Below are positions 1-64,000 of a stretch of 64,000 nt of DNA, one piece after another (positions within the stretch are counted from its first letter, which is position 1; each line of letters starts with the position of its first letter). The notes beneath the pieces are model-generated. The model saw nothing but the letters and a program-made list of their open reading frames with translations. It was not told the origin of the DNA and did not search any database. Location: contig OY762897.2 of assembly GCA_963666515.2 (NCBI GenBank), forward strand, positions 1,824,001 to 1,888,000, read 5' to 3'. Both the position numbers and the translations under genes were made by a program. The stretch comes from Candidatus Binatia bacterium (GTDB lineage: Bacteria > Desulfobacterota > Binatia > UBA9968 > JAJDTQ01).

Positions 1-1031
<1,031 letters not shown>

Positions 1032-1129
1032 GTGTCCTCCCTCGTGATATCCTTCCGCCAAGTCCGGGGGTCGCCCGAATTCCTCCCTTGGGGGGCGCCG
1101 TTTTCGCGATACCCGTACTGTCCCGGATT

Positions 1130-1183
1130 CAGCCGTATTTAGTGCGGAACTACCAAATTACCCACAACATGTTGTGTTGTCAA
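1130..1183 (-). promoter_or_regulatory. sigma70 promoter of nrdJ with tandem NrdR boxes
   Basis: Minus strand TTGACA (1183-1178), 17 bp spacer, TAATTT (1160-1155). Perfect palindrome CACAACATGTTGTG in the spacer (box 1162-1177) matches the NrdR consensus acaCwAtATaTwGtgt; a weaker second box lies at 1130-1145, 32 bp away. Confidence 0.8.
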
Positions 1184-1294
1184 GGACAATCTTCTCATCA
1201 TTCTCCATCCGCTTGATGCCGCGCCGCGCCCGCGGCTATGCTGAGCCTTGCCGGGGGCTGCCCGTCTCGGCTCCGGCCGCGGCGGAACCGGAAC

Positions 1295-1729
1295 ATGGAA
1301 CGACTGGGTGACATACTCGACCGCACGATGCAGCGGCTGCCGTTCAGGCGGCTCGACGACTACGCCATCTGGCAGGTCTGGGACGACACCGTGGGCCCAG
1401 CGGTCGCCCGCAACGCCCGCCCCGAGAAGATCCGCGACGGCACTCTCGTCGTGAAGGTCCGGGCCGCCACCTGGATGCAGCAGCTCCAGTACATGAAGGA
1501 AATCATCGCGGAGAAGCTCAACCAGCGGCTGGACCGCGAGGTGGTCACGAACATCTTCTTCGTGGTCGGGGAGATGCCGTCCGAGAAGACGCCGGAAGAC
1601 CCCGAGCCCCCTCCCCTCGCGGTGGATGCGACGCGGCTCCCTGAAGACGAATTAAGCCGCGTGGACGATCCCGTGTTGCGGGACTCCCTGCGGCGCCTGT
1701 TGCTGAATCAGCTCCGAAAAAGAAGGTAG
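1295..1729 (+). CDS. DUF721 / DciA-like protein
   Basis: WDDTVGPAVARNARPEKIRDGTLVVKVRAATWMQQLQYMKEIIAEKLN signature; start taken at the internal Met (MERLGDIL). Confidence 0.8.
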   Translation: MERLGDILDRTMQRLPFRRLDDYAIWQVWDDTVGPAVARNARPEKIRDGTLVVKVRAATWMQQLQYMKEIIAEKLNQRLDREVVTNIFFVVGEMPSEKTPEDPEPPPLAVDATRLPEDELSRVDDPVLRDSLRRLLLNQLRKRR

Positions 1730-1734
1730 GCCCT

Positions 1735-1785
1735 CTGGACCCCGGATCGAGCTTGCCCCGGGCTTGACCCGGGTCCGGGGTGACG
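1735..1785. repeat. Palindromic repeat family B (GGACCCCGGATCAAGTCCGGGGTGACG) with a second related palindrome nested in its loop
   Basis: CTGGACCCCGGATCGA[GCTTGCCCCGGGCTTGACCCGG]GTCCGGGGTGACG between convergent genes; related copies at 21791 and 63844. Confidence 0.75.
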
Positions 1786-1799
1786 TTGGGGGGTCAGGG

Positions 1800-2525
1800 T
1801 TACAGCTTCAGCAGTTCCGCCATCTCGTCCGTGTACTCGTCCTCGCGTTGGTAGATCACCAGGGGCGGCAGCACCGTCAGGCTCGCGCGGGCGCCCTTGA
1901 GCCCCTCGGCGAGCACCAGGGTCGCGGGCGAGCCGGCGAACGAGTGGACGAACCGCGTCCGCCTGGGCTCCAGGCCGTGCTGCCGCATGACCGCGAACAG
2001 TTCCACCGCCCTTTCGGACGGATAGACCAGGCACATCCGGCCCCGGTGCCGCAGCAGCCATGCCCCGGCGCGGACGAAGTCCGCCACCCCTCCCTCCACC
2101 TCGTGCCGGGCCAACAGCCGCTCCCGGTCGGGATTGACCCGGCCGCTTCGGGGAGGGCGGTAAGGGGGGTTGCACACCGCGGCGTCGAAGCTCCGGGCCG
2201 CGAACAGATCCTCCACGTCACGCACGTCTCCCCGCACCATGCGCACCCGCTCTTCAAGGCCGTTCAGCGCCGCGCCCCGCTTCGCCCGCTCGGTCATGGC
2301 GTCCTGAATCTCCACGCCTGCCACCTCCACGTCGGGGTTCAGCACGGCCAGGGAAAAGGCCACGACTCCGTTGCCGGTCCCGAGGTCGACGATCCGCTCG
2401 CGTCCCTGCAACTCGACGAAGCGCGCCAGCAGCAGCGAGTCCAGCGCGAACCGGTAGCCGCCCCGACGCTGGACGACGGCCACGCGGCCGTCGAACACCC
2501 GGTCGATGGTCTCGCCTGTCTTCAC
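1800..2525 (-). CDS. tRNA1(Val) A37 N6-methyltransferase-like (TrmN6/YfiC family) SAM methyltransferase
   Basis: GYRFALDSLLLARF, VDLGTGNG, CNPPY and ARHE motifs; start uncertain (GTG 2525 or 2558). Confidence 0.8.
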   Translation of the reverse strand: MKTGETIDRVFDGRVAVVQRRGGYRFALDSLLLARFVELQGRERIVDLGTGNGVVAFSLAVLNPDVEVAGVEIQDAMTERAKRGAALNGLEERVRMVRGDVRDVEDLFAARSFDAAVCNPPYRPPRSGRVNPDRERLLARHEVEGGVADFVRAGAWLLRHRGRMCLVYPSERAVELFAVMRQHGLEPRRTRFVHSFAGSPATLVLAEGLKGARASLTVLPPLVIYQREDEYTDEMAELLKL

Positions 2526-2648
2526 GGCGTCACCCGGTCCGGAGACCTCCGGCCCCACGTCGCCACGGCGGCCGAAAACTTGTACGGGTCCCCGGTATGC
2601 TATAGGTTGAAGCCTGATGGGCCGCCCTATTCATCTCCTCCTCACCGG

Positions 2649-3419
2649 ATGATCTCGCTCCTCGGAAACCTCGGCGGACGGACGCTCGGCCTCGTGACCG
2701 GCATGGGCGCGGGCGTGATCTTCCTCGGTTCAGCCCTGTCCTGGGCGGTGCGGCCCCCCGCCAAAATCCGCCTCATCATACAACAAATCCGCGCCATCGG
2801 GGTGGACTCGTTGCTGGTGGTGCTCCTGGCCGGCCTCTTCACCGGCATGGTGCTGGGGCTTCAGGGCTACTACAGCCTGCGGAAGTTCAACGCCGAGAGC
2901 TTCCTGGGCGCGGTGGTGGCCCTGAGCCTGTTGCGGGAACTGGGGCCGGTGCTGTCCGCCTTCATGGTCACCGGCAGGACGGGCTCCGCCATGGCCGCGG
3001 AGTTGGCGTCCATGAGGGTCACCGAGCAGATCGACGCCATGCACGCCATGGCCATCAACCCGGTCAAGTACCTGGTGTCGCCCCGCATCGTCGCCGGCGT
3101 CATCGCCATGCCGCTGCTGACCTGCATGTTCAACGTCATCGGCATCTACGGCGCCTACCTCGTCGGCGTCGGCCTGCTGGACCTGGGATCGGGCAGCTAC
3201 GTCGCCGGCATGGAGCAGAGCGTGCAACTCCGGGACGTGGGCGAAGGGCTGCTCAAGTCCGCCACCTTCGGGCTCATCATCTCCTCGGTATGCTGCTACA
3301 AGGGCTTCCACGCGCTCCCCATGGCCACGGGCGTGGGCCGGGCCACCACCGAGGCGGTGGTGCTCTCGTTCGTCCTGATCCTGGTGTCGGACTACTTCCT
3401 GACCTCGGTGATGCTGTGA
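2649..3419 (+). CDS. mlaE: MlaE ABC transporter permease
   Basis: RELGPVLSAFMVTGRTGSAMAAELASMRVTEQIDAM and GVGRATTEAVV motifs; ATG at 2649 within ORF 1764-3419. Confidence 0.9.
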   Translation: MISLLGNLGGRTLGLVTGMGAGVIFLGSALSWAVRPPAKIRLIIQQIRAIGVDSLLVVLLAGLFTGMVLGLQGYYSLRKFNAESFLGAVVALSLLRELGPVLSAFMVTGRTGSAMAAELASMRVTEQIDAMHAMAINPVKYLVSPRIVAGVIAMPLLTCMFNVIGIYGAYLVGVGLLDLGSGSYVAGMEQSVQLRDVGEGLLKSATFGLIISSVCCYKGFHALPMATGVGRATTEAVVLSFVLILVSDYFLTSVML

Positions 3420-3434
3420 GGCCCTGAGCTTGCC

Positions 3435-4172
3435 ATGATCCAGGTCGTCGACGTCTACAAGAACTTCGGGCAACAGGAAGTCCTCAAGGGTACCCACCTG
3501 ACCATCGAGGACGGCGTCATCACGACCATCATCGGCGGCAGCGGCTCCGGCAAGACCGTTCTGCTGAAGACCATGATCGCGCTGCTGCTTCCCGACCGCG
3601 GGCAGGTCCTGGTGGACGGAACCGACATCACCCGGCTGGGAGAGAAACCCCTGAACGGCATCCGGGAGAAGTTCGGCTTCCTGTTCCAGGGCGCGGCCCT
3701 GCTGGACTCCATGACCATCTTCGACAACGTGGCCTTCCCGTTGCGGGAAAGGACACGGCTCGGGGCGGACGCCATCGCCGGCAAGGTAGGCGAGCGGCTG
3801 GACCAGGTCGGCCTCAAGGACATGGGCTACAAATACCCGGCCGAGGTCAGCGGCGGAATGAAGAAGCGGGCCGGTTTCGCCCGGGCGCTGGTCACCGACC
3901 CCGAGATCGTGCTGTTCGACGAGCCTACCACCGGCCTCGATCCCCTGTTGGGCCAGAGCATCCACCGGCTCATCGCGGACATGCAGGACCGGCTCGGCTT
4001 CACCGGCGTCATCGTGAGCCACGACATCCCGGAAGTCTTTACAATATCCGACCACGTGGCTATGTTGGCCGACGGAGTGATCGCCGACAGCGGGCCCACC
4101 GAGGAGTTCCTCCGGTCATCCAATCCAGCGGTACGCCGGTTTCTGGGCAACGAGACTTCCGAGACGGCGTAA
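3435..4172 (+). CDS. mlaF: MlaF ABC transporter ATP-binding protein
   Basis: GGSGSGKT Walker A, PAEVSGGMKKR signature, FDEPTTGLDP; lies between mlaE and mlaD. Confidence 0.9.
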   Translation: MIQVVDVYKNFGQQEVLKGTHLTIEDGVITTIIGGSGSGKTVLLKTMIALLLPDRGQVLVDGTDITRLGEKPLNGIREKFGFLFQGAALLDSMTIFDNVAFPLRERTRLGADAIAGKVGERLDQVGLKDMGYKYPAEVSGGMKKRAGFARALVTDPEIVLFDEPTTGLDPLLGQSIHRLIADMQDRLGFTGVIVSHDIPEVFTISDHVAMLADGVIADSGPTEEFLRSSNPAVRRFLGNETSETA

Positions 4173-4195
4173 GGGCCTGATCTCCGGCACGCGGC

Positions 4196-4651
4196 ATGAA
4201 CCATAGAGCAACGGAAATCGTCGTCGGCCTCTTCGTGGTCGCAGGCCTCCTCTGTCTCGGCTACCTCGCCATCCGGTTGGGCAAGCTCGAAGCCTTCGGC
4301 AACTCGGGATACGTGGTGTATGCCGACTTCGCCAATGTGGCCGGGCTGCGCCGCGGGGACTCGGTGGAGATCGCCGGGGTGAGCGTGGGCCGGGTGGACT
4401 CCCTGGGCCTCGTCGACGACCGCGCGCGGCTGACGTTGCGGATCGACGCGGGAGTGGCCATCCAGGAAGACGCCATCGCTTCCGTCCGGGCGAGGGGGCT
4501 CATCGGCGACAAGTTCATCGCCATCTCACCCGGGGCGTCCGACCGGCTCGTCCCGTCCGGCGGGAAGATACGCGAGACCGAGTCGCCGCCGGACATCACC
4601 GACCTGATCGGCAAGATGATCGGCGGCGACGTGACGAAAGGCGCGCCCTAG
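4196..4651 (+). CDS. mlaD: MlaD (MCE domain) protein
   Basis: N-terminal TM helix, FANVAGLRRGDSVEIAGVSVGRV, GLIGDKFIAISPG. Confidence 0.9.
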   Translation: MNHRATEIVVGLFVVAGLLCLGYLAIRLGKLEAFGNSGYVVYADFANVAGLRRGDSVEIAGVSVGRVDSLGLVDDRARLTLRIDAGVAIQEDAIASVRARGLIGDKFIAISPGASDRLVPSGGKIRETESPPDITDLIGKMIGGDVTKGAP

Positions 4652-4693
4652 CAGGCTGCCGGAGACCAGGACCCTCCGTCCCGGCAACGTCGC

Positions 4694-5995
4694 ATGCGCT
4701 TCAAAAATCTAGTCCAAACCTGCCGCAGCCATCTCTCGTTCTACGGCTGGCGGATGGTGCTGGTGGGCTGCCTCTTCCGGTTTCTCGGAGGCGGCTTCCA
4801 CTTCTACGGCTTTACCGTCTTCGTCTCGCCGTTGGAAAAGGACCTGGGCATCACCCGCCGCGCCACCAACCTCATATTCGGTCTGGCCCGGGCCGAAGGC
4901 GCCATCGAAGGCCCCTTGGCCGGATATCTCATCGACCGTTTCGGCCCGCGGCCCATCATGATGATCGCGGTCCTGCTCACCGGTCTGGGCTACGTCATTT
5001 GCTCCTGGGTCGAGTCCTACTGGGCCCTCCTGGTCATCTACCTGGGAGTGGTCTCGCTGGCCTTCGGCGCCGGCTTCATGCACTGCCCGATGGTGCTGGC
5101 CAATAGCTGGTTCTTCCGCTTCCGCGCCCGGGCCATGGCGCTGGTGAGCTGCTCCATCGGCATCGGCGGCGCGCTGCTGGCGCCGGTGCTCGCGTACGTG
5201 GTCTACTACTTCGGCTGGCGTTGGGGGATGGTGTTCGCCGGCACGGTATTCCTCGCCGCGGGGACGCCGCTGGCGGCCATGGTGCGCCGGTCACCCGAGG
5301 ACATGGGACTGGCGCCGGACGGAGACTACTCCGCGCGCACGTCTCAAGCGTCGGATCGGCCGTCAGCCGGCGGCGCGGCGGCGACCGAGGCCGACGTAGG
5401 CATTTGGGAGGCCCTTCGCGGCGCTCCATTCTGGCTCCTCGTCGCTTCGACTCTCTTCCGGGTGTTGGGCCTCAGCACCATCATCGTCAATTTCGTGCAG
5501 ATCCTCGGCTGGAAAGGCGTGGGGCCGCTCGCGGCAAGCTGGTTCCTCGGTGTATTCGCGGCCCTGTCCCTTCCGACACACCTCATAGTGGGCTGGCTGG
5601 CGGACCGGCTGGACAAGGCGAGGGTCATGGCCGTCTGCATGCTGGTCGCCGCGGTCGCCCTGGTGTTGCTCACCTACGTCCAAAACACGCTGTGGATCTG
5701 GCTCTTCCTTCCCATGTTCTCCCTCGTGGAAGCCGTCTTTCCGGTGACCTGGGCCATGGTCGGGGAGCTGTACGGGCGCCGCCATTTCGCCAAGGTACGC
5801 GGCAACATGGGCTTCTTCTACCAGTGGGGCGGCATGATCGGACCCTACGTGGCAGGGGCCATCTACGACGCGACCCAGAGCTACAAGCCCGCGCTCCTGG
5901 GGATGGCGGGTTTGTACGTTCTCTCGGCCATCCTCTATCTGCTGCTCGGCAGGACCCGGCTCGCGCGGATGCGGGCCGCCTCCCCGGCCTCGTAG
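4694..5995 (+). CDS. MFS transporter
   Basis: About 12 hydrophobic segments; GYLIDRFGPR and GWLADRLDK MFS motif A. Confidence 0.85.
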   Translation: MRFKNLVQTCRSHLSFYGWRMVLVGCLFRFLGGGFHFYGFTVFVSPLEKDLGITRRATNLIFGLARAEGAIEGPLAGYLIDRFGPRPIMMIAVLLTGLGYVICSWVESYWALLVIYLGVVSLAFGAGFMHCPMVLANSWFFRFRARAMALVSCSIGIGGALLAPVLAYVVYYFGWRWGMVFAGTVFLAAGTPLAAMVRRSPEDMGLAPDGDYSARTSQASDRPSAGGAAATEADVGIWEALRGAPFWLLVASTLFRVLGLSTIIVNFVQILGWKGVGPLAASWFLGVFAALSLPTHLIVGWLADRLDKARVMAVCMLVAAVALVLLTYVQNTLWIWLFLPMFSLVEAVFPVTWAMVGELYGRRHFAKVRGNMGFFYQWGGMIGPYVAGAIYDATQSYKPALLGMAGLYVLSAILYLLLGRTRLARMRAASPAS

Positions 5996-6030
5996 CCCGG
6001 ACGGCTCCATCCACCCCCGCGGACCTGCGC

Positions 6031-6894
6031 TTACCCTCCCAGGGAGATGGCCGCGGTGCCCGCGATGACGCAGATGGCTCCGACCACGGTCTGCAACCGC
6101 ACCTGCTCCAGGTCCCGCAGAAAGATCACCGTCCCCAACAGCACCCACAGCGGGCTGATGCCCACCAACGGCGAGACCGTGACCACGCTGCCGATGCCCA
6201 GAGCCGTGATCACGAGCAGGATGCCGCAGGTCTCGGCGGCGCCCGCGGCCAGGAACGGCAGCATGGCGCGCCGGTCCCACACCAGCCGCTCACGGCTGAG
6301 CGACGTGTAGACCAGGAAGCAGACCAGCGACACGATCCCCACCAGCGCAGCGAAGAACAGCGGCTCGTGAGAGATGGACAGGGCGTAGCGCCGCATGGGA
6401 TGGACGATGCCCGCCAGGAGCGCAGCGGTGAGGGGGAACAGGAACTCCCACCAGCGAAAGGACACCACCTCCGACGCGGGCTTCCAGGTGATCAGCACGA
6501 TGCCGCACACCACCGAAACGACGCCGGCAAGGGTCACCAAGCTGGCGCTCTCGCCCAGCACGGTGATGGCCACGAACACGCCGAACATGGGATGCGTCGA
6601 CCGGATGGGTCCGCTGCGGGAAGCGCCCACACGATGCACGCCGGTGTAGGTGCACAGGCGGATGATGGGCTGCAACATGCCGGCCACGATGAAGACGTAC
6701 ACGGCCACGGCATCCACCCGAGGAATCCCTCCGGTGAGGAAGACCGCGGTCCAGGTGGTGACCGTGTGGACGAGCAGGGAGATCAGCGTCACGGTCTTGG
6801 GCGTCGAGTACTGCATGCCCCGGCGGGAAGTCACCAGCACGCAGGCATAGGAAAGCGAGGCGCAGAGCGCGATGACCTGGGGTGGGATGGACAT
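6031..6894 (-). CDS. DMT/EamA family transporter
   Basis: About 10 TM helices in two EamA-like repeats (P..S..PMFG..V..TVLGE; ALGIGSVVTVSPL); start at MSIPPQ. Confidence 0.8.
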   Translation of the reverse strand: MSIPPQVIALCASLSYACVLVTSRRGMQYSTPKTVTLISLLVHTVTTWTAVFLTGGIPRVDAVAVYVFIVAGMLQPIIRLCTYTGVHRVGASRSGPIRSTHPMFGVFVAITVLGESASLVTLAGVVSVVCGIVLITWKPASEVVSFRWWEFLFPLTAALLAGIVHPMRRYALSISHEPLFFAALVGIVSLVCFLVYTSLSRERLVWDRRAMLPFLAAGAAETCGILLVITALGIGSVVTVSPLVGISPLWVLLGTVIFLRDLEQVRLQTVVGAICVIAGTAAISLGG

Positions 6895-6916
6895 GCGCGG
6901 CGATTTCTCCCGCGGG

Positions 6917-7315
6917 CTATTCGCGGGAGCTTCCGGTGTCGCCCGCCGGCTCGCCCCGCCGCGCGAGCCGCGGCATGCGCAACTCCGGGGCGGCGCCGCC
7001 CTTGTCACACCACGCTTCGACCGCGGCCAGATCGGCTTCGACGTCCGACAGGAACTCCGTCACGGCGACGCCGAGACAGACCGGCCGGTAGGGTTCTAGC
7101 TTCCGAACGGCCGAGCGCAACAGCTTGACCGTGCCCTGGGGCACCTCCTGCTCCCACTTGAAGTAACCCGCGGCCACCTGAATAATGCCCTGGTAGAAGT
7201 CGCGCTCCGGGCCGTGGTCCTCCAGCCAGAGCTGCTCCAGAGTCTCGTGGGCCTCGTAGAAGAGCCCCCGGTTGAACTCTTCAAGGGCCGTGAGGAAGCG
7301 AGGATCGTATTCCAT
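6917..7315 (-). CDS. DUF309 family protein
   Basis: FNRGLFYEAHETLEQLW...FYQGIIQVAAG signature. Confidence 0.85.
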   Translation of the reverse strand: MEYDPRFLTALEEFNRGLFYEAHETLEQLWLEDHGPERDFYQGIIQVAAGYFKWEQEVPQGTVKLLRSAVRKLEPYRPVCLGVAVTEFLSDVEADLAAVEAWCDKGGAAPELRMPRLARRGEPAGDTGSSRE

Positions 7316-7444
7316 GACGTTCGGAAGGTTGAGCCATAGCCGTTGGCCACGGCGGGCGGGCGGTCCGCCACGAAGCCTTTACCTATAGCAAGGGCGGATG
7401 ATCCGTACCAGACGAACGCGCAAGGGGACATCCGTAACGCACCG

Positions 7445-8749
7445 ATGCCGGACCCGATCACACTGACCATCGACTCCCTCACCCACGGCCCCTGGGGGCT
7501 CGGACGGCACCAGGGCAAGGTCGTCATGGCGCCCATGACGGCTCCGGGCGACCAAGTGGCCGCCGAAGTCGTGGATGAGCACAAGCGCTATTCGGTGGCG
7601 CGGGTGACGTCGCTGCTGCGTTCGTCGCCGACGCGCCGGGCCGCGCCATGCCCCTACGCCGGCGAGTGCGGCGGCTGCTCGTGGCAGCAGGTGGCGTATG
7701 ACGCGCAGCTTCAAGCCAAGCAGCGCAACGTGGCCGACGCGCTGACCCGCGTGGGCGGTCTCAGCGGTTTCGACATCCAACCCATCCTGCCCGCCTCCCC
7801 CGAGTTTCACTATCGCCGGCGCATCGGGCTTCACCTGGATGAGCGCGGCAGGCTCGGGTTTCGTCGCGCCTTCTCCCGGGAGCTGGTCGAGATCACCAAC
7901 TGCCTGATCGCGCACCCGGACGCGGACCTTGGTATCGGCGCGGCCGCCGAATGGGTCCGGCGCCTTGAAACCCCGATCTCCAGGGTCGAGATCGTGAGCG
8001 CCGACCGCGCCGGCGAAGTGATATTGTCGGCTTCGACCCGGCATGGATTCGCCAACGCCGACACGCGCACCTGTGAGCGGACCGTGGCCGGACCGGTGGC
8101 AGGCCTCGTGGTGGCAGGTCCCGGCTGGCGCCGCCATTGGGGCGAGACCACCCTCTCATTCGTGGTGGACGGAGACCTGCGGCTGCGTCACGACGCCGAC
8201 ACCTTCGGACAGGTCAATCCGGACGGCAACCGGAGGCTGGTGGACGAGCTGCTCTCGTGGGAGGCTTTCGGTGCACGGGACCGCGTTCTCGAACTCTACG
8301 CGGGCGCGGGCAACCTGACGCTTCCCATCGCCCGCCGGGTGCGACGGGTGACCGCGGTGGAAGCCAGCCGGAAGCTGGTCCGAAACGGCAGGCGGAATGC
8401 TGAGGACAACCGGCTCCACAACGTCCGGTGGCTCCGGCAGGATGCCGACCGGGCAGTGGACGAACTGGTCCGCCAAGGCCGGCGTTTCACCACGATCGTA
8501 CTGAACCCTCCGCGCCATGGGGCCAAAGAGGTGGTCGCGAGACTCCCCGCTCTCGGCGCCCGGCGGATCCTGTACGTTTCCTGCAATCCGGCGACTCTGG
8601 CGCGCGACCTTCGCGAGTTGGCGGCCCAGGGCTTCGCTCTGCGACGCGTTCGTCCGGTGGATCTCTTTCCCCAGACGTTTCACGTCGAAACTCTGGCCGA
8701 ACTGGTCCTCACCGAACCTTCCGCGCCCCCACCCGGATCACCGGAATAA
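7445..8749 (+). CDS. rlmD: 23S rRNA m5U methyltransferase (RlmD/TrmA family)
   Basis: N-terminal TRAM domain, CPYAGECGGC Fe-S motif, FGQVN, ELYAGAG, NPPR, YVSCNP, DLFPQTFHVE. Confidence 0.88.
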   Translation: MPDPITLTIDSLTHGPWGLGRHQGKVVMAPMTAPGDQVAAEVVDEHKRYSVARVTSLLRSSPTRRAAPCPYAGECGGCSWQQVAYDAQLQAKQRNVADALTRVGGLSGFDIQPILPASPEFHYRRRIGLHLDERGRLGFRRAFSRELVEITNCLIAHPDADLGIGAAAEWVRRLETPISRVEIVSADRAGEVILSASTRHGFANADTRTCERTVAGPVAGLVVAGPGWRRHWGETTLSFVVDGDLRLRHDADTFGQVNPDGNRRLVDELLSWEAFGARDRVLELYAGAGNLTLPIARRVRRVTAVEASRKLVRNGRRNAEDNRLHNVRWLRQDADRAVDELVRQGRRFTTIVLNPPRHGAKEVVARLPALGARRILYVSCNPATLARDLRELAAQGFALRRVRPVDLFPQTFHVETLAELVLTEPSAPPPGSPE

Positions 8750-8887
8750 GTATTTTTTCAATAGGTTATGATTCGACCTCTCGTACGCCACTTGAACCGC
8801 TACGGTGGCCGGAGAATACCGCGGCCGGACCACTTCAGGGTTGAGCTACGGACTCCAACTGGTGTAGACTGAATTTGGGAGGAAGAA

Positions 8888-9133
8888 ATGACCCAGCCGA
8901 AGAAAAGGGTAACTCCAAAGGTCACCATCATCGACAGCAACGGCGCCAGCCAGACCATCAACTACCTGCTCGAGGACCGGGACGAGCTGGAATGGCTGAT
9001 GGCGGTGGGACGCAACAAGAACGGTGACATCTTCTTTTACGACACCGGCGGCGACATTCTCCACGACCTCGGCGCCCTGGAGTACGTAAAAGAGCGAATC
9101 CTCAGGGATTACTTCGGCGAAATGGACGAATAG
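8888..9133 (+). CDS. Small hypothetical protein (81 aa)
   Basis: SD GGAGG before ATG, host-like codon usage, candidate promoter TTGAGC-18-TAGACT upstream. Confidence 0.7.
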   Translation: MTQPKKRVTPKVTIIDSNGASQTINYLLEDRDELEWLMAVGRNKNGDIFFYDTGGDILHDLGALEYVKERILRDYFGEMDE

Positions 9134-9161
9134 AGCCTCATACGGACGGCCGAGGCGCGAT

Positions 9162-10526
9162 TCAACGCCCCGGCTGCGCCGAACGCCTGGACAGCATCCA
9201 CAGGAACGCCCCAGCCGCCACGATCATGGCGGCGCTGAGATACTGCCCCCGGGACAATCCCCAGGCAAGCCCCAGGTGGGCGTCGGGCTCGCGGAAGAAC
9301 TCCACCGCGAACCGGACGGCGCCGTAGCCGCCGATGAACGCCCAGGTGACGACGCCGTGCGTCCTTACCCGCGTTCCCAGCCACGCCAGGACAGCCAGCA
9401 GCACCGCCCCTTCGAGAAAAGCCTCGTAGAGTTGGGAGGGATGGCGCGGCAAGGGTCCGGCACCCGGGAAGACCATGCCCCACGGCATCTCCGTCGGACG
9501 GCCGTATAGTTCCCCGTTGATGAAGTTGCCCAGACGGCCGAGGCCGAGACCCAGAGGCGCTGCCGCGAAGATGCAGTCGGCCGCAGGATAGAACGGGAGC
9601 CCCTGCCTGCGGACCCACAACCAGCCCGCCAGCATCGCCCCCAGCATGCCGCCGTGAAACGACATGCCGCCCTCCCAGAAGGCAAAGACCTGCAACGGAT
9701 AGGCCAGATAGTACGGAAGGTTGTAGAAGATCACGTAACCCAGCCGGCCGCCGAGCACGACGCCGACGGCGACGTAGCTGATGAGCTCCGTCAGTTGCTC
9801 GTTGCTGATCTTGAGGCCTCTCCTGCGAGCCAGCCACCGCGCCACGAAGAACCCGCCGACGAACCCGAACAGGTACATGAGGCCGTACCAGCGCACGGCC
9901 AGCGGCCCTACCTGGAACGCGATGGGATCGATGTCGGGAAAGGTCCACGTTGCCGCGGCGGCGCCGTCCACAGCAGCCGCGTGAACCGGCGTCCCGTTCC
10001 CCAGCAGTCCGGCCACCAACTCGCGCACGTCGTCCTTGTACCAGTCCTTGTATCCGACGGCCTTGGCGATGACCTCGCCCTCGCGCCCGATCAGCACGGT
10101 CACGGGCAAGCGCATCACGCCGTAGCTCTGGGCGATCTCCGCGCGGCCGTCCAGCAGCATCGGGTAGGTCAGCTTCTGTTCCGCGGCGAAGGCGCGCACC
10201 AGCTCCCCCGATTCCATGAAGTTGACGGCCACCACCTCCAGCCCCTTTCCGCGGAACTCCCGGTACAGCCGCTCCATGGACGGCATCTCCAGGCGGCACG
10301 GCGGACACCAGGTGGCCCAGAAATTCAGCACCACCAGCTTGCCGCGGAAGGACTTGAGGTCGACGGGGTTTCCGGCCGCATCCCGGGTGGCGAACGCGGG
10401 AGATTCCACGAAGCCTTCCTGGACGATGAAGCCGAGCTTTCTGAGGCGGTCGTCCTCCACTGCGCCCGAGGCCGCGGTGGGCAGGCAGAAGGCCGCGAAC
10501 AGGAAGGTAAACAACCAGTGCTTCAT
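9162..10526 (-). CDS. lgt: Fusion: signal peptide + TlpA/ResA thioredoxin + prolipoprotein diacylglyceryl transferase Lgt
   Basis: MKHWLFTFLFAAFCLPTAASG signal; LNFWATWCPPCRLEMP; Ala-rich linker; then DIDPIAF, RWYGLMY, GGRLGYVIFY, GGMSFHGG, GRLGNFINGELYGR, RHPSQLYE, RFAVEFFREPD, all in one frame with no stop. Confidence 0.9.
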   Translation of the reverse strand: MKHWLFTFLFAAFCLPTAASGAVEDDRLRKLGFIVQEGFVESPAFATRDAAGNPVDLKSFRGKLVVLNFWATWCPPCRLEMPSMERLYREFRGKGLEVVAVNFMESGELVRAFAAEQKLTYPMLLDGRAEIAQSYGVMRLPVTVLIGREGEVIAKAVGYKDWYKDDVRELVAGLLGNGTPVHAAAVDGAAAATWTFPDIDPIAFQVGPLAVRWYGLMYLFGFVGGFFVARWLARRRGLKISNEQLTELISYVAVGVVLGGRLGYVIFYNLPYYLAYPLQVFAFWEGGMSFHGGMLGAMLAGWLWVRRQGLPFYPAADCIFAAAPLGLGLGRLGNFINGELYGRPTEMPWGMVFPGAGPLPRHPSQLYEAFLEGAVLLAVLAWLGTRVRTHGVVTWAFIGGYGAVRFAVEFFREPDAHLGLAWGLSRGQYLSAAMIVAAGAFLWMLSRRSAQPGR

Positions 10527-10537
10527 GGGCCTGCGAG

Positions 10538-11581
10538 CTATGGGGCGGACCGGCCCGGTCCCAGAGCGAGCCCCCCTTCCCCGCCGGCGGCGTTGGCCGC
10601 GTCGTCCTCGGCAATCAGCCGGCGGGCGATCAGCACCAGGATCGGGACGATGTACATGTGCCCGCTGACCCACATGATGCCGCCGCCCAGGGCTTGGTCC
10701 TGGATCGGGGTCAGTTTCTCGATCATCGGGACCGCGGCATAGAACGGGTACAGCACGCGCTCGGGCAACGAGATGGCCATGCCGAGCAGCGTGTTCTGGA
10801 GCGTCGCGGCCACCAAGTAGACGATTCTCGCCCCCAGCGGGCGGGTGTGGCGGTAGAGCGGCGCCGCGTTGACGACGGGCCACCAGAAAAGCACCGCGGT
10901 GCCGAAGAACAGCCAGTGCTCCAGGTCATGGAGCCACCAGTATTCCAGCGCCGCCTGGTACAGGGCCGGGTGGTGCCAGGCCCAGAGATTCGCCACGTAG
11001 AGCGCCCAGGCCACCGGCATGAGCGTCAACGCGGACAACACGGACCGCAACAGGGCGCCCTCGCGAAACAACCCCGCGAAGCGCTCCCGGAGGCCGGCCG
11101 GGAGTCCCCAGACCACCGCCGCGAAGGGGTTGGCCAGGAGAATTGCCAGGGGTGCGATCATCAGCAGCAGGATGTGCTGCACCATGTGCATGCTGAGGTG
11201 CTCGGCGGCGAGACGGTCCACCGGCGAGACCAGGGCGGTGAAGAGCGCGGCGATGCCGGCGAGGTAGAGCGCCAGCCCGGACAGGGTGGCTGCGCCGTCC
11301 GCCTGCCGGCGCAGCCGCGACCAGCCTGTGAGATAGAGGGCCGCGGCCAGCAGCAGCACCAGCAGGATGTCCGCGCGGAAGTTCCAGGGGATCATCCCGA
11401 ACACCAGGACCAGCGCGTCGAACGGCAACGGCTCGTGCGCCGCGCCGCCGTGGGCATGGAGCGGTTGCGGCAGGGACGCCGCCGCCAGCGTCAGGCCGGC
11501 GGCCGTCCACGCAACCGGGCCCGGCGACCTCGACGCAGCCGACCCGGGATGACGCCAGGGCGTGTGCGCCCCGGGCCTCAT
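10538..11581 (-). CDS. ctaG: caa3-type cytochrome c oxidase assembly factor CtaG
   Basis: SPVDRLA...SMHMVQHILL, WAWHHPALY, HDLEHWLF, FWW, DQALGGGIMW motifs; start uncertain. Confidence 0.85.
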   Translation of the reverse strand: MRPGAHTPWRHPGSAASRSPGPVAWTAAGLTLAAASLPQPLHAHGGAAHEPLPFDALVLVFGMIPWNFRADILLVLLLAAALYLTGWSRLRRQADGAATLSGLALYLAGIAALFTALVSPVDRLAAEHLSMHMVQHILLLMIAPLAILLANPFAAVVWGLPAGLRERFAGLFREGALLRSVLSALTLMPVAWALYVANLWAWHHPALYQAALEYWWLHDLEHWLFFGTAVLFWWPVVNAAPLYRHTRPLGARIVYLVAATLQNTLLGMAISLPERVLYPFYAAVPMIEKLTPIQDQALGGGIMWVSGHMYIVPILVLIARRLIAEDDAANAAGGEGGLALGPGRSAP

Positions 11582-11943
11582 GATACCCTCCACAGGATGA
11601 ACCCCCAGGAAGGCATCAGCGCCACCGTGCCGAGGAACCAGTACACGGCGGCGGGCGCGGTCGCAGGCCGCGCCTTGAGCCATCTCACGCAGAATTCGGT
11701 GACGATCACGCCCAGGAGTCCGCCCGCGGTGGAGAGCGCGAGAAGGACCTTCATGCCCTTGTCCGGATTCTCCCCGGAGATGCCTCCCAGCAACACCATC
11801 AGGGCGATGATCCAGGCCGGCGCCGCGGCCGCCAGGCCCGCGAGCCAGTACCGCTCGGGCTTGCCGAGCCGGTCCCGGAAGCACGCCGATGCCAGCCCCC
11901 CGCCCACAACGCCGATTATTCCGACCCAGATGGATAGCGTCAC
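11578..11943 (-). CDS. Small 4-TM hypothetical membrane protein
   Basis: Four hydrophobic segments; stop overlaps the ctaG start (ATGA), suggesting translational coupling. Confidence 0.6.
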   Translation of the reverse strand: MTLSIWVGIIGVVGGGLASACFRDRLGKPERYWLAGLAAAAPAWIIALMVLLGGISGENPDKGMKVLLALSTAGGLLGVIVTEFCVRWLKARPATAPAAVYWFLGTVALMPSWGFILWRVS

Positions 11944-12107
11944 CGCCGTTGACCCTCTTCTCGCCGCGCGGGCGGGCTCGAAACCCGCCCTCCCTCATCG
12001 AAATCTAACAGCCCGGACCGTGACTTGAAAGCATGACGGCCGGGCCCCGGCCGCCGGGCCTTGCCGATCATGCCCCTCTCCGCGTAAGACAGGACGACGA
12101 GGCCGGC

Positions 12108-13361
12108 ATGCGCTTTTCCCTCACCTCTCTGTTCGACCTGGGCGAGCTTCCCGCGGATCTCCGACGCTCGCTCTGGCTCGTCTACGCCTCCAGCCTCATG
12201 GTGATCATGGGGACCAACCTGGTCCAGCAGGTGCTGCCGGCCATGACCGAACCCCTGGGCGTCACCGACGCGCGGATCGGGCTGGTGATCGCCGTCTACA
12301 CCGCGCCCGCCATCGTGCTGGCGCCGCTGCTGGGCGTCGCCGCCGACCGCTACGGCCGGAGGCCGCTGTTGATCGGCGGCCTGGTCCTGTTCGGCGCGGC
12401 CGGCGCCGCGGTAGCCGCCGCCCCGGACTTCCAATGGGTGCTGGTGTTGCGCGCCGTTCAGGGCATCGGCTTCAGCGCCGTCATCCCGCTCACCATCGTG
12501 CTCATCGGCGACCTGCTGGAGGGCCGGCGGGAGGTGTCCGGACAGGGGCTCAAGGTGTTCATCGACCGGGTGGGCGAACTCGTGCTGCCGCCCCTGGGCG
12601 GCGCCCTGGCCCTGATCGGATGGCGCTGGCCGTTCGTCACCTATGCCGTCGCCGTCCCGCTGGGGGTGCTGGTCGCCCTGTGGATGCCGGAGACCCGGGG
12701 AACGGCTGCGTTCTCCGCGGGCCAGTACTTCAAGGACCTGGCCCGGGTGGTGCGGAACCCGCGCCTGCTGCTGGCGTTCGCCGCCGGCTTCCTGCGCTTC
12801 TTCCTGGACTACGCGTTCTTCACCTACCTGCCGCTGTTCCTGGTCCGGAGCCACGGCCTGTCCACCGCGGGCGCGGGACTGCTGCGGTCCTTCCACGCCC
12901 TGGGCGCCATGGTCACGTCGAGCCAGGCGGGCCGTTTGGCAGGCGCCTGGGACAAGGGGAACCTGGTGCTGTGCGCCTTCCTCGCCAGCGGGCTCGCGCT
13001 CCTGGCCGTGGCGTTTGCGCCGGACACGGGGACCATGGTTCCGGTGCTGCTGCTTTACGGGATCGCCAACGGCGTGATCTCTCCGATGCAGAAGAGCCTG
13101 TTGACGCAGAACGCGCCCCTGGAGGTGCGGGCCGGCATCATTTCCCTGGACCGCCTGAGCCAGCAGATCGCCAAGACCGCCGGGGTCACCGGCATCGGCC
13201 TGCTGCTGGGGGTGGCGGAGATCTCCACCCTGTTCTGGATCATGGCCCTGCTGTCGTTCGTGAGCGTCGGCCTGATGGCCCCGCTGGCCTGGAGCGGGAG
13301 GGACCGGAGCGGCGGCCCTGACGCGGGGACGCCCGTTGAAGTGCGGCCGGACCCGTCGTAG
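12108..13361 (+). CDS. MFS transporter
   Basis: GVAADRYGRR motif A, LRAVQGIG, about 12 TMs. Confidence 0.85.
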   Translation: MRFSLTSLFDLGELPADLRRSLWLVYASSLMVIMGTNLVQQVLPAMTEPLGVTDARIGLVIAVYTAPAIVLAPLLGVAADRYGRRPLLIGGLVLFGAAGAAVAAAPDFQWVLVLRAVQGIGFSAVIPLTIVLIGDLLEGRREVSGQGLKVFIDRVGELVLPPLGGALALIGWRWPFVTYAVAVPLGVLVALWMPETRGTAAFSAGQYFKDLARVVRNPRLLLAFAAGFLRFFLDYAFFTYLPLFLVRSHGLSTAGAGLLRSFHALGAMVTSSQAGRLAGAWDKGNLVLCAFLASGLALLAVAFAPDTGTMVPVLLLYGIANGVISPMQKSLLTQNAPLEVRAGIISLDRLSQQIAKTAGVTGIGLLLGVAEISTLFWIMALLSFVSVGLMAPLAWSGRDRSGGPDAGTPVEVRPDPS

Positions 13362-13394
13362 ACTCACTGTCCGTCAGCCACAGGAGGAACGCCC

Positions 13395-13787
13395 ATGCCC
13401 AGGTACACCCGGGACCACATCCATCTCCGGAGCCGGGACCCCGAAGCCGCCGTTCGGTACTACCACGAGATGTTCGGCGCCGAAGTCGTCGAGACCACCC
13501 AGACCGACGGACGCCCGCGGATCGACATCGACGGCCTGACCATCTGCATCGCCCAGGCGCTGCCGGAGCAGGACCTCCCGCACGCGCCGGACCGGCGCTA
13601 CATCGGCCTCGACCACTTCGGGCTGCAGGTGGACGATCTCGACGAGGCCGCGGCGGACCTGCGGAGGCGGGGCGCCGAGTTCATCTCCGAGCCGCGGCTG
13701 CTCCGCCCCGGCTTGAAGATCGCCTTCGTGCGCGCCCCGGACGACGTCCGCATCGAGATCCTCGAAAGGAAGAACAACGCCACGTAG
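13395..13787 (+). CDS. VOC/glyoxalase family protein
   Basis: DHIHL...GLDHFGLQVDDL...AFVRAPDDVRIEILE; SD GGAGGA. Confidence 0.88.
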   Translation: MPRYTRDHIHLRSRDPEAAVRYYHEMFGAEVVETTQTDGRPRIDIDGLTICIAQALPEQDLPHAPDRRYIGLDHFGLQVDDLDEAAADLRRRGAEFISEPRLLRPGLKIAFVRAPDDVRIEILERKNNAT

Positions 13788-13814
13788 GCGTCCTTCGACT
13801 CCGCTTCGCTACGC
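13788..13814. repeat. Palindromic repeat family C (GTCCTTCGAC...GCTACGC)
   Basis: Related to 25573-25604 (opposite orientation) and 48671-48711. Confidence 0.6.
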
Positions 13815-14897
13815 CTCCCGGTACTCGGCGCCGTCGATGGGAAGCTCGGTACCGAGCCCCTTCTCCCTCGCGCGCTGGTGGAGCAGCTCGCCGATGGCCT
13901 GGTCGCCCACGCCCCAGAAGGCGTTGTTCTTGTAGAAGCTGATCTGCTCCTCCGAGGTCCGGCCCGGCACCTGCCCGGCCAGCACCTCGCCCAGGTCCCA
14001 CACGTCGTCCCAGGTGATGACCCCTTGCTGGACCGGGTCCCACAACACCCCGGGCTCGTCCAGGATCTCCTGGCGCTTGGAGTTGCAGACGATGATGTCG
14101 CAGCGCCGGAGCGTCTCGTCGTCCACCTCGCGCCGCTTCTGCTGGATGAAGCCGCCGCGCATGAGGCCGATGTTGCTGGAGACGATGGAGCACAGGTGCA
14201 CGCCGGGCTCCAGCCAGTCGCCCTCGAAGGTGGGCACGTTGGAGTTGGTCACGGAAAGCAGGATGTCCACCCCCTGAACCGCCTCGCGGTTCGTCGTCAC
14301 CGGGCGCACTTCCATGTCCAGCAGCTCGGTCATCTTGGCGGCGAACTTCGTGCGGTTCTCAGGGTTCGGGCTGTAGACCTTGGCCTCCTCGACGCCGGGA
14401 ACCACCGCCTTGGTCGCGAGCAACTGGCACTCCGCCTGCGCCCGGGAGCCGAGTACCCCCACCACCTTGGAGGTCTGGCGCGCCAGGTGCTTGATGCCCA
14501 CCGCGGTGGAGCACGCCGTCTGCACGTTGACCACGTTGTTGGCGTCGGGCAGCTCCTTGACCCGCACCTCGCCCACGGTGATGCACTTCAACTCGGCGTT
14601 GTTGCCGTCGAACATCACCCGCACCGGGCGCCCCCGGGTCTGGTAGGTCTGGATGCCGTTGTCGTGGATCATCACGTGCTCGCAGTGGGTGAGTATCCCC
14701 GTGACCCCCGCGGAATTGGGCGCCCCCTGGTGCACCGTGACACGAGCGTTGGCGACCGAGTGCACGCGGCGCCTCAGCGCGCCCAGCTCACGGTTCCGGG
14801 CCCAGTCCAGGTAGCCCCGCTCCATGGCGTCCACCGCCTCCTTCATGGTGATGAGCCCGGCCATGTCCTCCGGGCCCAGCAAGAGTACCGATGCCAT
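13809..14897 (-). CDS. Ornithine cyclodeaminase / mu-crystallin family protein
   Basis: KHLARQTSKVVGVLGSRAQA, YSPNPENR, VTNSNVP, LEPGVH, LGEVLAGQVPGRTSEEQISFYK; SD GGAGG. Confidence 0.85.
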   Translation of the reverse strand: MASVLLLGPEDMAGLITMKEAVDAMERGYLDWARNRELGALRRRVHSVANARVTVHQGAPNSAGVTGILTHCEHVMIHDNGIQTYQTRGRPVRVMFDGNNAELKCITVGEVRVKELPDANNVVNVQTACSTAVGIKHLARQTSKVVGVLGSRAQAECQLLATKAVVPGVEEAKVYSPNPENRTKFAAKMTELLDMEVRPVTTNREAVQGVDILLSVTNSNVPTFEGDWLEPGVHLCSIVSSNIGLMRGGFIQQKRREVDDETLRRCDIIVCNSKRQEILDEPGVLWDPVQQGVITWDDVWDLGEVLAGQVPGRTSEEQISFYKNNAFWGVGDQAIGELLHQRAREKGLGTELPIDGAEYREA

Positions 14898-14935
14898 TGA
14901 CAACCTCCCTGGCGTTCGTTCGTATCCCTGCGCCA

Positions 14936-16132
14936 TCAGTTGAGCGGCGCAACTCTCCGTTTCAATAGCAGATAAAGCCTTCCCGTGCTTTTCATGTACC
15001 CCGCCTGCGCTCCCGCCTCGTCCCCCGTCCCGAAATAGAGATCCACCCGCGCCGAACCCCGGATGGCGGCGCCGGTGTCCTGGTTGAGGACGAAGCGGCC
15101 GAACGGCCGCAAGCCCGCCAGCTCGCCCTGCTCGCCCACCACCGGCGTCCGGGTCTCGACGAACAGCAGCGCGCCCTTGGGGTAGACGCGGTGATCGGTG
15201 GCGGCGGAGCGTCCAGCCGTGAGCGGCACCCCAAGGCTCCCCAACGGCCCCTTCTCTCCCAGCCGGAAGAAGATGTAGCGCTCGTTGCGCGCGAACAGCG
15301 CCTCGCGCTCGCCCGGAAACTCCGCGAGCCAGGCGCGGATCCGCTGCATCGACATGGTCTCCCGGTCGAGCTTGCCCTGGTCGATGAGGACCTTGCCGAT
15401 GCTGGTGTAGCGCCGGCCGTTGTGGGCCGCGTAGTTCAGCGGCACCTCCCGCCCGTCGGTCATCCGCAGCAGTCCCGATCCCTGGACGTGGAGAAAGAAA
15501 CGGTCCACCGGATCCCGCAACCACGCGATCTCGTAACCCCTGCCCCTGAGGCTGTCCAGGACGTCGATGTCACGGCGGGAATACCCGGCGGCCTTCCTGG
15601 CCCGGCCGCGCAACTCGTCGGGCTCGCGATACACGGGATAGCGGTAGTCCGCGGTTTCCACCGGGCTGGCGTCGATCACCGGCTGGTAGTAGCCGGTGAA
15701 CAGCACGTCGTCCAACGCCGCGCTCCTCGGCGCGGGAAAGAAATCGAACCGCTCCGCCACCCGACGCGGCCAGCTCCCGTCCGGCTCCGGCGGCTCGTCC
15801 AGGAGCGCCAGGAACTCGGTGAGGGAGGCCCGGACGTCTGCCGCCGTCACCCTTCGGGGCCACTTGCCCAGGAGCCGGCCGCCGGGAACGGCGTCGAGGA
15901 ACCTCAGGCTCTCCGCCACCGCCGCCCGCAACGACTTGATCTCCAGGTCGTCACGAACCTCGCCGGGCGGTTCGGGATGTGTGTACGGCGCGGACGGCGC
16001 CGGCGGCTGCACCGGCTGGCAAGCGCCGAGCAGCGCCACAGCAAACGCTGCGACCAGCACGCGCCACCGCGGCCGGCCACGCGCGTGCCCGCGTGGAACG
16101 GCGGTCGTAAGTGAACGGAAACGGACCGGCAT
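14936..16132 (-). CDS. mltA: Membrane-bound lytic murein transglycosylase A (lipoprotein)
   Basis: LLGAC lipobox, FTGYYQP, FFLHVQGSG, NERYIFF, QDTGAAIRG..RVDLYFGTG (3D domain). Confidence 0.9.
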   Translation of the reverse strand: MPVRFRSLTTAVPRGHARGRPRWRVLVAAFAVALLGACQPVQPPAPSAPYTHPEPPGEVRDDLEIKSLRAAVAESLRFLDAVPGGRLLGKWPRRVTAADVRASLTEFLALLDEPPEPDGSWPRRVAERFDFFPAPRSAALDDVLFTGYYQPVIDASPVETADYRYPVYREPDELRGRARKAAGYSRRDIDVLDSLRGRGYEIAWLRDPVDRFFLHVQGSGLLRMTDGREVPLNYAAHNGRRYTSIGKVLIDQGKLDRETMSMQRIRAWLAEFPGEREALFARNERYIFFRLGEKGPLGSLGVPLTAGRSAATDHRVYPKGALLFVETRTPVVGEQGELAGLRPFGRFVLNQDTGAAIRGSARVDLYFGTGDEAGAQAGYMKSTGRLYLLLKRRVAPLN

Positions 16133-16180
16133 ACGGTCAAGACGAGTCCCGGCCTGCACCACGCGGCCGGGTACGAGCCG

Positions 16181-17269
16181 CTAATCCCTGATGTCCTGGG
16201 TGAACCACTCGGTGGGCAGCTCGCGGCCCATCCCCTTCTCTTTGGCCATCTGGTAAACCCGGCCGGCGCAGGCCGCGAACTGGAGCCCCTGGGTGCCGGC
16301 GTTGATGAAGAAGGTGGTCTGGTCGGGGCTCGTGCGGCCCGGCTTGCGGCCGGCCTTCACGTCCATGAAATAGTGGAAGTAGTCGCCGGAATAGGCGTCC
16401 TGCGAGGGGTTCGGGATGCGCGCGATCTCCTCGGGCTGTCCGGCCACGTAGCCCACGTTCCCGTGGAGCCGCACCATGCCCTCGTCCATGGTCAGCACGG
16501 TGTTCCGCCCGAGCATGACGGAGACGTCGCAGGCCTCCACCGCGCGAGGGCCGATCTCGCAGGAACGCACGCAGGTGATGTGGGCGCCGGGCTTGAGCCA
16601 CTCGGGGTTGTCGAACACCACGCGGGTGGAGTCCGTGCAGGCGGAGACGATGTCGGCGCCGCGCACCACGTCCTCGGGAGAGTCCACCGCCGTCACCTTG
16701 AGGCCCAGGGTCTCGCTCATCTCCGCGGCGTAGGCCTCGCGGTTGGCTTTGGTGGGGCTGTACGCCCTTACTTCCTCGATGTTCCGCACCTCGTTGAACG
16801 CCATGAGATAGGTCCGCGCCATGCCCCCGGAGCCGAACATGCCCACCACCGAGGCATCCTCCCGCGCCAGCTCCTTGGCGCCCAGCCCGGCGCAGCCCCC
16901 TACCCGCATGTGCTGGAGCACGCCGTCGTTGATGATGGCCAGGGGCTCGCCGTTGGCGACGCTGAACACCATGATGAGCCCGCAGTAGTTGCCGGGCTCC
17001 ATGCAGTACTTCTCCTCGGTGCCGCCCTCGGGCCAGTGGACCACGTCCGACTTCATGCGGATGGCGAACGTGCCGATGGTGCGGCTGGCCCCTTCCATGG
17101 TGCCCCAGCGGTAGTAGCCGTCCGGACGCCCGCAGGGAAACCATACGTCGAGCCGCGGCCGGTACACCGCGTCGTTGCGGGCGAGATCCTCATAGCCCGT
17201 CTCCAGCGCGTCGAGACAGGCCTTCATGTCCATCAGCTCTTCCACTTCCTGGTTGTTGATGAGCAGCAT
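16181..17269 (-). CDS. Ornithine cyclodeaminase / mu-crystallin family protein
   Basis: LQHMRVG, GMFGSGGMA, YSPTKANRE, LKPGAHI, GLQFAA; close paralog of 57625-58722. Confidence 0.85.
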   Translation of the reverse strand: MLLINNQEVEELMDMKACLDALETGYEDLARNDAVYRPRLDVWFPCGRPDGYYRWGTMEGASRTIGTFAIRMKSDVVHWPEGGTEEKYCMEPGNYCGLIMVFSVANGEPLAIINDGVLQHMRVGGCAGLGAKELAREDASVVGMFGSGGMARTYLMAFNEVRNIEEVRAYSPTKANREAYAAEMSETLGLKVTAVDSPEDVVRGADIVSACTDSTRVVFDNPEWLKPGAHITCVRSCEIGPRAVEACDVSVMLGRNTVLTMDEGMVRLHGNVGYVAGQPEEIARIPNPSQDAYSGDYFHYFMDVKAGRKPGRTSPDQTTFFINAGTQGLQFAACAGRVYQMAKEKGMGRELPTEWFTQDIRD

Positions 17270-17374
17270 GCGTGTTCCTTTCAGTCGATGAATCAGGGCG
17301 GGCCTCAAGTTCCTATACGATGAAGCCCTCTTTGAAAAGCGCCGCCGGGCCTTTGCGGAGCGCCCGGCGGGGGG

Positions 17375-17803
17375 TCAAACGTCGGGTGTCACGTCGAACC
17401 CGAGCGCAATGCCGTTTCCGCGGACACGGTCGTCCAGCGACAGCAGGGAAAGCTCCGCCACGAGGCTGCGGGCCAGCAACGCCGTCGACAGGTGAATGGC
17501 GTCGAGGGACCGTACGGGTTCCCGAGGAAACGCCCGCCGCGAGCGCGCCACGACTTCGCTGTCGATGGAAAGCACCACCCAATGGTCCGCGGCCGCATCC
17601 AGGAGCGCCCGCCGTCTGGCTGCCTCGGCCTCGCCATCGTCTCCCAGAGCCGCCGCCCGCAAGAGGACGCGATCGCATTCGATCAACGTCAGTTCAGACG
17701 TGAGAACGAGGTCCGCGGCGGCGATTTCCCGTCTGGTCCGTCCGCCGCGGTCCTCTCCGAGCAACCACGCCAGGACGGCGCTGGACTCGGCATAGAGGTT
17801 CAC
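17375..17803 (-). CDS. vapC: VapC PIN-domain toxin
   Basis: LYAESSAVL, SELTLIE, RSLDAIHLSTA, SLDDR; GTG start overlaps the antitoxin stop. Confidence 0.8.
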   Translation of the reverse strand: MNLYAESSAVLAWLLGEDRGGRTRREIAAADLVLTSELTLIECDRVLLRAAALGDDGEAEAARRRALLDAAADHWVVLSIDSEVVARSRRAFPREPVRSLDAIHLSTALLARSLVAELSLLSLDDRVRGNGIALGFDVTPDV

Positions 17804-18090
17804 TTCTCTCCCCGGGTCTCGTCCAGCAGCCGCTTGCCCGAACCCGGCGGCAGGAACGGCTTCACGGATGGATACAGGACATCCCGGTTGGGAGCACCGA
17901 TGCGCGCCCGGCCCGCCCGCGCATGGCGCACGAGACCCGGGTAGGCGGCGGTTCCCGGTACGTTCACCGGCTGGCGCAACTCGGCCACAACCTCACCCCT
18001 ATCCGTGACCAGAATCTCCTCGCCGCCGCGAACCATCTGGAGATGCTCGCTCAAGCGGTTCTTCAGTTCGCGAATTCCAACCGTTCTCAT
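17800..18090 (-). CDS. Phd/YefM family antitoxin
   Basis: MRTVGIRELKNRLSEHL..V..GEEILVTDRGEVVAEL; GTAGC repeats immediately upstream (likely operator). Confidence 0.88.
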   Translation of the reverse strand: MRTVGIRELKNRLSEHLQMVRGGEEILVTDRGEVVAELRQPVNVPGTAAYPGLVRHARAGRARIGAPNRDVLYPSVKPFLPPGSGKRLLDETRGEK

Positions 18091-18208
18091 GAAACCTATG
18101 TAGCCTCACGTAGCTACAAGCGCAAGAGCCGATGCGCTGACGGTGGGTTTTCATCGCTCGTGTATCGTGCCACGGTGTAGAAGATTGTCGCCCGCGGAGC
18201 ATGGACCC

Positions 18209-19321
18209 ATGGACGCCGACATCCTCGCCAAGCAGAAAACCGCCATGGAGCAGCAGGGCCTCGACGCCCTCGTCGCCGGCTCGCCTGAGAACTTGGCTTA
18301 CACCACGGGCTTCGTGGTGCCGTCCCAGCTCCTCATGCGCTGGCGCCACGCCATGTGCATCGTCGAGCGGTCCGGCCGCACGACCATGGTGGCCATCGAC
18401 ATGGAGGAGACCACGGTCAAGGCCCACGCCTCCTTCGACGACATCCGGGTATACCGGGAGTTCACGGACGATCCCATGCGGGAGGTGGCCGCGGCCCTGG
18501 AGGACCGGGGCCTGGCCGGGGCCAGAGTCGGCGTGGAGATGGACTATCTTCCGGCCGGCGACTTCGCGACCCTCCGGGGTCTGCTGCCCAAGACCGACTT
18601 CGTGGCCGCCGACGATATCTTCGGCAGGCTCCGGCAGGTCAAGACCGCGCGGGAGATCGAGCTGCTGCGCTCCCTGAGCCGAATCACCGACTCGGCCATC
18701 GGCGGGACCCTGACGCACGCCCGCCCGGGCATGACCGAACTGGAGATGGCGGGCGAGCTGACCGGGCGGATTTTCGCCGGCGGAGCACAGCACTTCAAGC
18801 TCATGATCATCGCCTCCGGCGAGCGCAGCCAGTTCCCCAACGTCGGTCCCACGGACCGGACGCTCCGGCAAGGCGACCTGATCCGCATGGAGATATTCGG
18901 CGTCCTGGACGGCTACCACGCCGGGGTCTGCCGCACCGCGGTGGTGGGCGAGCCGACCGCGGAGCAGGCGCGCATCTGGGACAACCTGATCGAGTGCAAG
19001 CACTTGGTCATGGACCTCATCAAGCCCGGCGCCCACGCCAAGGAAGTGTACCGCCGGTTCCTGGAGAAGTTCGACGAGCTGGGCCTGGAGCCCATCAGCT
19101 TCGTGGGGCACGGCATCGGCGTGTTCCTGCACGAGGAGCCCTACCTGGGGCGGTACGGCGAGGAGGTGCTGGAGGAAGGCATGGTGGTGGCCATCGAGCC
19201 GCTGGTCTACATCCCCGGCCGCATGGGGCTTCAGAACAAGGACATGCTGCTGGTGACCCGGGACGGCTGCGAGCTGCTGTCGGACGCCACCGACACGGAC
19301 AAGCTGATCCGTATCGGTTAG
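18209..19321 (+). CDS. M24 (creatinase / Xaa-Pro peptidase fold) hydrolase
   Basis: Creatinase_N (LDALV..SPENLAYTTGF), LRQVKT.REI, GHGIG, HEEP, AIEP; several metal ligands altered. Confidence 0.85.
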   Translation: MDADILAKQKTAMEQQGLDALVAGSPENLAYTTGFVVPSQLLMRWRHAMCIVERSGRTTMVAIDMEETTVKAHASFDDIRVYREFTDDPMREVAAALEDRGLAGARVGVEMDYLPAGDFATLRGLLPKTDFVAADDIFGRLRQVKTAREIELLRSLSRITDSAIGGTLTHARPGMTELEMAGELTGRIFAGGAQHFKLMIIASGERSQFPNVGPTDRTLRQGDLIRMEIFGVLDGYHAGVCRTAVVGEPTAEQARIWDNLIECKHLVMDLIKPGAHAKEVYRRFLEKFDELGLEPISFVGHGIGVFLHEEPYLGRYGEEVLEEGMVVAIEPLVYIPGRMGLQNKDMLLVTRDGCELLSDATDTDKLIRIG

Positions 19322-19389
19322 CCGCCCCTGCCCCCTAAACAACGGCACGAGACAACGGCACGAGACGACTCTCACCCTTCGGAGCGAAG

Positions 19390-20547
19390 ATGAAGATCCA
19401 ATCCATCGAGACCATTCCCGTCAGGCTGCCCACGCGGCGGGTGCACCAGTGGGCCAACCTCAAGACCCCCATCGGGGTCTACCTGCTGGTGAAGCTCACG
19501 ACCGACGACGGCTGGACCGGGCTGGGCGAAGCGCCGGCGCTCAAGGACTGGGGCGGCGACCACATGCGCTACTACGGCGAGACCCCCGCGTCGGTGGCCG
19601 GCGTGATCCGCGACATCCTGGCGCCCAGCATCGAGGGCGAGGACCCCCGCCGCATCGAGTGGATCCACACCCTCATGGACCAGGCCGTCAAGGGGTATCC
19701 GTATTCCAAGGCAGCCATCGACATGGCGCTCCACGATGTGGCGGGGAAGGCGGCCGGGGTGCCGGCCTACCAGCTTCTAGGGGGTCTCTACCGGGAGTCG
19801 GTGCCCATCTCCCACAGCATCGGCCTCATGGACATGGACGAGGCCGTGGCCGAGGTCCGGCGGGTCCAGGCGGAAGGCGTCAGGACCATCAAGCTCAAGG
19901 GCGGGGTGGAGCCGAAACGCGACGTCGAGCTGCTGCGCCGGGTGCGCGAGGCCCTGGGGCCGGACATGAACCTCACGGTGGACGCCAACAACGGCTACCG
20001 GTCCGCCAAGGAGGCGGTGCAGACCACCAAGGCCATGGAGCCGTACAACATCCTCTACATGGAGCAGCCGGTGGAGGGCCTCGACGCCATGGCCGAGGTG
20101 ACCCGACGGGTGGACACGCCGATCATGGCCGACGAGAGCGCCTGGACCACCTGGGACGTCCTGGAGATCATCGAGAAGAAGGCCGCGGACATCATCTCCA
20201 TCTACGCCACCAAGCCCGGCGGCCTGCTCAAGGCCAAGAAGGTGGCCGCCATCGCCGAAGCCGCAGGCTTCCCGTGCAACGTCAACGGCTCGGTGGAGAT
20301 GGGCGTGGGCAACGCCGCCAACGTCCACTTGGCCGCCTCCACCGCGGCCGCGAACCTGGCCTGTGTGATCCCGGTCACCACCCCGGACGCCGAGGCCACC
20401 GGGCGCATCGCCGGCATCTACTACAAGGACGACATCGTCACCGAGCCCTTCGGATTCGCTGACGGCGCCGTCAAGGTGCCGCAAGGGCCGGGCCTGGGCA
20501 TCGAGCTGGACGAGGAGAAGGTGGAGCGGTACCGGACGGACAAGTGA
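19390..20547 (+). CDS. Enolase superfamily, muconate lactonizing enzyme subgroup
   Basis: KAAIDMALHD, KLK, VDAN, MEQP, ADES, PGLGIELD. Confidence 0.88.
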   Translation: MKIQSIETIPVRLPTRRVHQWANLKTPIGVYLLVKLTTDDGWTGLGEAPALKDWGGDHMRYYGETPASVAGVIRDILAPSIEGEDPRRIEWIHTLMDQAVKGYPYSKAAIDMALHDVAGKAAGVPAYQLLGGLYRESVPISHSIGLMDMDEAVAEVRRVQAEGVRTIKLKGGVEPKRDVELLRRVREALGPDMNLTVDANNGYRSAKEAVQTTKAMEPYNILYMEQPVEGLDAMAEVTRRVDTPIMADESAWTTWDVLEIIEKKAADIISIYATKPGGLLKAKKVAAIAEAAGFPCNVNGSVEMGVGNAANVHLAASTAAANLACVIPVTTPDAEATGRIAGIYYKDDIVTEPFGFADGAVKVPQGPGLGIELDEEKVERYRTDK

Positions 20548-20561
20548 CGCCCCTTCAACCT

Positions 20562-20588
20562 CTGGATTCCGGCTTTCGCCGGAATGAC
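20562..20588 (-). repeat. Palindromic repeat family A (GTCATTCCGGCGAAAGCCGGAATCCAG)
   Basis: Same 27-mer at 24220, 24292, 52756 and 55198. Confidence 0.85.
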
Positions 20589-20654
20589 GAATGCGGGTGT
20601 GGGCAGGTTACTGCAACGTAATGGCAAGGTGATGATGTCCGGGCATAGACACTC

Positions 20655-21764
20655 ATGAGCATCGAAAAAATCGCGGTTCTCGGAGCAGGCAACGGCGGGT
20701 GCGCCACCGCGGCGGACCTCACCGTCCGCGGTTTCGAGACGCGCCTGTACTCCCGCTCGGAGAAGACCCTGGAGCCGCTCCGGCGGCGCGGCGGCATCGA
20801 GCTGGTGGAGCACGGGCGGGAGACCTTCGGCCGGCCCCACTTGGTTACGTCGGCGCTGGAAGAAGCCGTGGCCGGCGCCGACCTCGTCACCATCGCCGCC
20901 CCGGCCGTGGCCCACGAGTTCATGGCGCGCTCCCTGGCGCCGCTTCTGACCGAGAACCAGATCGTCCACCTGAATCCCGGACAGACCGGCGGAAGCCTCC
21001 ATTTCGTGCACGAGCTGCGGCAGGCGGGGTGCCGCATCCCGGTGCGGTGCTGCGAAACCGTCACCCTCACCTGCATCTGCCGCATGGCCGGACCGGCCCG
21101 GGTGGAGATCTACCGGCGAACGGCCAACCTCGGGTGCGCCGCCTTCCCCGCCGGGTCGGGAGCGGACATCCTGCCCGAAATCGCCGCGGTGTTCCCCAAC
21201 GTCGTCCCCGCGGAGAACGTGCTGGAAACGGGCCTCTCGAACATCAACGCCATCATGCATCCAGCCGGCATGGTCGGGAACGCCGGCTGGATCGAGCAGC
21301 ATGAGGGCGACCTGCTGTTCTACCGGCAGGCCCTCTCGCCCGCGGTGGCGCGCATCATCGAGGGGGTGGACCGGGAACGCCTGGCCGTCGTGCGCGCATT
21401 GGGGCTCCCGCCGCGCACGTTCGTGGAGATCTTCCACGCCGCCGGCCTCACCTCCGACGCCGCGCTGGAAAGCGGCGACGTCTTTCAGGCCACGCAGGAG
21501 AGCGAGCCCAACAGGACCATCGTCGCACCCGCGACCCACGACCACCGCTACGTGCACGAGGACGTGGGCTACGGCCTCGTGCCCATGGCGGAGTTGGCGG
21601 GGCTGCTGGGCATCGACACCCCGGTCATCGAGGCGCTCATCACCCTGGCCTCGGAGATGAACCGCACCGACTACCGCGGCAACGGCCTCACCCTGGCCCG
21701 GATGGGCCTGGAGGGCGCCAGCTCCGCCGCCCTCCAGACCATCATCCAGAACGGCTTCCGGTAA
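20655..21764 (+). CDS. NAD/NADP octopine/nopaline (opine) dehydrogenase family protein
   Basis: VLGAGNGG Rossmann motif, LNPG, NINAIMHP, VDRERLAV, HRYVHEDVGYGLVP. Confidence 0.88.
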   Translation: MSIEKIAVLGAGNGGCATAADLTVRGFETRLYSRSEKTLEPLRRRGGIELVEHGRETFGRPHLVTSALEEAVAGADLVTIAAPAVAHEFMARSLAPLLTENQIVHLNPGQTGGSLHFVHELRQAGCRIPVRCCETVTLTCICRMAGPARVEIYRRTANLGCAAFPAGSGADILPEIAAVFPNVVPAENVLETGLSNINAIMHPAGMVGNAGWIEQHEGDLLFYRQALSPAVARIIEGVDRERLAVVRALGLPPRTFVEIFHAAGLTSDAALESGDVFQATQESEPNRTIVAPATHDHRYVHEDVGYGLVPMAELAGLLGIDTPVIEALITLASEMNRTDYRGNGLTLARMGLEGASSAALQTIIQNGFR

Positions 21765-21790
21765 AGGCCGGCCTTGGCGCTCCTATGCCC

Positions 21791-21838
21791 GGACCCCGGA
21801 TCACGTCCGGGGTGACGCTCAGTTGGTCCGGGGTGACG
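21791..21838. repeat. Palindromic repeat family B plus a duplicated half-site
   Basis: GGACCCCGGATCACGTCCGGGGTGACG followed by a second GTCCGGGGTGACG. Confidence 0.75.
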
Positions 21839-21900
21839 GCGCCAAGTCCTCCGTCACCGCCGCCTTTCATTCACGCCCTCATTGTTCTAATCTGGCCGCC

Positions 21901-22875
21901 ATGCACGCGGGCGTGTGTTTCGACGGCTTCTACTCGATCCAGGAGATGATCGAGCTGGCGCAGTTGGCCGACGAGATCGGCATGGACTCCATCTGGATGT
22001 CGGACCACATCTGCTTCCGGGACTCCATCGCCTCGGCCATGGCGTTCCTGGCCAGGACCCCGCGGATCAAGGTCAACCCGGCGCCGCTGAGCCCCTATTC
22101 GCGCCATCCCATGGTCACGGCCATGGCGCTGGCGACCATGGAGGAGTTCGCTCCCGGACGGGTGGCGGCCACCGCGGGCACCGCCAACCCCACGGCGCTG
22201 CGTGAGATCGGCATTGAGGCCGAGCGGATGCTCAGGACCATGCGCGAGTACATGACGCTGCTGCGCGCGCTCCTGGCGGGCGAGACGGTCGCGTTCGAGG
22301 GCGAGGTCTTCACCCTGCGCGGGGCCAGCATGGGACTCACGCCGCAGACGGAGATCCCCATCTACATGACCGCGGTACGGCCCGGGATGCTGCGTCTGGC
22401 GGGCGAGGTCGCCGACGGCGTGCTGCTGTCCGCGGGCTGCACCCCGGCCTACATCCGGCGTTGCGTCGCGGAAGTAGAGACGGGAGCGGCCCGGGGCGGC
22501 AAGGCGGCCAAGGGGGAGGTGGCCGGCTTCATCGCGGCCTCGGTGTCCGACGACCCGCGGGAGGCCATGGACGCCACCAAGACCTTCCTGGCCTACATCT
22601 TCCGCAACAGGCACCACGCCGAGAACATCCGCCTCGGCGGCGGCGCCGTGGACCAGGAACGGCTCGCCGACGCCATCGGCCGGCGCGCGTGGGACGAGGC
22701 CAAGGGCCTCATCAGCGACGAGGTGGTGCACGCGCACTCGGTGACCGGAACCCCGGACGAATGCCGCCGCCGGCTGGACGAGTTCGTCCGGGGCGGCCTG
22801 GACCTTCCCCTGCTCATGCCGCTGGGCACCCAGGAACAACGCAGGCGGGTGGTGGAGATCGCGCGGGACGGATAG
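21901..22875 (+). CDS. LLM-class (luciferase-like, possibly F420-dependent Mer-like) oxidoreductase
   Basis: DSIWMSDH, PYSRHP..TAMALAT, PIYMTA..PGMLRLAGEVADG. Confidence 0.85.
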   Translation: MHAGVCFDGFYSIQEMIELAQLADEIGMDSIWMSDHICFRDSIASAMAFLARTPRIKVNPAPLSPYSRHPMVTAMALATMEEFAPGRVAATAGTANPTALREIGIEAERMLRTMREYMTLLRALLAGETVAFEGEVFTLRGASMGLTPQTEIPIYMTAVRPGMLRLAGEVADGVLLSAGCTPAYIRRCVAEVETGAARGGKAAKGEVAGFIAASVSDDPREAMDATKTFLAYIFRNRHHAENIRLGGGAVDQERLADAIGRRAWDEAKGLISDEVVHAHSVTGTPDECRRRLDEFVRGGLDLPLLMPLGTQEQRRRVVEIARDG

Positions 22876-22907
22876 AGCAATCATTTTAGTCGTGAAATTG
22901 GGGGGTT

Positions 22908-24266
22908 ATGGCCAAGAGCATCACTGAGCACTTGAAGGAGCTTGCGCGGCAGTCCGAGCGCAAGCTCGCGGGCATGACCGACATGCGGCGCAGCCTCCAC
23001 CGGCATCCCGAGGCGGGCTGGACCGAGTTCCGCACCACCGGCTTGGTGGTGAACCGGCTGCGGGAACTGGGATACCGGGTGGAGACGGGAAACGACTGCA
23101 TCCGCGCGGACGCGGTGCGGGGATGGCCCGATGACGCGGTGGTCAGGGAAGGCCGGGCGCAGGCGGGCGATGTGGCCCGTGACATCGAGGTCCCCGGCGC
23201 CGTGGGCATCCTGGACCGGGGTTCGGGGCCCACGGTGGCGCTGCGCTTCGATATGGACGCCACCGAGGTGTCCGAGTCCGACGACCCGGCGCACCAGCCG
23301 GTGGCCCAAGGCTTCGCTTCCGGCAAGCCCGCGGTCATGCACGCCTGTGGACACGACGCCCACGTCGCCATCGGCCTCGGCGCGGCCGAGCTGCTGGCCG
23401 AGGACCCGGACTGGCGCGGGCGCGTGAAGCTGCTGTTCCAGCCGGCGGAGGAAGGCGGACGCGGCGCCCATCCCATGGTGGAGGCCGGGGTGGTGGACGA
23501 CGCCGACTACTTCGCCTGCCTCCACATGGGCGGGCCGGCGCTGCCGCTGGGGGAAGTGGCGCTGGAGGCCACCCACTTCCTTTCGTCGGTCAAGATGGAG
23601 GCGCGCTTCCGCGGCGTGGCCTCCCACGCCGGCGGCGCCCCGGAACGGGGCCGCAACGCGCTGCTGGCGGCCTGCCAGGCCACCCTGGCGCTGCACGCCC
23701 TGCCCCGCAACGGCCAGGGCGCCACCTTCGTCAACGTCGGCGTGCTGAACGCCGGCACCGGCACCAACGTGGTGCCGTCCGACGCCCACATGAAGTACGA
23801 GGTGCGCGGCGGCACGGACGAGATCTGCGACCTGATGGAGGAAGGCGCCCGCCGCTGCCTCGAAGGCGCGGCCACCCTCCAGGGAGTCGACGTCGCCGCC
23901 GAGATCACCGGCCGCACCATCGGCGCCAAGTCCGACGAAGAGATGAAGGAACACTTGGCGTGGGTAGCCGGGTCGTCGCCCGTGGACTTCCGTGTCCACG
24001 ACGCCCGTCCCCTGGGCGGCGGCGAGGACGCCACCTACTTCATGCGCCGGGTCCAGGAAAAAGGCGGCAAGTCCCTCTACTTCCTGCTGGGCGGCAGCAC
24101 CCCCACCGGGCACCACACCTCCACCTTCGACGTGGATGAGCGCGCGCTGGCCCACGGCGCCATGCTCATGGCCGGCATGGTGCTGCGGCTCACCGGGTCA
24201 GGCGCAGGCGCCCCGAACCGTCATTCCGGCGGAAGCCGGAATCCAGGCGGGGCGGGGCCGCGGTGA
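22908..24266 (+). CDS. M20 amidohydrolase, AbgA (p-aminobenzoyl-glutamate hydrolase subunit A)-like
   Basis: LHRHPEAGWTEFRT, ALRFDMDA, MHACGHDAH, FQPAEEG, GGEDATYFM, GHHT; C-terminal tail encoded by a repeat. Confidence 0.85.
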   Translation: MAKSITEHLKELARQSERKLAGMTDMRRSLHRHPEAGWTEFRTTGLVVNRLRELGYRVETGNDCIRADAVRGWPDDAVVREGRAQAGDVARDIEVPGAVGILDRGSGPTVALRFDMDATEVSESDDPAHQPVAQGFASGKPAVMHACGHDAHVAIGLGAAELLAEDPDWRGRVKLLFQPAEEGGRGAHPMVEAGVVDDADYFACLHMGGPALPLGEVALEATHFLSSVKMEARFRGVASHAGGAPERGRNALLAACQATLALHALPRNGQGATFVNVGVLNAGTGTNVVPSDAHMKYEVRGGTDEICDLMEEGARRCLEGAATLQGVDVAAEITGRTIGAKSDEEMKEHLAWVAGSSPVDFRVHDARPLGGGEDATYFMRRVQEKGGKSLYFLLGGSTPTGHHTSTFDVDERALAHGAMLMAGMVLRLTGSGAGAPNRHSGGSRNPGGAGPR

Positions 24267-24318
24267 CGGAGCGTGACACCCCACCACACCCCTGGATTCC
24301 GGCTCCCGCCGGAATGAC
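24220..24318. repeat. Inverted pair of family A palindromes (BIME-like)
   Basis: Copy 24220-24246 (+) and copy 24292-24318 (-) facing each other. Confidence 0.85.
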
Positions 24319-24340
24319 GGTTCCTTGAACGGATTCATCC

Positions 24341-25570
24341 ATGACCATGCCTGAGATCAGGATAGACGCCGCAGCGCTTGTGGACCTCGCCGGCGAGCTG
24401 ATCAAGATCCCCAGCTTCTGCCCCGACGAGACCCCGGTGGCGCTGTTCCTTCGGGACTACCTGTCGGAACGCGGCTACCAAGTGGAACTCCAGGAAGTGG
24501 AGCCCGGGCGCCACCAGACCATCGCCATATTGAAAGGCGCGGGCGGCGGCCCCAGCCTGATGTTCAACGGCCACATCGACATCAACTCCCTCACCCGCGG
24601 CGGCAAGCGCGACCCCTGGACGCCGCTGGTGGAGGGCGACCGGCTCTACGGCCACGGCGTGCAGAACATGAAGGGCGGCGTCGCCTCCATGATCGAGGCT
24701 GCCGAGGCCGTCCGCCGGGCCGGCGTGAGGCTGCGCGGGGACCTGGTGCTGGCCTGCGTGGTAGGCGAGACCCAGGGCGGCGAAGGCACGCACTTCCTCA
24801 TGGAGAGCGGCCTCCGTACCGACGCCGCGGTGCTGACGGAGCCCTTCGGCATCGGCAACCTCGTCACCGTCCACGGCGGCATCGTCCATTTCGCCGTCCA
24901 CACCTACGGCGTCACCGGACACGTGAGCAGGATCGAGGAGACGGTGAACGCCGTGGAGCAGATGACACGGGTCATCGAGGCGTTGCGCAACGTCGAGTTC
25001 ACCTGTACGCCCAGGGCGGACCTGCCCGCCCTGCCCCGCCTGAACGTGGGCAGCATCATCGGCGGACGCGGCGACGGCTATGTGCTGACCGAGCCGCCCT
25101 ACGTGCCCGACCTGTGCACGGTCATCGTGGACGTCCACTTCGTTCCGGGACAGACCGCGGACTCGGTCATCGCCGACGTAAGGCGCGCCCTCGACCCTCT
25201 GAAGGACGGCGACCCGGACTTCGACTACGCCATCGAGATCCCGCCGCCGGCCTGTTTCAAGGGCTGCCGGCGGCTGGTGATGGACCCCCTCGACGTGCCC
25301 GCGGACGCGGCCATCGTCCAGGCCGTGGCCCGGAACCACGAGAAGGTCACGGGCTCGCCGCCCAAGCTCATCGGCGCCCACCTGCCCATGTCCTACTCCG
25401 CCGGCGACAGTTGCTGGCTCTGGAAACACGGCATCCCCTGCCTCCACTACGGCCCCGGCGGCGGCTTCCTCGACCCCGGCCCGGACGGCAGCTACATCTT
25501 CATCAGCGAGATGGTGACGTGCGCAGAAGTGCTGGCGCACACCGCCATGGAGGTGTGCGGCACGGCATGA
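24341..25570 (+). CDS. M20 ArgE/DapE-like deacylase with degenerate metal site
   Basis: LMFNGHID, RLYGHGVQNMKGG, VVGETQGG, LTEP. Confidence 0.8.
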   Translation: MTMPEIRIDAAALVDLAGELIKIPSFCPDETPVALFLRDYLSERGYQVELQEVEPGRHQTIAILKGAGGGPSLMFNGHIDINSLTRGGKRDPWTPLVEGDRLYGHGVQNMKGGVASMIEAAEAVRRAGVRLRGDLVLACVVGETQGGEGTHFLMESGLRTDAAVLTEPFGIGNLVTVHGGIVHFAVHTYGVTGHVSRIEETVNAVEQMTRVIEALRNVEFTCTPRADLPALPRLNVGSIIGGRGDGYVLTEPPYVPDLCTVIVDVHFVPGQTADSVIADVRRALDPLKDGDPDFDYAIEIPPPACFKGCRRLVMDPLDVPADAAIVQAVARNHEKVTGSPPKLIGAHLPMSYSAGDSCWLWKHGIPCLHYGPGGGFLDPGPDGSYIFISEMVTCAEVLAHTAMEVCGTA

Positions 25571-25572
25571 GT

Positions 25573-25604
25573 GCGTCCTGAGCGGAGCGAAGTCGAAGGA
25601 CGCC
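25573..25604. repeat. Palindromic repeat family C
   Basis: GCGTCCTGAGCGGAGCGAAGTCGAAGGACGCC, intergenic. Confidence 0.65.
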
Positions 25605-25622
25605 ATTATCCACGAGTCTTCA

Positions 25623-26552
25623 ATGAAGAATCCCGCCAACATCCCGGACTCCGGTTACGACGTCACCGGTGCCGTGGATCTCCACGTGCACTGCGGGCCG
25701 GAGGGTATCCCGCGGCGTTTCGACGCCGTGTCGTTGGCACGGCACGTGCGCGAAACCGGGCTGGGCGGGGCCGTGCTCAAATCGCACATGGCGGCCACCG
25801 CAAGTTGGGCGCAGATGGCTCACGACCTCACCGGCGTCCGGCTCCACGGCTCGGTGGTGCTCAACCACTACGTCGGCGGCATCAATCCCGCGGCGGTGCG
25901 GGGCGCGCTGGGGCCGTCGGCGGACGGCGAACCCTATCTCAAGGTCGTATGGCTCCCCACGGTCCACGCCGGCGCCCATCTCACCGCGCGCCATCACGAA
26001 GGGGAGTGCTACGACATTCCGCCCGAGTGGTGCGGCGGCACCGTCTCCAGCCTGGCCCTACCGCTCGGCGACGTAGAGCCCATCAACGTGCTCGCCGCCA
26101 ACATGCGGGCGCCGCTGGACGAAATCCTGCGGATCGTGGCCGACCACGACCTGGTGCTGGCCACCGGACACGCGGGCCGGGACGAGGTGTTCCACGTGAT
26201 GGATCGGGCCGTCGCCCTGGGCGTCCGGAAGGTCATCGTCACCCATCCCTGCTACGATCCCCCGGCCATCGGCGCGGCGGAGCTCGCGGAGTTGGCCGCG
26301 GCCGGGGCCTACATCGAGCTGAGCTTCATCCTGGTGGACATGGGCATGGTGTCGATGGCGGACACCGCGGCAATCATGAGGCAGGTGGGCTCTGATCGGA
26401 CGATCCTGTCAACGGACGTGGGGCAGGTGGACCGGGTGGCTCCCGCGGAGGGACTGGCCAAGCTGGGCGCCGGACTGCTCGCCGAAGGGATTCTGCACGA
26501 CGAGGTCGATACCGCGATGAAGGGCAACCCCCGGTTCCTGACGTCGGCCTGA
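25623..26552 (+). CDS. DUF6282-type metal-dependent TIM-barrel hydrolase
   Basis: VDLHVHCGP, VLKSH, VGGINP.AV, VWLPT, ATGH, VTH, STDVGQ. Confidence 0.75.
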   Translation: MKNPANIPDSGYDVTGAVDLHVHCGPEGIPRRFDAVSLARHVRETGLGGAVLKSHMAATASWAQMAHDLTGVRLHGSVVLNHYVGGINPAAVRGALGPSADGEPYLKVVWLPTVHAGAHLTARHHEGECYDIPPEWCGGTVSSLALPLGDVEPINVLAANMRAPLDEILRIVADHDLVLATGHAGRDEVFHVMDRAVALGVRKVIVTHPCYDPPAIGAAELAELAAAGAYIELSFILVDMGMVSMADTAAIMRQVGSDRTILSTDVGQVDRVAPAEGLAKLGAGLLAEGILHDEVDTAMKGNPRFLTSA

Positions 26553-26565
26553 AGCCCGCTCCCGG

Positions 26566-27738
26566 CTACCAAGCCATCTCCAGGCACTCCAGCACCTGCG
26601 ACGCCGAGTGGATCTTCTTGGGGTTGTTGTGGGTGCTGATGTCGTCCAGCGCGGCCTCGGCCAAGGACGGCAGCGCGTCGCGCGGGATCTCCAGGTCCCG
26701 GAGGCGGAGCGGGAGCCCCATCTTCACGTTCATGCCGTAGACCACCTCGGGCGCCTCGGCCGCGGCCTTGACGTCGTCGGGCTCGACGACCCCCATGACC
26801 CGGGCCATGCGGGCCATGGCCTCGGTGGTGCCGTCCAGGTTCCAGCGCATGGCGTAGGGCAGCATCAGGGCGTGGATGTTGGCGTGGGGAACGGTGAAGC
26901 GGCCGCCGATGACGTGCACGATGCCGTGGTGGATGCCGGTCCAGGCACTGTAGACGCCCAGGCTGGAGAGCGTAGCGGCCACCTGCATCTCGCCGATGGC
27001 TTCGAGGTCGTTCATGTCCGCCACCAGGCGCGGCAGGTAGGTGGTGATGGGCCCGATGGCGGCCATGCAATAGGCCTGGCTCAGGATCTGGGTCTGGGTC
27101 GAGTAGACGGCTTCCACGCAATGAGCCAGGGCGTTCATACCCGAAGCGGCCAGGAGCTTGGGCGGCGCGGTCTGCGCCGCTTCCGGATCCAGCATCACCG
27201 TCCGCGGCGACATCTTGGGATCGGCCAGGATGAGCTTGTGCCCCCCTTCCGCCAGCCCCGCGGAATAGCTGTACTCGCCGCCGGAAAACGTGGTCGGGAT
27301 GGCGATGTGCGGCAGCTTGGGCGCCGGCATGGGCGGCACTTCCTTCTTGTCCGGCGGGATGAAGTGGGTGGCCAGGTCCTTGAGCGGACGGCCCTCCGCG
27401 AGGAGCGCGGCCATGCCCTTGGCGGTGTCGATGGAGCTGCCACCGCCGACGCTCACGAACGCGTCCGCGCCCGCATCCGCGGCCTGCTTCGCCGCCACCC
27501 CGATGGAATCCGTGGGCGAATGCGGCTGCACGGTGTCGAAGACTCCCACGCACATATCGCCCAAGGCCTCGCGCACCGCATCCAGCAGGTACGTCCTGGT
27601 GATGGACGGCGATGTCACCACGAACACGCGCCCGGCGTCCAGGCGCCGGACCTCGTCCGCCAACTGCCTGACCACCCCCCGGCCGAAAACGATGCGCTCC
27701 ACGCGCGGATTGCTGTACTCGAACGCTGAAACCGCCAT
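26566..27738 (-). CDS. Iron-containing alcohol dehydrogenase family (maleylacetate reductase-like)
   Basis: GGGSSID, IPTTFSG, SGMNALAHCVEA, HHGIVH, VPH. Confidence 0.85.
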   Translation of the reverse strand: MAVSAFEYSNPRVERIVFGRGVVRQLADEVRRLDAGRVFVVTSPSITRTYLLDAVREALGDMCVGVFDTVQPHSPTDSIGVAAKQAADAGADAFVSVGGGSSIDTAKGMAALLAEGRPLKDLATHFIPPDKKEVPPMPAPKLPHIAIPTTFSGGEYSYSAGLAEGGHKLILADPKMSPRTVMLDPEAAQTAPPKLLAASGMNALAHCVEAVYSTQTQILSQAYCMAAIGPITTYLPRLVADMNDLEAIGEMQVAATLSSLGVYSAWTGIHHGIVHVIGGRFTVPHANIHALMLPYAMRWNLDGTTEAMARMARVMGVVEPDDVKAAAEAPEVVYGMNVKMGLPLRLRDLEIPRDALPSLAEAALDDISTHNNPKKIHSASQVLECLEMAW

Positions 27739-27809
27739 CCGTCACCTCCTCGATGATCCGTAAGGTTTGAGATACCGCGCCGGGTTTGTCAACGCTCCGA
27801 GAGGACCCG

Positions 27810-28697
27810 TCAGCCGCCGTGGCTGAGCACCCACACCCCGCCTACGATGAGGACCGCGGCCAGGCCGTCCCGCACGGTCACGGTCTCCAGGGCGCGGAGC
27901 GTGAAGTGGGACAGCACGAAGGTGATGAGTGGCGAGATACGCCAGATGGGCGCCACCAGCACCGACGGCGCCAGCAGCAGCGCCTTGTAGGTGCACAGCG
28001 AGGCGATGGCCTCGGTGATGCCGGCGATGCCGAAGAACACCGCGCTCGCCGGCGGCACCCTCTCCTGCCGCCACGCATGGATACCCAGCCAGGGGCCGCC
28101 GGTGAACAGGAACACCGTGGCGGTGACGTGGTTGACCAGCGTCCCCAGGGCCGGCACCGCGGCGGCCACGAGTCCCCATTTCTTGAAGATGGGATTGATC
28201 CCGAAGGCCAGCGAGGACAGCAGCGGGTACATGAAATAAACCAGCCGGTTGGGCGCCCCCTCCCCTTCCAGCGGGCTCACCGTCAACAGCAGCACGCCGA
28301 CCACGATCACCACGACCCCGGCGCCGATCTCCCAGCCCACCTGCTCGCCCAGCAGCGTCCAGCCCAGCAACACGGTGATCAGCGGGGAAGAGTTCTTCAC
28401 CGTCACCGACTTCGACGCCCCCACGCTGTCGATGCCGAGGTTGAGGAAGACCTTCCCCAGGCACGCGGCCACGCCCGTAAGCATGAACGAAAGCAGCGGA
28501 CGCCAGTCGAGCGTCATGAATTCCTCGCGCCACCAGGTGGCCACCACCAGGGTTGCAAGAGACCAGTACTGGGTCCAGAGCGTCGCCATGGTGACGTTCG
28601 ACCTCGCCATGCCCTTCTTGAGCAGGGTCGGGACCACGCCCCAGATGATGCCGGCGGCGAGGGCGTAGAGGATGGCTTCGGTGGTGGAGTCGATCAT
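27810..28697 (-). CDS. DMT/EamA family transporter
   Basis: About 10 TMs in two EamA-like halves; paralog of 6031-6894. Confidence 0.8.
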   Translation of the reverse strand: MIDSTTEAILYALAAGIIWGVVPTLLKKGMARSNVTMATLWTQYWSLATLVVATWWREEFMTLDWRPLLSFMLTGVAACLGKVFLNLGIDSVGASKSVTVKNSSPLITVLLGWTLLGEQVGWEIGAGVVVIVVGVLLLTVSPLEGEGAPNRLVYFMYPLLSSLAFGINPIFKKWGLVAAAVPALGTLVNHVTATVFLFTGGPWLGIHAWRQERVPPASAVFFGIAGITEAIASLCTYKALLLAPSVLVAPIWRISPLITFVLSHFTLRALETVTVRDGLAAVLIVGGVWVLSHGG

Positions 28698-28777
28698 TGT
28701 GGCGCTGCCGGGACCGCAGTGGAAGGGCCTGTCCCGCTGACCGAGGCGGTCCCGGAAGACGTTTCAGCGTCCGGGCG

Positions 28778-28846
28778 TCACCGGACGTCTGTCTCCCGCA
28801 TCTCACGGAGAGTCTGGATGCCGATGGGCAGCTTGCGTCTGGCCAT
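28778..28846 (-). pseudogene. 22-codon remnant of the AAA-ATPase/PD-(D/E)XK gene
   Basis: Translates MARRKLPIGIQTLREMRETDVR*, versus MVRRRLPIGIQTFREVRERD at 31693; the upstream promoter is also conserved. Confidence 0.8.
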
Positions 28847-28901
28847 GCCGTCATCTTACCTTGAAGCCCGGATGCGGCAAAGAGTCCGTACAGCGAAGCT
28901 C

Positions 28902-29294
28902 CTATGGTACACGCACCAACGCGACATCGTACGCTTCAAGCGTTGCGTCCGCGGTAACCAGCGTCAAACCCTCGATCCGGGCCTGGGCGACCAGGACGCG
29001 GTCAAACGGGTCGCGATGCAGCAGCGGCAAGGCCGCCACGGCGAGCGCATGCGCATGCGTGATGGCGAGACCCTCAAAACCGCTGAGCCGCATGCGCTGG
29101 GGCACGTAAATGGCCGGCGGCTCGGGAAGCGGCAACTTGCCGACGGCATACTTGATGGAGATTTCCCACGCGCTTGCCGCGGACAGATACCTCTCGGTCT
29201 CAGGATCGGCCAGCGTTTCGAGCAGGTCGACGTCGAATCGGCTGCGTTCCGTCTGAAGCCAGAGCCAACAGTGGGTATCGAGGAGAAACTTCAT
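28902..29294 (-). CDS. vapC: VapC PIN-domain toxin
   Basis: LLDTHCWLW, SAASAWEISIK, HRDPFDRVLVAQA, LVTAD. Confidence 0.92.
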   Translation of the reverse strand: MKFLLDTHCWLWLQTERSRFDVDLLETLADPETERYLSAASAWEISIKYAVGKLPLPEPPAIYVPQRMRLSGFEGLAITHAHALAVAALPLLHRDPFDRVLVAQARIEGLTLVTADATLEAYDVALVRVP

Positions 29295-29353
29295 CCGTGC
29301 CAGCCGCTACGGAGTCGCAGGTCGTATTCTCCGCATCAGTGTGAGACAGGACA

Positions 29354-29587
29354 CTAGTCGCGACCCTCGAATGCGCGCAGCAGATCCTCGTCGAGAGGCT
29401 CATCGAAGTCGTCGGGGACCACGAAACGTCCCTCATCTACGCCGAACACGGGGCTCTTCCGCTCAATGGGAACCAGACGGGCCACGGGACGCCCCGAGCG
29501 GGTGATGACGACATCTTCCCCCTCGACAACCTCTCGCAGCAGCCGGGACAGGTGGGTTTTGGCCTCGTGGACAGTCACTTGGTGCAT
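29354..29587 (-). CDS. Phd/YefM family antitoxin
   Basis: VTVHEAKTHLSRLL.EV..GEDVVITRSGRPVARLVP...PDDFDEPL. Confidence 0.9.
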   Translation of the reverse strand: MHQVTVHEAKTHLSRLLREVVEGEDVVITRSGRPVARLVPIERKSPVFGVDEGRFVVPDDFDEPLDEDLLRAFEGRD

Positions 29588-29622
29588 AGTCACAAAATAG
29601 ACTAACCATATGACTAAATCAA
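29588..29622 (-). promoter_or_regulatory. Leaderless TA promoter with TTAGTC operator repeats
   Basis: TTGATT-17-TATTTT-6nt-ATG; TTAGTC direct repeat and AGTC/GACT inverted repeat overlap the promoter. Confidence 0.6.
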
Positions 29623-29687
29623 ACGAACTCCGCGTAGGGCGATTTCGCATTTGTTGCAGGCGTCCGCGAACGTGGCATACTATGGCC

Positions 29688-30025
29688 ATGCGCTTTTTCA
29701 ACACCACCGGGCCGGTCGTTCCCGCCGACCACTACTGCATCCGGCCCCTGGAGCGCCTGAATCTCGACGAAGTCCTCACCCTCGTCCGCGACAAGCGCTA
29801 CTTCGTGCTGCACGCGCCGCGGCAGACCGGCAAGACGTCCGCCCTGCTGGCGTTGCGGGAGTTGCTGAACGGTGGCTCCGAAGGCGGCTACCGTTGCGTG
29901 TACGCCAACGTCGAGGGCGCCCAGGCGATGCGCGAGGACGTGGCCGAGGCCATGCGGAGGGCGGTCTGGAGGTGGAGAAGCTGCTGGCGGCTTTCCAGAC
30001 GTTTTTCCGGGAGCACTCGGAGCAC
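29688..30025 (+). pseudogene. Internally deleted, truncated copy of the AAA-ATPase gene at 31849
   Basis: 29646-29956 is near-identical to 31807-32117; it then jumps via a GCG microhomology to sequence matching 32986-33054, which shifts the frame. Confidence 0.9.
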
Positions 30026-30103
30026 AAGGGCCGCCGATCTACCCGGAGCGTTTCGCGATCGGCGACCGGGAAGGTTCGGAACAAACGCGAACCCTTGGCA
30101 GCA

Positions 30104-31693
30104 TCAACCGACATCCGCCACCTCGAACTCGGTCAGGTTGCGCGCATCGCGGCTGAACTCGACGGCGATCAGATGGATGGGCTGCCCCGTGCCCCGGTAA
30201 CGGTCGGCATAACCCCTTGCGCGCAACTGTGCCATGGCCGAACCCGGCGGCGAAAGCTCGATCACCTTGAACTCGAACAGGTAGACGTGGCCGTTGAAGC
30301 GCACGGCCATGTCCAGGCGGCCGTGGCTACTGCTTTCCTCCACGGTGACGTCCAGCCCCAGTGCGGCGAAGTAGGAGTAGAAGACACTGGCGTAGTAGCC
30401 CTCGTAGTGGGCGATGTCGTTGTTGGTGTACCACTCGTAAGGGATACTCGCGAAGAATGCGTGGAACAGTTCCTTCATGCCGTCGAAGTCGTTGGCCTCC
30501 AGCAAACGGTACAGCCGGATGCTGTTCGCCATCTGTTGCGTCGCATCCTGCACCCAGTAACGCAGGAGATGTTCGTTGAGACTCTGGCGGACTTCATGGT
30601 TCGGATAGCCCAGCCGGTACACGGCCTTGGTTCCGAGCTTCTCCATCGACTCGATGGTCAGGTAGCCGGTCTGAAACAGCAGCGCCTCGGTTCCGATATG
30701 ATCCACGTCAAAGGCGGACAGAAGCTCCTCGTTGCCCGCCATACCGTCCAGCGCCAGCGATCCGGTCCGCCGCCGGAACAGCGTCTCCACCAGGAACCGG
30801 GGCGTGCCGGTCTCGAACCAGTAGGCGCCGAACTCGCGCCGGCGCAGCAACAGAAGGATGTCGAACGGATTGTATACCTTCTCGTCGCCCAGCCAGTTGT
30901 AACCGTTGTACCAGTCGCGGATCTGGTCCCGGTCGAGGCCGGAAAGCTCGGGCGCGAACACCCGGTCGAGGTCCGCATCCGTGTAGCCGCAAACCGCGGC
31001 GTATTCCGGCTCCAGCGTGATGTCGATGAGATTGTTCAAACCCGAGAACAGGCTCACCTTGGAGAACTTGCTCACGCCTGTGAGAAAGGTGAAGCAGACG
31101 TGCGCGTCCGCGTCCTTGATGGACGCGTACAGCCCGCGCAGAAAGTCGCGGTTGGCCCGGGCCACCGACCTTGTGCCCGTATCGTCCCCAGGCTTGTCCA
31201 TCTCTCCGGCCGCCCCTAACGCATCCAGGATCGGCTTGTCGTACTCATCCACCAGCACCACCGCCGGACGCCCGGCCCGCTCGTGCAAGGCCCGGAGCAC
31301 TGACATGAAGCGGCCCGGCGCCGTGCCATGTCCGGTCTCGATGCCCCAGTCGCGCTCTACCGCGGCGAGTTGTTCCACCGACCTCGCTTCGACTTGGCCC
31401 GGTTGCGTGAAGTCGCCGCTGCCGAAACTCAGGCGCACCACCGGGTAACGCACCGACCAGTCCCACTGTCCGTGAATGGCCAACCCCTCGAACAGGGCCT
31501 CGTTGCCCTCGAACATCTCTTTCAGCGTGTCCAAGAAAAGGCTCTTGCCGAAACGCCGCGGCCGCGAAAGGAAATAGTGCTTGCCGTCGTCGAGCAACCG
31601 CCGGATGTACGGCGTCTTGTCAACGTAGTAGCAGTCTCTCTCCCGAACCTCGCGGAAAGTCTGGATGCCAATGGGCAGCCTGCGCCGGACCAT
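30104..31693 (-). CDS. AAA-ATPase-like protein with C-terminal PD-(D/E)XK nuclease (PF09820/PF08011-type)
   Basis: LPIGIQTF, YYVDKT, FLSRPRRFGKS, VLVDEYDKP, WYNGY, YWFETGTP, GRLDM...YLFEFK...AMAQL. Confidence 0.9.
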   Translation of the reverse strand: MVRRRLPIGIQTFREVRERDCYYVDKTPYIRRLLDDGKHYFLSRPRRFGKSLFLDTLKEMFEGNEALFEGLAIHGQWDWSVRYPVVRLSFGSGDFTQPGQVEARSVEQLAAVERDWGIETGHGTAPGRFMSVLRALHERAGRPAVVLVDEYDKPILDALGAAGEMDKPGDDTGTRSVARANRDFLRGLYASIKDADAHVCFTFLTGVSKFSKVSLFSGLNNLIDITLEPEYAAVCGYTDADLDRVFAPELSGLDRDQIRDWYNGYNWLGDEKVYNPFDILLLLRRREFGAYWFETGTPRFLVETLFRRRTGSLALDGMAGNEELLSAFDVDHIGTEALLFQTGYLTIESMEKLGTKAVYRLGYPNHEVRQSLNEHLLRYWVQDATQQMANSIRLYRLLEANDFDGMKELFHAFFASIPYEWYTNNDIAHYEGYYASVFYSYFAALGLDVTVEESSSHGRLDMAVRFNGHVYLFEFKVIELSPPGSAMAQLRARGYADRYRGTGQPIHLIAVEFSRDARNLTEFEVADVG

Positions 31694-31848
31694 GCGGACA
31701 TCTTACCCCGAAGCCCGGATACAGCAAAGCCGGGCCAAAGCGGTCATCCACGGGCCGGCGGCGGGCTTGGTTGAAGGGGACATTGCCGCCGGGAGGAAGC
31801 CCCGACCGCATTTGTTGCAGGCGTCCGCGAACGTGGCATACTGTGGCC

Positions 31849-33429
31849 ATGCGCTTTTTCAACACCACCGGGCCGGTCGTTCCCGCAGACCACTACTGCA
31901 TCCGGCCCCTGGAGCGCCTGAATATCGACGAAGTCCTCACCCTCGTCCGCGACAAGCGCTGCTTCGTGCTGCACGCGCCGCGTCAGACCGGCAAGACGTC
32001 CGCCCTGCTGGCGTTGCGGGAGTTGCTGAACGGTGGCTCCGAAGGCGGCTACCGTTGCGTGTACGCCAACGTGGAGGGCGCCCAGGCGATGCGCGAGGAC
32101 GTGGCAGAGGCCATGCGATCGATTCTGAGCGAGTTGGCCTTCCGGTCGCGCTCGACGTTGCAAGACGAATTCCCGGGCGAGGTCTGGCCGGAAATCCTGG
32201 CCAGGTCCGGCCCTGGCGCCGCGCTCCGGGAGACGTTGAGCCGCTGGTCCGAGGCCGACCCCAGGCCGCTGGTGCTGCTCATCGACGAGATCGACGCACT
32301 GGTGGGCGACACCCTGCTGTCGGTGCTGCGCCAACTCCGGGCCGGATACGACCTGCGCCCGCGGAGCTTTCCCCAGAGCGTCGTCCTGTGCGGCGTGCGC
32401 GACGTGCGCGACTACCGCATCCATTCGAGCGCGGCGAAGGAGATCATCGCGGGCGGCAGCGCGTTCAACGTCAAGGCCCGCTCACTGCGCCTGGGCGACT
32501 TCTCGCGGGATGAAGTGCTGGCGCTGCTGGCGCAGCATACCGAGGAAACCGGGCAGGCGTTCACCGGGGAGGCCCTGGCCGAGGTGCGGACGCTGACCCA
32601 GGGGCAGCCCTGGCTGGTCAACGCCCTGGCGGACGACGCCTGTTTTCGCAACGAGGCGGGGCGCGACCGCAGCCGTCCCATCACCGGGGCCGCGGTCACC
32701 GAGAGCCGGGAGCGGCTGATCGAGCGCCGGGAGACCCACCTGGACCAGTTGGCGGACAAGCTTCAGGAGGACCGGGTGCGGCGGGTGGTGGGGCCGCTGC
32801 TGAGCGGCGGGGAGGAGCGGGAGTTTTCGGCGCGGGACCTGGAATACGCGCGCGATCTCGGCCTGGTGGCTTGCGACGGCCCACTGCGCATCGCCAACCC
32901 CATCTACGCGGAGGTGGTGCCGCGGGAGTTGACGTATGCGGCCCAAGCGGGGCTGGTGCAGGAACTGGCCTGGTACGTGGACGCGGAGGGCGGTCTGGAG
33001 GTGAGGAAGCTGCTGACGGCTTTCCAGACGTTTTTCCGGGAGCACTCGGAGCACTGGGTGGCGCGGTTCGACTATCAGGAGGCCGGGCCGCAGCTCCTGT
33101 TGCAGGCATTCCTGCAGCGGGTGGTGAACGGCGGCGGTCGCATCGAGCGGGAATACGGGCTGGGCCGGGGCCGCACCGACCTGCTGATCGTGTGGCCGCA
33201 GGGGGAACGGACGCGGAAGTTCGTGATCGAGTGCAAGGTGCTGCACAAAAGCCTGGAGCGCACCATCGGCGACGGGTTGGAGCAGACGGCGGCGTACATG
33301 GACCGCTGCGCCGCGGAAGCGGGCCATCTGGTGATATTCGACCGCGACCCCGGCCGGAGTTGGGACGACAAGGTGTTTCACCGGCGCGAGTCCGCCGGCA
33401 AGGTCGAGATCGAGGTGTGGGGCATGTGA
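31849..33429 (+). CDS. AAA ATPase with C-terminal PD-(D/E)XK nuclease-like domain
   Basis: MRFFNTTGP, HAPRQTGKT Walker A, LLIDEID Walker B, GQPWLVNAL, EREYGLGRGRTDLL...FVIECK...QTAAYM. Confidence 0.88.
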   Translation: MRFFNTTGPVVPADHYCIRPLERLNIDEVLTLVRDKRCFVLHAPRQTGKTSALLALRELLNGGSEGGYRCVYANVEGAQAMREDVAEAMRSILSELAFRSRSTLQDEFPGEVWPEILARSGPGAALRETLSRWSEADPRPLVLLIDEIDALVGDTLLSVLRQLRAGYDLRPRSFPQSVVLCGVRDVRDYRIHSSAAKEIIAGGSAFNVKARSLRLGDFSRDEVLALLAQHTEETGQAFTGEALAEVRTLTQGQPWLVNALADDACFRNEAGRDRSRPITGAAVTESRERLIERRETHLDQLADKLQEDRVRRVVGPLLSGGEEREFSARDLEYARDLGLVACDGPLRIANPIYAEVVPRELTYAAQAGLVQELAWYVDAEGGLEVRKLLTAFQTFFREHSEHWVARFDYQEAGPQLLLQAFLQRVVNGGGRIEREYGLGRGRTDLLIVWPQGERTRKFVIECKVLHKSLERTIGDGLEQTAAYMDRCAAEAGHLVIFDRDPGRSWDDKVFHRRESAGKVEIEVWGM

Positions 33430-33505
33430 ACCGCCCGCGCCCTTCGACAACAGTCTCGCGGCCGCAGTGACCGCAATCCTCAAGGACGACAGAGGGGAGC
33501 CAACC

Positions 33506-34957
33506 ATGAGCGACGTCCGTTTCATCGACACCACCGTGCGCGACGGCAACCAGAGCCTGTGGGCGCTGAACATGCGCACCGACGCCATGCTGGCGGTGGC
33601 GGAGCACATCGACGAAGCCGGGTTCGAGTCGGCCGAGTTCTTCGTCACGGTGATGTTCAAGAAGCTCGTGCGGGAGCAGAAGGAAGACGCCTGGGACTGG
33701 TTCCGGCTGGGGACCAAGCGGTTCCGTAAGACGCCGCTCCGGCTCCACGGCGGGCTCAAGCTCATCGAGAAGATCCCGGTGTGCGTGTTCGAGTTGATGA
33801 TCCAGCGGATCATGGACTACGGCATCACCCTCACCCGCACCTCCAACTCCTGGAACAACTACGACGAGTTCGACGTGGAGAAGACCGAGTTGAAGAAGCT
33901 CGGCATGGACACGGTGGTGAACCTGATCTACTCGGTGTCGCCGCGGCATACCGACGAGTACTACGCGCAGAAGGCCCGGGAGGCCGCGGCCATCAACCCG
34001 GTGCGAATCTGCTTCAAGGACGTGGGCGGGCTGCTGACCCTGGAGCGGGCGCGGACGCTGATCCCCATCGTGCTGGAGAACATCGGCGACACGCCGGTGG
34101 AGTTCCACGCCCACTGCAACAACGGGCTGGCGCCGCTGTGCTACCTCGAGGCCGTGGACATGGGCATGACCACGCTCCATACCGGCATCCCGCCATTGGC
34201 CAACGGTTCGGCGCAGCCGTCGATCTTCAACGTGGCGCGGAACCTGCGCGCCATGGGCCACAACCCGCTCATCGACGAGGAAGTGCTGCGGCCGGTGACC
34301 GAGAAGCTCCACTACATCGCCCGGCGGGACAACCTGCCGGTGGGCCGGGTGGTGGAGTACGACGAGTCCCAGTACACGCACCAGGTGCCGGGCGGCATGA
34401 TCTCCAACTTCCGCCACCAGCTCGCGCTCATCGACATGCGCGAACGGCTCGACGCCATCCTGGAGGAATGCGTCCGGGTGCGCGAAGAGTGGGGCTATCC
34501 CATCATGGTGACGCCGCTGTCCCAGTTCGTGGGCACCCAGGCGGCCATCAACGTCATCTGCGGCGAGCGCTACAAGGAAGTCACCGACCAGGCCATCCAG
34601 TACGCTCTGGGCTACTGGGGCAGGGAGGGCGCCGAGTACATGAACCCCGAGGTCAAGGACAAGATTCTCGGGCGGCCTCGGGCGAAGGAGTGGGAGCACT
34701 GGGAGCTGCCCTCTCCGTCCATTCAGGAGGTGCGCCGGCAGATCGGCGCCACCCACGTGTCGGACGAGGAGTTTCTGTTGTGGGTCTTCGCCGGCGAGGA
34801 GGCCGTGAAAGCGCTGCCGGACGGCGGCAGGCCCCGGGAATACCTGAACGCCGGCACCCCCCTGGTCAGACTGGTAGGCGAACTCACCCGCCAGGACAAG
34901 GCCAATCACATCTACATCCGCAAGCCGGACTTCTCGCTCACGCTGGGGCGGGCGTGA
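33506..34957 (+). CDS. Pyruvate/oxaloacetate carboxyltransferase (pyruvate carboxylase subunit B-like), no biotinyl domain
   Basis: DTTVRDGNQSL, CFKDVGG, FHAHC, HQVPGGMISN, GYPIMVTPLSQFVGTQA; no EAMKM. Confidence 0.88.
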   Translation: MSDVRFIDTTVRDGNQSLWALNMRTDAMLAVAEHIDEAGFESAEFFVTVMFKKLVREQKEDAWDWFRLGTKRFRKTPLRLHGGLKLIEKIPVCVFELMIQRIMDYGITLTRTSNSWNNYDEFDVEKTELKKLGMDTVVNLIYSVSPRHTDEYYAQKAREAAAINPVRICFKDVGGLLTLERARTLIPIVLENIGDTPVEFHAHCNNGLAPLCYLEAVDMGMTTLHTGIPPLANGSAQPSIFNVARNLRAMGHNPLIDEEVLRPVTEKLHYIARRDNLPVGRVVEYDESQYTHQVPGGMISNFRHQLALIDMRERLDAILEECVRVREEWGYPIMVTPLSQFVGTQAAINVICGERYKEVTDQAIQYALGYWGREGAEYMNPEVKDKILGRPRAKEWEHWELPSPSIQEVRRQIGATHVSDEEFLLWVFAGEEAVKALPDGGRPREYLNAGTPLVRLVGELTRQDKANHIYIRKPDFSLTLGRA

Positions 34958-34991
34958 CTGGAGTTGTGATTGTCTGTCGGGGCGTCTCGGA

Positions 34992-35195
34992 TCAGTTGAA
35001 GAAGGCCTTGATGACCAGGCTGGCGACGCCGGCCAGGACGATCGCCAACATGACCTCAACGCGGACCAGACGGTACTCGATGCCTGTGAGGCGAGACTCG
35101 TATCCCGCGATCTCTTCCGCGGCCTCGCGGGCCTTGTCGTCCGGAGCGCCCGCAGCTTTGAGCGCCTCGTACGTCTTGGAAAGCATCATGGCCAT
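34992..35195 (-). CDS. Small protein with coiled coil and C-terminal TM helix (67 aa)
   Basis: MAMMLSKTYEALKAAGAPDDKAREAAEEIA...; promoter TTGCAA-16-TATAAT ends 6 nt before the ATG. Confidence 0.7.
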   Translation of the reverse strand: MAMMLSKTYEALKAAGAPDDKAREAAEEIAGYESRLTGIEYRLVRVEVMLAIVLAGVASLVIKAFFN

Positions 35196-35365
35196 GCTTC
35201 GATTATAGCGATTCACCGGCCACTTGCAAAAGGACAACACGGCGCCGCAAGGAGCCGGTCTCCGAAGTTGAGCGAGATTGACATGCTCCCGGCTATCGGA
35301 TAATCCCGAAGGACGGCTAACCACTGCCCGCGACCGCTCCATTTCATTCTCAGGGAGGGAACGCA

Positions 35366-36475
35366 GTGACCTCAACCAATCCCCGACGCATCATCGACGG
35401 CGACGGCCACGTGGTCGAAGACATTGGCGCCATCATCGACAACATGCCGCCGGAGTACATCGGCAAGACGTTCTCGGAGGCGCGGGCCAAGAGCCCGTTT
35501 CCGCCCATCGACCACCTGCACTCGGCCAACCGCCACTATGTGCCGGAAGGGGCTTTTGCCCAAGTGGGGCCGGAGGGCTGGGAGGTGTTCCTGGACGACG
35601 TGCGCATCGACGCCACGGTGCTCTACACCAGCGCCGGGCTGGCCTTCGGCAAGATCGTCAGCCGGGACTGGGCCATCGAGCTGGCGCGGGCCTACAACAA
35701 CTGGATCCACGAGACCTACGTGGCCCGGAGCCCGCGCTTCCAGGCCATGGGGCTGCTTCCGTTGCAGGAGCCCAAGGCCGCGGCCGAGGAGCTGCGCCGA
35801 ATGGTGGAGGAGCTGGGCCTGTGCGGCGCCATGCTGCCGTCCACCGGCGCCAACATGCCGCACCTGGGCTCGGAGCGCTACTGGCCCATCTACCAGGAAG
35901 CGGAGCGGCTGGGCTGCGCCATCGGCATCCACGGCGGCGCCCACGAGGGCATGCTGATGGACGACATGACGCCGTATGCGCCGATAAACGCCCTGGGACA
36001 TCCTATGGGCCAGATGATCTGCTTCGCCGGGATCGTCTTCAACGGCGTCCTGGACAAGTTTCCGGGGCTGCGAATCGGCTTCCTCGAAGCGGGTTGCGCC
36101 TGGCTGCTCACGTGCCTCGAGCGCTTCAACGGCTCCTGGGCGAGCCACGTGCAGTACGACCCCCGCGGGCGTTTCCTCGATCTAGGCGACGGCATGAACA
36201 TGACCGACTACATCTGCCGCCACATCGACGAGGACCGCATCTTCGTGGGCGTCGAGGGCGACGAGCTGTCCATCGCCGAGGCCGTGCGTGTGGTGGGCAA
36301 CAAGCCGTTCCTGTTCTCCTCGGACTATCCCCACGAGGTGGACGCGGCCACCTGCAAGCACGAGCTGCAGGAGTTGGAGGAGAACGAGGAGTTGAGCGAC
36401 GACGACAAGGACGCCATCCTCTTCCGCAACGCCCAGCGCTTCTACCGGCTGGGCGAGGGCGCGGCGCAGGCGTAA
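35366..36475 (+). CDS. Amidohydrolase_2 family protein
   Basis: IIDGDGHV, ARAYNNW, YWPIYQEA, IGIHGG, GFLEAG, SSDYPHE, NAQRFY. Confidence 0.88.
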   Translation: MTSTNPRRIIDGDGHVVEDIGAIIDNMPPEYIGKTFSEARAKSPFPPIDHLHSANRHYVPEGAFAQVGPEGWEVFLDDVRIDATVLYTSAGLAFGKIVSRDWAIELARAYNNWIHETYVARSPRFQAMGLLPLQEPKAAAEELRRMVEELGLCGAMLPSTGANMPHLGSERYWPIYQEAERLGCAIGIHGGAHEGMLMDDMTPYAPINALGHPMGQMICFAGIVFNGVLDKFPGLRIGFLEAGCAWLLTCLERFNGSWASHVQYDPRGRFLDLGDGMNMTDYICRHIDEDRIFVGVEGDELSIAEAVRVVGNKPFLFSSDYPHEVDAATCKHELQELEENEELSDDDKDAILFRNAQRFYRLGEGAAQA

Positions 36476-36497
36476 GGAAAGGAACGGGAGGCCAACC

Positions 36498-37586
36498 GTG
36501 AACACGTTTCAAGATCAGACGGTGGTGGACGGCGACGGCCACGTGGTGGAAGACCACGAGGCCATCTGGCAGCGCATGCCGGAGGACTACCGGGTCAGCA
36601 ACTGGTCGATGCGCAGTCCCTTCGGGCCCAACGACCACCTGCACTCGACCAACCGTCACTTCGTTCCCGAGGGCGCGTTCGCCAAGGTGGGACCCGACGG
36701 CTGGATCGAGTTCCTGGAGGACGTGGGAGTCGAAAGCACCGTCCTCTACCCTTCCAACGGCCTCACCCTCGGCCGGGTGGTGAGCCGCGACTGGGCCATC
36801 GAGCTGTCGCGCGCCTACAACGACTGGATCCACGACGAGTACACCGGCCGGAGCCCGCGCTTCCAGGCCGTGGGGCTGATCCCGCTGCACGAGCCGGACG
36901 AGGCGGTGGCGGAGCTGCGGCGCATCGTGGAGGAGCTTCACTTCGCCGGCGCCATGCTGCCGGGGACCGGGGCGAGCCAGCTCCAGAACCACTTGGGCGA
37001 CGAGCGCTACTGGCCCATCTACGAAGAAGCGGACCGGCTCGGCTGCGCCCTGGGCATCCACGGCGGCGTGCACGACAACATGGGGCTGGACGACATGAGC
37101 CCGTACGCGCCGGTGAACGCCCTGGGGCACCCCTTCGGACAGATGGTCAACTTCGCCGGCATCGTCTTCAACGGCGTGCTGGACCGCTACCCCAACGCCC
37201 GCTTCGGCTTCCTGGAGGCCGGCGCGGCGTGGTTCGTGAACTGCCTGGAACGCTTCGAGCGCTCCTGGAGCAGCCACGTCCAGTACGACCCCAACGGGCG
37301 CTTCCTCCAGCTCAAGGAAAACGAATCGGTCACCGACTACGTGCTGAAGCACGTGGACGCCGGCCGCATCTTCGTGGGCGTGGAGGGAGACGAGCTGACC
37401 CTGCCCTTCGCGGTGCGCATCGCGGGCAACAAGCCGTTCCTCTACTCTTCCGACTTCCCCCACGAGGTGAACCACGCCACCGCCAAGGAGGAGATCCAGG
37501 AGCTGCGGGAGAACCTCAGGCTCTCGGACGACGACAAGGCCGCGATCCTGCACGGCAACGCCCGGCGCTTCTACCGGCTCGGTTAA
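36498..37586 (+). CDS. Amidohydrolase_2 family protein (tandem paralog)
   Basis: Same motifs as the previous gene and colinear with it over the full length. Confidence 0.88.
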   Translation: MNTFQDQTVVDGDGHVVEDHEAIWQRMPEDYRVSNWSMRSPFGPNDHLHSTNRHFVPEGAFAKVGPDGWIEFLEDVGVESTVLYPSNGLTLGRVVSRDWAIELSRAYNDWIHDEYTGRSPRFQAVGLIPLHEPDEAVAELRRIVEELHFAGAMLPGTGASQLQNHLGDERYWPIYEEADRLGCALGIHGGVHDNMGLDDMSPYAPVNALGHPFGQMVNFAGIVFNGVLDRYPNARFGFLEAGAAWFVNCLERFERSWSSHVQYDPNGRFLQLKENESVTDYVLKHVDAGRIFVGVEGDELTLPFAVRIAGNKPFLYSSDFPHEVNHATAKEEIQELRENLRLSDDDKAAILHGNARRFYRLG

Positions 37587-37607
37587 GGCTCCACCGGGCT
37601 TCTCGAC

Positions 37608-38882
37608 GTGACGCAGCGCCGACCTCCCCTCTCGGTCCCCTTCTTCTACGGCTGGGTCGTCGTGGCGCTGACCTTTTGCGTCAACCTCACCGCGGCCGGC
37701 ACCCGCTCCGCCGCAACGCTGCTGATCAAGCCGCTGGAAGCGGAGTTCGGCTGGAGCCGCGCCCTGGTTTCCGTGCCAGGCGCCATGAACCTCCTGCTGT
37801 TCGGCATCGGCGCGCCCGTCGCGGGCTGGCTGGTGGACCGCTACGGCTCCCGCCGGGTGGTGTATTACTCCCTGGGCATGGTGACCGCGGGCCTGTTGGC
37901 AACGGCCTTCATCCAGCAATGGTGGCAGCTCCTGCTGTTCTGGGGCCTGGTGGTGGGCGTCGGCACCAGCGCCACCCCCGTGCTGGCCGCGGCGGTGGCC
38001 AACCGCTGGTTCGTCAAGCACCGCGGCGTCACCATCGGCCTCCTCACCAACGGCAACGCCGCCGGCCAGATGGTCTTCCTGCCCCTGCTTTCGCTCGTCA
38101 TCCTCGCCAGCGGCTGGCGCGGCAGCATGCTGTTCATGGGCGCCGTCGCCTTCGGCCTGATGGTGCTGGTGGGGATGTGGATGCGCGACGACCCGGAGGA
38201 CGTCGGCCTGGAACGCTACGGACTGGGGGCCGGCGCGCAGAGCGGTTCGGGCGCCGAACCGGCGGAGCCGCCGGCATCCGCCACCCCCATTCGGGACGCC
38301 TTCCGCAGCCCCACGTTCTGGCTGTTGAGCGCCGGCTTCTTCGTCTGCGGCGTGACCGCCAACGGGCTCATCGGCCTGCACCTGATACCTCACGTGGTCG
38401 ACGAGCTGGGCATCCCCTTCTTCACCGCCAGCCTGATCTTCGGCGTGATGGGCGGCATCAGCTTCATCGGCACCATCGGCGCCGGCTGGCTGGTTGACCG
38501 GGTGGACGCCCGCAAGGTCCTGGCCCTGGCCTACTTCCTGCGCGGCTGCGCGCTGTTCCTGCTGCCCTTCGTCGACACCCTGCCCGGATTGATCCTGTTC
38601 GCCACGGTGTACGGCATCGACTGGTACGCCACCGGACCCGCCACCACGGCCATCGCCGCGGACACCTTCGGCCGGCACGCGGTGGCGCGCATCTTCGGCT
38701 GGATCTTTCTGGCGCATCAGTTGGGCGCCAGTTCGGCGGGCAATATCGCCGGCATCGTTTACGATGTCTTCGGAGAATACCAGTACGCGTTCCTCACCGG
38801 CGCCACCATGGCGATCATCGCCGCCGTCCTGGTGATGCAGATTTCGCCCAAGGAGCCACGGTTGGCTCCGGCGCCGGCGTAA
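37608..38882 (+). CDS. MFS transporter
   Basis: GWLVDRYGSR, ANRWF.KHRG, GWIFLAHQLG. Confidence 0.85.
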   Translation: MTQRRPPLSVPFFYGWVVVALTFCVNLTAAGTRSAATLLIKPLEAEFGWSRALVSVPGAMNLLLFGIGAPVAGWLVDRYGSRRVVYYSLGMVTAGLLATAFIQQWWQLLLFWGLVVGVGTSATPVLAAAVANRWFVKHRGVTIGLLTNGNAAGQMVFLPLLSLVILASGWRGSMLFMGAVAFGLMVLVGMWMRDDPEDVGLERYGLGAGAQSGSGAEPAEPPASATPIRDAFRSPTFWLLSAGFFVCGVTANGLIGLHLIPHVVDELGIPFFTASLIFGVMGGISFIGTIGAGWLVDRVDARKVLALAYFLRGCALFLLPFVDTLPGLILFATVYGIDWYATGPATTAIAADTFGRHAVARIFGWIFLAHQLGASSAGNIAGIVYDVFGEYQYAFLTGATMAIIAAVLVMQISPKEPRLAPAPA

Positions 38883-38937
38883 CGCGGTCCGAGGGGATCG
38901 GCAAGCATTCGCCAATTCGTTCAAGACGGAGGCTTCC

Positions 38938-39951
38938 ATGCAACTACCACCCATCGCCGCCACCACCATCGGCAGCTTTCCCCGGCCCAGGTGGCTGGCC
39001 AACGCGATCCGCAGCACCGTCACCTTCAACCTGGAAGGGGACCTGTTGCAGGAAGGCCTCGACGACGCCACCACCCTCGCCATCCGCGGTCAGGAGCTGG
39101 CGGGCCTCGACCTCGTCACCGACGGCGAGCAGCGGCGTCCCCACTTCATCGACCACATCCTGAACTCCATGGAGGGCGTGGACACGGTGAACCGCGTACC
39201 CAAGGGCGTGTACCGGAGGCGCGACGATGTCCACCAGGTGCCGCGGGTGCACGGCGCCATCAGGCGACGACACCCGGCGGTAGTGGAGGACCTGCAATAC
39301 GCCAAGACGCGCACGGACCGGCCCGTCAAGATGGCGGTGCCTGGGCCCATGACGGTGGTGGACAGCACCAGCGACGACCACTACGGCGGGGACGAAGCCG
39401 CCATGGCCATGGACGTGGCCGCCGTCATCAACGCGGAGCTGCGGGATCTTCAGGCGGCGGGCGCCGACGTGGTGCAGATCGACGAGCCCGCCATGACCCG
39501 CTACCACGAGAAGGTGGCCGATTACGGCGCCCGCGCCCTGGACCGCTGCATCGAGGGCATCACCATCCCTACCATCGTGCACCTCTGCTACGGCTACCCC
39601 GGCGGCAAGAGCTTGCAGCACGAGTACGAGTACCCGGAGCTGTTCCCGTTGCTGCTCGAAACCAACATCGGCGGCTTCGCCGTGGAGTTCGCCCGCAGCA
39701 ACTACGACCCGGCCATCCTCGAACCGTGCAGGGAACGGCTCGTCATGTTCGGCGCCGTGGACCCCAGCGACGTCCCGGTGCCGCCGGTGGAATCGGTGGT
39801 GACGCGGGTGCGTGAAGCCCTGCGCTACCTCGACCCGGACAAGCTGCTTTTGGCCCCGGACTGCGGCCTCATGACCGTGAGCCGGGATCTCGCCTTCGCC
39901 AAGGCCAGGCTGCTGGCCGGCGCCGCGACCGAGTTGCGCCGGACCCTGTGA
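38938..39951 (+). CDS. Cobalamin-independent methionine synthase II family (single barrel; MetE-C / CoM-transferase-like)
   Basis: IGSFPRP, VTDGEQRR, VPGPMT, VQIDEP, Zn ligands HLC and PDCG. Confidence 0.85.
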   Translation: MQLPPIAATTIGSFPRPRWLANAIRSTVTFNLEGDLLQEGLDDATTLAIRGQELAGLDLVTDGEQRRPHFIDHILNSMEGVDTVNRVPKGVYRRRDDVHQVPRVHGAIRRRHPAVVEDLQYAKTRTDRPVKMAVPGPMTVVDSTSDDHYGGDEAAMAMDVAAVINAELRDLQAAGADVVQIDEPAMTRYHEKVADYGARALDRCIEGITIPTIVHLCYGYPGGKSLQHEYEYPELFPLLLETNIGGFAVEFARSNYDPAILEPCRERLVMFGAVDPSDVPVPPVESVVTRVREALRYLDPDKLLLAPDCGLMTVSRDLAFAKARLLAGAATELRRTL

Positions 39952-40042
39952 CCCCTGTCACGGCGAGAGCCGGGCACACCGGCGTGGACTTCAAGCCCGC
40001 GCCCGCGTCTGACCATGCGCAGACGAAGAAGGAACGGCCCTG

Positions 40043-40537
40043 ATGTACCGAGTCGTGGAACTTCCCGGCGGCGTTGCCGGCCGCCTGTACCTGGGCAGCA
40101 TGCCCGGACGTTACGAGGTGTTCGAGGAAGCCCTTCGAGCCATCGTCGAACACCGGATCACGCGGGTGGTCTGCCTCGTGCCGCCCGACGAGTTGCAGGA
40201 CAAGTCGCCGCTCTATGCCCGCGCGCTCAAGGAGGCCAGGGTGCCATGGGCGCACGAAAGCTTTCCCGTGGAAGACTTCGAGGCGCCCGCGGACCGGGAA
40301 GCCTTCTGGGCGCTGGCGCGAAAGGCCGCCGGACGGCTCGCCGGCGGCGAGACCATTCTCGTGCACTGCGCCGCGGGCATCGGCCGCACCGGGACGTTTG
40401 CCGTGTGCGTGCTGCTGGCGCTGGGACTGACCGCCGCGGAGGCGCGCACCGCGGTGCGGAGAGCCGGCTCCAGCCCTCAGACCGCGGCCCAGGAAGAGCT
40501 GGTCCACTGGGCCGCCGGACTGGGGCCCGCCGCCTGA
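40043..40537 (+). CDS. Protein-tyrosine / dual-specificity phosphatase
   Basis: VHCAAGIGRTG (CX5R), PVEDF, PQT..Q. Confidence 0.9.
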   Translation: MYRVVELPGGVAGRLYLGSMPGRYEVFEEALRAIVEHRITRVVCLVPPDELQDKSPLYARALKEARVPWAHESFPVEDFEAPADREAFWALARKAAGRLAGGETILVHCAAGIGRTGTFAVCVLLALGLTAAEARTAVRRAGSSPQTAAQEELVHWAAGLGPAA

Positions 40538-40609
40538 AATTCTTCCTTCCCGCACCCCATCGTGGTACAAGGGTCCCGAGTTGAAGTCGCTTCGAGGGAG
40601 GACCTGAAG

Positions 40610-41128
40610 ATGAGCAGCATCACACCGCCTCTCAACTTCGCCAAGTGGATCGACGAGCACCGTCACCTGCTCAAGCCGCCGGTGGGCAACCAGGTGGTCT
40701 ACAAGGACACCGAGTTCACGATCATGGTGGTGGGGGGACCCAACACCCGCAAGGACTACCACGTGGACGAGGGCGAGGAGTTCTTCTACCAGCTCGAAGG
40801 CGACATGACCCTCAGGATCATGGAAGACGGCGCGCCCCGGGACATCCCCATCCGCGCGGGCGAGATCTTTCTGCTACCTCCAAAGGTGCCGCACTCGCCG
40901 CAGCGGAAGGCCGACACCGTCGGCCTCGTCGTCGAACGCCAGCGGCGCGAGGGCGAGCTGGACTGGTTCCAGTGGTACTGCGACGACTGCCACGCCAAGA
41001 TCTACGAGGAATCGGTGCAGCTCACCGACATCGTAGCCCAGCTCCCGCCCATCTTCGAGCGCTTCTGGAAGAACGAGGCCAACCGGAAGTGTGACGGCTG
41101 CGGATCGGTGATGGAGCCGGTCAACTGA
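40610..41128 (+). CDS. nbaC: 3-hydroxyanthranilate 3,4-dioxygenase
   Basis: WIDEHRHLLKPPVGN, MVVGGPNTRKDYH, EEFFYQ, PHSPQR, CDDC/CDGC rubredoxin-like site. Confidence 0.93.
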   Translation: MSSITPPLNFAKWIDEHRHLLKPPVGNQVVYKDTEFTIMVVGGPNTRKDYHVDEGEEFFYQLEGDMTLRIMEDGAPRDIPIRAGEIFLLPPKVPHSPQRKADTVGLVVERQRREGELDWFQWYCDDCHAKIYEESVQLTDIVAQLPPIFERFWKNEANRKCDGCGSVMEPVN

Positions 41129-41727
41129 GCCGCGGCGCGGCCGCACCCCACTCCAGACTCTACCGAGGGCTGGCCAACGGCCTGACCCTGGCGCGCTTCG
41201 CCGCCCCGGTCCCCTTCATCTACCTCATGCTCGAAACGCACCGTGGGGCCTCCGGCGCCACCGGTGCCCTGCTGTTGCTGCTTTACCTCCTGACCGCGTT
41301 CTCCGACCTGCTGGACGGATACTTCGCCCGCAAGGCCGGAACCGCCAGCGCCAAGTGGGGACGGCTGGATGCACTGGCGGACGTGTGGTTCAACACGTCG
41401 GCGCTGCTGGCCGCAGCCTCGATCGGTCTCATGGGCTATTGGGTGCCGCTGGGCGTGGCCGCCCTCGCAGCGCAGTTCCTCTACCGGAACAGGAAGCCTC
41501 GCACTGGCACCCGGCCGCAACTCCTCGAAGACCTGCCCGGGAAAGCCGCGGGCGTCATCTACTATCTGCTCGTGGGAGCCATAGTTGCGGGAGTCTGGCT
41601 TGACCGCAACCGGGCACCCTACTGGCTCGGTTGGGCGGGGAATGCCGTTTTCGTTTACACGGCGCTGGTCTTCGTGCGGAACGCTTGGCGGAGAGCGGAC
41701 CCCACGCCGTCTTCGGTCCGGTCGTAG
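41125..41727 (+). CDS. CDP-alcohol phosphatidyltransferase family protein
   Basis: DLLDGYFARK..S..G..D..AD motif; the conserved LANGLTLAR N-terminus lies upstream of the first ATG (41227), so a CTG start at 41125 is proposed. Confidence 0.8.
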   Translation: MSRGAAAPHSRLYRGLANGLTLARFAAPVPFIYLMLETHRGASGATGALLLLLYLLTAFSDLLDGYFARKAGTASAKWGRLDALADVWFNTSALLAAASIGLMGYWVPLGVAALAAQFLYRNRKPRTGTRPQLLEDLPGKAAGVIYYLLVGAIVAGVWLDRNRAPYWLGWAGNAVFVYTALVFVRNAWRRADPTPSSVRS

Positions 41728-41761
41728 GCGAAGACTTTCGGGCACGATTTCCCGCCTCTGG

Positions 41762-43051
41762 TCACCCCGAACCGGGTGTCCGGTCCCCGGCGTAGAGCTT
41801 GAGCGGCATCAGACAGGCCGCCGACAGGAAGACGAAGATCCCTGCCAGGATGAACGCGGAACCGAGACCGTAGTGGTCCGCCAAGTACCCGGCGATGATC
41901 GGCGTCGGCAGCACGGCCACCTGGGCGATGACGGTGGTGAGCCCTTGGGACGAGGCCTGGACGTTGGCGCCGGAGACGTCCGAGATCACCGCTGTAAGCA
42001 CGTTCATCAGGGTGTAGAAGAAAGTGCCGATGACGATGATGACGAGGGTCAGGGCCGTCACGGGCGGAGCCACGGCGAGAAGCATGTACAAGGCGCCCAG
42101 CACGAACATGGATGGAACCAGCACCGGTTTGCGGCCGTAGCGATCGGACAGATAGCCCAGCGGCGTCTGGGAGAAGATCCCCACGACGTGAAGCAGAAAG
42201 ATGTACACGCCGAGGGCCTCCCCCGTGAAGTGAAGCTCCTCCACGAGATATACGGGCAGGAAAGACAGGATGACCACCCGGCCCATGGTAAGGAGGCCCC
42301 TGGACGCCGAGATGGCCACGAACGAGCCCTTCCGCAGCAACGACATCATTTCGCGGAAACGCGTGGTGCGGGACGGCGCTCTCGTGTCCTGCTTGAAGGC
42401 GCCGAGGAGACCGCGCAGAACGAGAAAGCCGAACAGCACTCCCGGCACGATGTGCCACCAAAGCACCCCCTCCCAGGGCAACGCGGCCACGAGCACCCCT
42501 TGCGCCAGCGGCGACAGGCTGTCGCTAACCGTGGCGCCGGTGCCGTGGACGGCCATGGCCGTGGCCCGGCGCTGCGGGAACTTGGAGGTGAGGGTGGCCG
42601 CCGCGGTGGGGTGCCAGAGTGCGGTACCGAAGCCGATGAGCACGCTCGCGGCGAAAGCCACCCAAAAACCGCCGCCGCTGCCGAACAGAAGATAGGCGAG
42701 ACCCATCGTGACCAACGACGAGGCCAGGATTGTGTCCCGATGCCGGTAGAGCGCATCTCCCAGCATGCCGGCAGGAAGATTCAAGGTGCCCTGTCCGAAC
42801 TGCCGGGCCGCCGCCAACGCCCCGTACTGAACCCCGCTGAGGCCCAGCCCCACCTTGATGAACGGCTGGGCCACCGTGAAAAGCTGCTGGAACCAGTGGA
42901 TCGCGATGTGCCCGCCGGTCACGACCCCCAGCAGGTGCACCCGATCCGGCCCCAGGTCCCGGGCCTCGGCCGCAAGACGCTGGGCGCCCGAGCGGATGAA
43001 CGAGGCTGGTCGCGAAGGTGTCACCGCCACCACTCGTCTTCCGTCTTGCAA
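41762..43051 (-). CDS. MFS transporter (FSR-like)
   Basis: GHIAIHWF, GTALWHP, RRATAMAVHG, GYLSDRYGRK; start uncertain. Confidence 0.85.
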   Translation of the reverse strand: MQDGRRVVAVTPSRPASFIRSGAQRLAAEARDLGPDRVHLLGVVTGGHIAIHWFQQLFTVAQPFIKVGLGLSGVQYGALAAARQFGQGTLNLPAGMLGDALYRHRDTILASSLVTMGLAYLLFGSGGGFWVAFAASVLIGFGTALWHPTAAATLTSKFPQRRATAMAVHGTGATVSDSLSPLAQGVLVAALPWEGVLWWHIVPGVLFGFLVLRGLLGAFKQDTRAPSRTTRFREMMSLLRKGSFVAISASRGLLTMGRVVILSFLPVYLVEELHFTGEALGVYIFLLHVVGIFSQTPLGYLSDRYGRKPVLVPSMFVLGALYMLLAVAPPVTALTLVIIVIGTFFYTLMNVLTAVISDVSGANVQASSQGLTTVIAQVAVLPTPIIAGYLADHYGLGSAFILAGIFVFLSAACLMPLKLYAGDRTPGSG

Positions 43052-43073
43052 ACAGGGTCTTGTGAAGGGAAAC

Positions 43074-43484
43074 TCACCACTTCCACGGATTCAGCAACTC
43101 CACGCCGGTGGCGGCAAAGTCGGCCTCGTTGCGTGTGACGACGGTAAGGCGATACCGCAGCGCGGTAGCGGCGATCAAACCATCCACCGCGGGGATCCTT
43201 TCAGGGCGGGCCATGAGGCGGCCCCATGTGTCCGCCACGTCGGCATCGACCGGCAGGATGCGGTCTTCGGCCCACGCCGGCAATTCCGTTTCCAACCACG
43301 CGGTGAGCCGAGCCCGACGGCGGCCTTTCCCAAGCATCATGATGCCTTTTCGGATTTCGCCCATTGTCAGGACGCTTACGAACACGGATGCTTGCGGCGT
43401 CTCCAGAAACCACTGGGAGACTTGGGGCGACGGTCGCGACTTGAGCAGTTCCGACAGGGCACAGGTGTCGAGCAGGAAGCTCAC
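43074..43484 (-). CDS. vapC: VapC PIN-domain toxin
   Basis: FLLDTCALSE, SVLTMGEIRKG, DGLIAATA, VTRNEADF, NPW. Confidence 0.92.
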   Translation of the reverse strand: MSFLLDTCALSELLKSRPSPQVSQWFLETPQASVFVSVLTMGEIRKGIMMLGKGRRRARLTAWLETELPAWAEDRILPVDADVADTWGRLMARPERIPAVDGLIAATALRYRLTVVTRNEADFAATGVELLNPWKW

Positions 43485-43729
43485 AGGTCGATATCGCGCG
43501 ACAACGACTTGTCCCGCTTGATGTCCAGGTCTACGCCCACTCGGGAAGACGCGCGCAGAAATTCGGCCGTCGAGGGCTGTGGTCGTTTCAGGCGGTCATA
43601 GTCGTCGGCAGAGAGCACGACCACCGCCCGTCGTCCACGCACCGTAATGGTCTGCGGACCTGACTCCGCATCGCGCACCAACTCGCTGAAACGCGCCTTG
43701 GCTTCCTGTACTTGCCAACTTTGAGTCAT
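43481..43729 (-). CDS. Phd/YefM family antitoxin
   Basis: WQVQEAKARFSELV..A..GPQTITVRG; SD GGAGG; CTGACCA direct repeat upstream. Confidence 0.9.
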   Translation of the reverse strand: MTQSWQVQEAKARFSELVRDAESGPQTITVRGRRAVVVLSADDYDRLKRPQPSTAEFLRASSRVGVDLDIKRDKSLSRDIDL

Positions 43730-43777
43730 GATTGCCTCCTGACCATTCTGACCAGATAACACGCTGCATCCCAAGAC

Positions 43778-44746
43778 TCAAGGGTCATCTTCCCTCTCCC
43801 CTCGCGAGAACAGGTCCGTGTAGACCCGCGGCAGGAAGATCAGGCCGAAGGAGCCGTTGGCGAGCATGAACGTGAGGTGGGCCGCCAGGCTGTAGGCGAG
43901 CAGGTCGGCCTCGGCGGCGTAGCCGCCGAAGAAGAATATCCAGGCGGCCTGGGAGGTGCCGAGGTGGGCCACGGTGACGGGCAGCGCCGCCACCAGGTAG
44001 ACGATGGGCAGGAACGCCAGCAACGGCAGCACCGGGATCTCGATGCCGAAGAACGTGAGCGCCCGGGCATGGACCAGCAATGACAGGAAGAACACCGAGC
44101 CCTTGAGAACCAGAATCGCCAGGGCTTGGCGCAAACGCACCCTCCGGAACGTCGACAGGAGCACGTTGCCGCCCAGGCGCCGTCCCAACGCCCCGAGCCG
44201 GCCCCGGGCGATGCCGACGACCGCGAACCAGATCAGCGCCAGCAGCACCGGCAGCACGAAGAAGGCCGCCGGCGTCCCGCCCGGAAAGGCGGCCGAGCCC
44301 ACCGTGGCGAAGAAGAGCAGGTTGGTGGCCTCCAGCAGGATCAGCAGCACCACCGTGCTGGTGATCTCGCCCAGGGGGGTGCGGAAGCGGCGGTTCAGGT
44401 ACAGCGCCAGCGCCGCCTGGGCAAGCTGCGTGTTGATGATGGCGACGACGTAGGTGGACGCCCGCACCGGCAGCAGCTCCCGGTAGCGGATGGGTCCGTG
44501 GAACCAGCGGATCAGGGCGGTGAGCACCGCCGAGTCCGCCAGGAAGAAGCACAGCGAGAACGAGCCCATGACGGCGAAGAACGGCAGCAGGCGCGCGCCG
44601 GAGACGGCCTGCCAGAAGGCCTCGAAGGGAATGCGCCAGAAGATCACGCCGAAGATGACGATGGTCAGCACCGCCGGGACGAGGCGCGCCAGAACGCTCT
44701 GCTCCTTCGGCCGGGCCGTTGTTTCATGGGTCACGGAATCGTTCAC
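43778..44746 (-). CDS. Lysylphosphatidylglycerol synthase TM region / UPF0104 flippase-like protein
   Basis: About 8 TMs; LPVTVAHLGTSQAAW resembles the family's LP.T..GLG..E motif. Confidence 0.7.
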   Translation of the reverse strand: MNDSVTHETTARPKEQSVLARLVPAVLTIVIFGVIFWRIPFEAFWQAVSGARLLPFFAVMGSFSLCFFLADSAVLTALIRWFHGPIRYRELLPVRASTYVVAIINTQLAQAALALYLNRRFRTPLGEITSTVVLLILLEATNLLFFATVGSAAFPGGTPAAFFVLPVLLALIWFAVVGIARGRLGALGRRLGGNVLLSTFRRVRLRQALAILVLKGSVFFLSLLVHARALTFFGIEIPVLPLLAFLPIVYLVAALPVTVAHLGTSQAAWIFFFGGYAAEADLLAYSLAAHLTFMLANGSFGLIFLPRVYTDLFSRGEREDDP

Positions 44747-45768
44747 GTTCCTCGTCCGCGGCCGCTCGCCAGCCTGTGATCATGTGCCGACAGTTCATCC
44801 AGGAGGTCGTCCACCGGGGTCAACGGAAACGGCAGGAGCCCGCGCGTCTCCGCGGCGTCTCCGAGATGCTCGTTGAACAGCGTGTCGAAGAGGGTCCGGT
44901 TCCAGCCCCACCCCAGCCGTCCGCCCATGACCGCCGCGGCCTCGGCCAGCCAGCCGGGCACGCCCACGACCAGCGGACGCCGGTCCATGCGCGCCGCGGC
45001 CCGGCGCAGCAGCTCGACATACGTCAAGGTATCGGGACCCACCAGGTCCAGGACGTGGACCGGCGCGGGCTCCACCGCGAGCGCCCATCGGATGGCGCGG
45101 GTCACGTCCGCCAGCGCCACCGGCTGGATGCGCACCCTGCCTCCGCGCACCAGCGGCGCCACCTTCCTCCCGGCCAAGTGGAAAAGGGTGCGCGCGGAAG
45201 GCGTCCCGGCGCCCAGCACCATGGGCACGCGGAACACCACCGTCTCGAACCCGGCCCGGCGTATGGCCGATTCGGCAAGGGCCTTGGAACGCAGGTACTC
45301 GTTGGGCGATTCCAGCGAGGCGTCCGGCGCGCTCAGGTAGACGAACCTGCGCACCTCCGCGGCCTTGGCCGCGGACACCACGCTCCGGGTGGCGCCGGTG
45401 TTGGCGTCGTGGAGCCGTTCTCCGGTGCGGGGCTGCAGCGCGCCCGCCAGGTGCGCCACCGCGGCAGCGCCCTGAAACGCTTCCGCCAAGGTTTCGGGAT
45501 CGCCGTAATCGACCTGCCTGACTTCGACCGGGAAGCCGTCAATGACGGCGGCCTGCGCCGGGCCCCTCACCAGGGCGCGCACACGTCGGGTCGCGGGATC
45601 GGCGTTTTCCACCAGGCTGCGGAGCAACGCGGTCCCCACCACCCCATTGGCGCCGGTGATGACGATGTCGGACCCTCCGCCGCCTTCCCTGGATTCCGGC
45701 CCCCGATCGGAGTCGAGGACATGCTCTCGCCGGACTGACGGGTCCGGGCGTCGGCTGGCCGTTTGCAT
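44743..45768 (-). CDS. NAD(P)-binding SDR / epimerase-like protein (NDUFA9-like)
   Basis: VITGANGVVG, RFVYLSA, YLRSKALAE, QPVALADV; start uncertain. Confidence 0.8.
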   Translation of the reverse strand: MQTASRRPDPSVRREHVLDSDRGPESREGGGGSDIVITGANGVVGTALLRSLVENADPATRRVRALVRGPAQAAVIDGFPVEVRQVDYGDPETLAEAFQGAAAVAHLAGALQPRTGERLHDANTGATRSVVSAAKAAEVRRFVYLSAPDASLESPNEYLRSKALAESAIRRAGFETVVFRVPMVLGAGTPSARTLFHLAGRKVAPLVRGGRVRIQPVALADVTRAIRWALAVEPAPVHVLDLVGPDTLTYVELLRRAAARMDRRPLVVGVPGWLAEAAAVMGGRLGWGWNRTLFDTLFNEHLGDAAETRGLLPFPLTPVDDLLDELSAHDHRLASGRGRGT

Positions 45769-45811
45769 GGAGTGACGATGATGACGCGAATCCTGCCGAT
45801 GACGCCGGACG

Positions 45812-47050
45812 TCAGCTCAGCATCCGGTGCGTGGGCGCCAGCAGCTTCTCCACCGGCAGCCCGTGGGTGCACGAACCCGCGCAGTCCTGGGTCGGACAGG
45901 TTAGGCACGCCGCGGCGCCCTCCCCGAGCAGCGCGTACTCGCTCCGGGCCAGCTTCTCGTCCTGGTAGTCCCGGGCGTACATGCGGGTCCTGAGCACGTC
46001 GGCGATGGGGACGCCGTAGGGACAGGCGTTCTCGCAGTCGTTGCAGGCGTGGCGGCAGTAGGAGGCGCCGTTCATGCGCGCGTAGCCCTTGAGCAGCTCG
46101 AAGTCGCCGCGCGCCGCGGTGGTCCAGCCCGAGGCGCCCAGGTATTCCCGGATCGACCCCGAATCGGTCATGGAGATGACCAGCGCGTGCACCTGTGGAT
46201 TGGACAGCACCCAGCGGAACGCCGCCTGGGCATAGGTAGCGCCGTCCTTCTCGAACGGCCGCATGTCGTTCAGGCGGGCGCCCATGAGGGTCTTCATGGC
46301 GACCACGCCCACGTTCTTCGTCTTGGCCTTGTCGAGCACCCGCGGGAGGTCGGGCTGACGCGCGATGAAGTCGAAGCCCTGGGTGAAACGTTCGTAGAAC
46401 TTCGGATCCTGGCCGAAGTTATAGGCAACCAGGATCACGTCCACCATGTCCCGGTCCAGCGCATAGTCCAGGCACTGGATGAGCCGGCCGGCGTGGCCCG
46501 ACATGCCCGAGAAGCGGATCTTCCCCTGCCGCCTGGCTTGGGCGATGAACTCGTGCCACTCGGGGTTCTCCAGCCGGCCCACGCTGTTGACCGCGTGGGT
46601 GAAGTAGACGTCCACGTAGTCGGTCCGCAAGCGCCTCAGGCTGGCCTCCAGCGAGCGCATCATCGAATCCCGGGTCTCGCTTGCGCTGGTGTGGGTCTTG
46701 GAGGCGATGAAGACCTTGTCCCGCCTGCCCCGGAGCGCGTTGCCGATGGTGATCTCGGAATCGCCGCCGCGGTAGCTCTCGGCCGTGTCGAAGTAGTTGA
46801 TGCCGCGGTCCAGGGCATCCAGCACGAGGTTTTCCTCCCCTGCATCGAGACGGCTGGAGCCGAAAGAAATGTCGGAGATCCTGAACCCGGTGCGGCCCAG
46901 GGTGACGTAGCGTTTGACTTCAGCCCGGGTTGCCGCCTGTGCCGTGCCAGCCCCCGTGAGAGGCAGCAGACCGGCGGCCACTCCCGCCATGGCGCCCCGG
47001 CGCAACAACTCCCGGCGGCCCAGCTTCTCACCGTCGTCGGACTTTTTCAT
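45812..47050 (-). CDS. Aldo/keto reductase with Tat signal and C-terminal Fe-S dicluster
   Basis: GRRELL twin-arginine signal with AQA site, YFDTAESY, ASK, YFTH, VAMKT, C-terminal CRHACNDCENACP...CLTC..DC..SC. Confidence 0.85.
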   Translation of the reverse strand: MKKSDDGEKLGRRELLRRGAMAGVAAGLLPLTGAGTAQAATRAEVKRYVTLGRTGFRISDISFGSSRLDAGEENLVLDALDRGINYFDTAESYRGGDSEITIGNALRGRRDKVFIASKTHTSASETRDSMMRSLEASLRRLRTDYVDVYFTHAVNSVGRLENPEWHEFIAQARRQGKIRFSGMSGHAGRLIQCLDYALDRDMVDVILVAYNFGQDPKFYERFTQGFDFIARQPDLPRVLDKAKTKNVGVVAMKTLMGARLNDMRPFEKDGATYAQAAFRWVLSNPQVHALVISMTDSGSIREYLGASGWTTAARGDFELLKGYARMNGASYCRHACNDCENACPYGVPIADVLRTRMYARDYQDEKLARSEYALLGEGAAACLTCPTQDCAGSCTHGLPVEKLLAPTHRMLS

Positions 47051-47147
47051 GGCGTCTCCTCGGTCCATGCGAGAGAAGGCCTACGTACGCCCGTGCTCTA
47101 CGTTCAGTACACCGGAAAGGAGATGAAATGTCCAACGGAACGGCCCC

Positions 47148-47891
47148 TCACTCCCCCGCCACGCCCACCAACGAGTTCAGCAGCGGCTCGTCGGCTGCGA
47201 GGGCGGCGCTGGGGCCGTCGTAGACGATGCGGCCGCGGTTCATGACCACGGTGCGCTCGGAGAACTCCAGGGCGATGCCGGTGTGTTGCTCCACCAGGAT
47301 GATGGTGAGCCCTTCCTGGGAACGTAGCGTGTGCATAGCCTCCACCAGTTGCTCGATGATGACCGGCGCAAGCCCCTCGGTGGGCTCGTCCATGAGCAGT
47401 ACCGACGGATTGCACACCAACGCCCGGGCGATGGCGAGCATCTGCTGTTCGCCGCCGGAGAGCTGGTTTCCCTTGTGGTGCCGGCGCGCCGCCAGTTGCG
47501 GGAACAGCTCGAAGACCCGCTCGAAGGTCCAACCGCCGGCCCGGCGCGCCACCGCCAGGTTCTCGTGCAGGCTCAGCGAGGGAAACACTTCGCGTTCCTG
47601 GGGGACGTGCCCCAGGCCGGCGCGCACACGGTCGTAGGTCCGCGCATTGGAAATGTCGCGGCCCGCCAGCTCGATGCGTCCGGAGTGGAGCGTGGTGTAG
47701 CCCATCACCGTTCCCAGTAACGTGGTCTTGCCGACGCCGTTGCGGCCGATGATGCTCAGGCGCTCGCCGCGGCCGAGGGTCAGGTCGACGTCCTCCAGCA
47801 CCACGGTCCTGCCGTAGCCGGCGCTGACGCCGGCAAGGCCCAATGCCGTGGTCAGAGTTGCGTCCGGCGCCTCGTTCGCGGCTGCGCTCAA
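47148..47891 (-). CDS. livF: HAAT ABC transporter ATP-binding protein (LivF-like)
   Basis: GRNGVGKTT, LSGGEQQMLAIARAL, MDEPTEGLAP. Confidence 0.88.
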   Translation of the reverse strand: MSAAANEAPDATLTTALGLAGVSAGYGRTVVLEDVDLTLGRGERLSIIGRNGVGKTTLLGTVMGYTTLHSGRIELAGRDISNARTYDRVRAGLGHVPQEREVFPSLSLHENLAVARRAGGWTFERVFELFPQLAARRHHKGNQLSGGEQQMLAIARALVCNPSVLLMDEPTEGLAPVIIEQLVEAMHTLRSQEGLTIILVEQHTGIALEFSERTVVMNRGRIVYDGPSAALAADEPLLNSLVGVAGE

Positions 47892-48670
47892 CGTTTCCCT
47901 CCGTGAAGCTCGGCGTTCTCGCCCAGGTAGACTTCCTGCACCCTGGGGTCGGCGCCCACTTCCGCGGGAGCGCCCTCGGTGAGGATCGCGCCCGACACCA
48001 GCACCGTGACCCTCCGGGCGAAGCGGAACACGATGTCCATGTCGTGCTCGATCATCAGGATCGCCATGGACTCGGGAAGCCCCTCCACCGCCTCCAGCAG
48101 CACGTGGCTTTCAGCGGAAGGGACACCCGCGGCGGGCTCATCCAGCAGCAACACGGTAGGGCGAAGGCCCAGCGCGATGGCCAACTCCACCAAGCGCTGC
48201 CGGCCGTAGGGAAGCTCGCGCACCAGTTGCCGCGCATCGCCGTCGAGCTTCACGGATTCGAGCAGTTCCATGCCTTCGGCTATGACGTCGGCACGGGCGT
48301 CCGCGCGCCGCCACAATCTCGCCGAAAGGGCGCGCCGCTCGCTGACGGCCATGCACACGTTCTCCAGCACGCTCAAGCCGCGGAACAGCGTATTGATCTG
48401 GAAGGTGCGGGCCAGCCCGTGCTTGACCCTGCGAGCTTGGGACCAGTGCGTGACATCTTCACCGCCCAACAGGATGGCGCCGCCGGACGGCTCGACGGTG
48501 CCGGTGATGAGGTTCACCAGGGTCGTCTTGCCGGCGCCGTTGGGGCCGATGAGCGCGTGTCTGGCGCCCGGCCGCAACGCCATGGACACCCGGTCCGCCA
48601 CCACCAGGGCGCCGAAGCTCTTGCACAGGTCCCGGACCTCCAACAGAGGGACGTTCTGATCCATCCTCAT
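47888..48670 (-). CDS. livG: HAAT ABC transporter ATP-binding protein (LivG-like)
   Basis: GPNGAGKTT, ARTFQ, LPYGRQR, LDEPAAG, IEHDM, VYLG. Confidence 0.88.
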   Translation of the reverse strand: MRMDQNVPLLEVRDLCKSFGALVVADRVSMALRPGARHALIGPNGAGKTTLVNLITGTVEPSGGAILLGGEDVTHWSQARRVKHGLARTFQINTLFRGLSVLENVCMAVSERRALSARLWRRADARADVIAEGMELLESVKLDGDARQLVRELPYGRQRLVELAIALGLRPTVLLLDEPAAGVPSAESHVLLEAVEGLPESMAILMIEHDMDIVFRFARRVTVLVSGAILTEGAPAEVGADPRVQEVYLGENAELHGGKR

Positions 48671-48711
48671 GGCGTCCTTCGACAAGCTCAGGACTCGCTA
48701 CGCTCAGGACG
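48671..48711. repeat. Palindromic repeat family C, overlapping the livM stop codon
   Basis: GGCGTCCTTCGACAAGCTCAGGACTCGCTACGCTCAGGACG. Confidence 0.65.
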
Positions 48712-49702
48712 ACCGGAAGAAGTATCCTCACGGACAAGCCACGCGCGGCAGCGCTCCGCCAGTCCCAGCATGCCCTCCGGGGCGTACAGGATGGTCGCCA
48801 CCAGCAGAGCGCCGATGCCGAACAGCCAGTACTCGGGGCTGAGCTTGGCGAGCTGGTCCTGCAGGATCATGTACACCGGCGCGCCGATGAACGCGCCGTA
48901 GAGACGGCCGGTGCCGCCCAGGATCAGCATGATCATCACGTCGCCGGAGCGTTCGAAGCTGAGCACGTCCAGCGCCACGAACTCGGTGGTCTGAGCCAGC
49001 AGGGCGCCGGCGATGCCCGCCATGACCGCGGCGATGGTGTAGATGCGCAGCATCTGGCGGTACACCGGGCAGCCGATGGCGTGCATGCGCCGCTCGTTCT
49101 CCCGGATGCCCCTGAGCGACTGGCCGAAGGAGGAATTCACGATGGTGCGGGCGGCGAGGAACACCACGAACAGCACGGCCAGCGCGTACAGGTACGCGGT
49201 CTGGCCGTACAGATCGAACTCGAACATGCCCAGCAACGGCTCCATCACCACGCCCGTCAAGCCGTCGTCGCCGCCGGTCCAGTGCTCCTGCTCGTTGGCG
49301 AGTTCCTGGAGCAGGATGGTGACCGCCAGCGTGAGCATCAGCAGGGTGAGCCCGCGGGTGTAGAGGATCACGGCGCCGCACACGAAGCCCACCGCGCCCG
49401 CCACCAGGCCCGCGATCAGCAACCCGCTCAAGGGCTCGCTCCAGCCCAGATGGGCCGACAGGATGCCGGCGGTGTACGCCCCGGTGCCGAACAGCGCCGC
49501 GTGTCCCAGCGACACGATGCCGGCATAGCCCAGGATCATATCCAGGGACAGGGCGAAGAGCACCATGATGAGTATCTGGGAGCCGAGTTGCAGATAGTCC
49601 GGGAACAGGAAGAACCCCGCGCCCGCGGCCAGCCAGGGCAGCAGTTCCGCGGGACGGATGGCTGCGGTTCGAAGCGGGTTGCGGTGCGCCGGTTGTTCCA
49701 TG
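48688..49702 (-). CDS. livM: HAAT ABC transporter permease (LivM-like)
   Basis: LGYAGIVSLGHAALFG, LMLTLA, GIRENERR, ILGGTG. Confidence 0.88.
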
Positions 49703-49736
49703 TGAACGCGTTGTCCCGCACGGTGCGGCGGAAACC

Positions 49737-50597
49737 CTATCGGGCGTAGAAACCTTGCGGCCGCCACAGCAGCAGGATGATGGTCACCGCGAAAATGAAG
49801 AAGGCGCCGAAAGCGGGCAGATAGTACTTGCCCGCGGTGTCCACGATTCCGAGGATCAGCGACGCGGCGAAAGCCCCCCGCAGGCTTCCGAGGCCGCCCA
49901 CGGCCACCACGATGAGGAAGTAGACGAGGTATTCCAGCGCGTAGGTAGGGGTCAGCCCGAGAATCTCCGTGCCCAGCGCCCCTCCCAGCGCCGCCAAACC
50001 GCTCCCGAGGGCAAAGGTCAGCGTGAACAGCCGCCGGATGTTGATGCCGACGGTTTCGGCCATGCGCTGGTTGTCCACCGCGGCGCGCACCTTGGCCCCC
50101 AGCAACGTGCGCTCGAATCCGTACCAGAGGCCGATGATGGTTACGAAGCTCACCAGGATGATGAACGTGCGGTAGGTGGGGAAGCGCCGGAAACCCAGGT
50201 CTACCTGCCCCTTGAGATAGAGCGGGACGTCGAGCTGAACGTTCAGCGGACCCCACAGGAAGGTGCACACGGCGATGCCCATGAACACCAGGCCGATGGT
50301 CAGGAGGACCTGCTGCAGCTCGTCGGCGCCATAGAGGCGGCGGTACAGAAGGCGCTCCAGCACGATGCTTACCAGCGCCACGGCGACGCAGGCCAATGGC
50401 GCTCCGAGCAGAAACGGCACTCCCATATCACGGACGAAGGACACCGCGATGTACCCGCCGAGCATGGCGAACATGCCGTGGGCCAGATTCACGAACCCCA
50501 TGAGCCCCATGGTCACGGACAGGCCCACCGAGATGATGAACAGGATCATTGCGAACGCGAGGCCGTCGAACGCAATGCTGACGAGGGAGTTGATCAC
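49737..50597 (-). CDS. livH: HAAT ABC transporter permease (LivH-like)
   Basis: GLSVTMGLMGFVNLAHG, VRAAVDN, VVAVGGLGS, RPQG. Confidence 0.88.
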   Translation of the reverse strand: MINSLVSIAFDGLAFAMILFIISVGLSVTMGLMGFVNLAHGMFAMLGGYIAVSFVRDMGVPFLLGAPLACVAVALVSIVLERLLYRRLYGADELQQVLLTIGLVFMGIAVCTFLWGPLNVQLDVPLYLKGQVDLGFRRFPTYRTFIILVSFVTIIGLWYGFERTLLGAKVRAAVDNQRMAETVGINIRRLFTLTFALGSGLAALGGALGTEILGLTPTYALEYLVYFLIVVAVGGLGSLRGAFAASLILGIVDTAGKYYLPAFGAFFIFAVTIILLLWRPQGFYAR

Positions 50598-50620
50598 GGA
50601 GAACGACTTGTCAATGCGGG

Positions 50621-50651
50621 CGCGCCACCCCGTGCCTTACGGGGCGGCGCG
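50621..50651 (-). other. Intercistronic stem-loop downstream of the substrate-binding gene (probable mRNA stabiliser)
   Basis: CGCGCCACCCCGT-GCCTT-ACGGGGCGGCGCG; no U-tract on the minus strand. Confidence 0.5.
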
Positions 50652-50685
50652 GTCTCTCTTCGAGGCTGGTTGCAACAAACAACAG

Positions 50686-51876
50686 CTACTTCTTCTTCTC
50701 CAGTTCCTTCCACGGGTCCTTCACCATCTCGAGGGTCTCCACCTCGATGTTGGCGAGAGCGTCCCCGCGCTTCTCGACCTTGCGCAGGTACTGGTTCTGG
50801 ACGATGTCACGGGTCTCGGGGTCGATCATGATGGGACCCCGGGGGCTCGCGAACTTCCATCCCTTCCACACGGCCAGGGCGTTGTCGGCGTCGATCTTGC
50901 CGTTCAGGCGCCGCACCACCTCGTGGATGGCCGCCATGCCGTCCCAGCCCTGGACGCTGAAGAAGTCCGGCGTGCTGTCGGCGCCGTAGGCTTCCTTCCA
51001 GGCCTTCACGAAAGCCTTGTTCTCGGCCCGGTCGCCGGCCGCGGAGTAGTGGTGCATGGTGATGACGCCCAGCGGCACCTGTCCCATGTTGGGCAGCTCG
51101 GAATCCTGGGTGATGTCACCCGGGCCGATCAGCTCGATGCCGGCCGCCCTCATGCCCAGGTCGTCGTAGGTCTTCATGACGCCGGTGGCCCACTTGCCGG
51201 CCGGGATGAACACGTAGAGCGCATCGGGCTTGGCGTCCTTCACCGACTGCAGGAACGGCGTGAAGTCCGGGATCTTGGGGAACGGGAACGGGATGTCCGC
51301 CACCACCTTGCCGCCGGCCGCGGTGAACGCCTTGGTGAAGGCGTTCTTGCTATCTTTCCCGGGCGAATAGTTGGCGTAGGCCACGGCCGCGGTGCGTATC
51401 TTCATCTTCTCGTAGGCGTACTTGCCCAGGGGGTAGGCCGCCTGCCACATGGTGAACGACACTCTCGCCGTGTAGGGCGACCGGGTGGTGATGGCCGCGG
51501 TTCCGGCGTTCATGATCAGCAGCGGCACCTTGGCCTTGCGGGTCACGTCCGAGATGGCGAAGGCGTTGTTGGAGTAGACCACGCCCGCCACGATGTCCAC
51601 CTTGTCGCGGGTGATCAGCTCGGTGGCCAGCCGCTTGGCGACGTCGGGCTTGGGGCCGGTGCTGTCCCGCTTGATGATCTCGATCGTGTGGCCGCCCGTA
51701 CCCTTGGCGTTGAGCTTCTGGTACAGCTCGAAGCCCCGGTCCACCTGCTGCCCCAGTTGCGCGTTGGGCCCCGAGTAGGGAAGGATGACGCCCACCTTGA
51801 CGGTCTCGGCCCATGCCGCCCCGCCCATGGTGAGCAAGACCAGCACGGAAACGGCCAGAAGCCTTGAAATCTTCAT
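50686..51876 (-). CDS. ABC substrate-binding protein, LivK fold, resembling aromatic-acid (benzoate-type) binders
   Basis: Signal peptide AWA; KVGVILPYSG, AKRLATELITRDKV, MNAGTAAITTRSPY..RVSFT, PDFTPFLQ, SPRGPIMIDPETRDIVQN. Confidence 0.85.
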   Translation of the reverse strand: MKISRLLAVSVLVLLTMGGAAWAETVKVGVILPYSGPNAQLGQQVDRGFELYQKLNAKGTGGHTIEIIKRDSTGPKPDVAKRLATELITRDKVDIVAGVVYSNNAFAISDVTRKAKVPLLIMNAGTAAITTRSPYTARVSFTMWQAAYPLGKYAYEKMKIRTAAVAYANYSPGKDSKNAFTKAFTAAGGKVVADIPFPFPKIPDFTPFLQSVKDAKPDALYVFIPAGKWATGVMKTYDDLGMRAAGIELIGPGDITQDSELPNMGQVPLGVITMHHYSAAGDRAENKAFVKAWKEAYGADSTPDFFSVQGWDGMAAIHEVVRRLNGKIDADNALAVWKGWKFASPRGPIMIDPETRDIVQNQYLRKVEKRGDALANIEVETLEMVKDPWKELEKKK

Positions 51877-52042
51877 GGTGACACCTCCTGCGAGTTTGGC
51901 GCCCTTGAGCGCGGATGGGATATTAACACTCCTGTCGGCGGCACGGCAACACGAGAAACGCCGCCGATTGGCTTTATCCAGACAAAGGCTATAGCCTTGG
52001 ACGCGTGGCTGGCGCCACCCATTTCCTGCAGGAGGCAACCGC

Positions 52043-52726
52043 ATGGGCAGCACGAACCTGTCGTCCGACGAATTCGTCGAGGAACTCAAGAAAGAGATCG
52101 CCGCATTCCACAAGCTGCGCATCAACCACCCGTTCGTGAAATCCATATCCGAAGGCACTGCCACCATGGACCACATCCGCACCTGGGCGGTGCAGGACTA
52201 CCAGTTCCGGGTCGCGGTGCCGCGCATCGCGCTGCTGCGCTACGTGGCGTGCAGCGATCCCGAGTTCGCCCCCAAGCTGTTCGAGGTGGCGGAAGAGGAG
52301 ACCCGCGGGCTGCTGCCGGGCAGCTCCGGCCATCCCGACATGTTCGTGGAGTTCGCCGAAGCCATCGGGCTCGAGCGCGCGGATCTGGAGAATGCTTCCC
52401 TGCTGCCGGCCACCGCCGCACACCTGTACTTCGCCGAACTGGTGATCCACACGCACCCGTGGTTCGTGGTGATGGCGGCGCAGATGGGAGCCGAGGGCAC
52501 GTTCGGCCCGGCCGCGGCGGCGCTGGGCCAGGGGTTCATCGAAAGCTACGGCATGACCCCCGAGTCGGTGCGCTTCTTCACGGTCCACGTGGAAGCCGAT
52601 GAAGAGCACGGCAGCCTGGCGGAAGACATCGGCCGCCGCTACCTGACCTCGCCCAACCTGCAGCAGCAGACGCGGGAGGTCATGTTCCGGCGCATGGAGC
52701 TGCTCTACGATATCTGGACCATCTAA
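52043..52726 (+). CDS. Heme-oxygenase-like diiron enzyme (PqqC/CADD/TenA family)
   Basis: HPF, EEE...H, GAEG, FFTVHVEADEEH diiron-type ligand set; SD GGAGG. Confidence 0.8.
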   Translation: MGSTNLSSDEFVEELKKEIAAFHKLRINHPFVKSISEGTATMDHIRTWAVQDYQFRVAVPRIALLRYVACSDPEFAPKLFEVAEEETRGLLPGSSGHPDMFVEFAEAIGLERADLENASLLPATAAHLYFAELVIHTHPWFVVMAAQMGAEGTFGPAAAALGQGFIESYGMTPESVRFFTVHVEADEEHGSLAEDIGRRYLTSPNLQQQTREVMFRRMELLYDIWTI

Positions 52727-52755
52727 TGTCGTGTTTCGGCCCCACCTCACTCCAC

Positions 52756-52782
52756 CTGGATTCCGGCTTTCGCCGGAATGAC
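52756..52782 (-). repeat. Palindromic repeat family A
   Basis: CTGGATTCCGGCTTTCGCCGGAATGAC. Confidence 0.85.
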
Positions 52783-52805
52783 GGGTGCGGATCGGGAACA
52801 AGGCC

Positions 52806-55178
52806 ATGAAGGATCAGAACGCCATTCGCCACATGGGGCGCAGCATTCCCATGCGGGAGGCGGAACCGCTGCTGCGGGGCCGGGGGACCTACGTGAGCGA
52901 CCTGCGATTCCCCGGGATGCTGCACGCCGCAGTGCTGCGCAGCCCTCACGCGCACGCGACCCTCCGCGACATCGACGTGCACAGCGCCCTTGCCATGCCG
53001 GGGGTCGTGCGGGTGCTCACCGGGGAGGACATCCGGGACGCCATCGAACCCTTCCCTTCCAGCTTCGAGTTCCATCCGCGGCCCTGGCTCCAGGCGATCA
53101 AGCCCGTGCTCAAGGGCCCGCGCGCCCGGGTGCTGGCGCTGGACAAGGTCGTCTACGTCGGCGAGCCGGTGGCCATGGTGGTGGCCGAGGATCGCTACCT
53201 GGCGGAGGACGCGCTGGACCGCATCGTGGTGGAATACGTAGAGCTGCCGCCGGTGGCGGACCCGGAAGCGGCGTTGGAACCGGACGCGGTGCCGATTCAC
53301 GAGGACGCCGACGACAACGTGGTGTTCCACTTCAGCATCGCCAAGGGCGACGTGGAACGGGCCTTGGAGGAGGCGCCCCACCGCATCGAGGAGCGCCTGC
53401 ACCACCGCCGCCACGGCGGCATCCCCATGGAGGGCAGAGGCGTCGTGGCCATGGCCGAGGTCAAGCCGTACCGCCTGACCGTGTGGTCGTCCACCCAGGT
53501 TCCCCACAGCGTGCGCCGGCAGATCGCCGCCCAGCTCGGCATGACCGAGGAGACCATCCGGGTGGTGGCGCCTCACGTGGGCGGCGGTTTCGGACCCAAG
53601 GTGCTGGTCTATCACGAGGAAGTGCTGGTACCCTACCTCGCCCTGGAGTTGGGGCGGCCGGTGCAATGGATCGAGGACCGCCGGGAGCATTTCATCAGCA
53701 CGGCCCACGCCCGGGACCAGATCCACTACGTAGAGTTGGGATTCGACGGCGACGGCAGAATCCTCGGCCTTAAGGACCGCTTCCTGCTGGACAACGGCGC
53801 CTACAACCCCATGGGACTCACCGACGCTTACAACACCGCGGCCCACTTGCAGGGACCATACCGGATACCCAGCCTCGCCGTCACCGGCACCTGCGTCGCC
53901 ACCAACAAGGTGCCCAACGCTCCCTACCGGGGCGCCGGCCGGCCCGAGGCGGTGTTCGTCATGGAGCGCTGCATCGACCGCATCGCCGGCGAGCTGGGCC
54001 TCGACCCTGCGGAGGTGCGCTTCCGAAACTTCGTGCAGCCCGAAGATATCCCCTACGACGCCGGCGTCCTCTACCGGGACGGCGAGCCCGTGCGCTACGA
54101 CAACGGCGACTTTCCGGCCACGCTCGCCAAGGCCCTGGACGCATGCCGCTACCACGACGTGCGCGCGCGGCAGAAGGAGGCCGCGCGAGACGACCGATAC
54201 CTGGGCGTGGGCATCGGCTTCTACACCGAGGGCACCGGCGTAGGCTCCTTCGAAGGCGCCCGGGTCGAGGTGGACTCGTCCGGCAAGCTCCGGGTGTCGG
54301 TGGGCGCCAGCGGCCACGGCCAGGGACACGAGACCGTGTTCGCGCAGATCACCGCCGACCTCTGGGGGATGGCGCCGGAAGACGTCTCGGTGGTGGGAGG
54401 CGACACCGACGCCATCCGCTACGGGGTCGGCACCTTCGCCAGCCGCAGCACGGTCAACGCCGGCACCGCCATCCACGAAGCCACCCGGCGCCTCAAGGTC
54501 AAGGTGTTCGAGCTGGCCGGCCATCTGCTCGAAGCCAACCCGGACGACCTGACGACGCGGGACGGCCGGGTCTTCGTGGAGGAACGGCCCGACCGCGGCG
54601 TGTCCCTGGCCGAGCTTGCCGGCGCCGCGGTGCCCGGCTGGGCCTCGAAGCTCCCGGAGGACATGGAGCCCCGGCTGGAGGCGACCTACTACTACGTGCC
54701 GCAGACCGTGACCTGGGCCCACGCCGCCCACGTGGCCGTGGTGGAGGTGGACGCGGGCACCGGCGAAGTGAATATCCTGGACTACGCCGTGGCCCACGAC
54801 TCCGGACCGGCCGTCAACCCGCTGTTCGTCGAGGGACAGGTGCGCGGCGGCGTCGCCCAGGGCATCGGCGGCGCGCTCTACGAGGAATTCGTCTACGACG
54901 AGCTGGGACAGCTCCTCACCGGCACCTTCATGGACTACCTGCTGCCGAGCTGCGGCGAGGTGCCGGCCATAAAGCAGGTGCACCTCGAAACCCCCTCCCC
55001 GCTCAATCCCCTGGGCCTCAAGGGCATCGGCGAAGGCGGCGCCATCGCCCCGCCGGTGGCCGTGGCCAACGCCGTGGCGGACGCGCTGCGGCCCTTGGGC
55101 CGGATCGAGATCTCCGAGACCCCGGTGACGCCCGAGCGGGTGCTGACGCTGATCCGGCGGCACCGCGGGACCGCGTAG
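52806..55178 (+). CDS. Xanthine dehydrogenase family molybdopterin-binding large subunit (CoxL form II-like)
   Basis: LRSPHAHA, VGGGFGPK, PYRGAGRPEA, GQGHET, GTFASRS, VEGQVRGG, KGIGEGG. Confidence 0.9.
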   Translation: MKDQNAIRHMGRSIPMREAEPLLRGRGTYVSDLRFPGMLHAAVLRSPHAHATLRDIDVHSALAMPGVVRVLTGEDIRDAIEPFPSSFEFHPRPWLQAIKPVLKGPRARVLALDKVVYVGEPVAMVVAEDRYLAEDALDRIVVEYVELPPVADPEAALEPDAVPIHEDADDNVVFHFSIAKGDVERALEEAPHRIEERLHHRRHGGIPMEGRGVVAMAEVKPYRLTVWSSTQVPHSVRRQIAAQLGMTEETIRVVAPHVGGGFGPKVLVYHEEVLVPYLALELGRPVQWIEDRREHFISTAHARDQIHYVELGFDGDGRILGLKDRFLLDNGAYNPMGLTDAYNTAAHLQGPYRIPSLAVTGTCVATNKVPNAPYRGAGRPEAVFVMERCIDRIAGELGLDPAEVRFRNFVQPEDIPYDAGVLYRDGEPVRYDNGDFPATLAKALDACRYHDVRARQKEAARDDRYLGVGIGFYTEGTGVGSFEGARVEVDSSGKLRVSVGASGHGQGHETVFAQITADLWGMAPEDVSVVGGDTDAIRYGVGTFASRSTVNAGTAIHEATRRLKVKVFELAGHLLEANPDDLTTRDGRVFVEERPDRGVSLAELAGAAVPGWASKLPEDMEPRLEATYYYVPQTVTWAHAAHVAVVEVDAGTGEVNILDYAVAHDSGPAVNPLFVEGQVRGGVAQGIGGALYEEFVYDELGQLLTGTFMDYLLPSCGEVPAIKQVHLETPSPLNPLGLKGIGEGGAIAPPVAVANAVADALRPLGRIEISETPVTPERVLTLIRRHRGTA

Positions 55179-55197
55179 CACGGACGCCCCGAACCCC

Positions 55198-55224
55198 GTC
55201 ATTCCGGCGGAAGCCGGAATCCAG
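55198..55224 (+). repeat. Palindromic repeat family A
   Basis: GTCATTCCGGCGGAAGCCGGAATCCAG, identical to the 24220 copy and with similar flanks. Confidence 0.85.
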
Positions 55225-55313
55225 GAGCGGGGCGCGGGGGACAGTGCACGGGACGGCGCACGGGAGGCTCCAGCTTGCGGGAGGGATACCCGCATGTTAA
55301 GCCACGCATCACT

Positions 55314-56720
55314 ATGACGACATCGGCAAACGGTATGGGAGAGACCCTCGGGGAGGCCATCGCGTTTCTGGAGGCCAACTATCCGGACGAGGTGATCCGG
55401 GTCGACCGCGAGGTGGACCCGATCTTCGAGGTCACCGGGATACTGGCCAAGCTGGAGCGGCAGCAGCAGTTTCCGTGCGTGATCTTCGAGAACGTCAAGG
55501 GGTCGTCCATCCCGCTGGTCACCAACATGCACGCGAGCTTCCCGCGGCTGGCCATGGCCATCGGACTGCCCTACGACGCCACCCCCGCGGACTTCATCCA
55601 CGAGTACGGCAAGCGCGAGGCCAATCCGCTGCCGCCGGTAGAAGTGGAGAGCGGGCCGTGCCAGGAGGTGGTGCTCACCGGCGACGACGTGGACGTCACC
55701 ATGTTCCCGATCCTCCAGTACCACGAGATGGACGCCGGCCGTTACATCACGCTGGCGTTCGACGTCATGAAGGAGCCCGACACCGGCATCCGCAACGCAG
55801 GCATCTACCGCTTGCAACTGAAGGGCCGCAACCGCTTCGGCATCCAGATCTCCGAGACCGCCCACGGCCACTACATCCTCAAGAAGAACAAGACCCGGGG
55901 GCTACCCACGCAGATGGCCGCGGTCATCGGCGGCCACCCGGCCATGAACATCGGCAACCTGAGCTTCACCTCCATCGACACCGACGAGTTCAGCATCGCC
56001 GGCTCCATGCTCGGCAAGCCGGTGGAGCTGGTGAAGTGCAAGACCATCGACGTGGAGGTGCCGGCTACGGCCGAGATCGTGCTGGAGTGCGAGATCCACC
56101 CCACCGAGATGGAGGAAGAAGCTCCCTTCGGTGAGTATCCCGGCACCTACGGACCCCAGCGCATCAACCCGGTGGTGTACGTCAAGGCCGTCACCATGAA
56201 GAAGAACGCGCTCTACCAGAGCTCGTTCGTGGGACACGCCGACAACCTGCTGCTGTCCGGGGTGACGCGGAACAGCTACATCCACCACACCTGCCGCATC
56301 GCCAGCGCCGGCGTGAAGGCGGTGTACGTGCCGCCCTGCGGCCGCTCCCGCTACATCTGCTACATCCAGATGGAGTCCATGATCGACGGCGACGCCAAGA
56401 ACGCCGCCATGGCCGCCTTCGCCGCCGACCCGTTCCTGAAGTTCGTCATCTGTGTGGACGAGGACGTGGACATCAGCAACGACAGCGACGTGATGCACGC
56501 CATCGCCACCCGGGTACGCGCCGACCGCGACGTGTTCATGGTCACCCACTCCCGGGGCTCCCCGCTGGACCCCGCGTCCTACGACCCGGCCGGGGGCTCC
56601 CACCTGGTCACCAAAGTGGGCGTGGACGCCACCCGCAAGTCCGACTACCCGCTGGAGATCAAGGTGCCGGGGACGGACGCCATCGACCTGTCGAAGTACT
56701 TCGGCGACCGCTTCAGGTAG
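55314..56720 (+). CDS. UbiD family prFMN-dependent (de)carboxylase
   Basis: IFENVKG, DAGRYIT, RNAGIYR, EVPATAEIVLE, EAPFGEYPG, VDEDVD, SPLDP, KVGVDAT. Confidence 0.92.
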   Translation: MTTSANGMGETLGEAIAFLEANYPDEVIRVDREVDPIFEVTGILAKLERQQQFPCVIFENVKGSSIPLVTNMHASFPRLAMAIGLPYDATPADFIHEYGKREANPLPPVEVESGPCQEVVLTGDDVDVTMFPILQYHEMDAGRYITLAFDVMKEPDTGIRNAGIYRLQLKGRNRFGIQISETAHGHYILKKNKTRGLPTQMAAVIGGHPAMNIGNLSFTSIDTDEFSIAGSMLGKPVELVKCKTIDVEVPATAEIVLECEIHPTEMEEEAPFGEYPGTYGPQRINPVVYVKAVTMKKNALYQSSFVGHADNLLLSGVTRNSYIHHTCRIASAGVKAVYVPPCGRSRYICYIQMESMIDGDAKNAAMAAFAADPFLKFVICVDEDVDISNDSDVMHAIATRVRADRDVFMVTHSRGSPLDPASYDPAGGSHLVTKVGVDATRKSDYPLEIKVPGTDAIDLSKYFGDRFR

Positions 56721-56759
56721 GCCGGCCGCCGGAGAGCGTGAGCCCGCGGTCCCCGCGTC

Positions 56760-57548
56760 ATGCTGATCGACGCCCACGCCCATCTCGACCACTACGACGA
56801 GCCGCGGGAAGCGCTGGCGCGCATCGAGCGCCGGCGCATCCTGACGCTGGCCAACTCCATGGACCCCGCGTCGTACGAGCGCAACCTCGCGCTGGCGCAG
56901 GCATGCCCCCTCGTGCTCCCCTCCTTCGGCATCCATCCGCGGCGGGCGCGGGAACACGCCGGCCGTCTCGATGAATTGCGTCCGTTGGCGGAGCAAAGCC
57001 CCATGCTGGGGGAGCTGGGTCTCGACTTCCACTGGGTACGGGACGAGGACGCCTATCCGCACCAGGTCCGGGTGTTCGAGTTCCTGGTGCGCACGGCCGC
57101 GGAACACGACCAGATCGTCAATCTGCACACCAAAGGCGCCGAACGGCGAATCCTCGACACCTTGCGCGCTTTCGGCGTGAAGAAGGCGATCGTCCACTGG
57201 TACTCCGGACCCATGGACGTGCTCGACGAGATGATCGCCGAGGGATACCTCTTCACGGTCGGGGTGGAGGTGCTCTATTCGGAGACGATCCAGGCGGTGG
57301 CGCGCGCGGTGCCGCCCCGCCAACTGCTGTCCGAGACCGACAACCCCGGCGGCAACCGCTGGCTCGTCGGGGAGGTGGCGCCCCCGGACATCATCGCCGA
57401 CGTGGTCGCCGCGGTGGCCGGGATCAAGGGCCTGCCGCCGGAGAAGCTCGAAGCGCTGATCCAGGCCAACTTCCTGCGGCTCGTCGGCGACGACCCCAGG
57501 CTGGCGCGCGTCAGGGCGCTGCTGGAAAGGGAAGCGGGAACGGGATGA
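56760..57548 (+). CDS. tatD: TatD family hydrolase
   Basis: IDAHAHL, GIHP, GELGLDF, NLH, VHWYSG, ETDNP. Confidence 0.88.
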   Translation: MLIDAHAHLDHYDEPREALARIERRRILTLANSMDPASYERNLALAQACPLVLPSFGIHPRRAREHAGRLDELRPLAEQSPMLGELGLDFHWVRDEDAYPHQVRVFEFLVRTAAEHDQIVNLHTKGAERRILDTLRAFGVKKAIVHWYSGPMDVLDEMIAEGYLFTVGVEVLYSETIQAVARAVPPRQLLSETDNPGGNRWLVGEVAPPDIIADVVAAVAGIKGLPPEKLEALIQANFLRLVGDDPRLARVRALLEREAGTG

Positions 57549-57624
57549 CTTGCCGTCGGCGGGGAATCCTGCACATACTCGGCAACGTATCGTTGCCGAG
57601 TACAATCGCCCCCAAGGAGGAGCC

Positions 57625-58722
57625 ATGCTGTTTCTGACCAATGACCACATCCAGGAAGTCCTGGACATGAAGACCTGCCTCGACGCCATGGAGGACGCCT
57701 ACCGCGACCTCTCGAAGAACGAGGCGGCGTACCGGCCGAGGATCGACTTCTACGTGCCCAGGGAACCCCACTACTACCGCTGGGGGACCATGGAGGGGGC
57801 CACCCGGTCGCTGGGCTACATGGCCATCCGCATGAAGTCGGACATGCTCGTGTGGGAAAAGGACGGCGAGTTCGAGACCGAGGACAAGTACTGCATCGAG
57901 CCCGGCACCTACTGCGGCCTGATCTTCCTGCTGAGCGTGCGCAACGGCGAGCCGCTGGCGCTGATGAACGACGGCTACCTCCAGCACATGCGGGTGGGCG
58001 CCTGCGCCGGGCTCGGGGTCAAGTACCTCTCCCGCCGGGACTCCAAGGTGCTGGGCATGCTGGGCTCCGGCGGCATGGCGCGGACCTACACCCAGGCCAT
58101 CCACGAGGTGCGTGACATCGAGCTGCTGCGCGTGTTCAGCCCCACCAAGGCCAACCGCGAAGCCTTCGCCGCGGAGATGCGCGAGCAACTGGGGCTCACG
58201 GTCGAGACCTGCGACGACGCCGAGACCGCCTGCCGCGGCGCCGACATCGTGGCGCTGGCCACGGACTCCCTTGTCGAGGTGATGAAGCCCGAGTGGGTGG
58301 AGCCCGGCATGCACATCACCAACGTCCGCTCCAACGAGGCCGGGCCGGAGATCCTGGCCAAGTGCGACCTGCAGGCGCGGCTGGGGGCCTCCACCCTGGT
58401 GCTGGACAATCCTCCGGCGGGAACCATCCACGGCTCCGACGGCATGTTCGCCTACATCGCCGGCACGGATGAGGAGCGGAGCAAGATCCCGCCCTCGCCC
58501 ATCCGCGAGATCGACAACAAGAACATCGGCACCATCCCCGACCTGATGGCCGGCAGGTGGCCCGGGAGGACCAGCGATCAACAGGTGACGTTCCTCAACA
58601 ACCAGGGCACCCAGGGCCTCCAGTTCGCCGCGGTGGGGGGCACCGTCTACGAACTGGCAAAGGCCAAGGGTCTGGGACACCCGCTGCCGCGGGAATGGTT
58701 CCTGCAGGACATCCGCGACTAG
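57625..58722 (+). CDS. Ornithine cyclodeaminase / mu-crystallin family protein
   Basis: Close paralog of 16181-17269, with identical C-terminal QDIRD; SD AGGAGG. Confidence 0.85.
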   Translation: MLFLTNDHIQEVLDMKTCLDAMEDAYRDLSKNEAAYRPRIDFYVPREPHYYRWGTMEGATRSLGYMAIRMKSDMLVWEKDGEFETEDKYCIEPGTYCGLIFLLSVRNGEPLALMNDGYLQHMRVGACAGLGVKYLSRRDSKVLGMLGSGGMARTYTQAIHEVRDIELLRVFSPTKANREAFAAEMREQLGLTVETCDDAETACRGADIVALATDSLVEVMKPEWVEPGMHITNVRSNEAGPEILAKCDLQARLGASTLVLDNPPAGTIHGSDGMFAYIAGTDEERSKIPPSPIREIDNKNIGTIPDLMAGRWPGRTSDQQVTFLNNQGTQGLQFAAVGGTVYELAKAKGLGHPLPREWFLQDIRD

Positions 58723-58744
58723 GGCGACCGCTGCAACGCAGCAA

Positions 58745-59776
58745 ATGGCTGAGACCGGCCACTCCTCCAGGGTGCGGACGCGGATCCGAGCCGCGCTGCT
58801 GCGCTGGTACGACCGCAACAAACGCGACCTGCCTTGGCGCAGGACCCGTGACCCCTACGCCATCTGGGTCTCCGAGACCATGCTCCAGCAGACCCAGGTG
58901 GCGACGGTGCTGCCCTACTACCACCGCTTCATGGAGACGTTCCCGTCGGTGGCGGCGTTGGACCGCGCGTCGCTGGACGCGGTCCGCAGCGTCTGGAGCG
59001 GCCTCGGATACTACCGGCGCGCCGAAAACCTGAAGCGGGCCGCGCGTATACTGGTAGACCGTCACGGCGCCCGGCTGCCGGCCGACTACCAAGCGTTGCT
59101 GCGGCTGCCGGGCATCGGACGGTACACCGCCGGGGCGGTCATGAGCATCGCCTTCGACCGGCGCTACGCCGCGCCGGACGGCAACGTGCGTCGCGTCTAC
59201 ACCCGCCTGCTGGGCCTCATGGATCCCAAGGAAATCGATCAGACAGCCGGGCAGATGCTGTCCCGCTCCCGTCCCGGCGACTTCAATCAGGCCGTCATGG
59301 AGTTGGGCGCCACCGTTTGCCTGCCCGCGACTCCCCTGTGCGGGCGCTGCCCCGTGGCCCACTGGTGTCGCGCGCGAGCGTCCGGCGCCTTTGTCGTGCC
59401 GCGCCGGCAGCCCGTGCGCGCCAAAGCGGTTCAGTGGCCGCTGGTGTTCGTGGCATCGCGGTCCCGGGTCCTGCTTCACCGCCGCCCCGACAGCGGCCTG
59501 CTGGCCGGACTGTGGGAGCTGCCCAAGCCGGATACGCTCCCGTCCGGGGTCGCCGACGAAACCCTCCGGCTATCCGACCCGGTGGCGGTCATCCGCCACG
59601 CCATCACCGACATGCGCATCACGGCGCCGGTCTACGTGCTGCGGCGGAGACTTGCAGTCAAAGGACCGAATTGGCTATGGGTCAGCCTCGACGATCTCCA
59701 CTCCCATCCCCTTTCCTCTCTCAGCACCAAGGCCGCCCGCGCGGCGCAACGCCACCTCCGCGCGTTCCAGGATTGA
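58745..59776 (+). CDS. mutY: A/G-specific adenine glycosylase
   Basis: RDLPWR, WVSETMLQQTQV, GLGYYRRA, HhH LPGIGRYTA, DGNV, C..C..C..C Fe-S motif, GLWELP. Confidence 0.92.
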   Translation: MAETGHSSRVRTRIRAALLRWYDRNKRDLPWRRTRDPYAIWVSETMLQQTQVATVLPYYHRFMETFPSVAALDRASLDAVRSVWSGLGYYRRAENLKRAARILVDRHGARLPADYQALLRLPGIGRYTAGAVMSIAFDRRYAAPDGNVRRVYTRLLGLMDPKEIDQTAGQMLSRSRPGDFNQAVMELGATVCLPATPLCGRCPVAHWCRARASGAFVVPRRQPVRAKAVQWPLVFVASRSRVLLHRRPDSGLLAGLWELPKPDTLPSGVADETLRLSDPVAVIRHAITDMRITAPVYVLRRRLAVKGPNWLWVSLDDLHSHPLSSLSTKAARAAQRHLRAFQD

Positions 59777-59818
59777 CGCAAGGTCTTCGTGGCATATGCA
59801 GTGACAACGGAGGTCTGG

Positions 59819-59971
59819 ATGAACCAAGACGAGACGGAGAGAGACGCAACGCTCACGGCATTGGCTGAGGATATCCGCGAGCGGATACAGACACCGCGTT
59901 CGAAGTTCGTCGATCAGGCCACGGCCTTTTCGGCGGCCCGTGCCGCTATTGAAGCCGCTCGCTACGGGTGA
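59819..59971 (+). CDS. Small hypothetical protein (50 aa), possibly an antitoxin fragment
   Basis: SD GGAGG before ATG 59819; fills the gap between mutY and the convergent gene. Confidence 0.4.
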   Translation: MNQDETERDATLTALAEDIRERIQTPRSKFVDQATAFSAARAAIEAARYG

Positions 59972-59972
59972 A

Positions 59973-60680
59973 CTATAGGTGTAAACGCCGCATCCAGGCG
60001 TCCGTTCGGGGACGGGCGTCACGTAGCGCACGGGAGTTCTTCAGATCCAGCCGGAGCCGCTCCAGATCTACCGCCACGTCGATGTCGTAGGTGCCCGCCA
60101 CCGTCCGGACTCGAAGCCCCAGTTGCCGCGCCTTTGCGAGAGTATGCTCCAACACGGTCGCAGTGCTCCAGACGATATCCGTGAAGAGCCCTTCCTCCGG
60201 ACGGTTGAGGCCGATCAGGTAGTAGCCGCCGTCGTCCGCCGGGCCGAGGACCAGATCGCTCCGGCCCCGTTCCAGAAGGTCGCACGCTATTGTGATCGAA
60301 ACAGCCTTCAAGGTGGGAATATCGGTGCCGACGATGATCACCTGCCGGTAACCCACATGGCAGAGGTCCACGAAGACCGCGTGCATGCGCTCGCCCAGCG
60401 ACGCGCCCCGCTGCGGCAGCAGCGCGATGCCGGGTTCCGGAAACTGCTGGAAATAGTCCCGGCTGCGCTCGGCGTACGCCACCCACGTATCCCACCGTGC
60501 CGAAGGCGCCAATTCGGCCAGCACGTCCCGCAGCACGCACTCGTAGAACTCGGCCGCCTGCTCCGCATCGAGGGGCGGGCACAACCGGGTCTTGACCCTT
60601 CCGGGCGACGGCGCCCGCGCCATGACGGCCAGGGCCGGCCTGAGCGGTGCGGTTGGCGGATGGAACGGCTTCCTGCTCAC
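59973..60680 (-). CDS. TIGR04282 / DUF2064 CofC-like glycosyltransferase (rSAM/selenodomain- or arsenosugar-associated)
   Basis: MARAPSPGRVKTRL, QRGASLGERM, IVGTDIP, VLGPADDGGYYLIGL, I.WST..V, DID; start uncertain. Confidence 0.85.
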   Translation of the reverse strand: MSRKPFHPPTAPLRPALAVMARAPSPGRVKTRLCPPLDAEQAAEFYECVLRDVLAELAPSARWDTWVAYAERSRDYFQQFPEPGIALLPQRGASLGERMHAVFVDLCHVGYRQVIIVGTDIPTLKAVSITIACDLLERGRSDLVLGPADDGGYYLIGLNRPEEGLFTDIVWSTATVLEHTLAKARQLGLRVRTVAGTYDIDVAVDLERLRLDLKNSRALRDARPRTDAWMRRLHL

Positions 60681-60807
60681 GGAATTTACCTGCGTCACCA
60701 AATCAACTATAAACAATCGCGCTCTTGAAATCGGCACTCCGGCCGCGGTGGCAAAAACACGATCCCGCCGACACCTGCGCCATCGACCCTTCGGGGAGAC
60801 ATCGTTC

Positions 60808-61506
60808 ATGAACCAACGGATCGTCAAGATAGCAGTGGTCGTGCTGGTGGCGGCCCTCATCGCGGCCTTCTTCATCTTCGATCTCGGACGGTACTTCGAC
60901 CTCGAATTCATCAAGGCCCAGCGCGACGCCTACCAGGCCTACTACCAGCACAACCCGGTCATCACCATCGGGGCGTACGCCGCCATCTACATCGCGGTGA
61001 CGGCGCTCTCGCTTCCGGGCGCGGCGATCATGACCCTGCTGGGCGGCGCGCTCTTCGGGGTGGTCACGGGCACCATCATCGTGTCGTTCTGCAGCACCAT
61101 CGGCGCCACCCTGGCGTTCCTGGTGGCGCGCCTTCTGCTGCGGGACAGCATCCAGAGCAAGTTCGGAGACAAGCTGGAGACCATCAACAACGGCATTGCC
61201 AGAGAGGGCATGTTCTACCTCTTCACCATGCGGCTGATCCCGGCGATCCCCTTCTTCGTCATCAATCTCGTCATGGGGCTCACGCCCATCCGCACGGTGC
61301 AGTTCTTCTTCGTCAGCCAGCTCGGGATGTTTCCGGGCACCATCGTCTTCGTCAACGCGGGAACCCAGCTGGCCCGGATCGATTCCCTGGCGGGCATCCT
61401 CTCGCCCACGCTGCTGCTCTCGTTCGTACTGCTCGGGCTGTTCCCGCTCATCGCCAAGAAATCCATCGAGCTGGTCAACAAGAGAAGGCAGGCCAAGGCG
61501 TCTTGA
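60808..61506 (+). CDS. TVP38/TMEM64 (DedA/VTT) family membrane protein
   Basis: TALSLPGAAIMTLLGGALFG, STIGAT.AFL.AR, MRLIPAIPFF.IN, QLGMFPGT. Confidence 0.9.
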   Translation: MNQRIVKIAVVVLVAALIAAFFIFDLGRYFDLEFIKAQRDAYQAYYQHNPVITIGAYAAIYIAVTALSLPGAAIMTLLGGALFGVVTGTIIVSFCSTIGATLAFLVARLLLRDSIQSKFGDKLETINNGIAREGMFYLFTMRLIPAIPFFVINLVMGLTPIRTVQFFFVSQLGMFPGTIVFVNAGTQLARIDSLAGILSPTLLLSFVLLGLFPLIAKKSIELVNKRRQAKAS

Positions 61507-61562
61507 CGCGCGCGCCCGCAAGCGCCGCCGCAGACGACGGCAAGCCCCCGGAGAACGGAGTC

Positions 61563-63092
61563 ATGCGCAACATTCCACAACTGTCGCCGCAGGATGAATA
61601 CAACCGGGTGCTGGGCGCCAACACGCACCCCGCGGACTGGACCAATCCCACCCCGGCCGGCCGCTACAACCTGGTGGTGATCGGCGCCGGCACGGCCGGG
61701 CTGGTAACCGCGGCGGGCGCCGCCGGCCTCGGCGCCAAGGTCGCCCTGATCGAGCGCCACTACATGGGCGGCGACTGCCTGAACGTGGGCTGCGTGCCGT
61801 CCAAGTGCATCATCCGCTCCTCCCGCGTGGTGGCCGAGATACGCGACGCTGAGCTGTTCGGCATCGGCCGGACGGACGGCATGCAGGTGGACTTCGCCGC
61901 TGTCATGGAACGCATGCGCCGGATACGCTCCCACATCAGCCACCACGACTCGGTGAAGCGCTTCAGCGAGTTGGGGGTGGACGTGTTCCTGGGTGACGCC
62001 AGCTTCACCGGCCCGGAGACGGTGGAAGTGGACGGCCGGTCCCTGCGCTTCAAGAAGGCGGTCATCGCCTCCGGCGCCCGGGCGGTGGCGCCGCATCCGC
62101 CCATCGAAGGGATCGAGGAGGCCGGCTACCTCACCAACGAGACCGTCTTCTCCCTCACGGAGCGCCCGGAACGGCTGGCGGTCATCGGCGCCGGCCCCAT
62201 CGGCTGCGAGCTGGCCCAGACCTTCCAGCGCCTGGGCTGCCAGGTGGTGCTGTTCCACAACGGCGGCCACATCCTCAACCGCGAGGACGCCGACGCCGCG
62301 GACATCGTGCAGCAACAGTTCCTGCGGGAGGGCATTCAACTGGTGCTCAACAGCGCCATCACCCGCGTGGCCGCGGAGAACGGCCGCAAGGTGGTCCATT
62401 TCGAGGCCGACGGCAACGCCGACTCGGTGACGGTGGACGAGGTCCTGGTGGGAGCCGGGCGGGCGCCCAACGTGGACGGCCTGAACCTCGAAGGCGTAGG
62501 AGTCGAGTTCCACCCGTTCCGCGGCGTGGTGGTCAACGACTACCTCCAGACCACCAACCCGCGCATCTTCGCCGGCGGCGACGTGTGCATGGACTGGAAG
62601 TTCACCCACGCCGCGGACGCGGCCGCGCGCATCATCATCCAGAACGCCCTCTTCTACAAGAGCAAGAAGCTCAGCTCGCTGATCATGCCCTGGGCCACCT
62701 ACACGGACCCGGAGATCGCCCACGTGGGCATGTACGAACGCGACGCCGAGAGCAAGGGCATCGCCATCGACACCTTCACGCGGGAACTCAAGGAAGTAGA
62801 CCGGGCGCTGGCGGACGGCGAGGAGGAAGGCTTCGTCAAGATCCACGTCCTGAAGGGCAAGGACAAGATCGTCGGCGGCACCATCGTGGCGCGCCACGCC
62901 GGCGAGATGATCAGCGAGATCACCCTGGCCATGGCCGGAAAGGTCGGCCTCGGCGCCATCGCCAACGTCATCCACCCCTACCCCACCCAGGCCGAGGCCA
63001 TCAAGCAGACCGGCGACGCCTTCAACCGCACCCGGCTGACGCCCCTGGTGAAGAAGGTCTTTCAGCGCTGGCTGGCGTGGAGCCGGCGGTAG
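61563..63092 (+). CDS. Mercuric reductase-like pyridine nucleotide-disulfide oxidoreductase (lacks the C-terminal Cys pair)
   Basis: IGAGTAG, GGDCLNVGCVPSK, IGAGPIGCE, FTHAA, HPYPTQAE. Confidence 0.88.
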   Translation: MRNIPQLSPQDEYNRVLGANTHPADWTNPTPAGRYNLVVIGAGTAGLVTAAGAAGLGAKVALIERHYMGGDCLNVGCVPSKCIIRSSRVVAEIRDAELFGIGRTDGMQVDFAAVMERMRRIRSHISHHDSVKRFSELGVDVFLGDASFTGPETVEVDGRSLRFKKAVIASGARAVAPHPPIEGIEEAGYLTNETVFSLTERPERLAVIGAGPIGCELAQTFQRLGCQVVLFHNGGHILNREDADAADIVQQQFLREGIQLVLNSAITRVAAENGRKVVHFEADGNADSVTVDEVLVGAGRAPNVDGLNLEGVGVEFHPFRGVVVNDYLQTTNPRIFAGGDVCMDWKFTHAADAAARIIIQNALFYKSKKLSSLIMPWATYTDPEIAHVGMYERDAESKGIAIDTFTRELKEVDRALADGEEEGFVKIHVLKGKDKIVGGTIVARHAGEMISEITLAMAGKVGLGAIANVIHPYPTQAEAIKQTGDAFNRTRLTPLVKKVFQRWLAWSRR

Positions 63093-63103
63093 CGGCGGAC
63101 CCG

Positions 63104-64000
63104 CTATTTCCCCTTCAGCCGCCGGCCGAGCGCGATCAGGAACATGACGCTCTTGCCGGCGGCATGGGGCGAGAAGAAAGCGGTCACGTCGTCGTCGAAG
63201 AAGGTCAGACCCGAGGCGCCGAAGCCCTGGGCGTAGGCCGCCAGGTAGAGGCGGCCGGCGGTGATGCTGGCCTCCATCTGCGCCAGGCGGTAGCCGCGGT
63301 TGCCGTAGCGCTGCAGCACTTCGTCGAGGTCGGTGAGAAAGTAGACGTTGACGCTGGCGTCGGCAGGGATCTCCTGCCTCAGGCCGAGGAAGCCGGCCTC
63401 CCGGCGGAACTCGCCTTCCTTCAGAAGTTGAAGGCACGCCCGTTCACGGTCCAGCACGTAGGCGCCGGAGGGCAGGTCGTCCACGTTGTTGACAATGAGG
63501 TAGAGGTGGTTGAACGGTTGCGAGCCGCCGGGGTCCACGTCCGTGGCGACGCCTCGGGTAGCGTAGTGGAGGGCGTTGGACAACTGGGCGAAGGTGATGG
63601 AGTCGTGCGAGAAATGCCGGGTCGAGCCGCGGCGCACGATCACCTGCTCGATGCCGGCGGCGGGGAGTGACCCCGCGGGCTCGACATCCAGGGGCAGCTC
63701 GCGTGCGACGGTTGCGCCGGTATCCACTTCGGATGTCCGAGCAGTTTTCGCCGCCTCTGTCCGCGCAGACTCCGCATCGCCCGTCCCGGCAGCGCCGGTC
63801 TCGCCCGTTTCCCCTTCCCGCCAGCGCCGGACCTCGGCGCCGCCTGGACCCCGGATCAAGTCCGGGGTGACGTTTGAGTCTTCCCCTTCCCGCCAACTCC
63901 GGGCCTCCTCGCCGCTGCCGAGACTCGACGCCGCGTGCATCTCCCGGATGGACGGATAGTCCACTTCTCGGCGGGACAACGGCCGCGTGGCGTAGTCCAG
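63104..64000 (-). CDS. SagB/ThcOx-type nitroreductase family protein, 3' part (starts beyond the window end)
   Basis: RRGSTRHF, YLIVNNVDDLPSGAY, YGNRGYRLAQMEA...GRLYLAAYA.G.GASGLTFFDD. Confidence 0.85.
   Translation of the reverse strand: MDYATRPLSRREVDYPSIREMHAASSLGSGEEARSWREGEDSNVTPDLIRGPGGAEVRRWREGETGETGAAGTGDAESARTEAAKTARTSEVDTGATVARELPLDVEPAGSLPAAGIEQVIVRRGSTRHFSHDSITFAQLSNALHYATRGVATDVDPGGSQPFNHLYLIVNNVDDLPSGAYVLDRERACLQLLKEGEFRREAGFLGLRQEIPADASVNVYFLTDLDEVLQRYGNRGYRLAQMEASITAGRLYLAAYAQGFGASGLTFFDDDVTAFFSPHAAGKSVMFLIALGRRLKGK
63844..63872. repeat. Palindromic repeat family B inside the nitroreductase CDS
   Basis: CTGGACCCCGGATCAAGTCCGGGGTGACG, translated in-frame as VTPDLIRGP. Confidence 0.85.

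What the first reader, a model, noticed from the sequence alone, without database searches (positions are those of the whole stretch)
9162..11943. TlpA-thioredoxin::Lgt fusion in an operon with caa3-type CtaG: candidate lipoprotein/copper-oxidase maturation module
Seen: one uninterrupted ORF encodes a signal peptide, a WCPPC TlpA/ResA thioredoxin, an Ala-rich linker and a complete Lgt. All Lgt catalytic motifs are present and the Lgt part has no Met of its own. The gene starts 11 nt after ctaG, which is ATGA-coupled to a small 4-TM ORF. Established: the E. coli Lgt N-terminus faces the periplasm, so the fusion is topologically coherent. TlpA reduces CoxB/ScoI cysteines in Bradyrhizobium, CtaG assembles Bacillus caa3 oxidase, and Bacillus subunit II CtaC is an Lgt-modified lipoprotein. 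Inference: the fused thioredoxin may keep the lipobox Cys thiol (the nucleophile Lgt needs) and/or the CuA cysteines reduced during lipidation, forming a coupled reduce-then-lipidate machine. I do not know of this fusion being characterised.
Basis: partly seen in the sequence, partly recalled or inferred. Interest (0 to 1): 0.8.

Follow-up and report, generated by a model that had tools for sequence, protein, structure and literature searches.

The report
Thioredoxin-Lgt fusion made by anchor deletion
In this uncultured Binatia bacterium, a deletion welded a periplasmic thiol-reducing enzyme onto the enzyme that attaches lipid to lipoproteins, and the same weld arose several times in related species, hinting that the two steps work side by side.

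Summary
Window 9162-10526 (-) is one 454-aa ORF: signal peptide, TlpA/ResA-type thioredoxin (WCPPC), an Ala-rich linker and a complete Lgt. It lies 11 nt after a Caa3_CtaG-family gene, which is ATGA-coupled to a small 4-TM ORF.

The organism is a Candidatus Binatia bacterium. The order 4TM-ctaG-tlpA-lgt holds in 16 of 16 related loci, but only 8 of 16 are fused.

In the 8 split relatives, TlpA ends in its own transmembrane anchor and basic tail, followed by a stop, a short spacer and a GTG/ATG start for lgt. The fused forms lack this ~110-190 nt. Trees place the window among split relatives, and an AU test rejects a single fused clade (p 7e-7). This implies at least three independent deletions.

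The lost anchor and Lgt TM1 appear to share the same orientation (inferred), so the fusion is best read as an anchor swap. It fixes a periplasmic thiol oxidoreductase next to Lgt.

Some CtaG homologues are fused to Sco. The Bacillus caa3 biogenesis gene set includes CtaG, ResA and Lgt. Both facts support a role in copper-oxidase maturation.

The proposed reduction of the lipobox cysteine is untested. No oxidase, sco or ccdA gene lies in the window. I rate this a new variant of a known kind.

The parts
11578..11943 (-). Small membrane ORF (121 aa, GTG start, about 4 hydrophobic segments). It is the first gene of the operon, and its stop overlaps the ctaG start (ATGA).
   Evidence: No Pfam or NCBIfam family reached E 0.01; the best hit was E 0.013 and far below its cut-off. 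It is present at 64-92% identity in 15 of 15 related loci. Cys21 is kept in 12 of 16 and Cys84 in 15 of 16.
10538..11581 (-). Caa3_CtaG-family polytopic membrane protein (347 aa). It has no Cys and carries invariant His/Met-rich motifs.
   Evidence: PF09678 E 7e-55. TIGR02737 scores only 48.5 bits against a cut-off of 279. Homologues at 57-62% identity are fused to an N-terminal SCO1/SenC domain.
9162..10526 (-). The whole fusion ORF (454 aa plus stop): signal peptide, thioredoxin domain, linker and Lgt.
10461..10526 (-). N-terminal hydrophobic signal sequence (residues 1-22). It is probably a cleaved Sec signal ending in ...SGA.
   Evidence: Hydrophobic segment at residues 4-24. Cys14 is present in 13 of 16 orthologues, but the residue before it is L or F, so this is not a canonical lipobox (lipobox consensus).
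10038..10400 (-). TlpA/ResA-type thioredoxin-fold domain (residues 43-163). The active-site WCPPC lies at residues 73-77, with the two Cys codons spanning nt 10296-10307.
   Evidence: Pfam. Nearest solved structures are ResA 4nmu (E 3.6e-26) and TlpA 1jfu (E 1e-20). WCPPC is present in 16 of 16 loci. C74, C77, E80 and P82 are invariant in 56 of 56 aligned sequences.
9948..10001 (-). Ala-rich linker (residues 176-193). It ends in the junction codon ACG (T193, 9948-9950), which sits where split orthologues have the lgt start codon.
   Evidence: Linker length and sequence differ between fused lineages.
9165..9947 (-). Complete Lgt (residues 194-454), with the stop at 9162-9164.
   Evidence: TIGR00544 is above its cut-off. 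5azb matches at E 7e-65 over chain residues 8-288. Catalytic residues are invariant.

Best explanation
The ORF is a genuine bifunctional protein. A periplasmic, membrane-tethered TlpA/ResA-type thiol:disulfide oxidoreductase is joined to the N terminus of the canonical prolipoprotein diacylglyceryl transferase.

How it arose. In the ancestral arrangement, tlpA and lgt were neighbouring genes of a four-gene operon (4TM-ctaG-tlpA-lgt). TlpA had a signal peptide, the thioredoxin domain, a linker, and its own C-terminal transmembrane helix followed by an Arg-rich tail. A deletion of about 190 nt removed that helix, the tail, the stop codon, the spacer with its ribosome-binding site, and the lgt start codon. 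The lost helix and Lgt TM1 both run from periplasm to cytoplasm and are both followed by basic residues. Topology is therefore preserved, and Lgt simply becomes the anchor.

What it does (inferred). The operon supplies steps needed to mature exported, cysteine-bearing, copper-binding, lipid-anchored respiratory proteins.
- The CtaG-like protein handles copper.
- The TlpA domain keeps client cysteines reduced. Likely clients are CuA-site or Sco-type proteins. Because of the tether, cysteines of proteins being handled by Lgt may also be clients.
- Lgt lipidates.

The fusion adds no new chemistry. It hard-wires the reductase next to the lipidation step.

Shown: the architecture, the direction and recurrence of the deletion, the synteny, and the conservation of the active sites.
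Inferred: periplasmic location, reductant rather than oxidant, the clients, and any benefit of proximity.
For: Architecture and intact active sites.

Synteny: MFS | 4TM-ctaG-tlpA-lgt | orf81 | RumA-like in 16 of 16 loci.

Split forms: the 8 split loci (L005-7, L009-12, L031) have a TlpA C-terminal hydrophobic helix plus an R-rich tail, a stop, 20-35 nt, then GTG or ATG for lgt.

The anchor is ancestral:
- It is alignable between the two split clades.
- It is also present in more distant TlpA homologues: P0122-P0124 (60-70% identity) and P0129 (39% over the alignment; 46% in the local BLAST alignment) (sequences).

Direction of change: the fused locus L008 still reads the first half of the anchor, the former ribosome-binding region and the old GTG (as Val) in frame.

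Independent origins:
- On a 1538-column tree of flanking genes, the window is sister to split L005-7 (100/100). L008 is sister to the split clade L009-12/L031 (91/96). L001-4/L014 form their own fused clade (100/100).
- The AU test rejects one fused clade: p 7e-7, lnL difference 96.
- TlpA-only and Lgt-only trees agree: the window groups with L005-7 at 90/92 and 100/98. Allele transfer therefore does not explain the pattern.

Topology: the Lgt N terminus lies in the periplasmic head and the active site faces the periplasm (Mao 2016 passages).

Copper link:
- PF09678 membership.
- Invariant His/Met motifs and no Cys in the CtaG-like protein.
- Sco::CtaG fusions P0440, P0457 and P0461.
- In Hederstedt 2022 (passages), the B. 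subtilis caa3 biogenesis set includes Caa3_CtaG, ResA and Lgt, and TlpA reduces the CuA cysteines and Sco.
- All Binatota genomes are reported to encode alternative complex III and complex IV (Murphy 2021 passage).
Against: - No oxidase subunit, sco, ccdA/dsbD, lspA or lnt lies in the 64-kb window or within the 7-kb flanks of the loci. The client proteins and the electron donor are unknown.
- The CtaG-like protein falls far below the NCBIfam CtaG equivalog cut-off.
- The thioredoxin domain falls below both the ResA and TlpA NCBIfam cut-offs.
- Sequence alone does not tell a reductant from an oxidant.
- Three or more independent fusions could mean selection for proximity rather than neutrality. 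My reading may therefore underrate a direct TlpA-Lgt partnership.
- On the unrooted tree, plain parsimony prefers two changes (fused ancestor, two fissions). I override this on the evidence of anchor homology, not on the count.
- The AU group was defined after the tree had been seen.
- The window's TlpA domain sits on a long end branch, 0.17 against a median of 0.047. This could mean relaxed constraint after the fusion.
Confidence: 0.5

Rival explanations
1. Dedicated reduce-then-lipidate machine. The thioredoxin domain acts directly on Lgt's substrates. It keeps or restores the free thiol of the lipobox cysteine (or resolves mixed disulfides) just before Lgt transfers diacylglycerol. The fusions were selected because they improve this hand-over.
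For: - Lgt needs the lipobox thiol, and its active site faces the periplasm, where the tethered domain sits (Mao 2016 passages).
- Fusion arose at least three times and persisted through speciation. The L001 clade has 5 species-level genomes. The window lineage includes P0002 and P0003.
- A second, unrelated architecture joins a degenerate N-terminal half of Lgt to a C-terminal WCPPC TlpA domain. It occurs in 6 clusters, including Meiothermus hypogaeus and Calidithermus chliarophilus.
- In 5 Dormibacterota-type loci, lgt is followed on the same strand by a CPYC DsbA-like protein, VKOR and a CtaG-like gene.
Against: - Half of the relatives do without the fusion and use a free-diffusing anchored TlpA.
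- The fusion is mutationally easy and topologically neutral, so recurrence does not require selection.
- tlpA is as tightly linked to ctaG (11 nt) as to lgt.
- Outside Binatia, 0 of 50 other lgt loci have a TlpA-type gene directly upstream. The two Dehalococcoidales hits are cytoplasmic trxA-trxB.
- Of the best 150 representatives at 50% identity, I examined 21 long ones. None of the 21 combines Redoxin with a full LGT domain.
- I found no paper reporting a need for a reductase in lipoprotein lipidation (searches, listings only).
Confidence: 0.22
2. Specialised second Lgt. This lgt is a paralogue dedicated to a few oxidase or copper-protein substrates, and a housekeeping lgt sits elsewhere in the genome.
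For: It lies in an operon with ctaG and tlpA rather than in a housekeeping context. Some genomes do carry two lgt genes, for example two loci from one Dormibacterota MAG and a tandem pair in L035.
Against: - It passes the lgt equivalog cut-off.
- It is 54-59% identical to the single annotated Lgt of Geobacter, Desulfuromonas and Nitrospira.
- All tested catalytic residues are invariant.
- Only one locus per Binatia genome came back. The scan patterns were specific to this sequence, so a diverged copy would have been missed.
Confidence: 0.1
3. Artefact. The single ORF results from misassembly, a sequencing frameshift or a chimeric contig.
For: Several related genomes are long-read assemblies, in which indel errors are common (record titles).
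Against: - The difference from split relatives is an in-frame loss of about 110-190 nt, not a 1-nt indel.
- The same junction type is seen in short-read assemblies (L004, L013) and in eight independent protein clusters.
- Third-position divergence across fused genes is normal, and both domains stay intact.
Confidence: 0.02

Closest known systems
E. coli Lgt (PDB 5azb/5azc), phosphatidylglycerol:prolipoprotein diacylglyceryl transferase
   Same: Residues 194-454 align over almost the whole enzyme (E 7e-65). The residues equivalent to Y26, G27, H103, R143, E151, Y235 and R239 are conserved.
   Different: It carries a 193-residue N-terminal extension (signal peptide, thioredoxin domain and linker) attached where the E. 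coli N terminus enters the periplasmic head. The only Lgt extension I saw described in the papers I read is the C-terminal one of M. tuberculosis (passage).
Bacillus ResA and Bradyrhizobium TlpA (PDB 4nmu, 1st9, 1jfu, 4txo)
   Same: The same thioredoxin-fold family. It has a CxxC, a conserved Glu three residues after the second Cys, and a conserved Pro at the cis-Pro position. The role of those two residues is recalled, not tested. It is extracytoplasmic and membrane-tethered.
   Different: The active site is WCPPC. Scores are below the NCBIfam ResA cut-off (117.8 against 170) and the TlpA cut-off (89.7 against 230). It is anchored by a C-terminal helix in split relatives, or by Lgt here, rather than by an N-terminal anchor.
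Bacillus subtilis Caa3_CtaG and Corynebacterium CtiP
   Same: The upstream gene belongs to PF09678. Relatives are fused to Sco. This echoes the B. halodurans ctaG-sco adjacency and the CtiP fusion described by Hederstedt 2022 (passages).
   Different: It is not next to any cta/cox genes. It is far below the equivalog cut-off. It has an N-terminal His-rich periplasmic stretch.
Natural fusions of a polytopic membrane redox enzyme with its periplasmic thioredoxin-like partner: M. tuberculosis DipZ (PDB 2hyx, matched) and cyanobacterial VKOR-Trx (recalled)
   Same: A thioredoxin-fold domain is tethered to a membrane enzyme that is a separate protein in other species.
   Different: In those cases the membrane part passes electrons to the thioredoxin domain. 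Lgt has no known redox function.

Membership tests
Lgt (prolipoprotein diacylglyceryl transferase, TIGR00544 / PF01790) | Full-length match above the curated cut-off | tested here: met
   TIGR00544 scores 234.9 bits against 118.9. PF01790 covers model positions 1-239 of 240.
Lgt | Residues shown to be essential in E. coli (Y26, G27, H103, R143, E151) and pocket residues Y235 and R239 | tested here: met
   Mapped through the 5azb alignment. The residue list comes from Mao 2016 passages. All are invariant in 62 of 62 sequences.
Lgt | Diacylglyceryl transfer to the lipobox cysteine; sole or essential copy in the genome | not testable with these tools
TlpA/ResA-type extracytoplasmic thiol:disulfide oxidoreductase | Thioredoxin fold with a CxxC active site | tested here: met
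   AhpC-TSA, Redoxin and Thioredoxin_8 all score above their cut-offs. WCPPC is present in 16 of 16 loci.
TlpA/ResA-type extracytoplasmic thiol:disulfide oxidoreductase | Equivalog- or subfamily-level identity with ResA or TlpA | tested here: not met
   NF002854 ResA scores 117.8 against 170. NF047696 TlpA scores 89.7 against 230. It is a family member, not an orthologue of either.
TlpA/ResA-type extracytoplasmic thiol:disulfide oxidoreductase | Exported and membrane-tethered; acts as a reductant fed by CcdA/DsbD | tested here: inconclusive
   A signal-like N terminus and a C-terminal anchor with a basic tail in split relatives fit export. No ccdA/dsbD lies in the window. The redox direction was not tested.
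Caa3_CtaG (cytochrome c oxidase assembly factor) | Pfam family membership | tested here: met
   PF09678 scores 186.4 bits against 27.7.
Caa3_CtaG (cytochrome c oxidase assembly factor) | Equivalog with Bacillus CtaG; linkage to cta/cox genes | tested here: not met
   TIGR02737 scores 48.5 against 279.35. None of the 59 window ORFs scanned belongs to a COX or Sco family.
Bacterial lipoprotein (is the fusion itself a lipoprotein?) | Lipobox [LVI][ASTVI][GAS]C at the end of the signal peptide | tested here: not met
   Cys14 is preceded by F (window) or L. The Cys is absent in 3 of 16 orthologues. The consensus comes from the passage.

The most novel reading that the evidence does not exclude
Lipoprotein lipidation has an unrecognised redox partner. 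Three observations point the same way: the recurrent TlpA::Lgt fusions in Binatia; the half-Lgt::TlpA proteins of Meiothermus, Calidithermus and others; and the lgt-dsbA-like-VKOR-ctaG clusters of Dormibacterota. On this reading, many bacteria station an extracytoplasmic thiol:disulfide oxidoreductase at Lgt to control the redox state of the lipobox cysteine (and of the copper-ligand cysteines of lipoprotein clients) before lipidation. The Lgt N-terminal half may serve as the module that presents the signal peptide and its cysteine.
Probability: 0.2. Interest if true: 0.8.

Novelty: new variant of a known kind. Interest (0 to 1): 0.5.

Why it matters
Lgt needs a free thiol on a cysteine that emerges into an oxidising compartment. 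How that thiol is protected has had little attention.

This finding offers a natural experiment. The same oxidoreductase is either welded to Lgt or anchored on its own right beside it, and the weld was made at least three times. Fused and split orthologue pairs could be compared directly in an E. coli lgt depletion strain.

The operon also links a poorly understood copper-handling protein (Caa3_CtaG family) with thiol redox and lipidation in an uncultured, globally distributed phylum.

If the fusion is only an anchor swap, it is still a clean, datable example of how neighbouring membrane-protein genes with matching topology fuse.

Tried and rejected
Rejected ideas:
1. The small 4-TM protein as a CcdA-like thiol relay. 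Cys21 is kept in only 12 of 16 and Cys84 in 15 of 16, so there is no conserved Cys pair. No family was found even at E 10.
2. The fusion as itself a lipoprotein. It has no canonical lipobox.
3. Allele transfer of a single fused gene between lineages, to explain the shared xCG-TGG junction of the window, L001, L003 and L013. Both single-domain trees match the flanking-gene tree.
4. Representatives P0248, P0252, P0253, P0330 and P0359 (several matched stretches) as Lgt with an inserted thioredoxin. They are tandem thioredoxin proteins without LGT.

Scans that gave nothing usable:
5. The promoter/terminator scan of 8700-12300. It found one promoter-like site that lies inside the small ORF's start, and terminator-like sites at the chance rate.
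6. Literature. Searches (listings), plus passages in PMC12419801 and PMC13251419, gave no description of a thioredoxin-Lgt fusion. These searches cover open-access text only.

Tools that could not be run:
7. The protein-atlas search.
8. Complex prediction for the thioredoxin domain against Lgt (nothing was folded).
9. Structure prediction.
10. The listing of cluster members.

As a result there is no structural model, no docking test, and no source names or accessions for the fused proteins.

11. An align_proteins call with wrong coordinates failed. The alignment was made by script instead.
Full report
OBSERVATION

On the minus strand, three ORFs follow one another.
- A 121-aa membrane ORF at 11578-11943.
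- A 347-aa ORF at 10538-11581. Its ATG overlaps the first ORF's TGA (ATGA).
- A 454-aa ORF at 9162-10526. It begins 11 nt after the second ORF's TAG.

The 454-aa protein (P0001) has these parts.
- A hydrophobic N terminus.
- A Pfam AhpC-TSA/Redoxin domain at residues 43-163, with WCPPC at 73-77.
- An Ala-rich linker.
- A full LGT domain at residues 201-443.

It passes the NCBIfam lgt equivalog cut-off, 234.9 bits against 118.9. It aligns with E. coli Lgt (5azb) over nearly the whole enzyme at E 7e-65.

Mao et al. 2016 found Y26, G27, H103, R143 and E151 to be required, and Y235 and R239 to line the pocket (passages read). These map to Y214, G215, H291, R331, E339, Y401 and R405. All seven are invariant in 62 of 62 aligned Lgt sequences.

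The middle ORF belongs to Pfam Caa3_CtaG (E 7e-55). It reaches only 48.5 bits against a cut-off of 279 for the Bacillus-type CtaG equivalog. The small ORF has no family.

WHOSE GENOME, AND HOW CONSERVED

The closest genomic loci are from Candidatus Binatia MAGs. A few carry other taxon labels but fall inside the same clade.

In the window and all 15 related loci, the gene order is the same: MFS transporter (opposite strand) | 4TM-ctaG-tlpA-lgt | an 81-aa ORF (opposite strand) | RumA-like methyltransferase.

The fusion itself is not conserved.
- The window and 7 loci (L001-L004, L008, L013, L014) have one ORF.
- Eight loci (L005-L007, L009-L012, L031) have two.
- In the protein collection, 8 clusters at 70-98% identity are fused. 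Stand-alone Lgt proteins of about 262 aa are up to 90% identical to the window's Lgt part.

WHAT DISTINGUISHES SPLIT FROM FUSED

In every split locus, TlpA continues past the linker into four further elements.
- A hydrophobic helix of about 20-25 residues.
- An Arg-rich tail, then a stop codon.
- A 20-35 nt spacer holding a GGAG-like site.
- A GTG or ATG start for lgt.

The fused genes lack this segment.
- The window, L001, L003 and L013 have lost all of it, about 190 nt. A codon for T, S or P sits directly before the Trp that is residue 2 of stand-alone Lgt. In the window this is ACG at 9948-9950.
- L008 has lost only about 112 nt. It still reads the first half of the helix, the former ribosome-binding region and the old GTG (as Val) in frame. 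This relic shows the direction of change: split to fused, by deletion.

More distant TlpA homologues also end in a hydrophobic helix and basic tail: P0122-P0124 (60-70% identity) and P0129 (39% over the alignment; 46% in the local alignment) (sequences). The anchored form is therefore the older one.

HOW OFTEN IT HAPPENED

I built a maximum-likelihood tree from the six flanking proteins, leaving TlpA and Lgt out (1538 columns).
- The window is sister to the split loci L005-L007 (support 100/100).
- Fused L008 is sister to the split clade L009-L012/L031 (91/96).
- L001-L004/L014 form their own fused clade (100/100).
- L013 sits on a long branch.

An AU test rejects a tree in which all fused genomes form one group (lnL difference 96, p 7e-7). 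One caveat applies: the group was defined after the tree had been seen.

Trees of the TlpA domain alone and of Lgt alone give the same placements. Transfer of one fused allele between lineages therefore does not explain the pattern.

Plain parsimony on the unrooted tree needs only two changes if the ancestor was fused. That would require the same anchor-encoding segment to be gained twice, so I reject it on the homology evidence above. The best reading is at least three independent deletions: the window lineage (with P0002 and P0003), the L008 lineage, and the L001 clade. L013 may be a fourth.

WHY THE FUSION IS EASY

E. coli Lgt has seven membrane helices. Its N terminus forms a strand of the periplasmic head, and its active site faces the periplasm (Mao 2016 passages).

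The lost TlpA helix ran from periplasm to cytoplasm and was followed by arginines. Lgt TM1 does the same (sequence; hydrophobic segments). Any in-frame deletion that spans from the linker to the lgt start therefore keeps both parts in their correct compartments. Lgt replaces the anchor.

The 18-residue linker in the window (longer in L008-type proteins) should let the thioredoxin domain reach the periplasmic face of Lgt. This last point is inference. The structure and complex predictions that could have tested it were not available.

WHAT THE OPERON IS LIKELY FOR

- The thioredoxin domain is nearest to ResA (4nmu, E 3.6e-26) and TlpA (1jfu, E 1e-20) among solved structures. WCPPC is kept in 16 of 16 loci. 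It is below the curated cut-offs for both named subfamilies.
- The CtaG-like protein has no cysteine. It carries invariant His/Met-rich motifs, which fit metal handling.
- Three homologues at 57-62% identity carry an N-terminal SCO1/SenC copper-chaperone domain fused to the CtaG-like membrane domain: P0440, P0457 and P0461. One source names P0461 as Candidatus Binatia.
- Hederstedt 2022 (passages read) lists twelve proteins known to act in B. subtilis cytochrome caa3 biogenesis. The list includes Caa3_CtaG, ResA, CcdA, Sco, LspA and Lgt. The review states that subunit II and Sco are lipoproteins there. It also states that Bradyrhizobium TlpA keeps the CuA cysteines of subunit II reduced and reduces Sco.
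- Murphy et al. 2021 (passage read) report that all Binatota genomes encode alternative complex III and complex IV.

The three known functions in this operon are thus three of the functions needed to mature a copper-containing, lipid-anchored oxidase subunit.

Against it, no oxidase, sco, ccdA/dsbD, lspA or second lgt gene lies in the 64-kb window.

DOES THE THIOREDOXIN SERVE LGT ITSELF?

For:
- The fusion is recurrent and persistent.
- A different architecture exists in 6 clusters, including Meiothermus hypogaeus and Calidithermus chliarophilus. A degenerate N-terminal half of Lgt (Pfam positions 1-122, lacking the Tyr and His equivalents) is followed by a WCPPC TlpA domain.
- In 5 of 16 Dormibacterota-type loci (L053, L054, L058, L060, L062), lgt is followed on the same strand by a CPYC DsbA-like DUF929 protein, VKOR and a CtaG-like gene. 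VKOR and ctaG overlap by 4 nt in the three loci whose ORFs were read (L053, L054, L058). In L058 all four genes are contiguous.

Against:
- Half the Binatia relatives are split.
- tlpA is as tightly coupled to ctaG as to lgt.
- None of the 50 non-Binatia lgt loci has a TlpA-type gene directly upstream.
- Of the best 150 representatives at 50% identity I examined 21 long ones, and none of the 21 joins Redoxin to a full LGT domain.
- The fusion can be explained as neutral.

I therefore rank the anchor-swap-within-a-maturation-operon reading first (0.5). The direct reduce-then-lipidate reading comes second (0.22).

COMPARISON AND NOVELTY

Each part is a member of a known family (see the membership table). 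The combination of a thioredoxin joined to a complete Lgt was not found in the papers I searched (open-access text only).

In the collections searched it appears only in this Binatia group. The search could see only the top-scoring proteins, and no domain-architecture database was available. It is a new variant of a known kind.

Its main value is as a natural fused/split comparison. It makes testable the question of how the lipobox thiol, or the copper-ligand thiols of lipoprotein clients, are kept reduced.

LEFT OPEN

- Whether this is the only lgt in the genome.
- The identity of the clients and of the electron donor.
- The redox direction of the domain.
- Read-level confirmation of the junction.
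- Any structural model.
- Source names and accessions of the fused proteins (one search was unavailable).

Noticed in passing
window 8888-9133 (+): An 81-aa ORF convergent with lgt is almost invariant. It shows 0-2 amino-acid differences in the 13 loci whose DNA was compared. The 8-28 nucleotide differences are nearly all at third codon positions. Its neighbours are 64-93% identical. It has no Pfam or NCBIfam family. It appears to be a very strongly constrained small protein of unknown function.
   Followed up: partly
proteins P0198, P0201, P0184, P0194, P0197, P0231: Proteins of 265-293 aa in which a degenerate N-terminal half of Lgt (Pfam LGT positions about 1-122, lacking the Tyr and His equivalents) is followed by a WCPPC TlpA domain. 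Sources name Meiothermus hypogaeus and Calidithermus chliarophilus, and annotate the proteins only as TlpA family.
   Followed up: partly
L058 6989-9957 (+); also L053, L054, L060, L062: In Dormibacterota-type loci, lgt is followed on the same strand by a DUF929 protein with a CPYC motif, VKOR and a Caa3_CtaG-family gene. VKOR and ctaG overlap by 4 nt in L053, L054 and L058. This is a second, non-homologous pairing of lgt, a thiol:disulfide system and a CtaG-like gene.
   Followed up: partly
proteins P0440, P0457, P0461: Homologues of the window's CtaG-like protein (57-62% identity) carry an N-terminal SCO1/SenC copper-chaperone domain with a CxxxC motif. This is a Sco::CtaG fusion. One is named as Candidatus Binatia.
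   Followed up: partly
proteins P0237, P0263, P0267, P0347; P0265, P0299; P0259: Other Lgt fusions occur among representatives: Lgt with a C-terminal Cu-oxidase_4 (PF02578) domain, TauE/SafE with a C-terminal Lgt, and ankyrin repeats with a C-terminal Lgt.
   Followed up: no
window 10038-10400 (-), TlpA domain: The window's TlpA domain sits on an end branch of 0.17 substitutions per site, against a median of 0.047 for the 16 orthologues. Its Lgt part has 0.057. This may reflect faster evolution of the thioredoxin domain after the fusion.
   Followed up: no
window 17375-18090 (-) and 28902-29707 (-): Two PIN toxin / Phd-YefM antitoxin gene pairs.
   Followed up: no
window 13809-15524 (-), 16181-17308 (-), 57550-58722 (+): Three ornithine cyclodeaminase/mu-crystallin family paralogues lie in one 64-kb window, among amidohydrolase, peptidase M20 and MFS genes.
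   Followed up: no
L045 2106-5338 (+), L047 3987-7208 (+): In Dehalococcoidales, lgt directly follows plsX, cytoplasmic trxA and trxB on the same strand in L045. L047 has ORFs of the same sizes, order and strand, but only L045 was scanned with Pfam.
   Followed up: no
L004, L005, L007, L013 (titles against the tree): Records labelled Syntrophobacterales, Thermodesulfobacteriota or Deltaproteobacteria fall inside the Binatia clade with full synteny. Their taxon labels look outdated or wrong.
   Followed up: no
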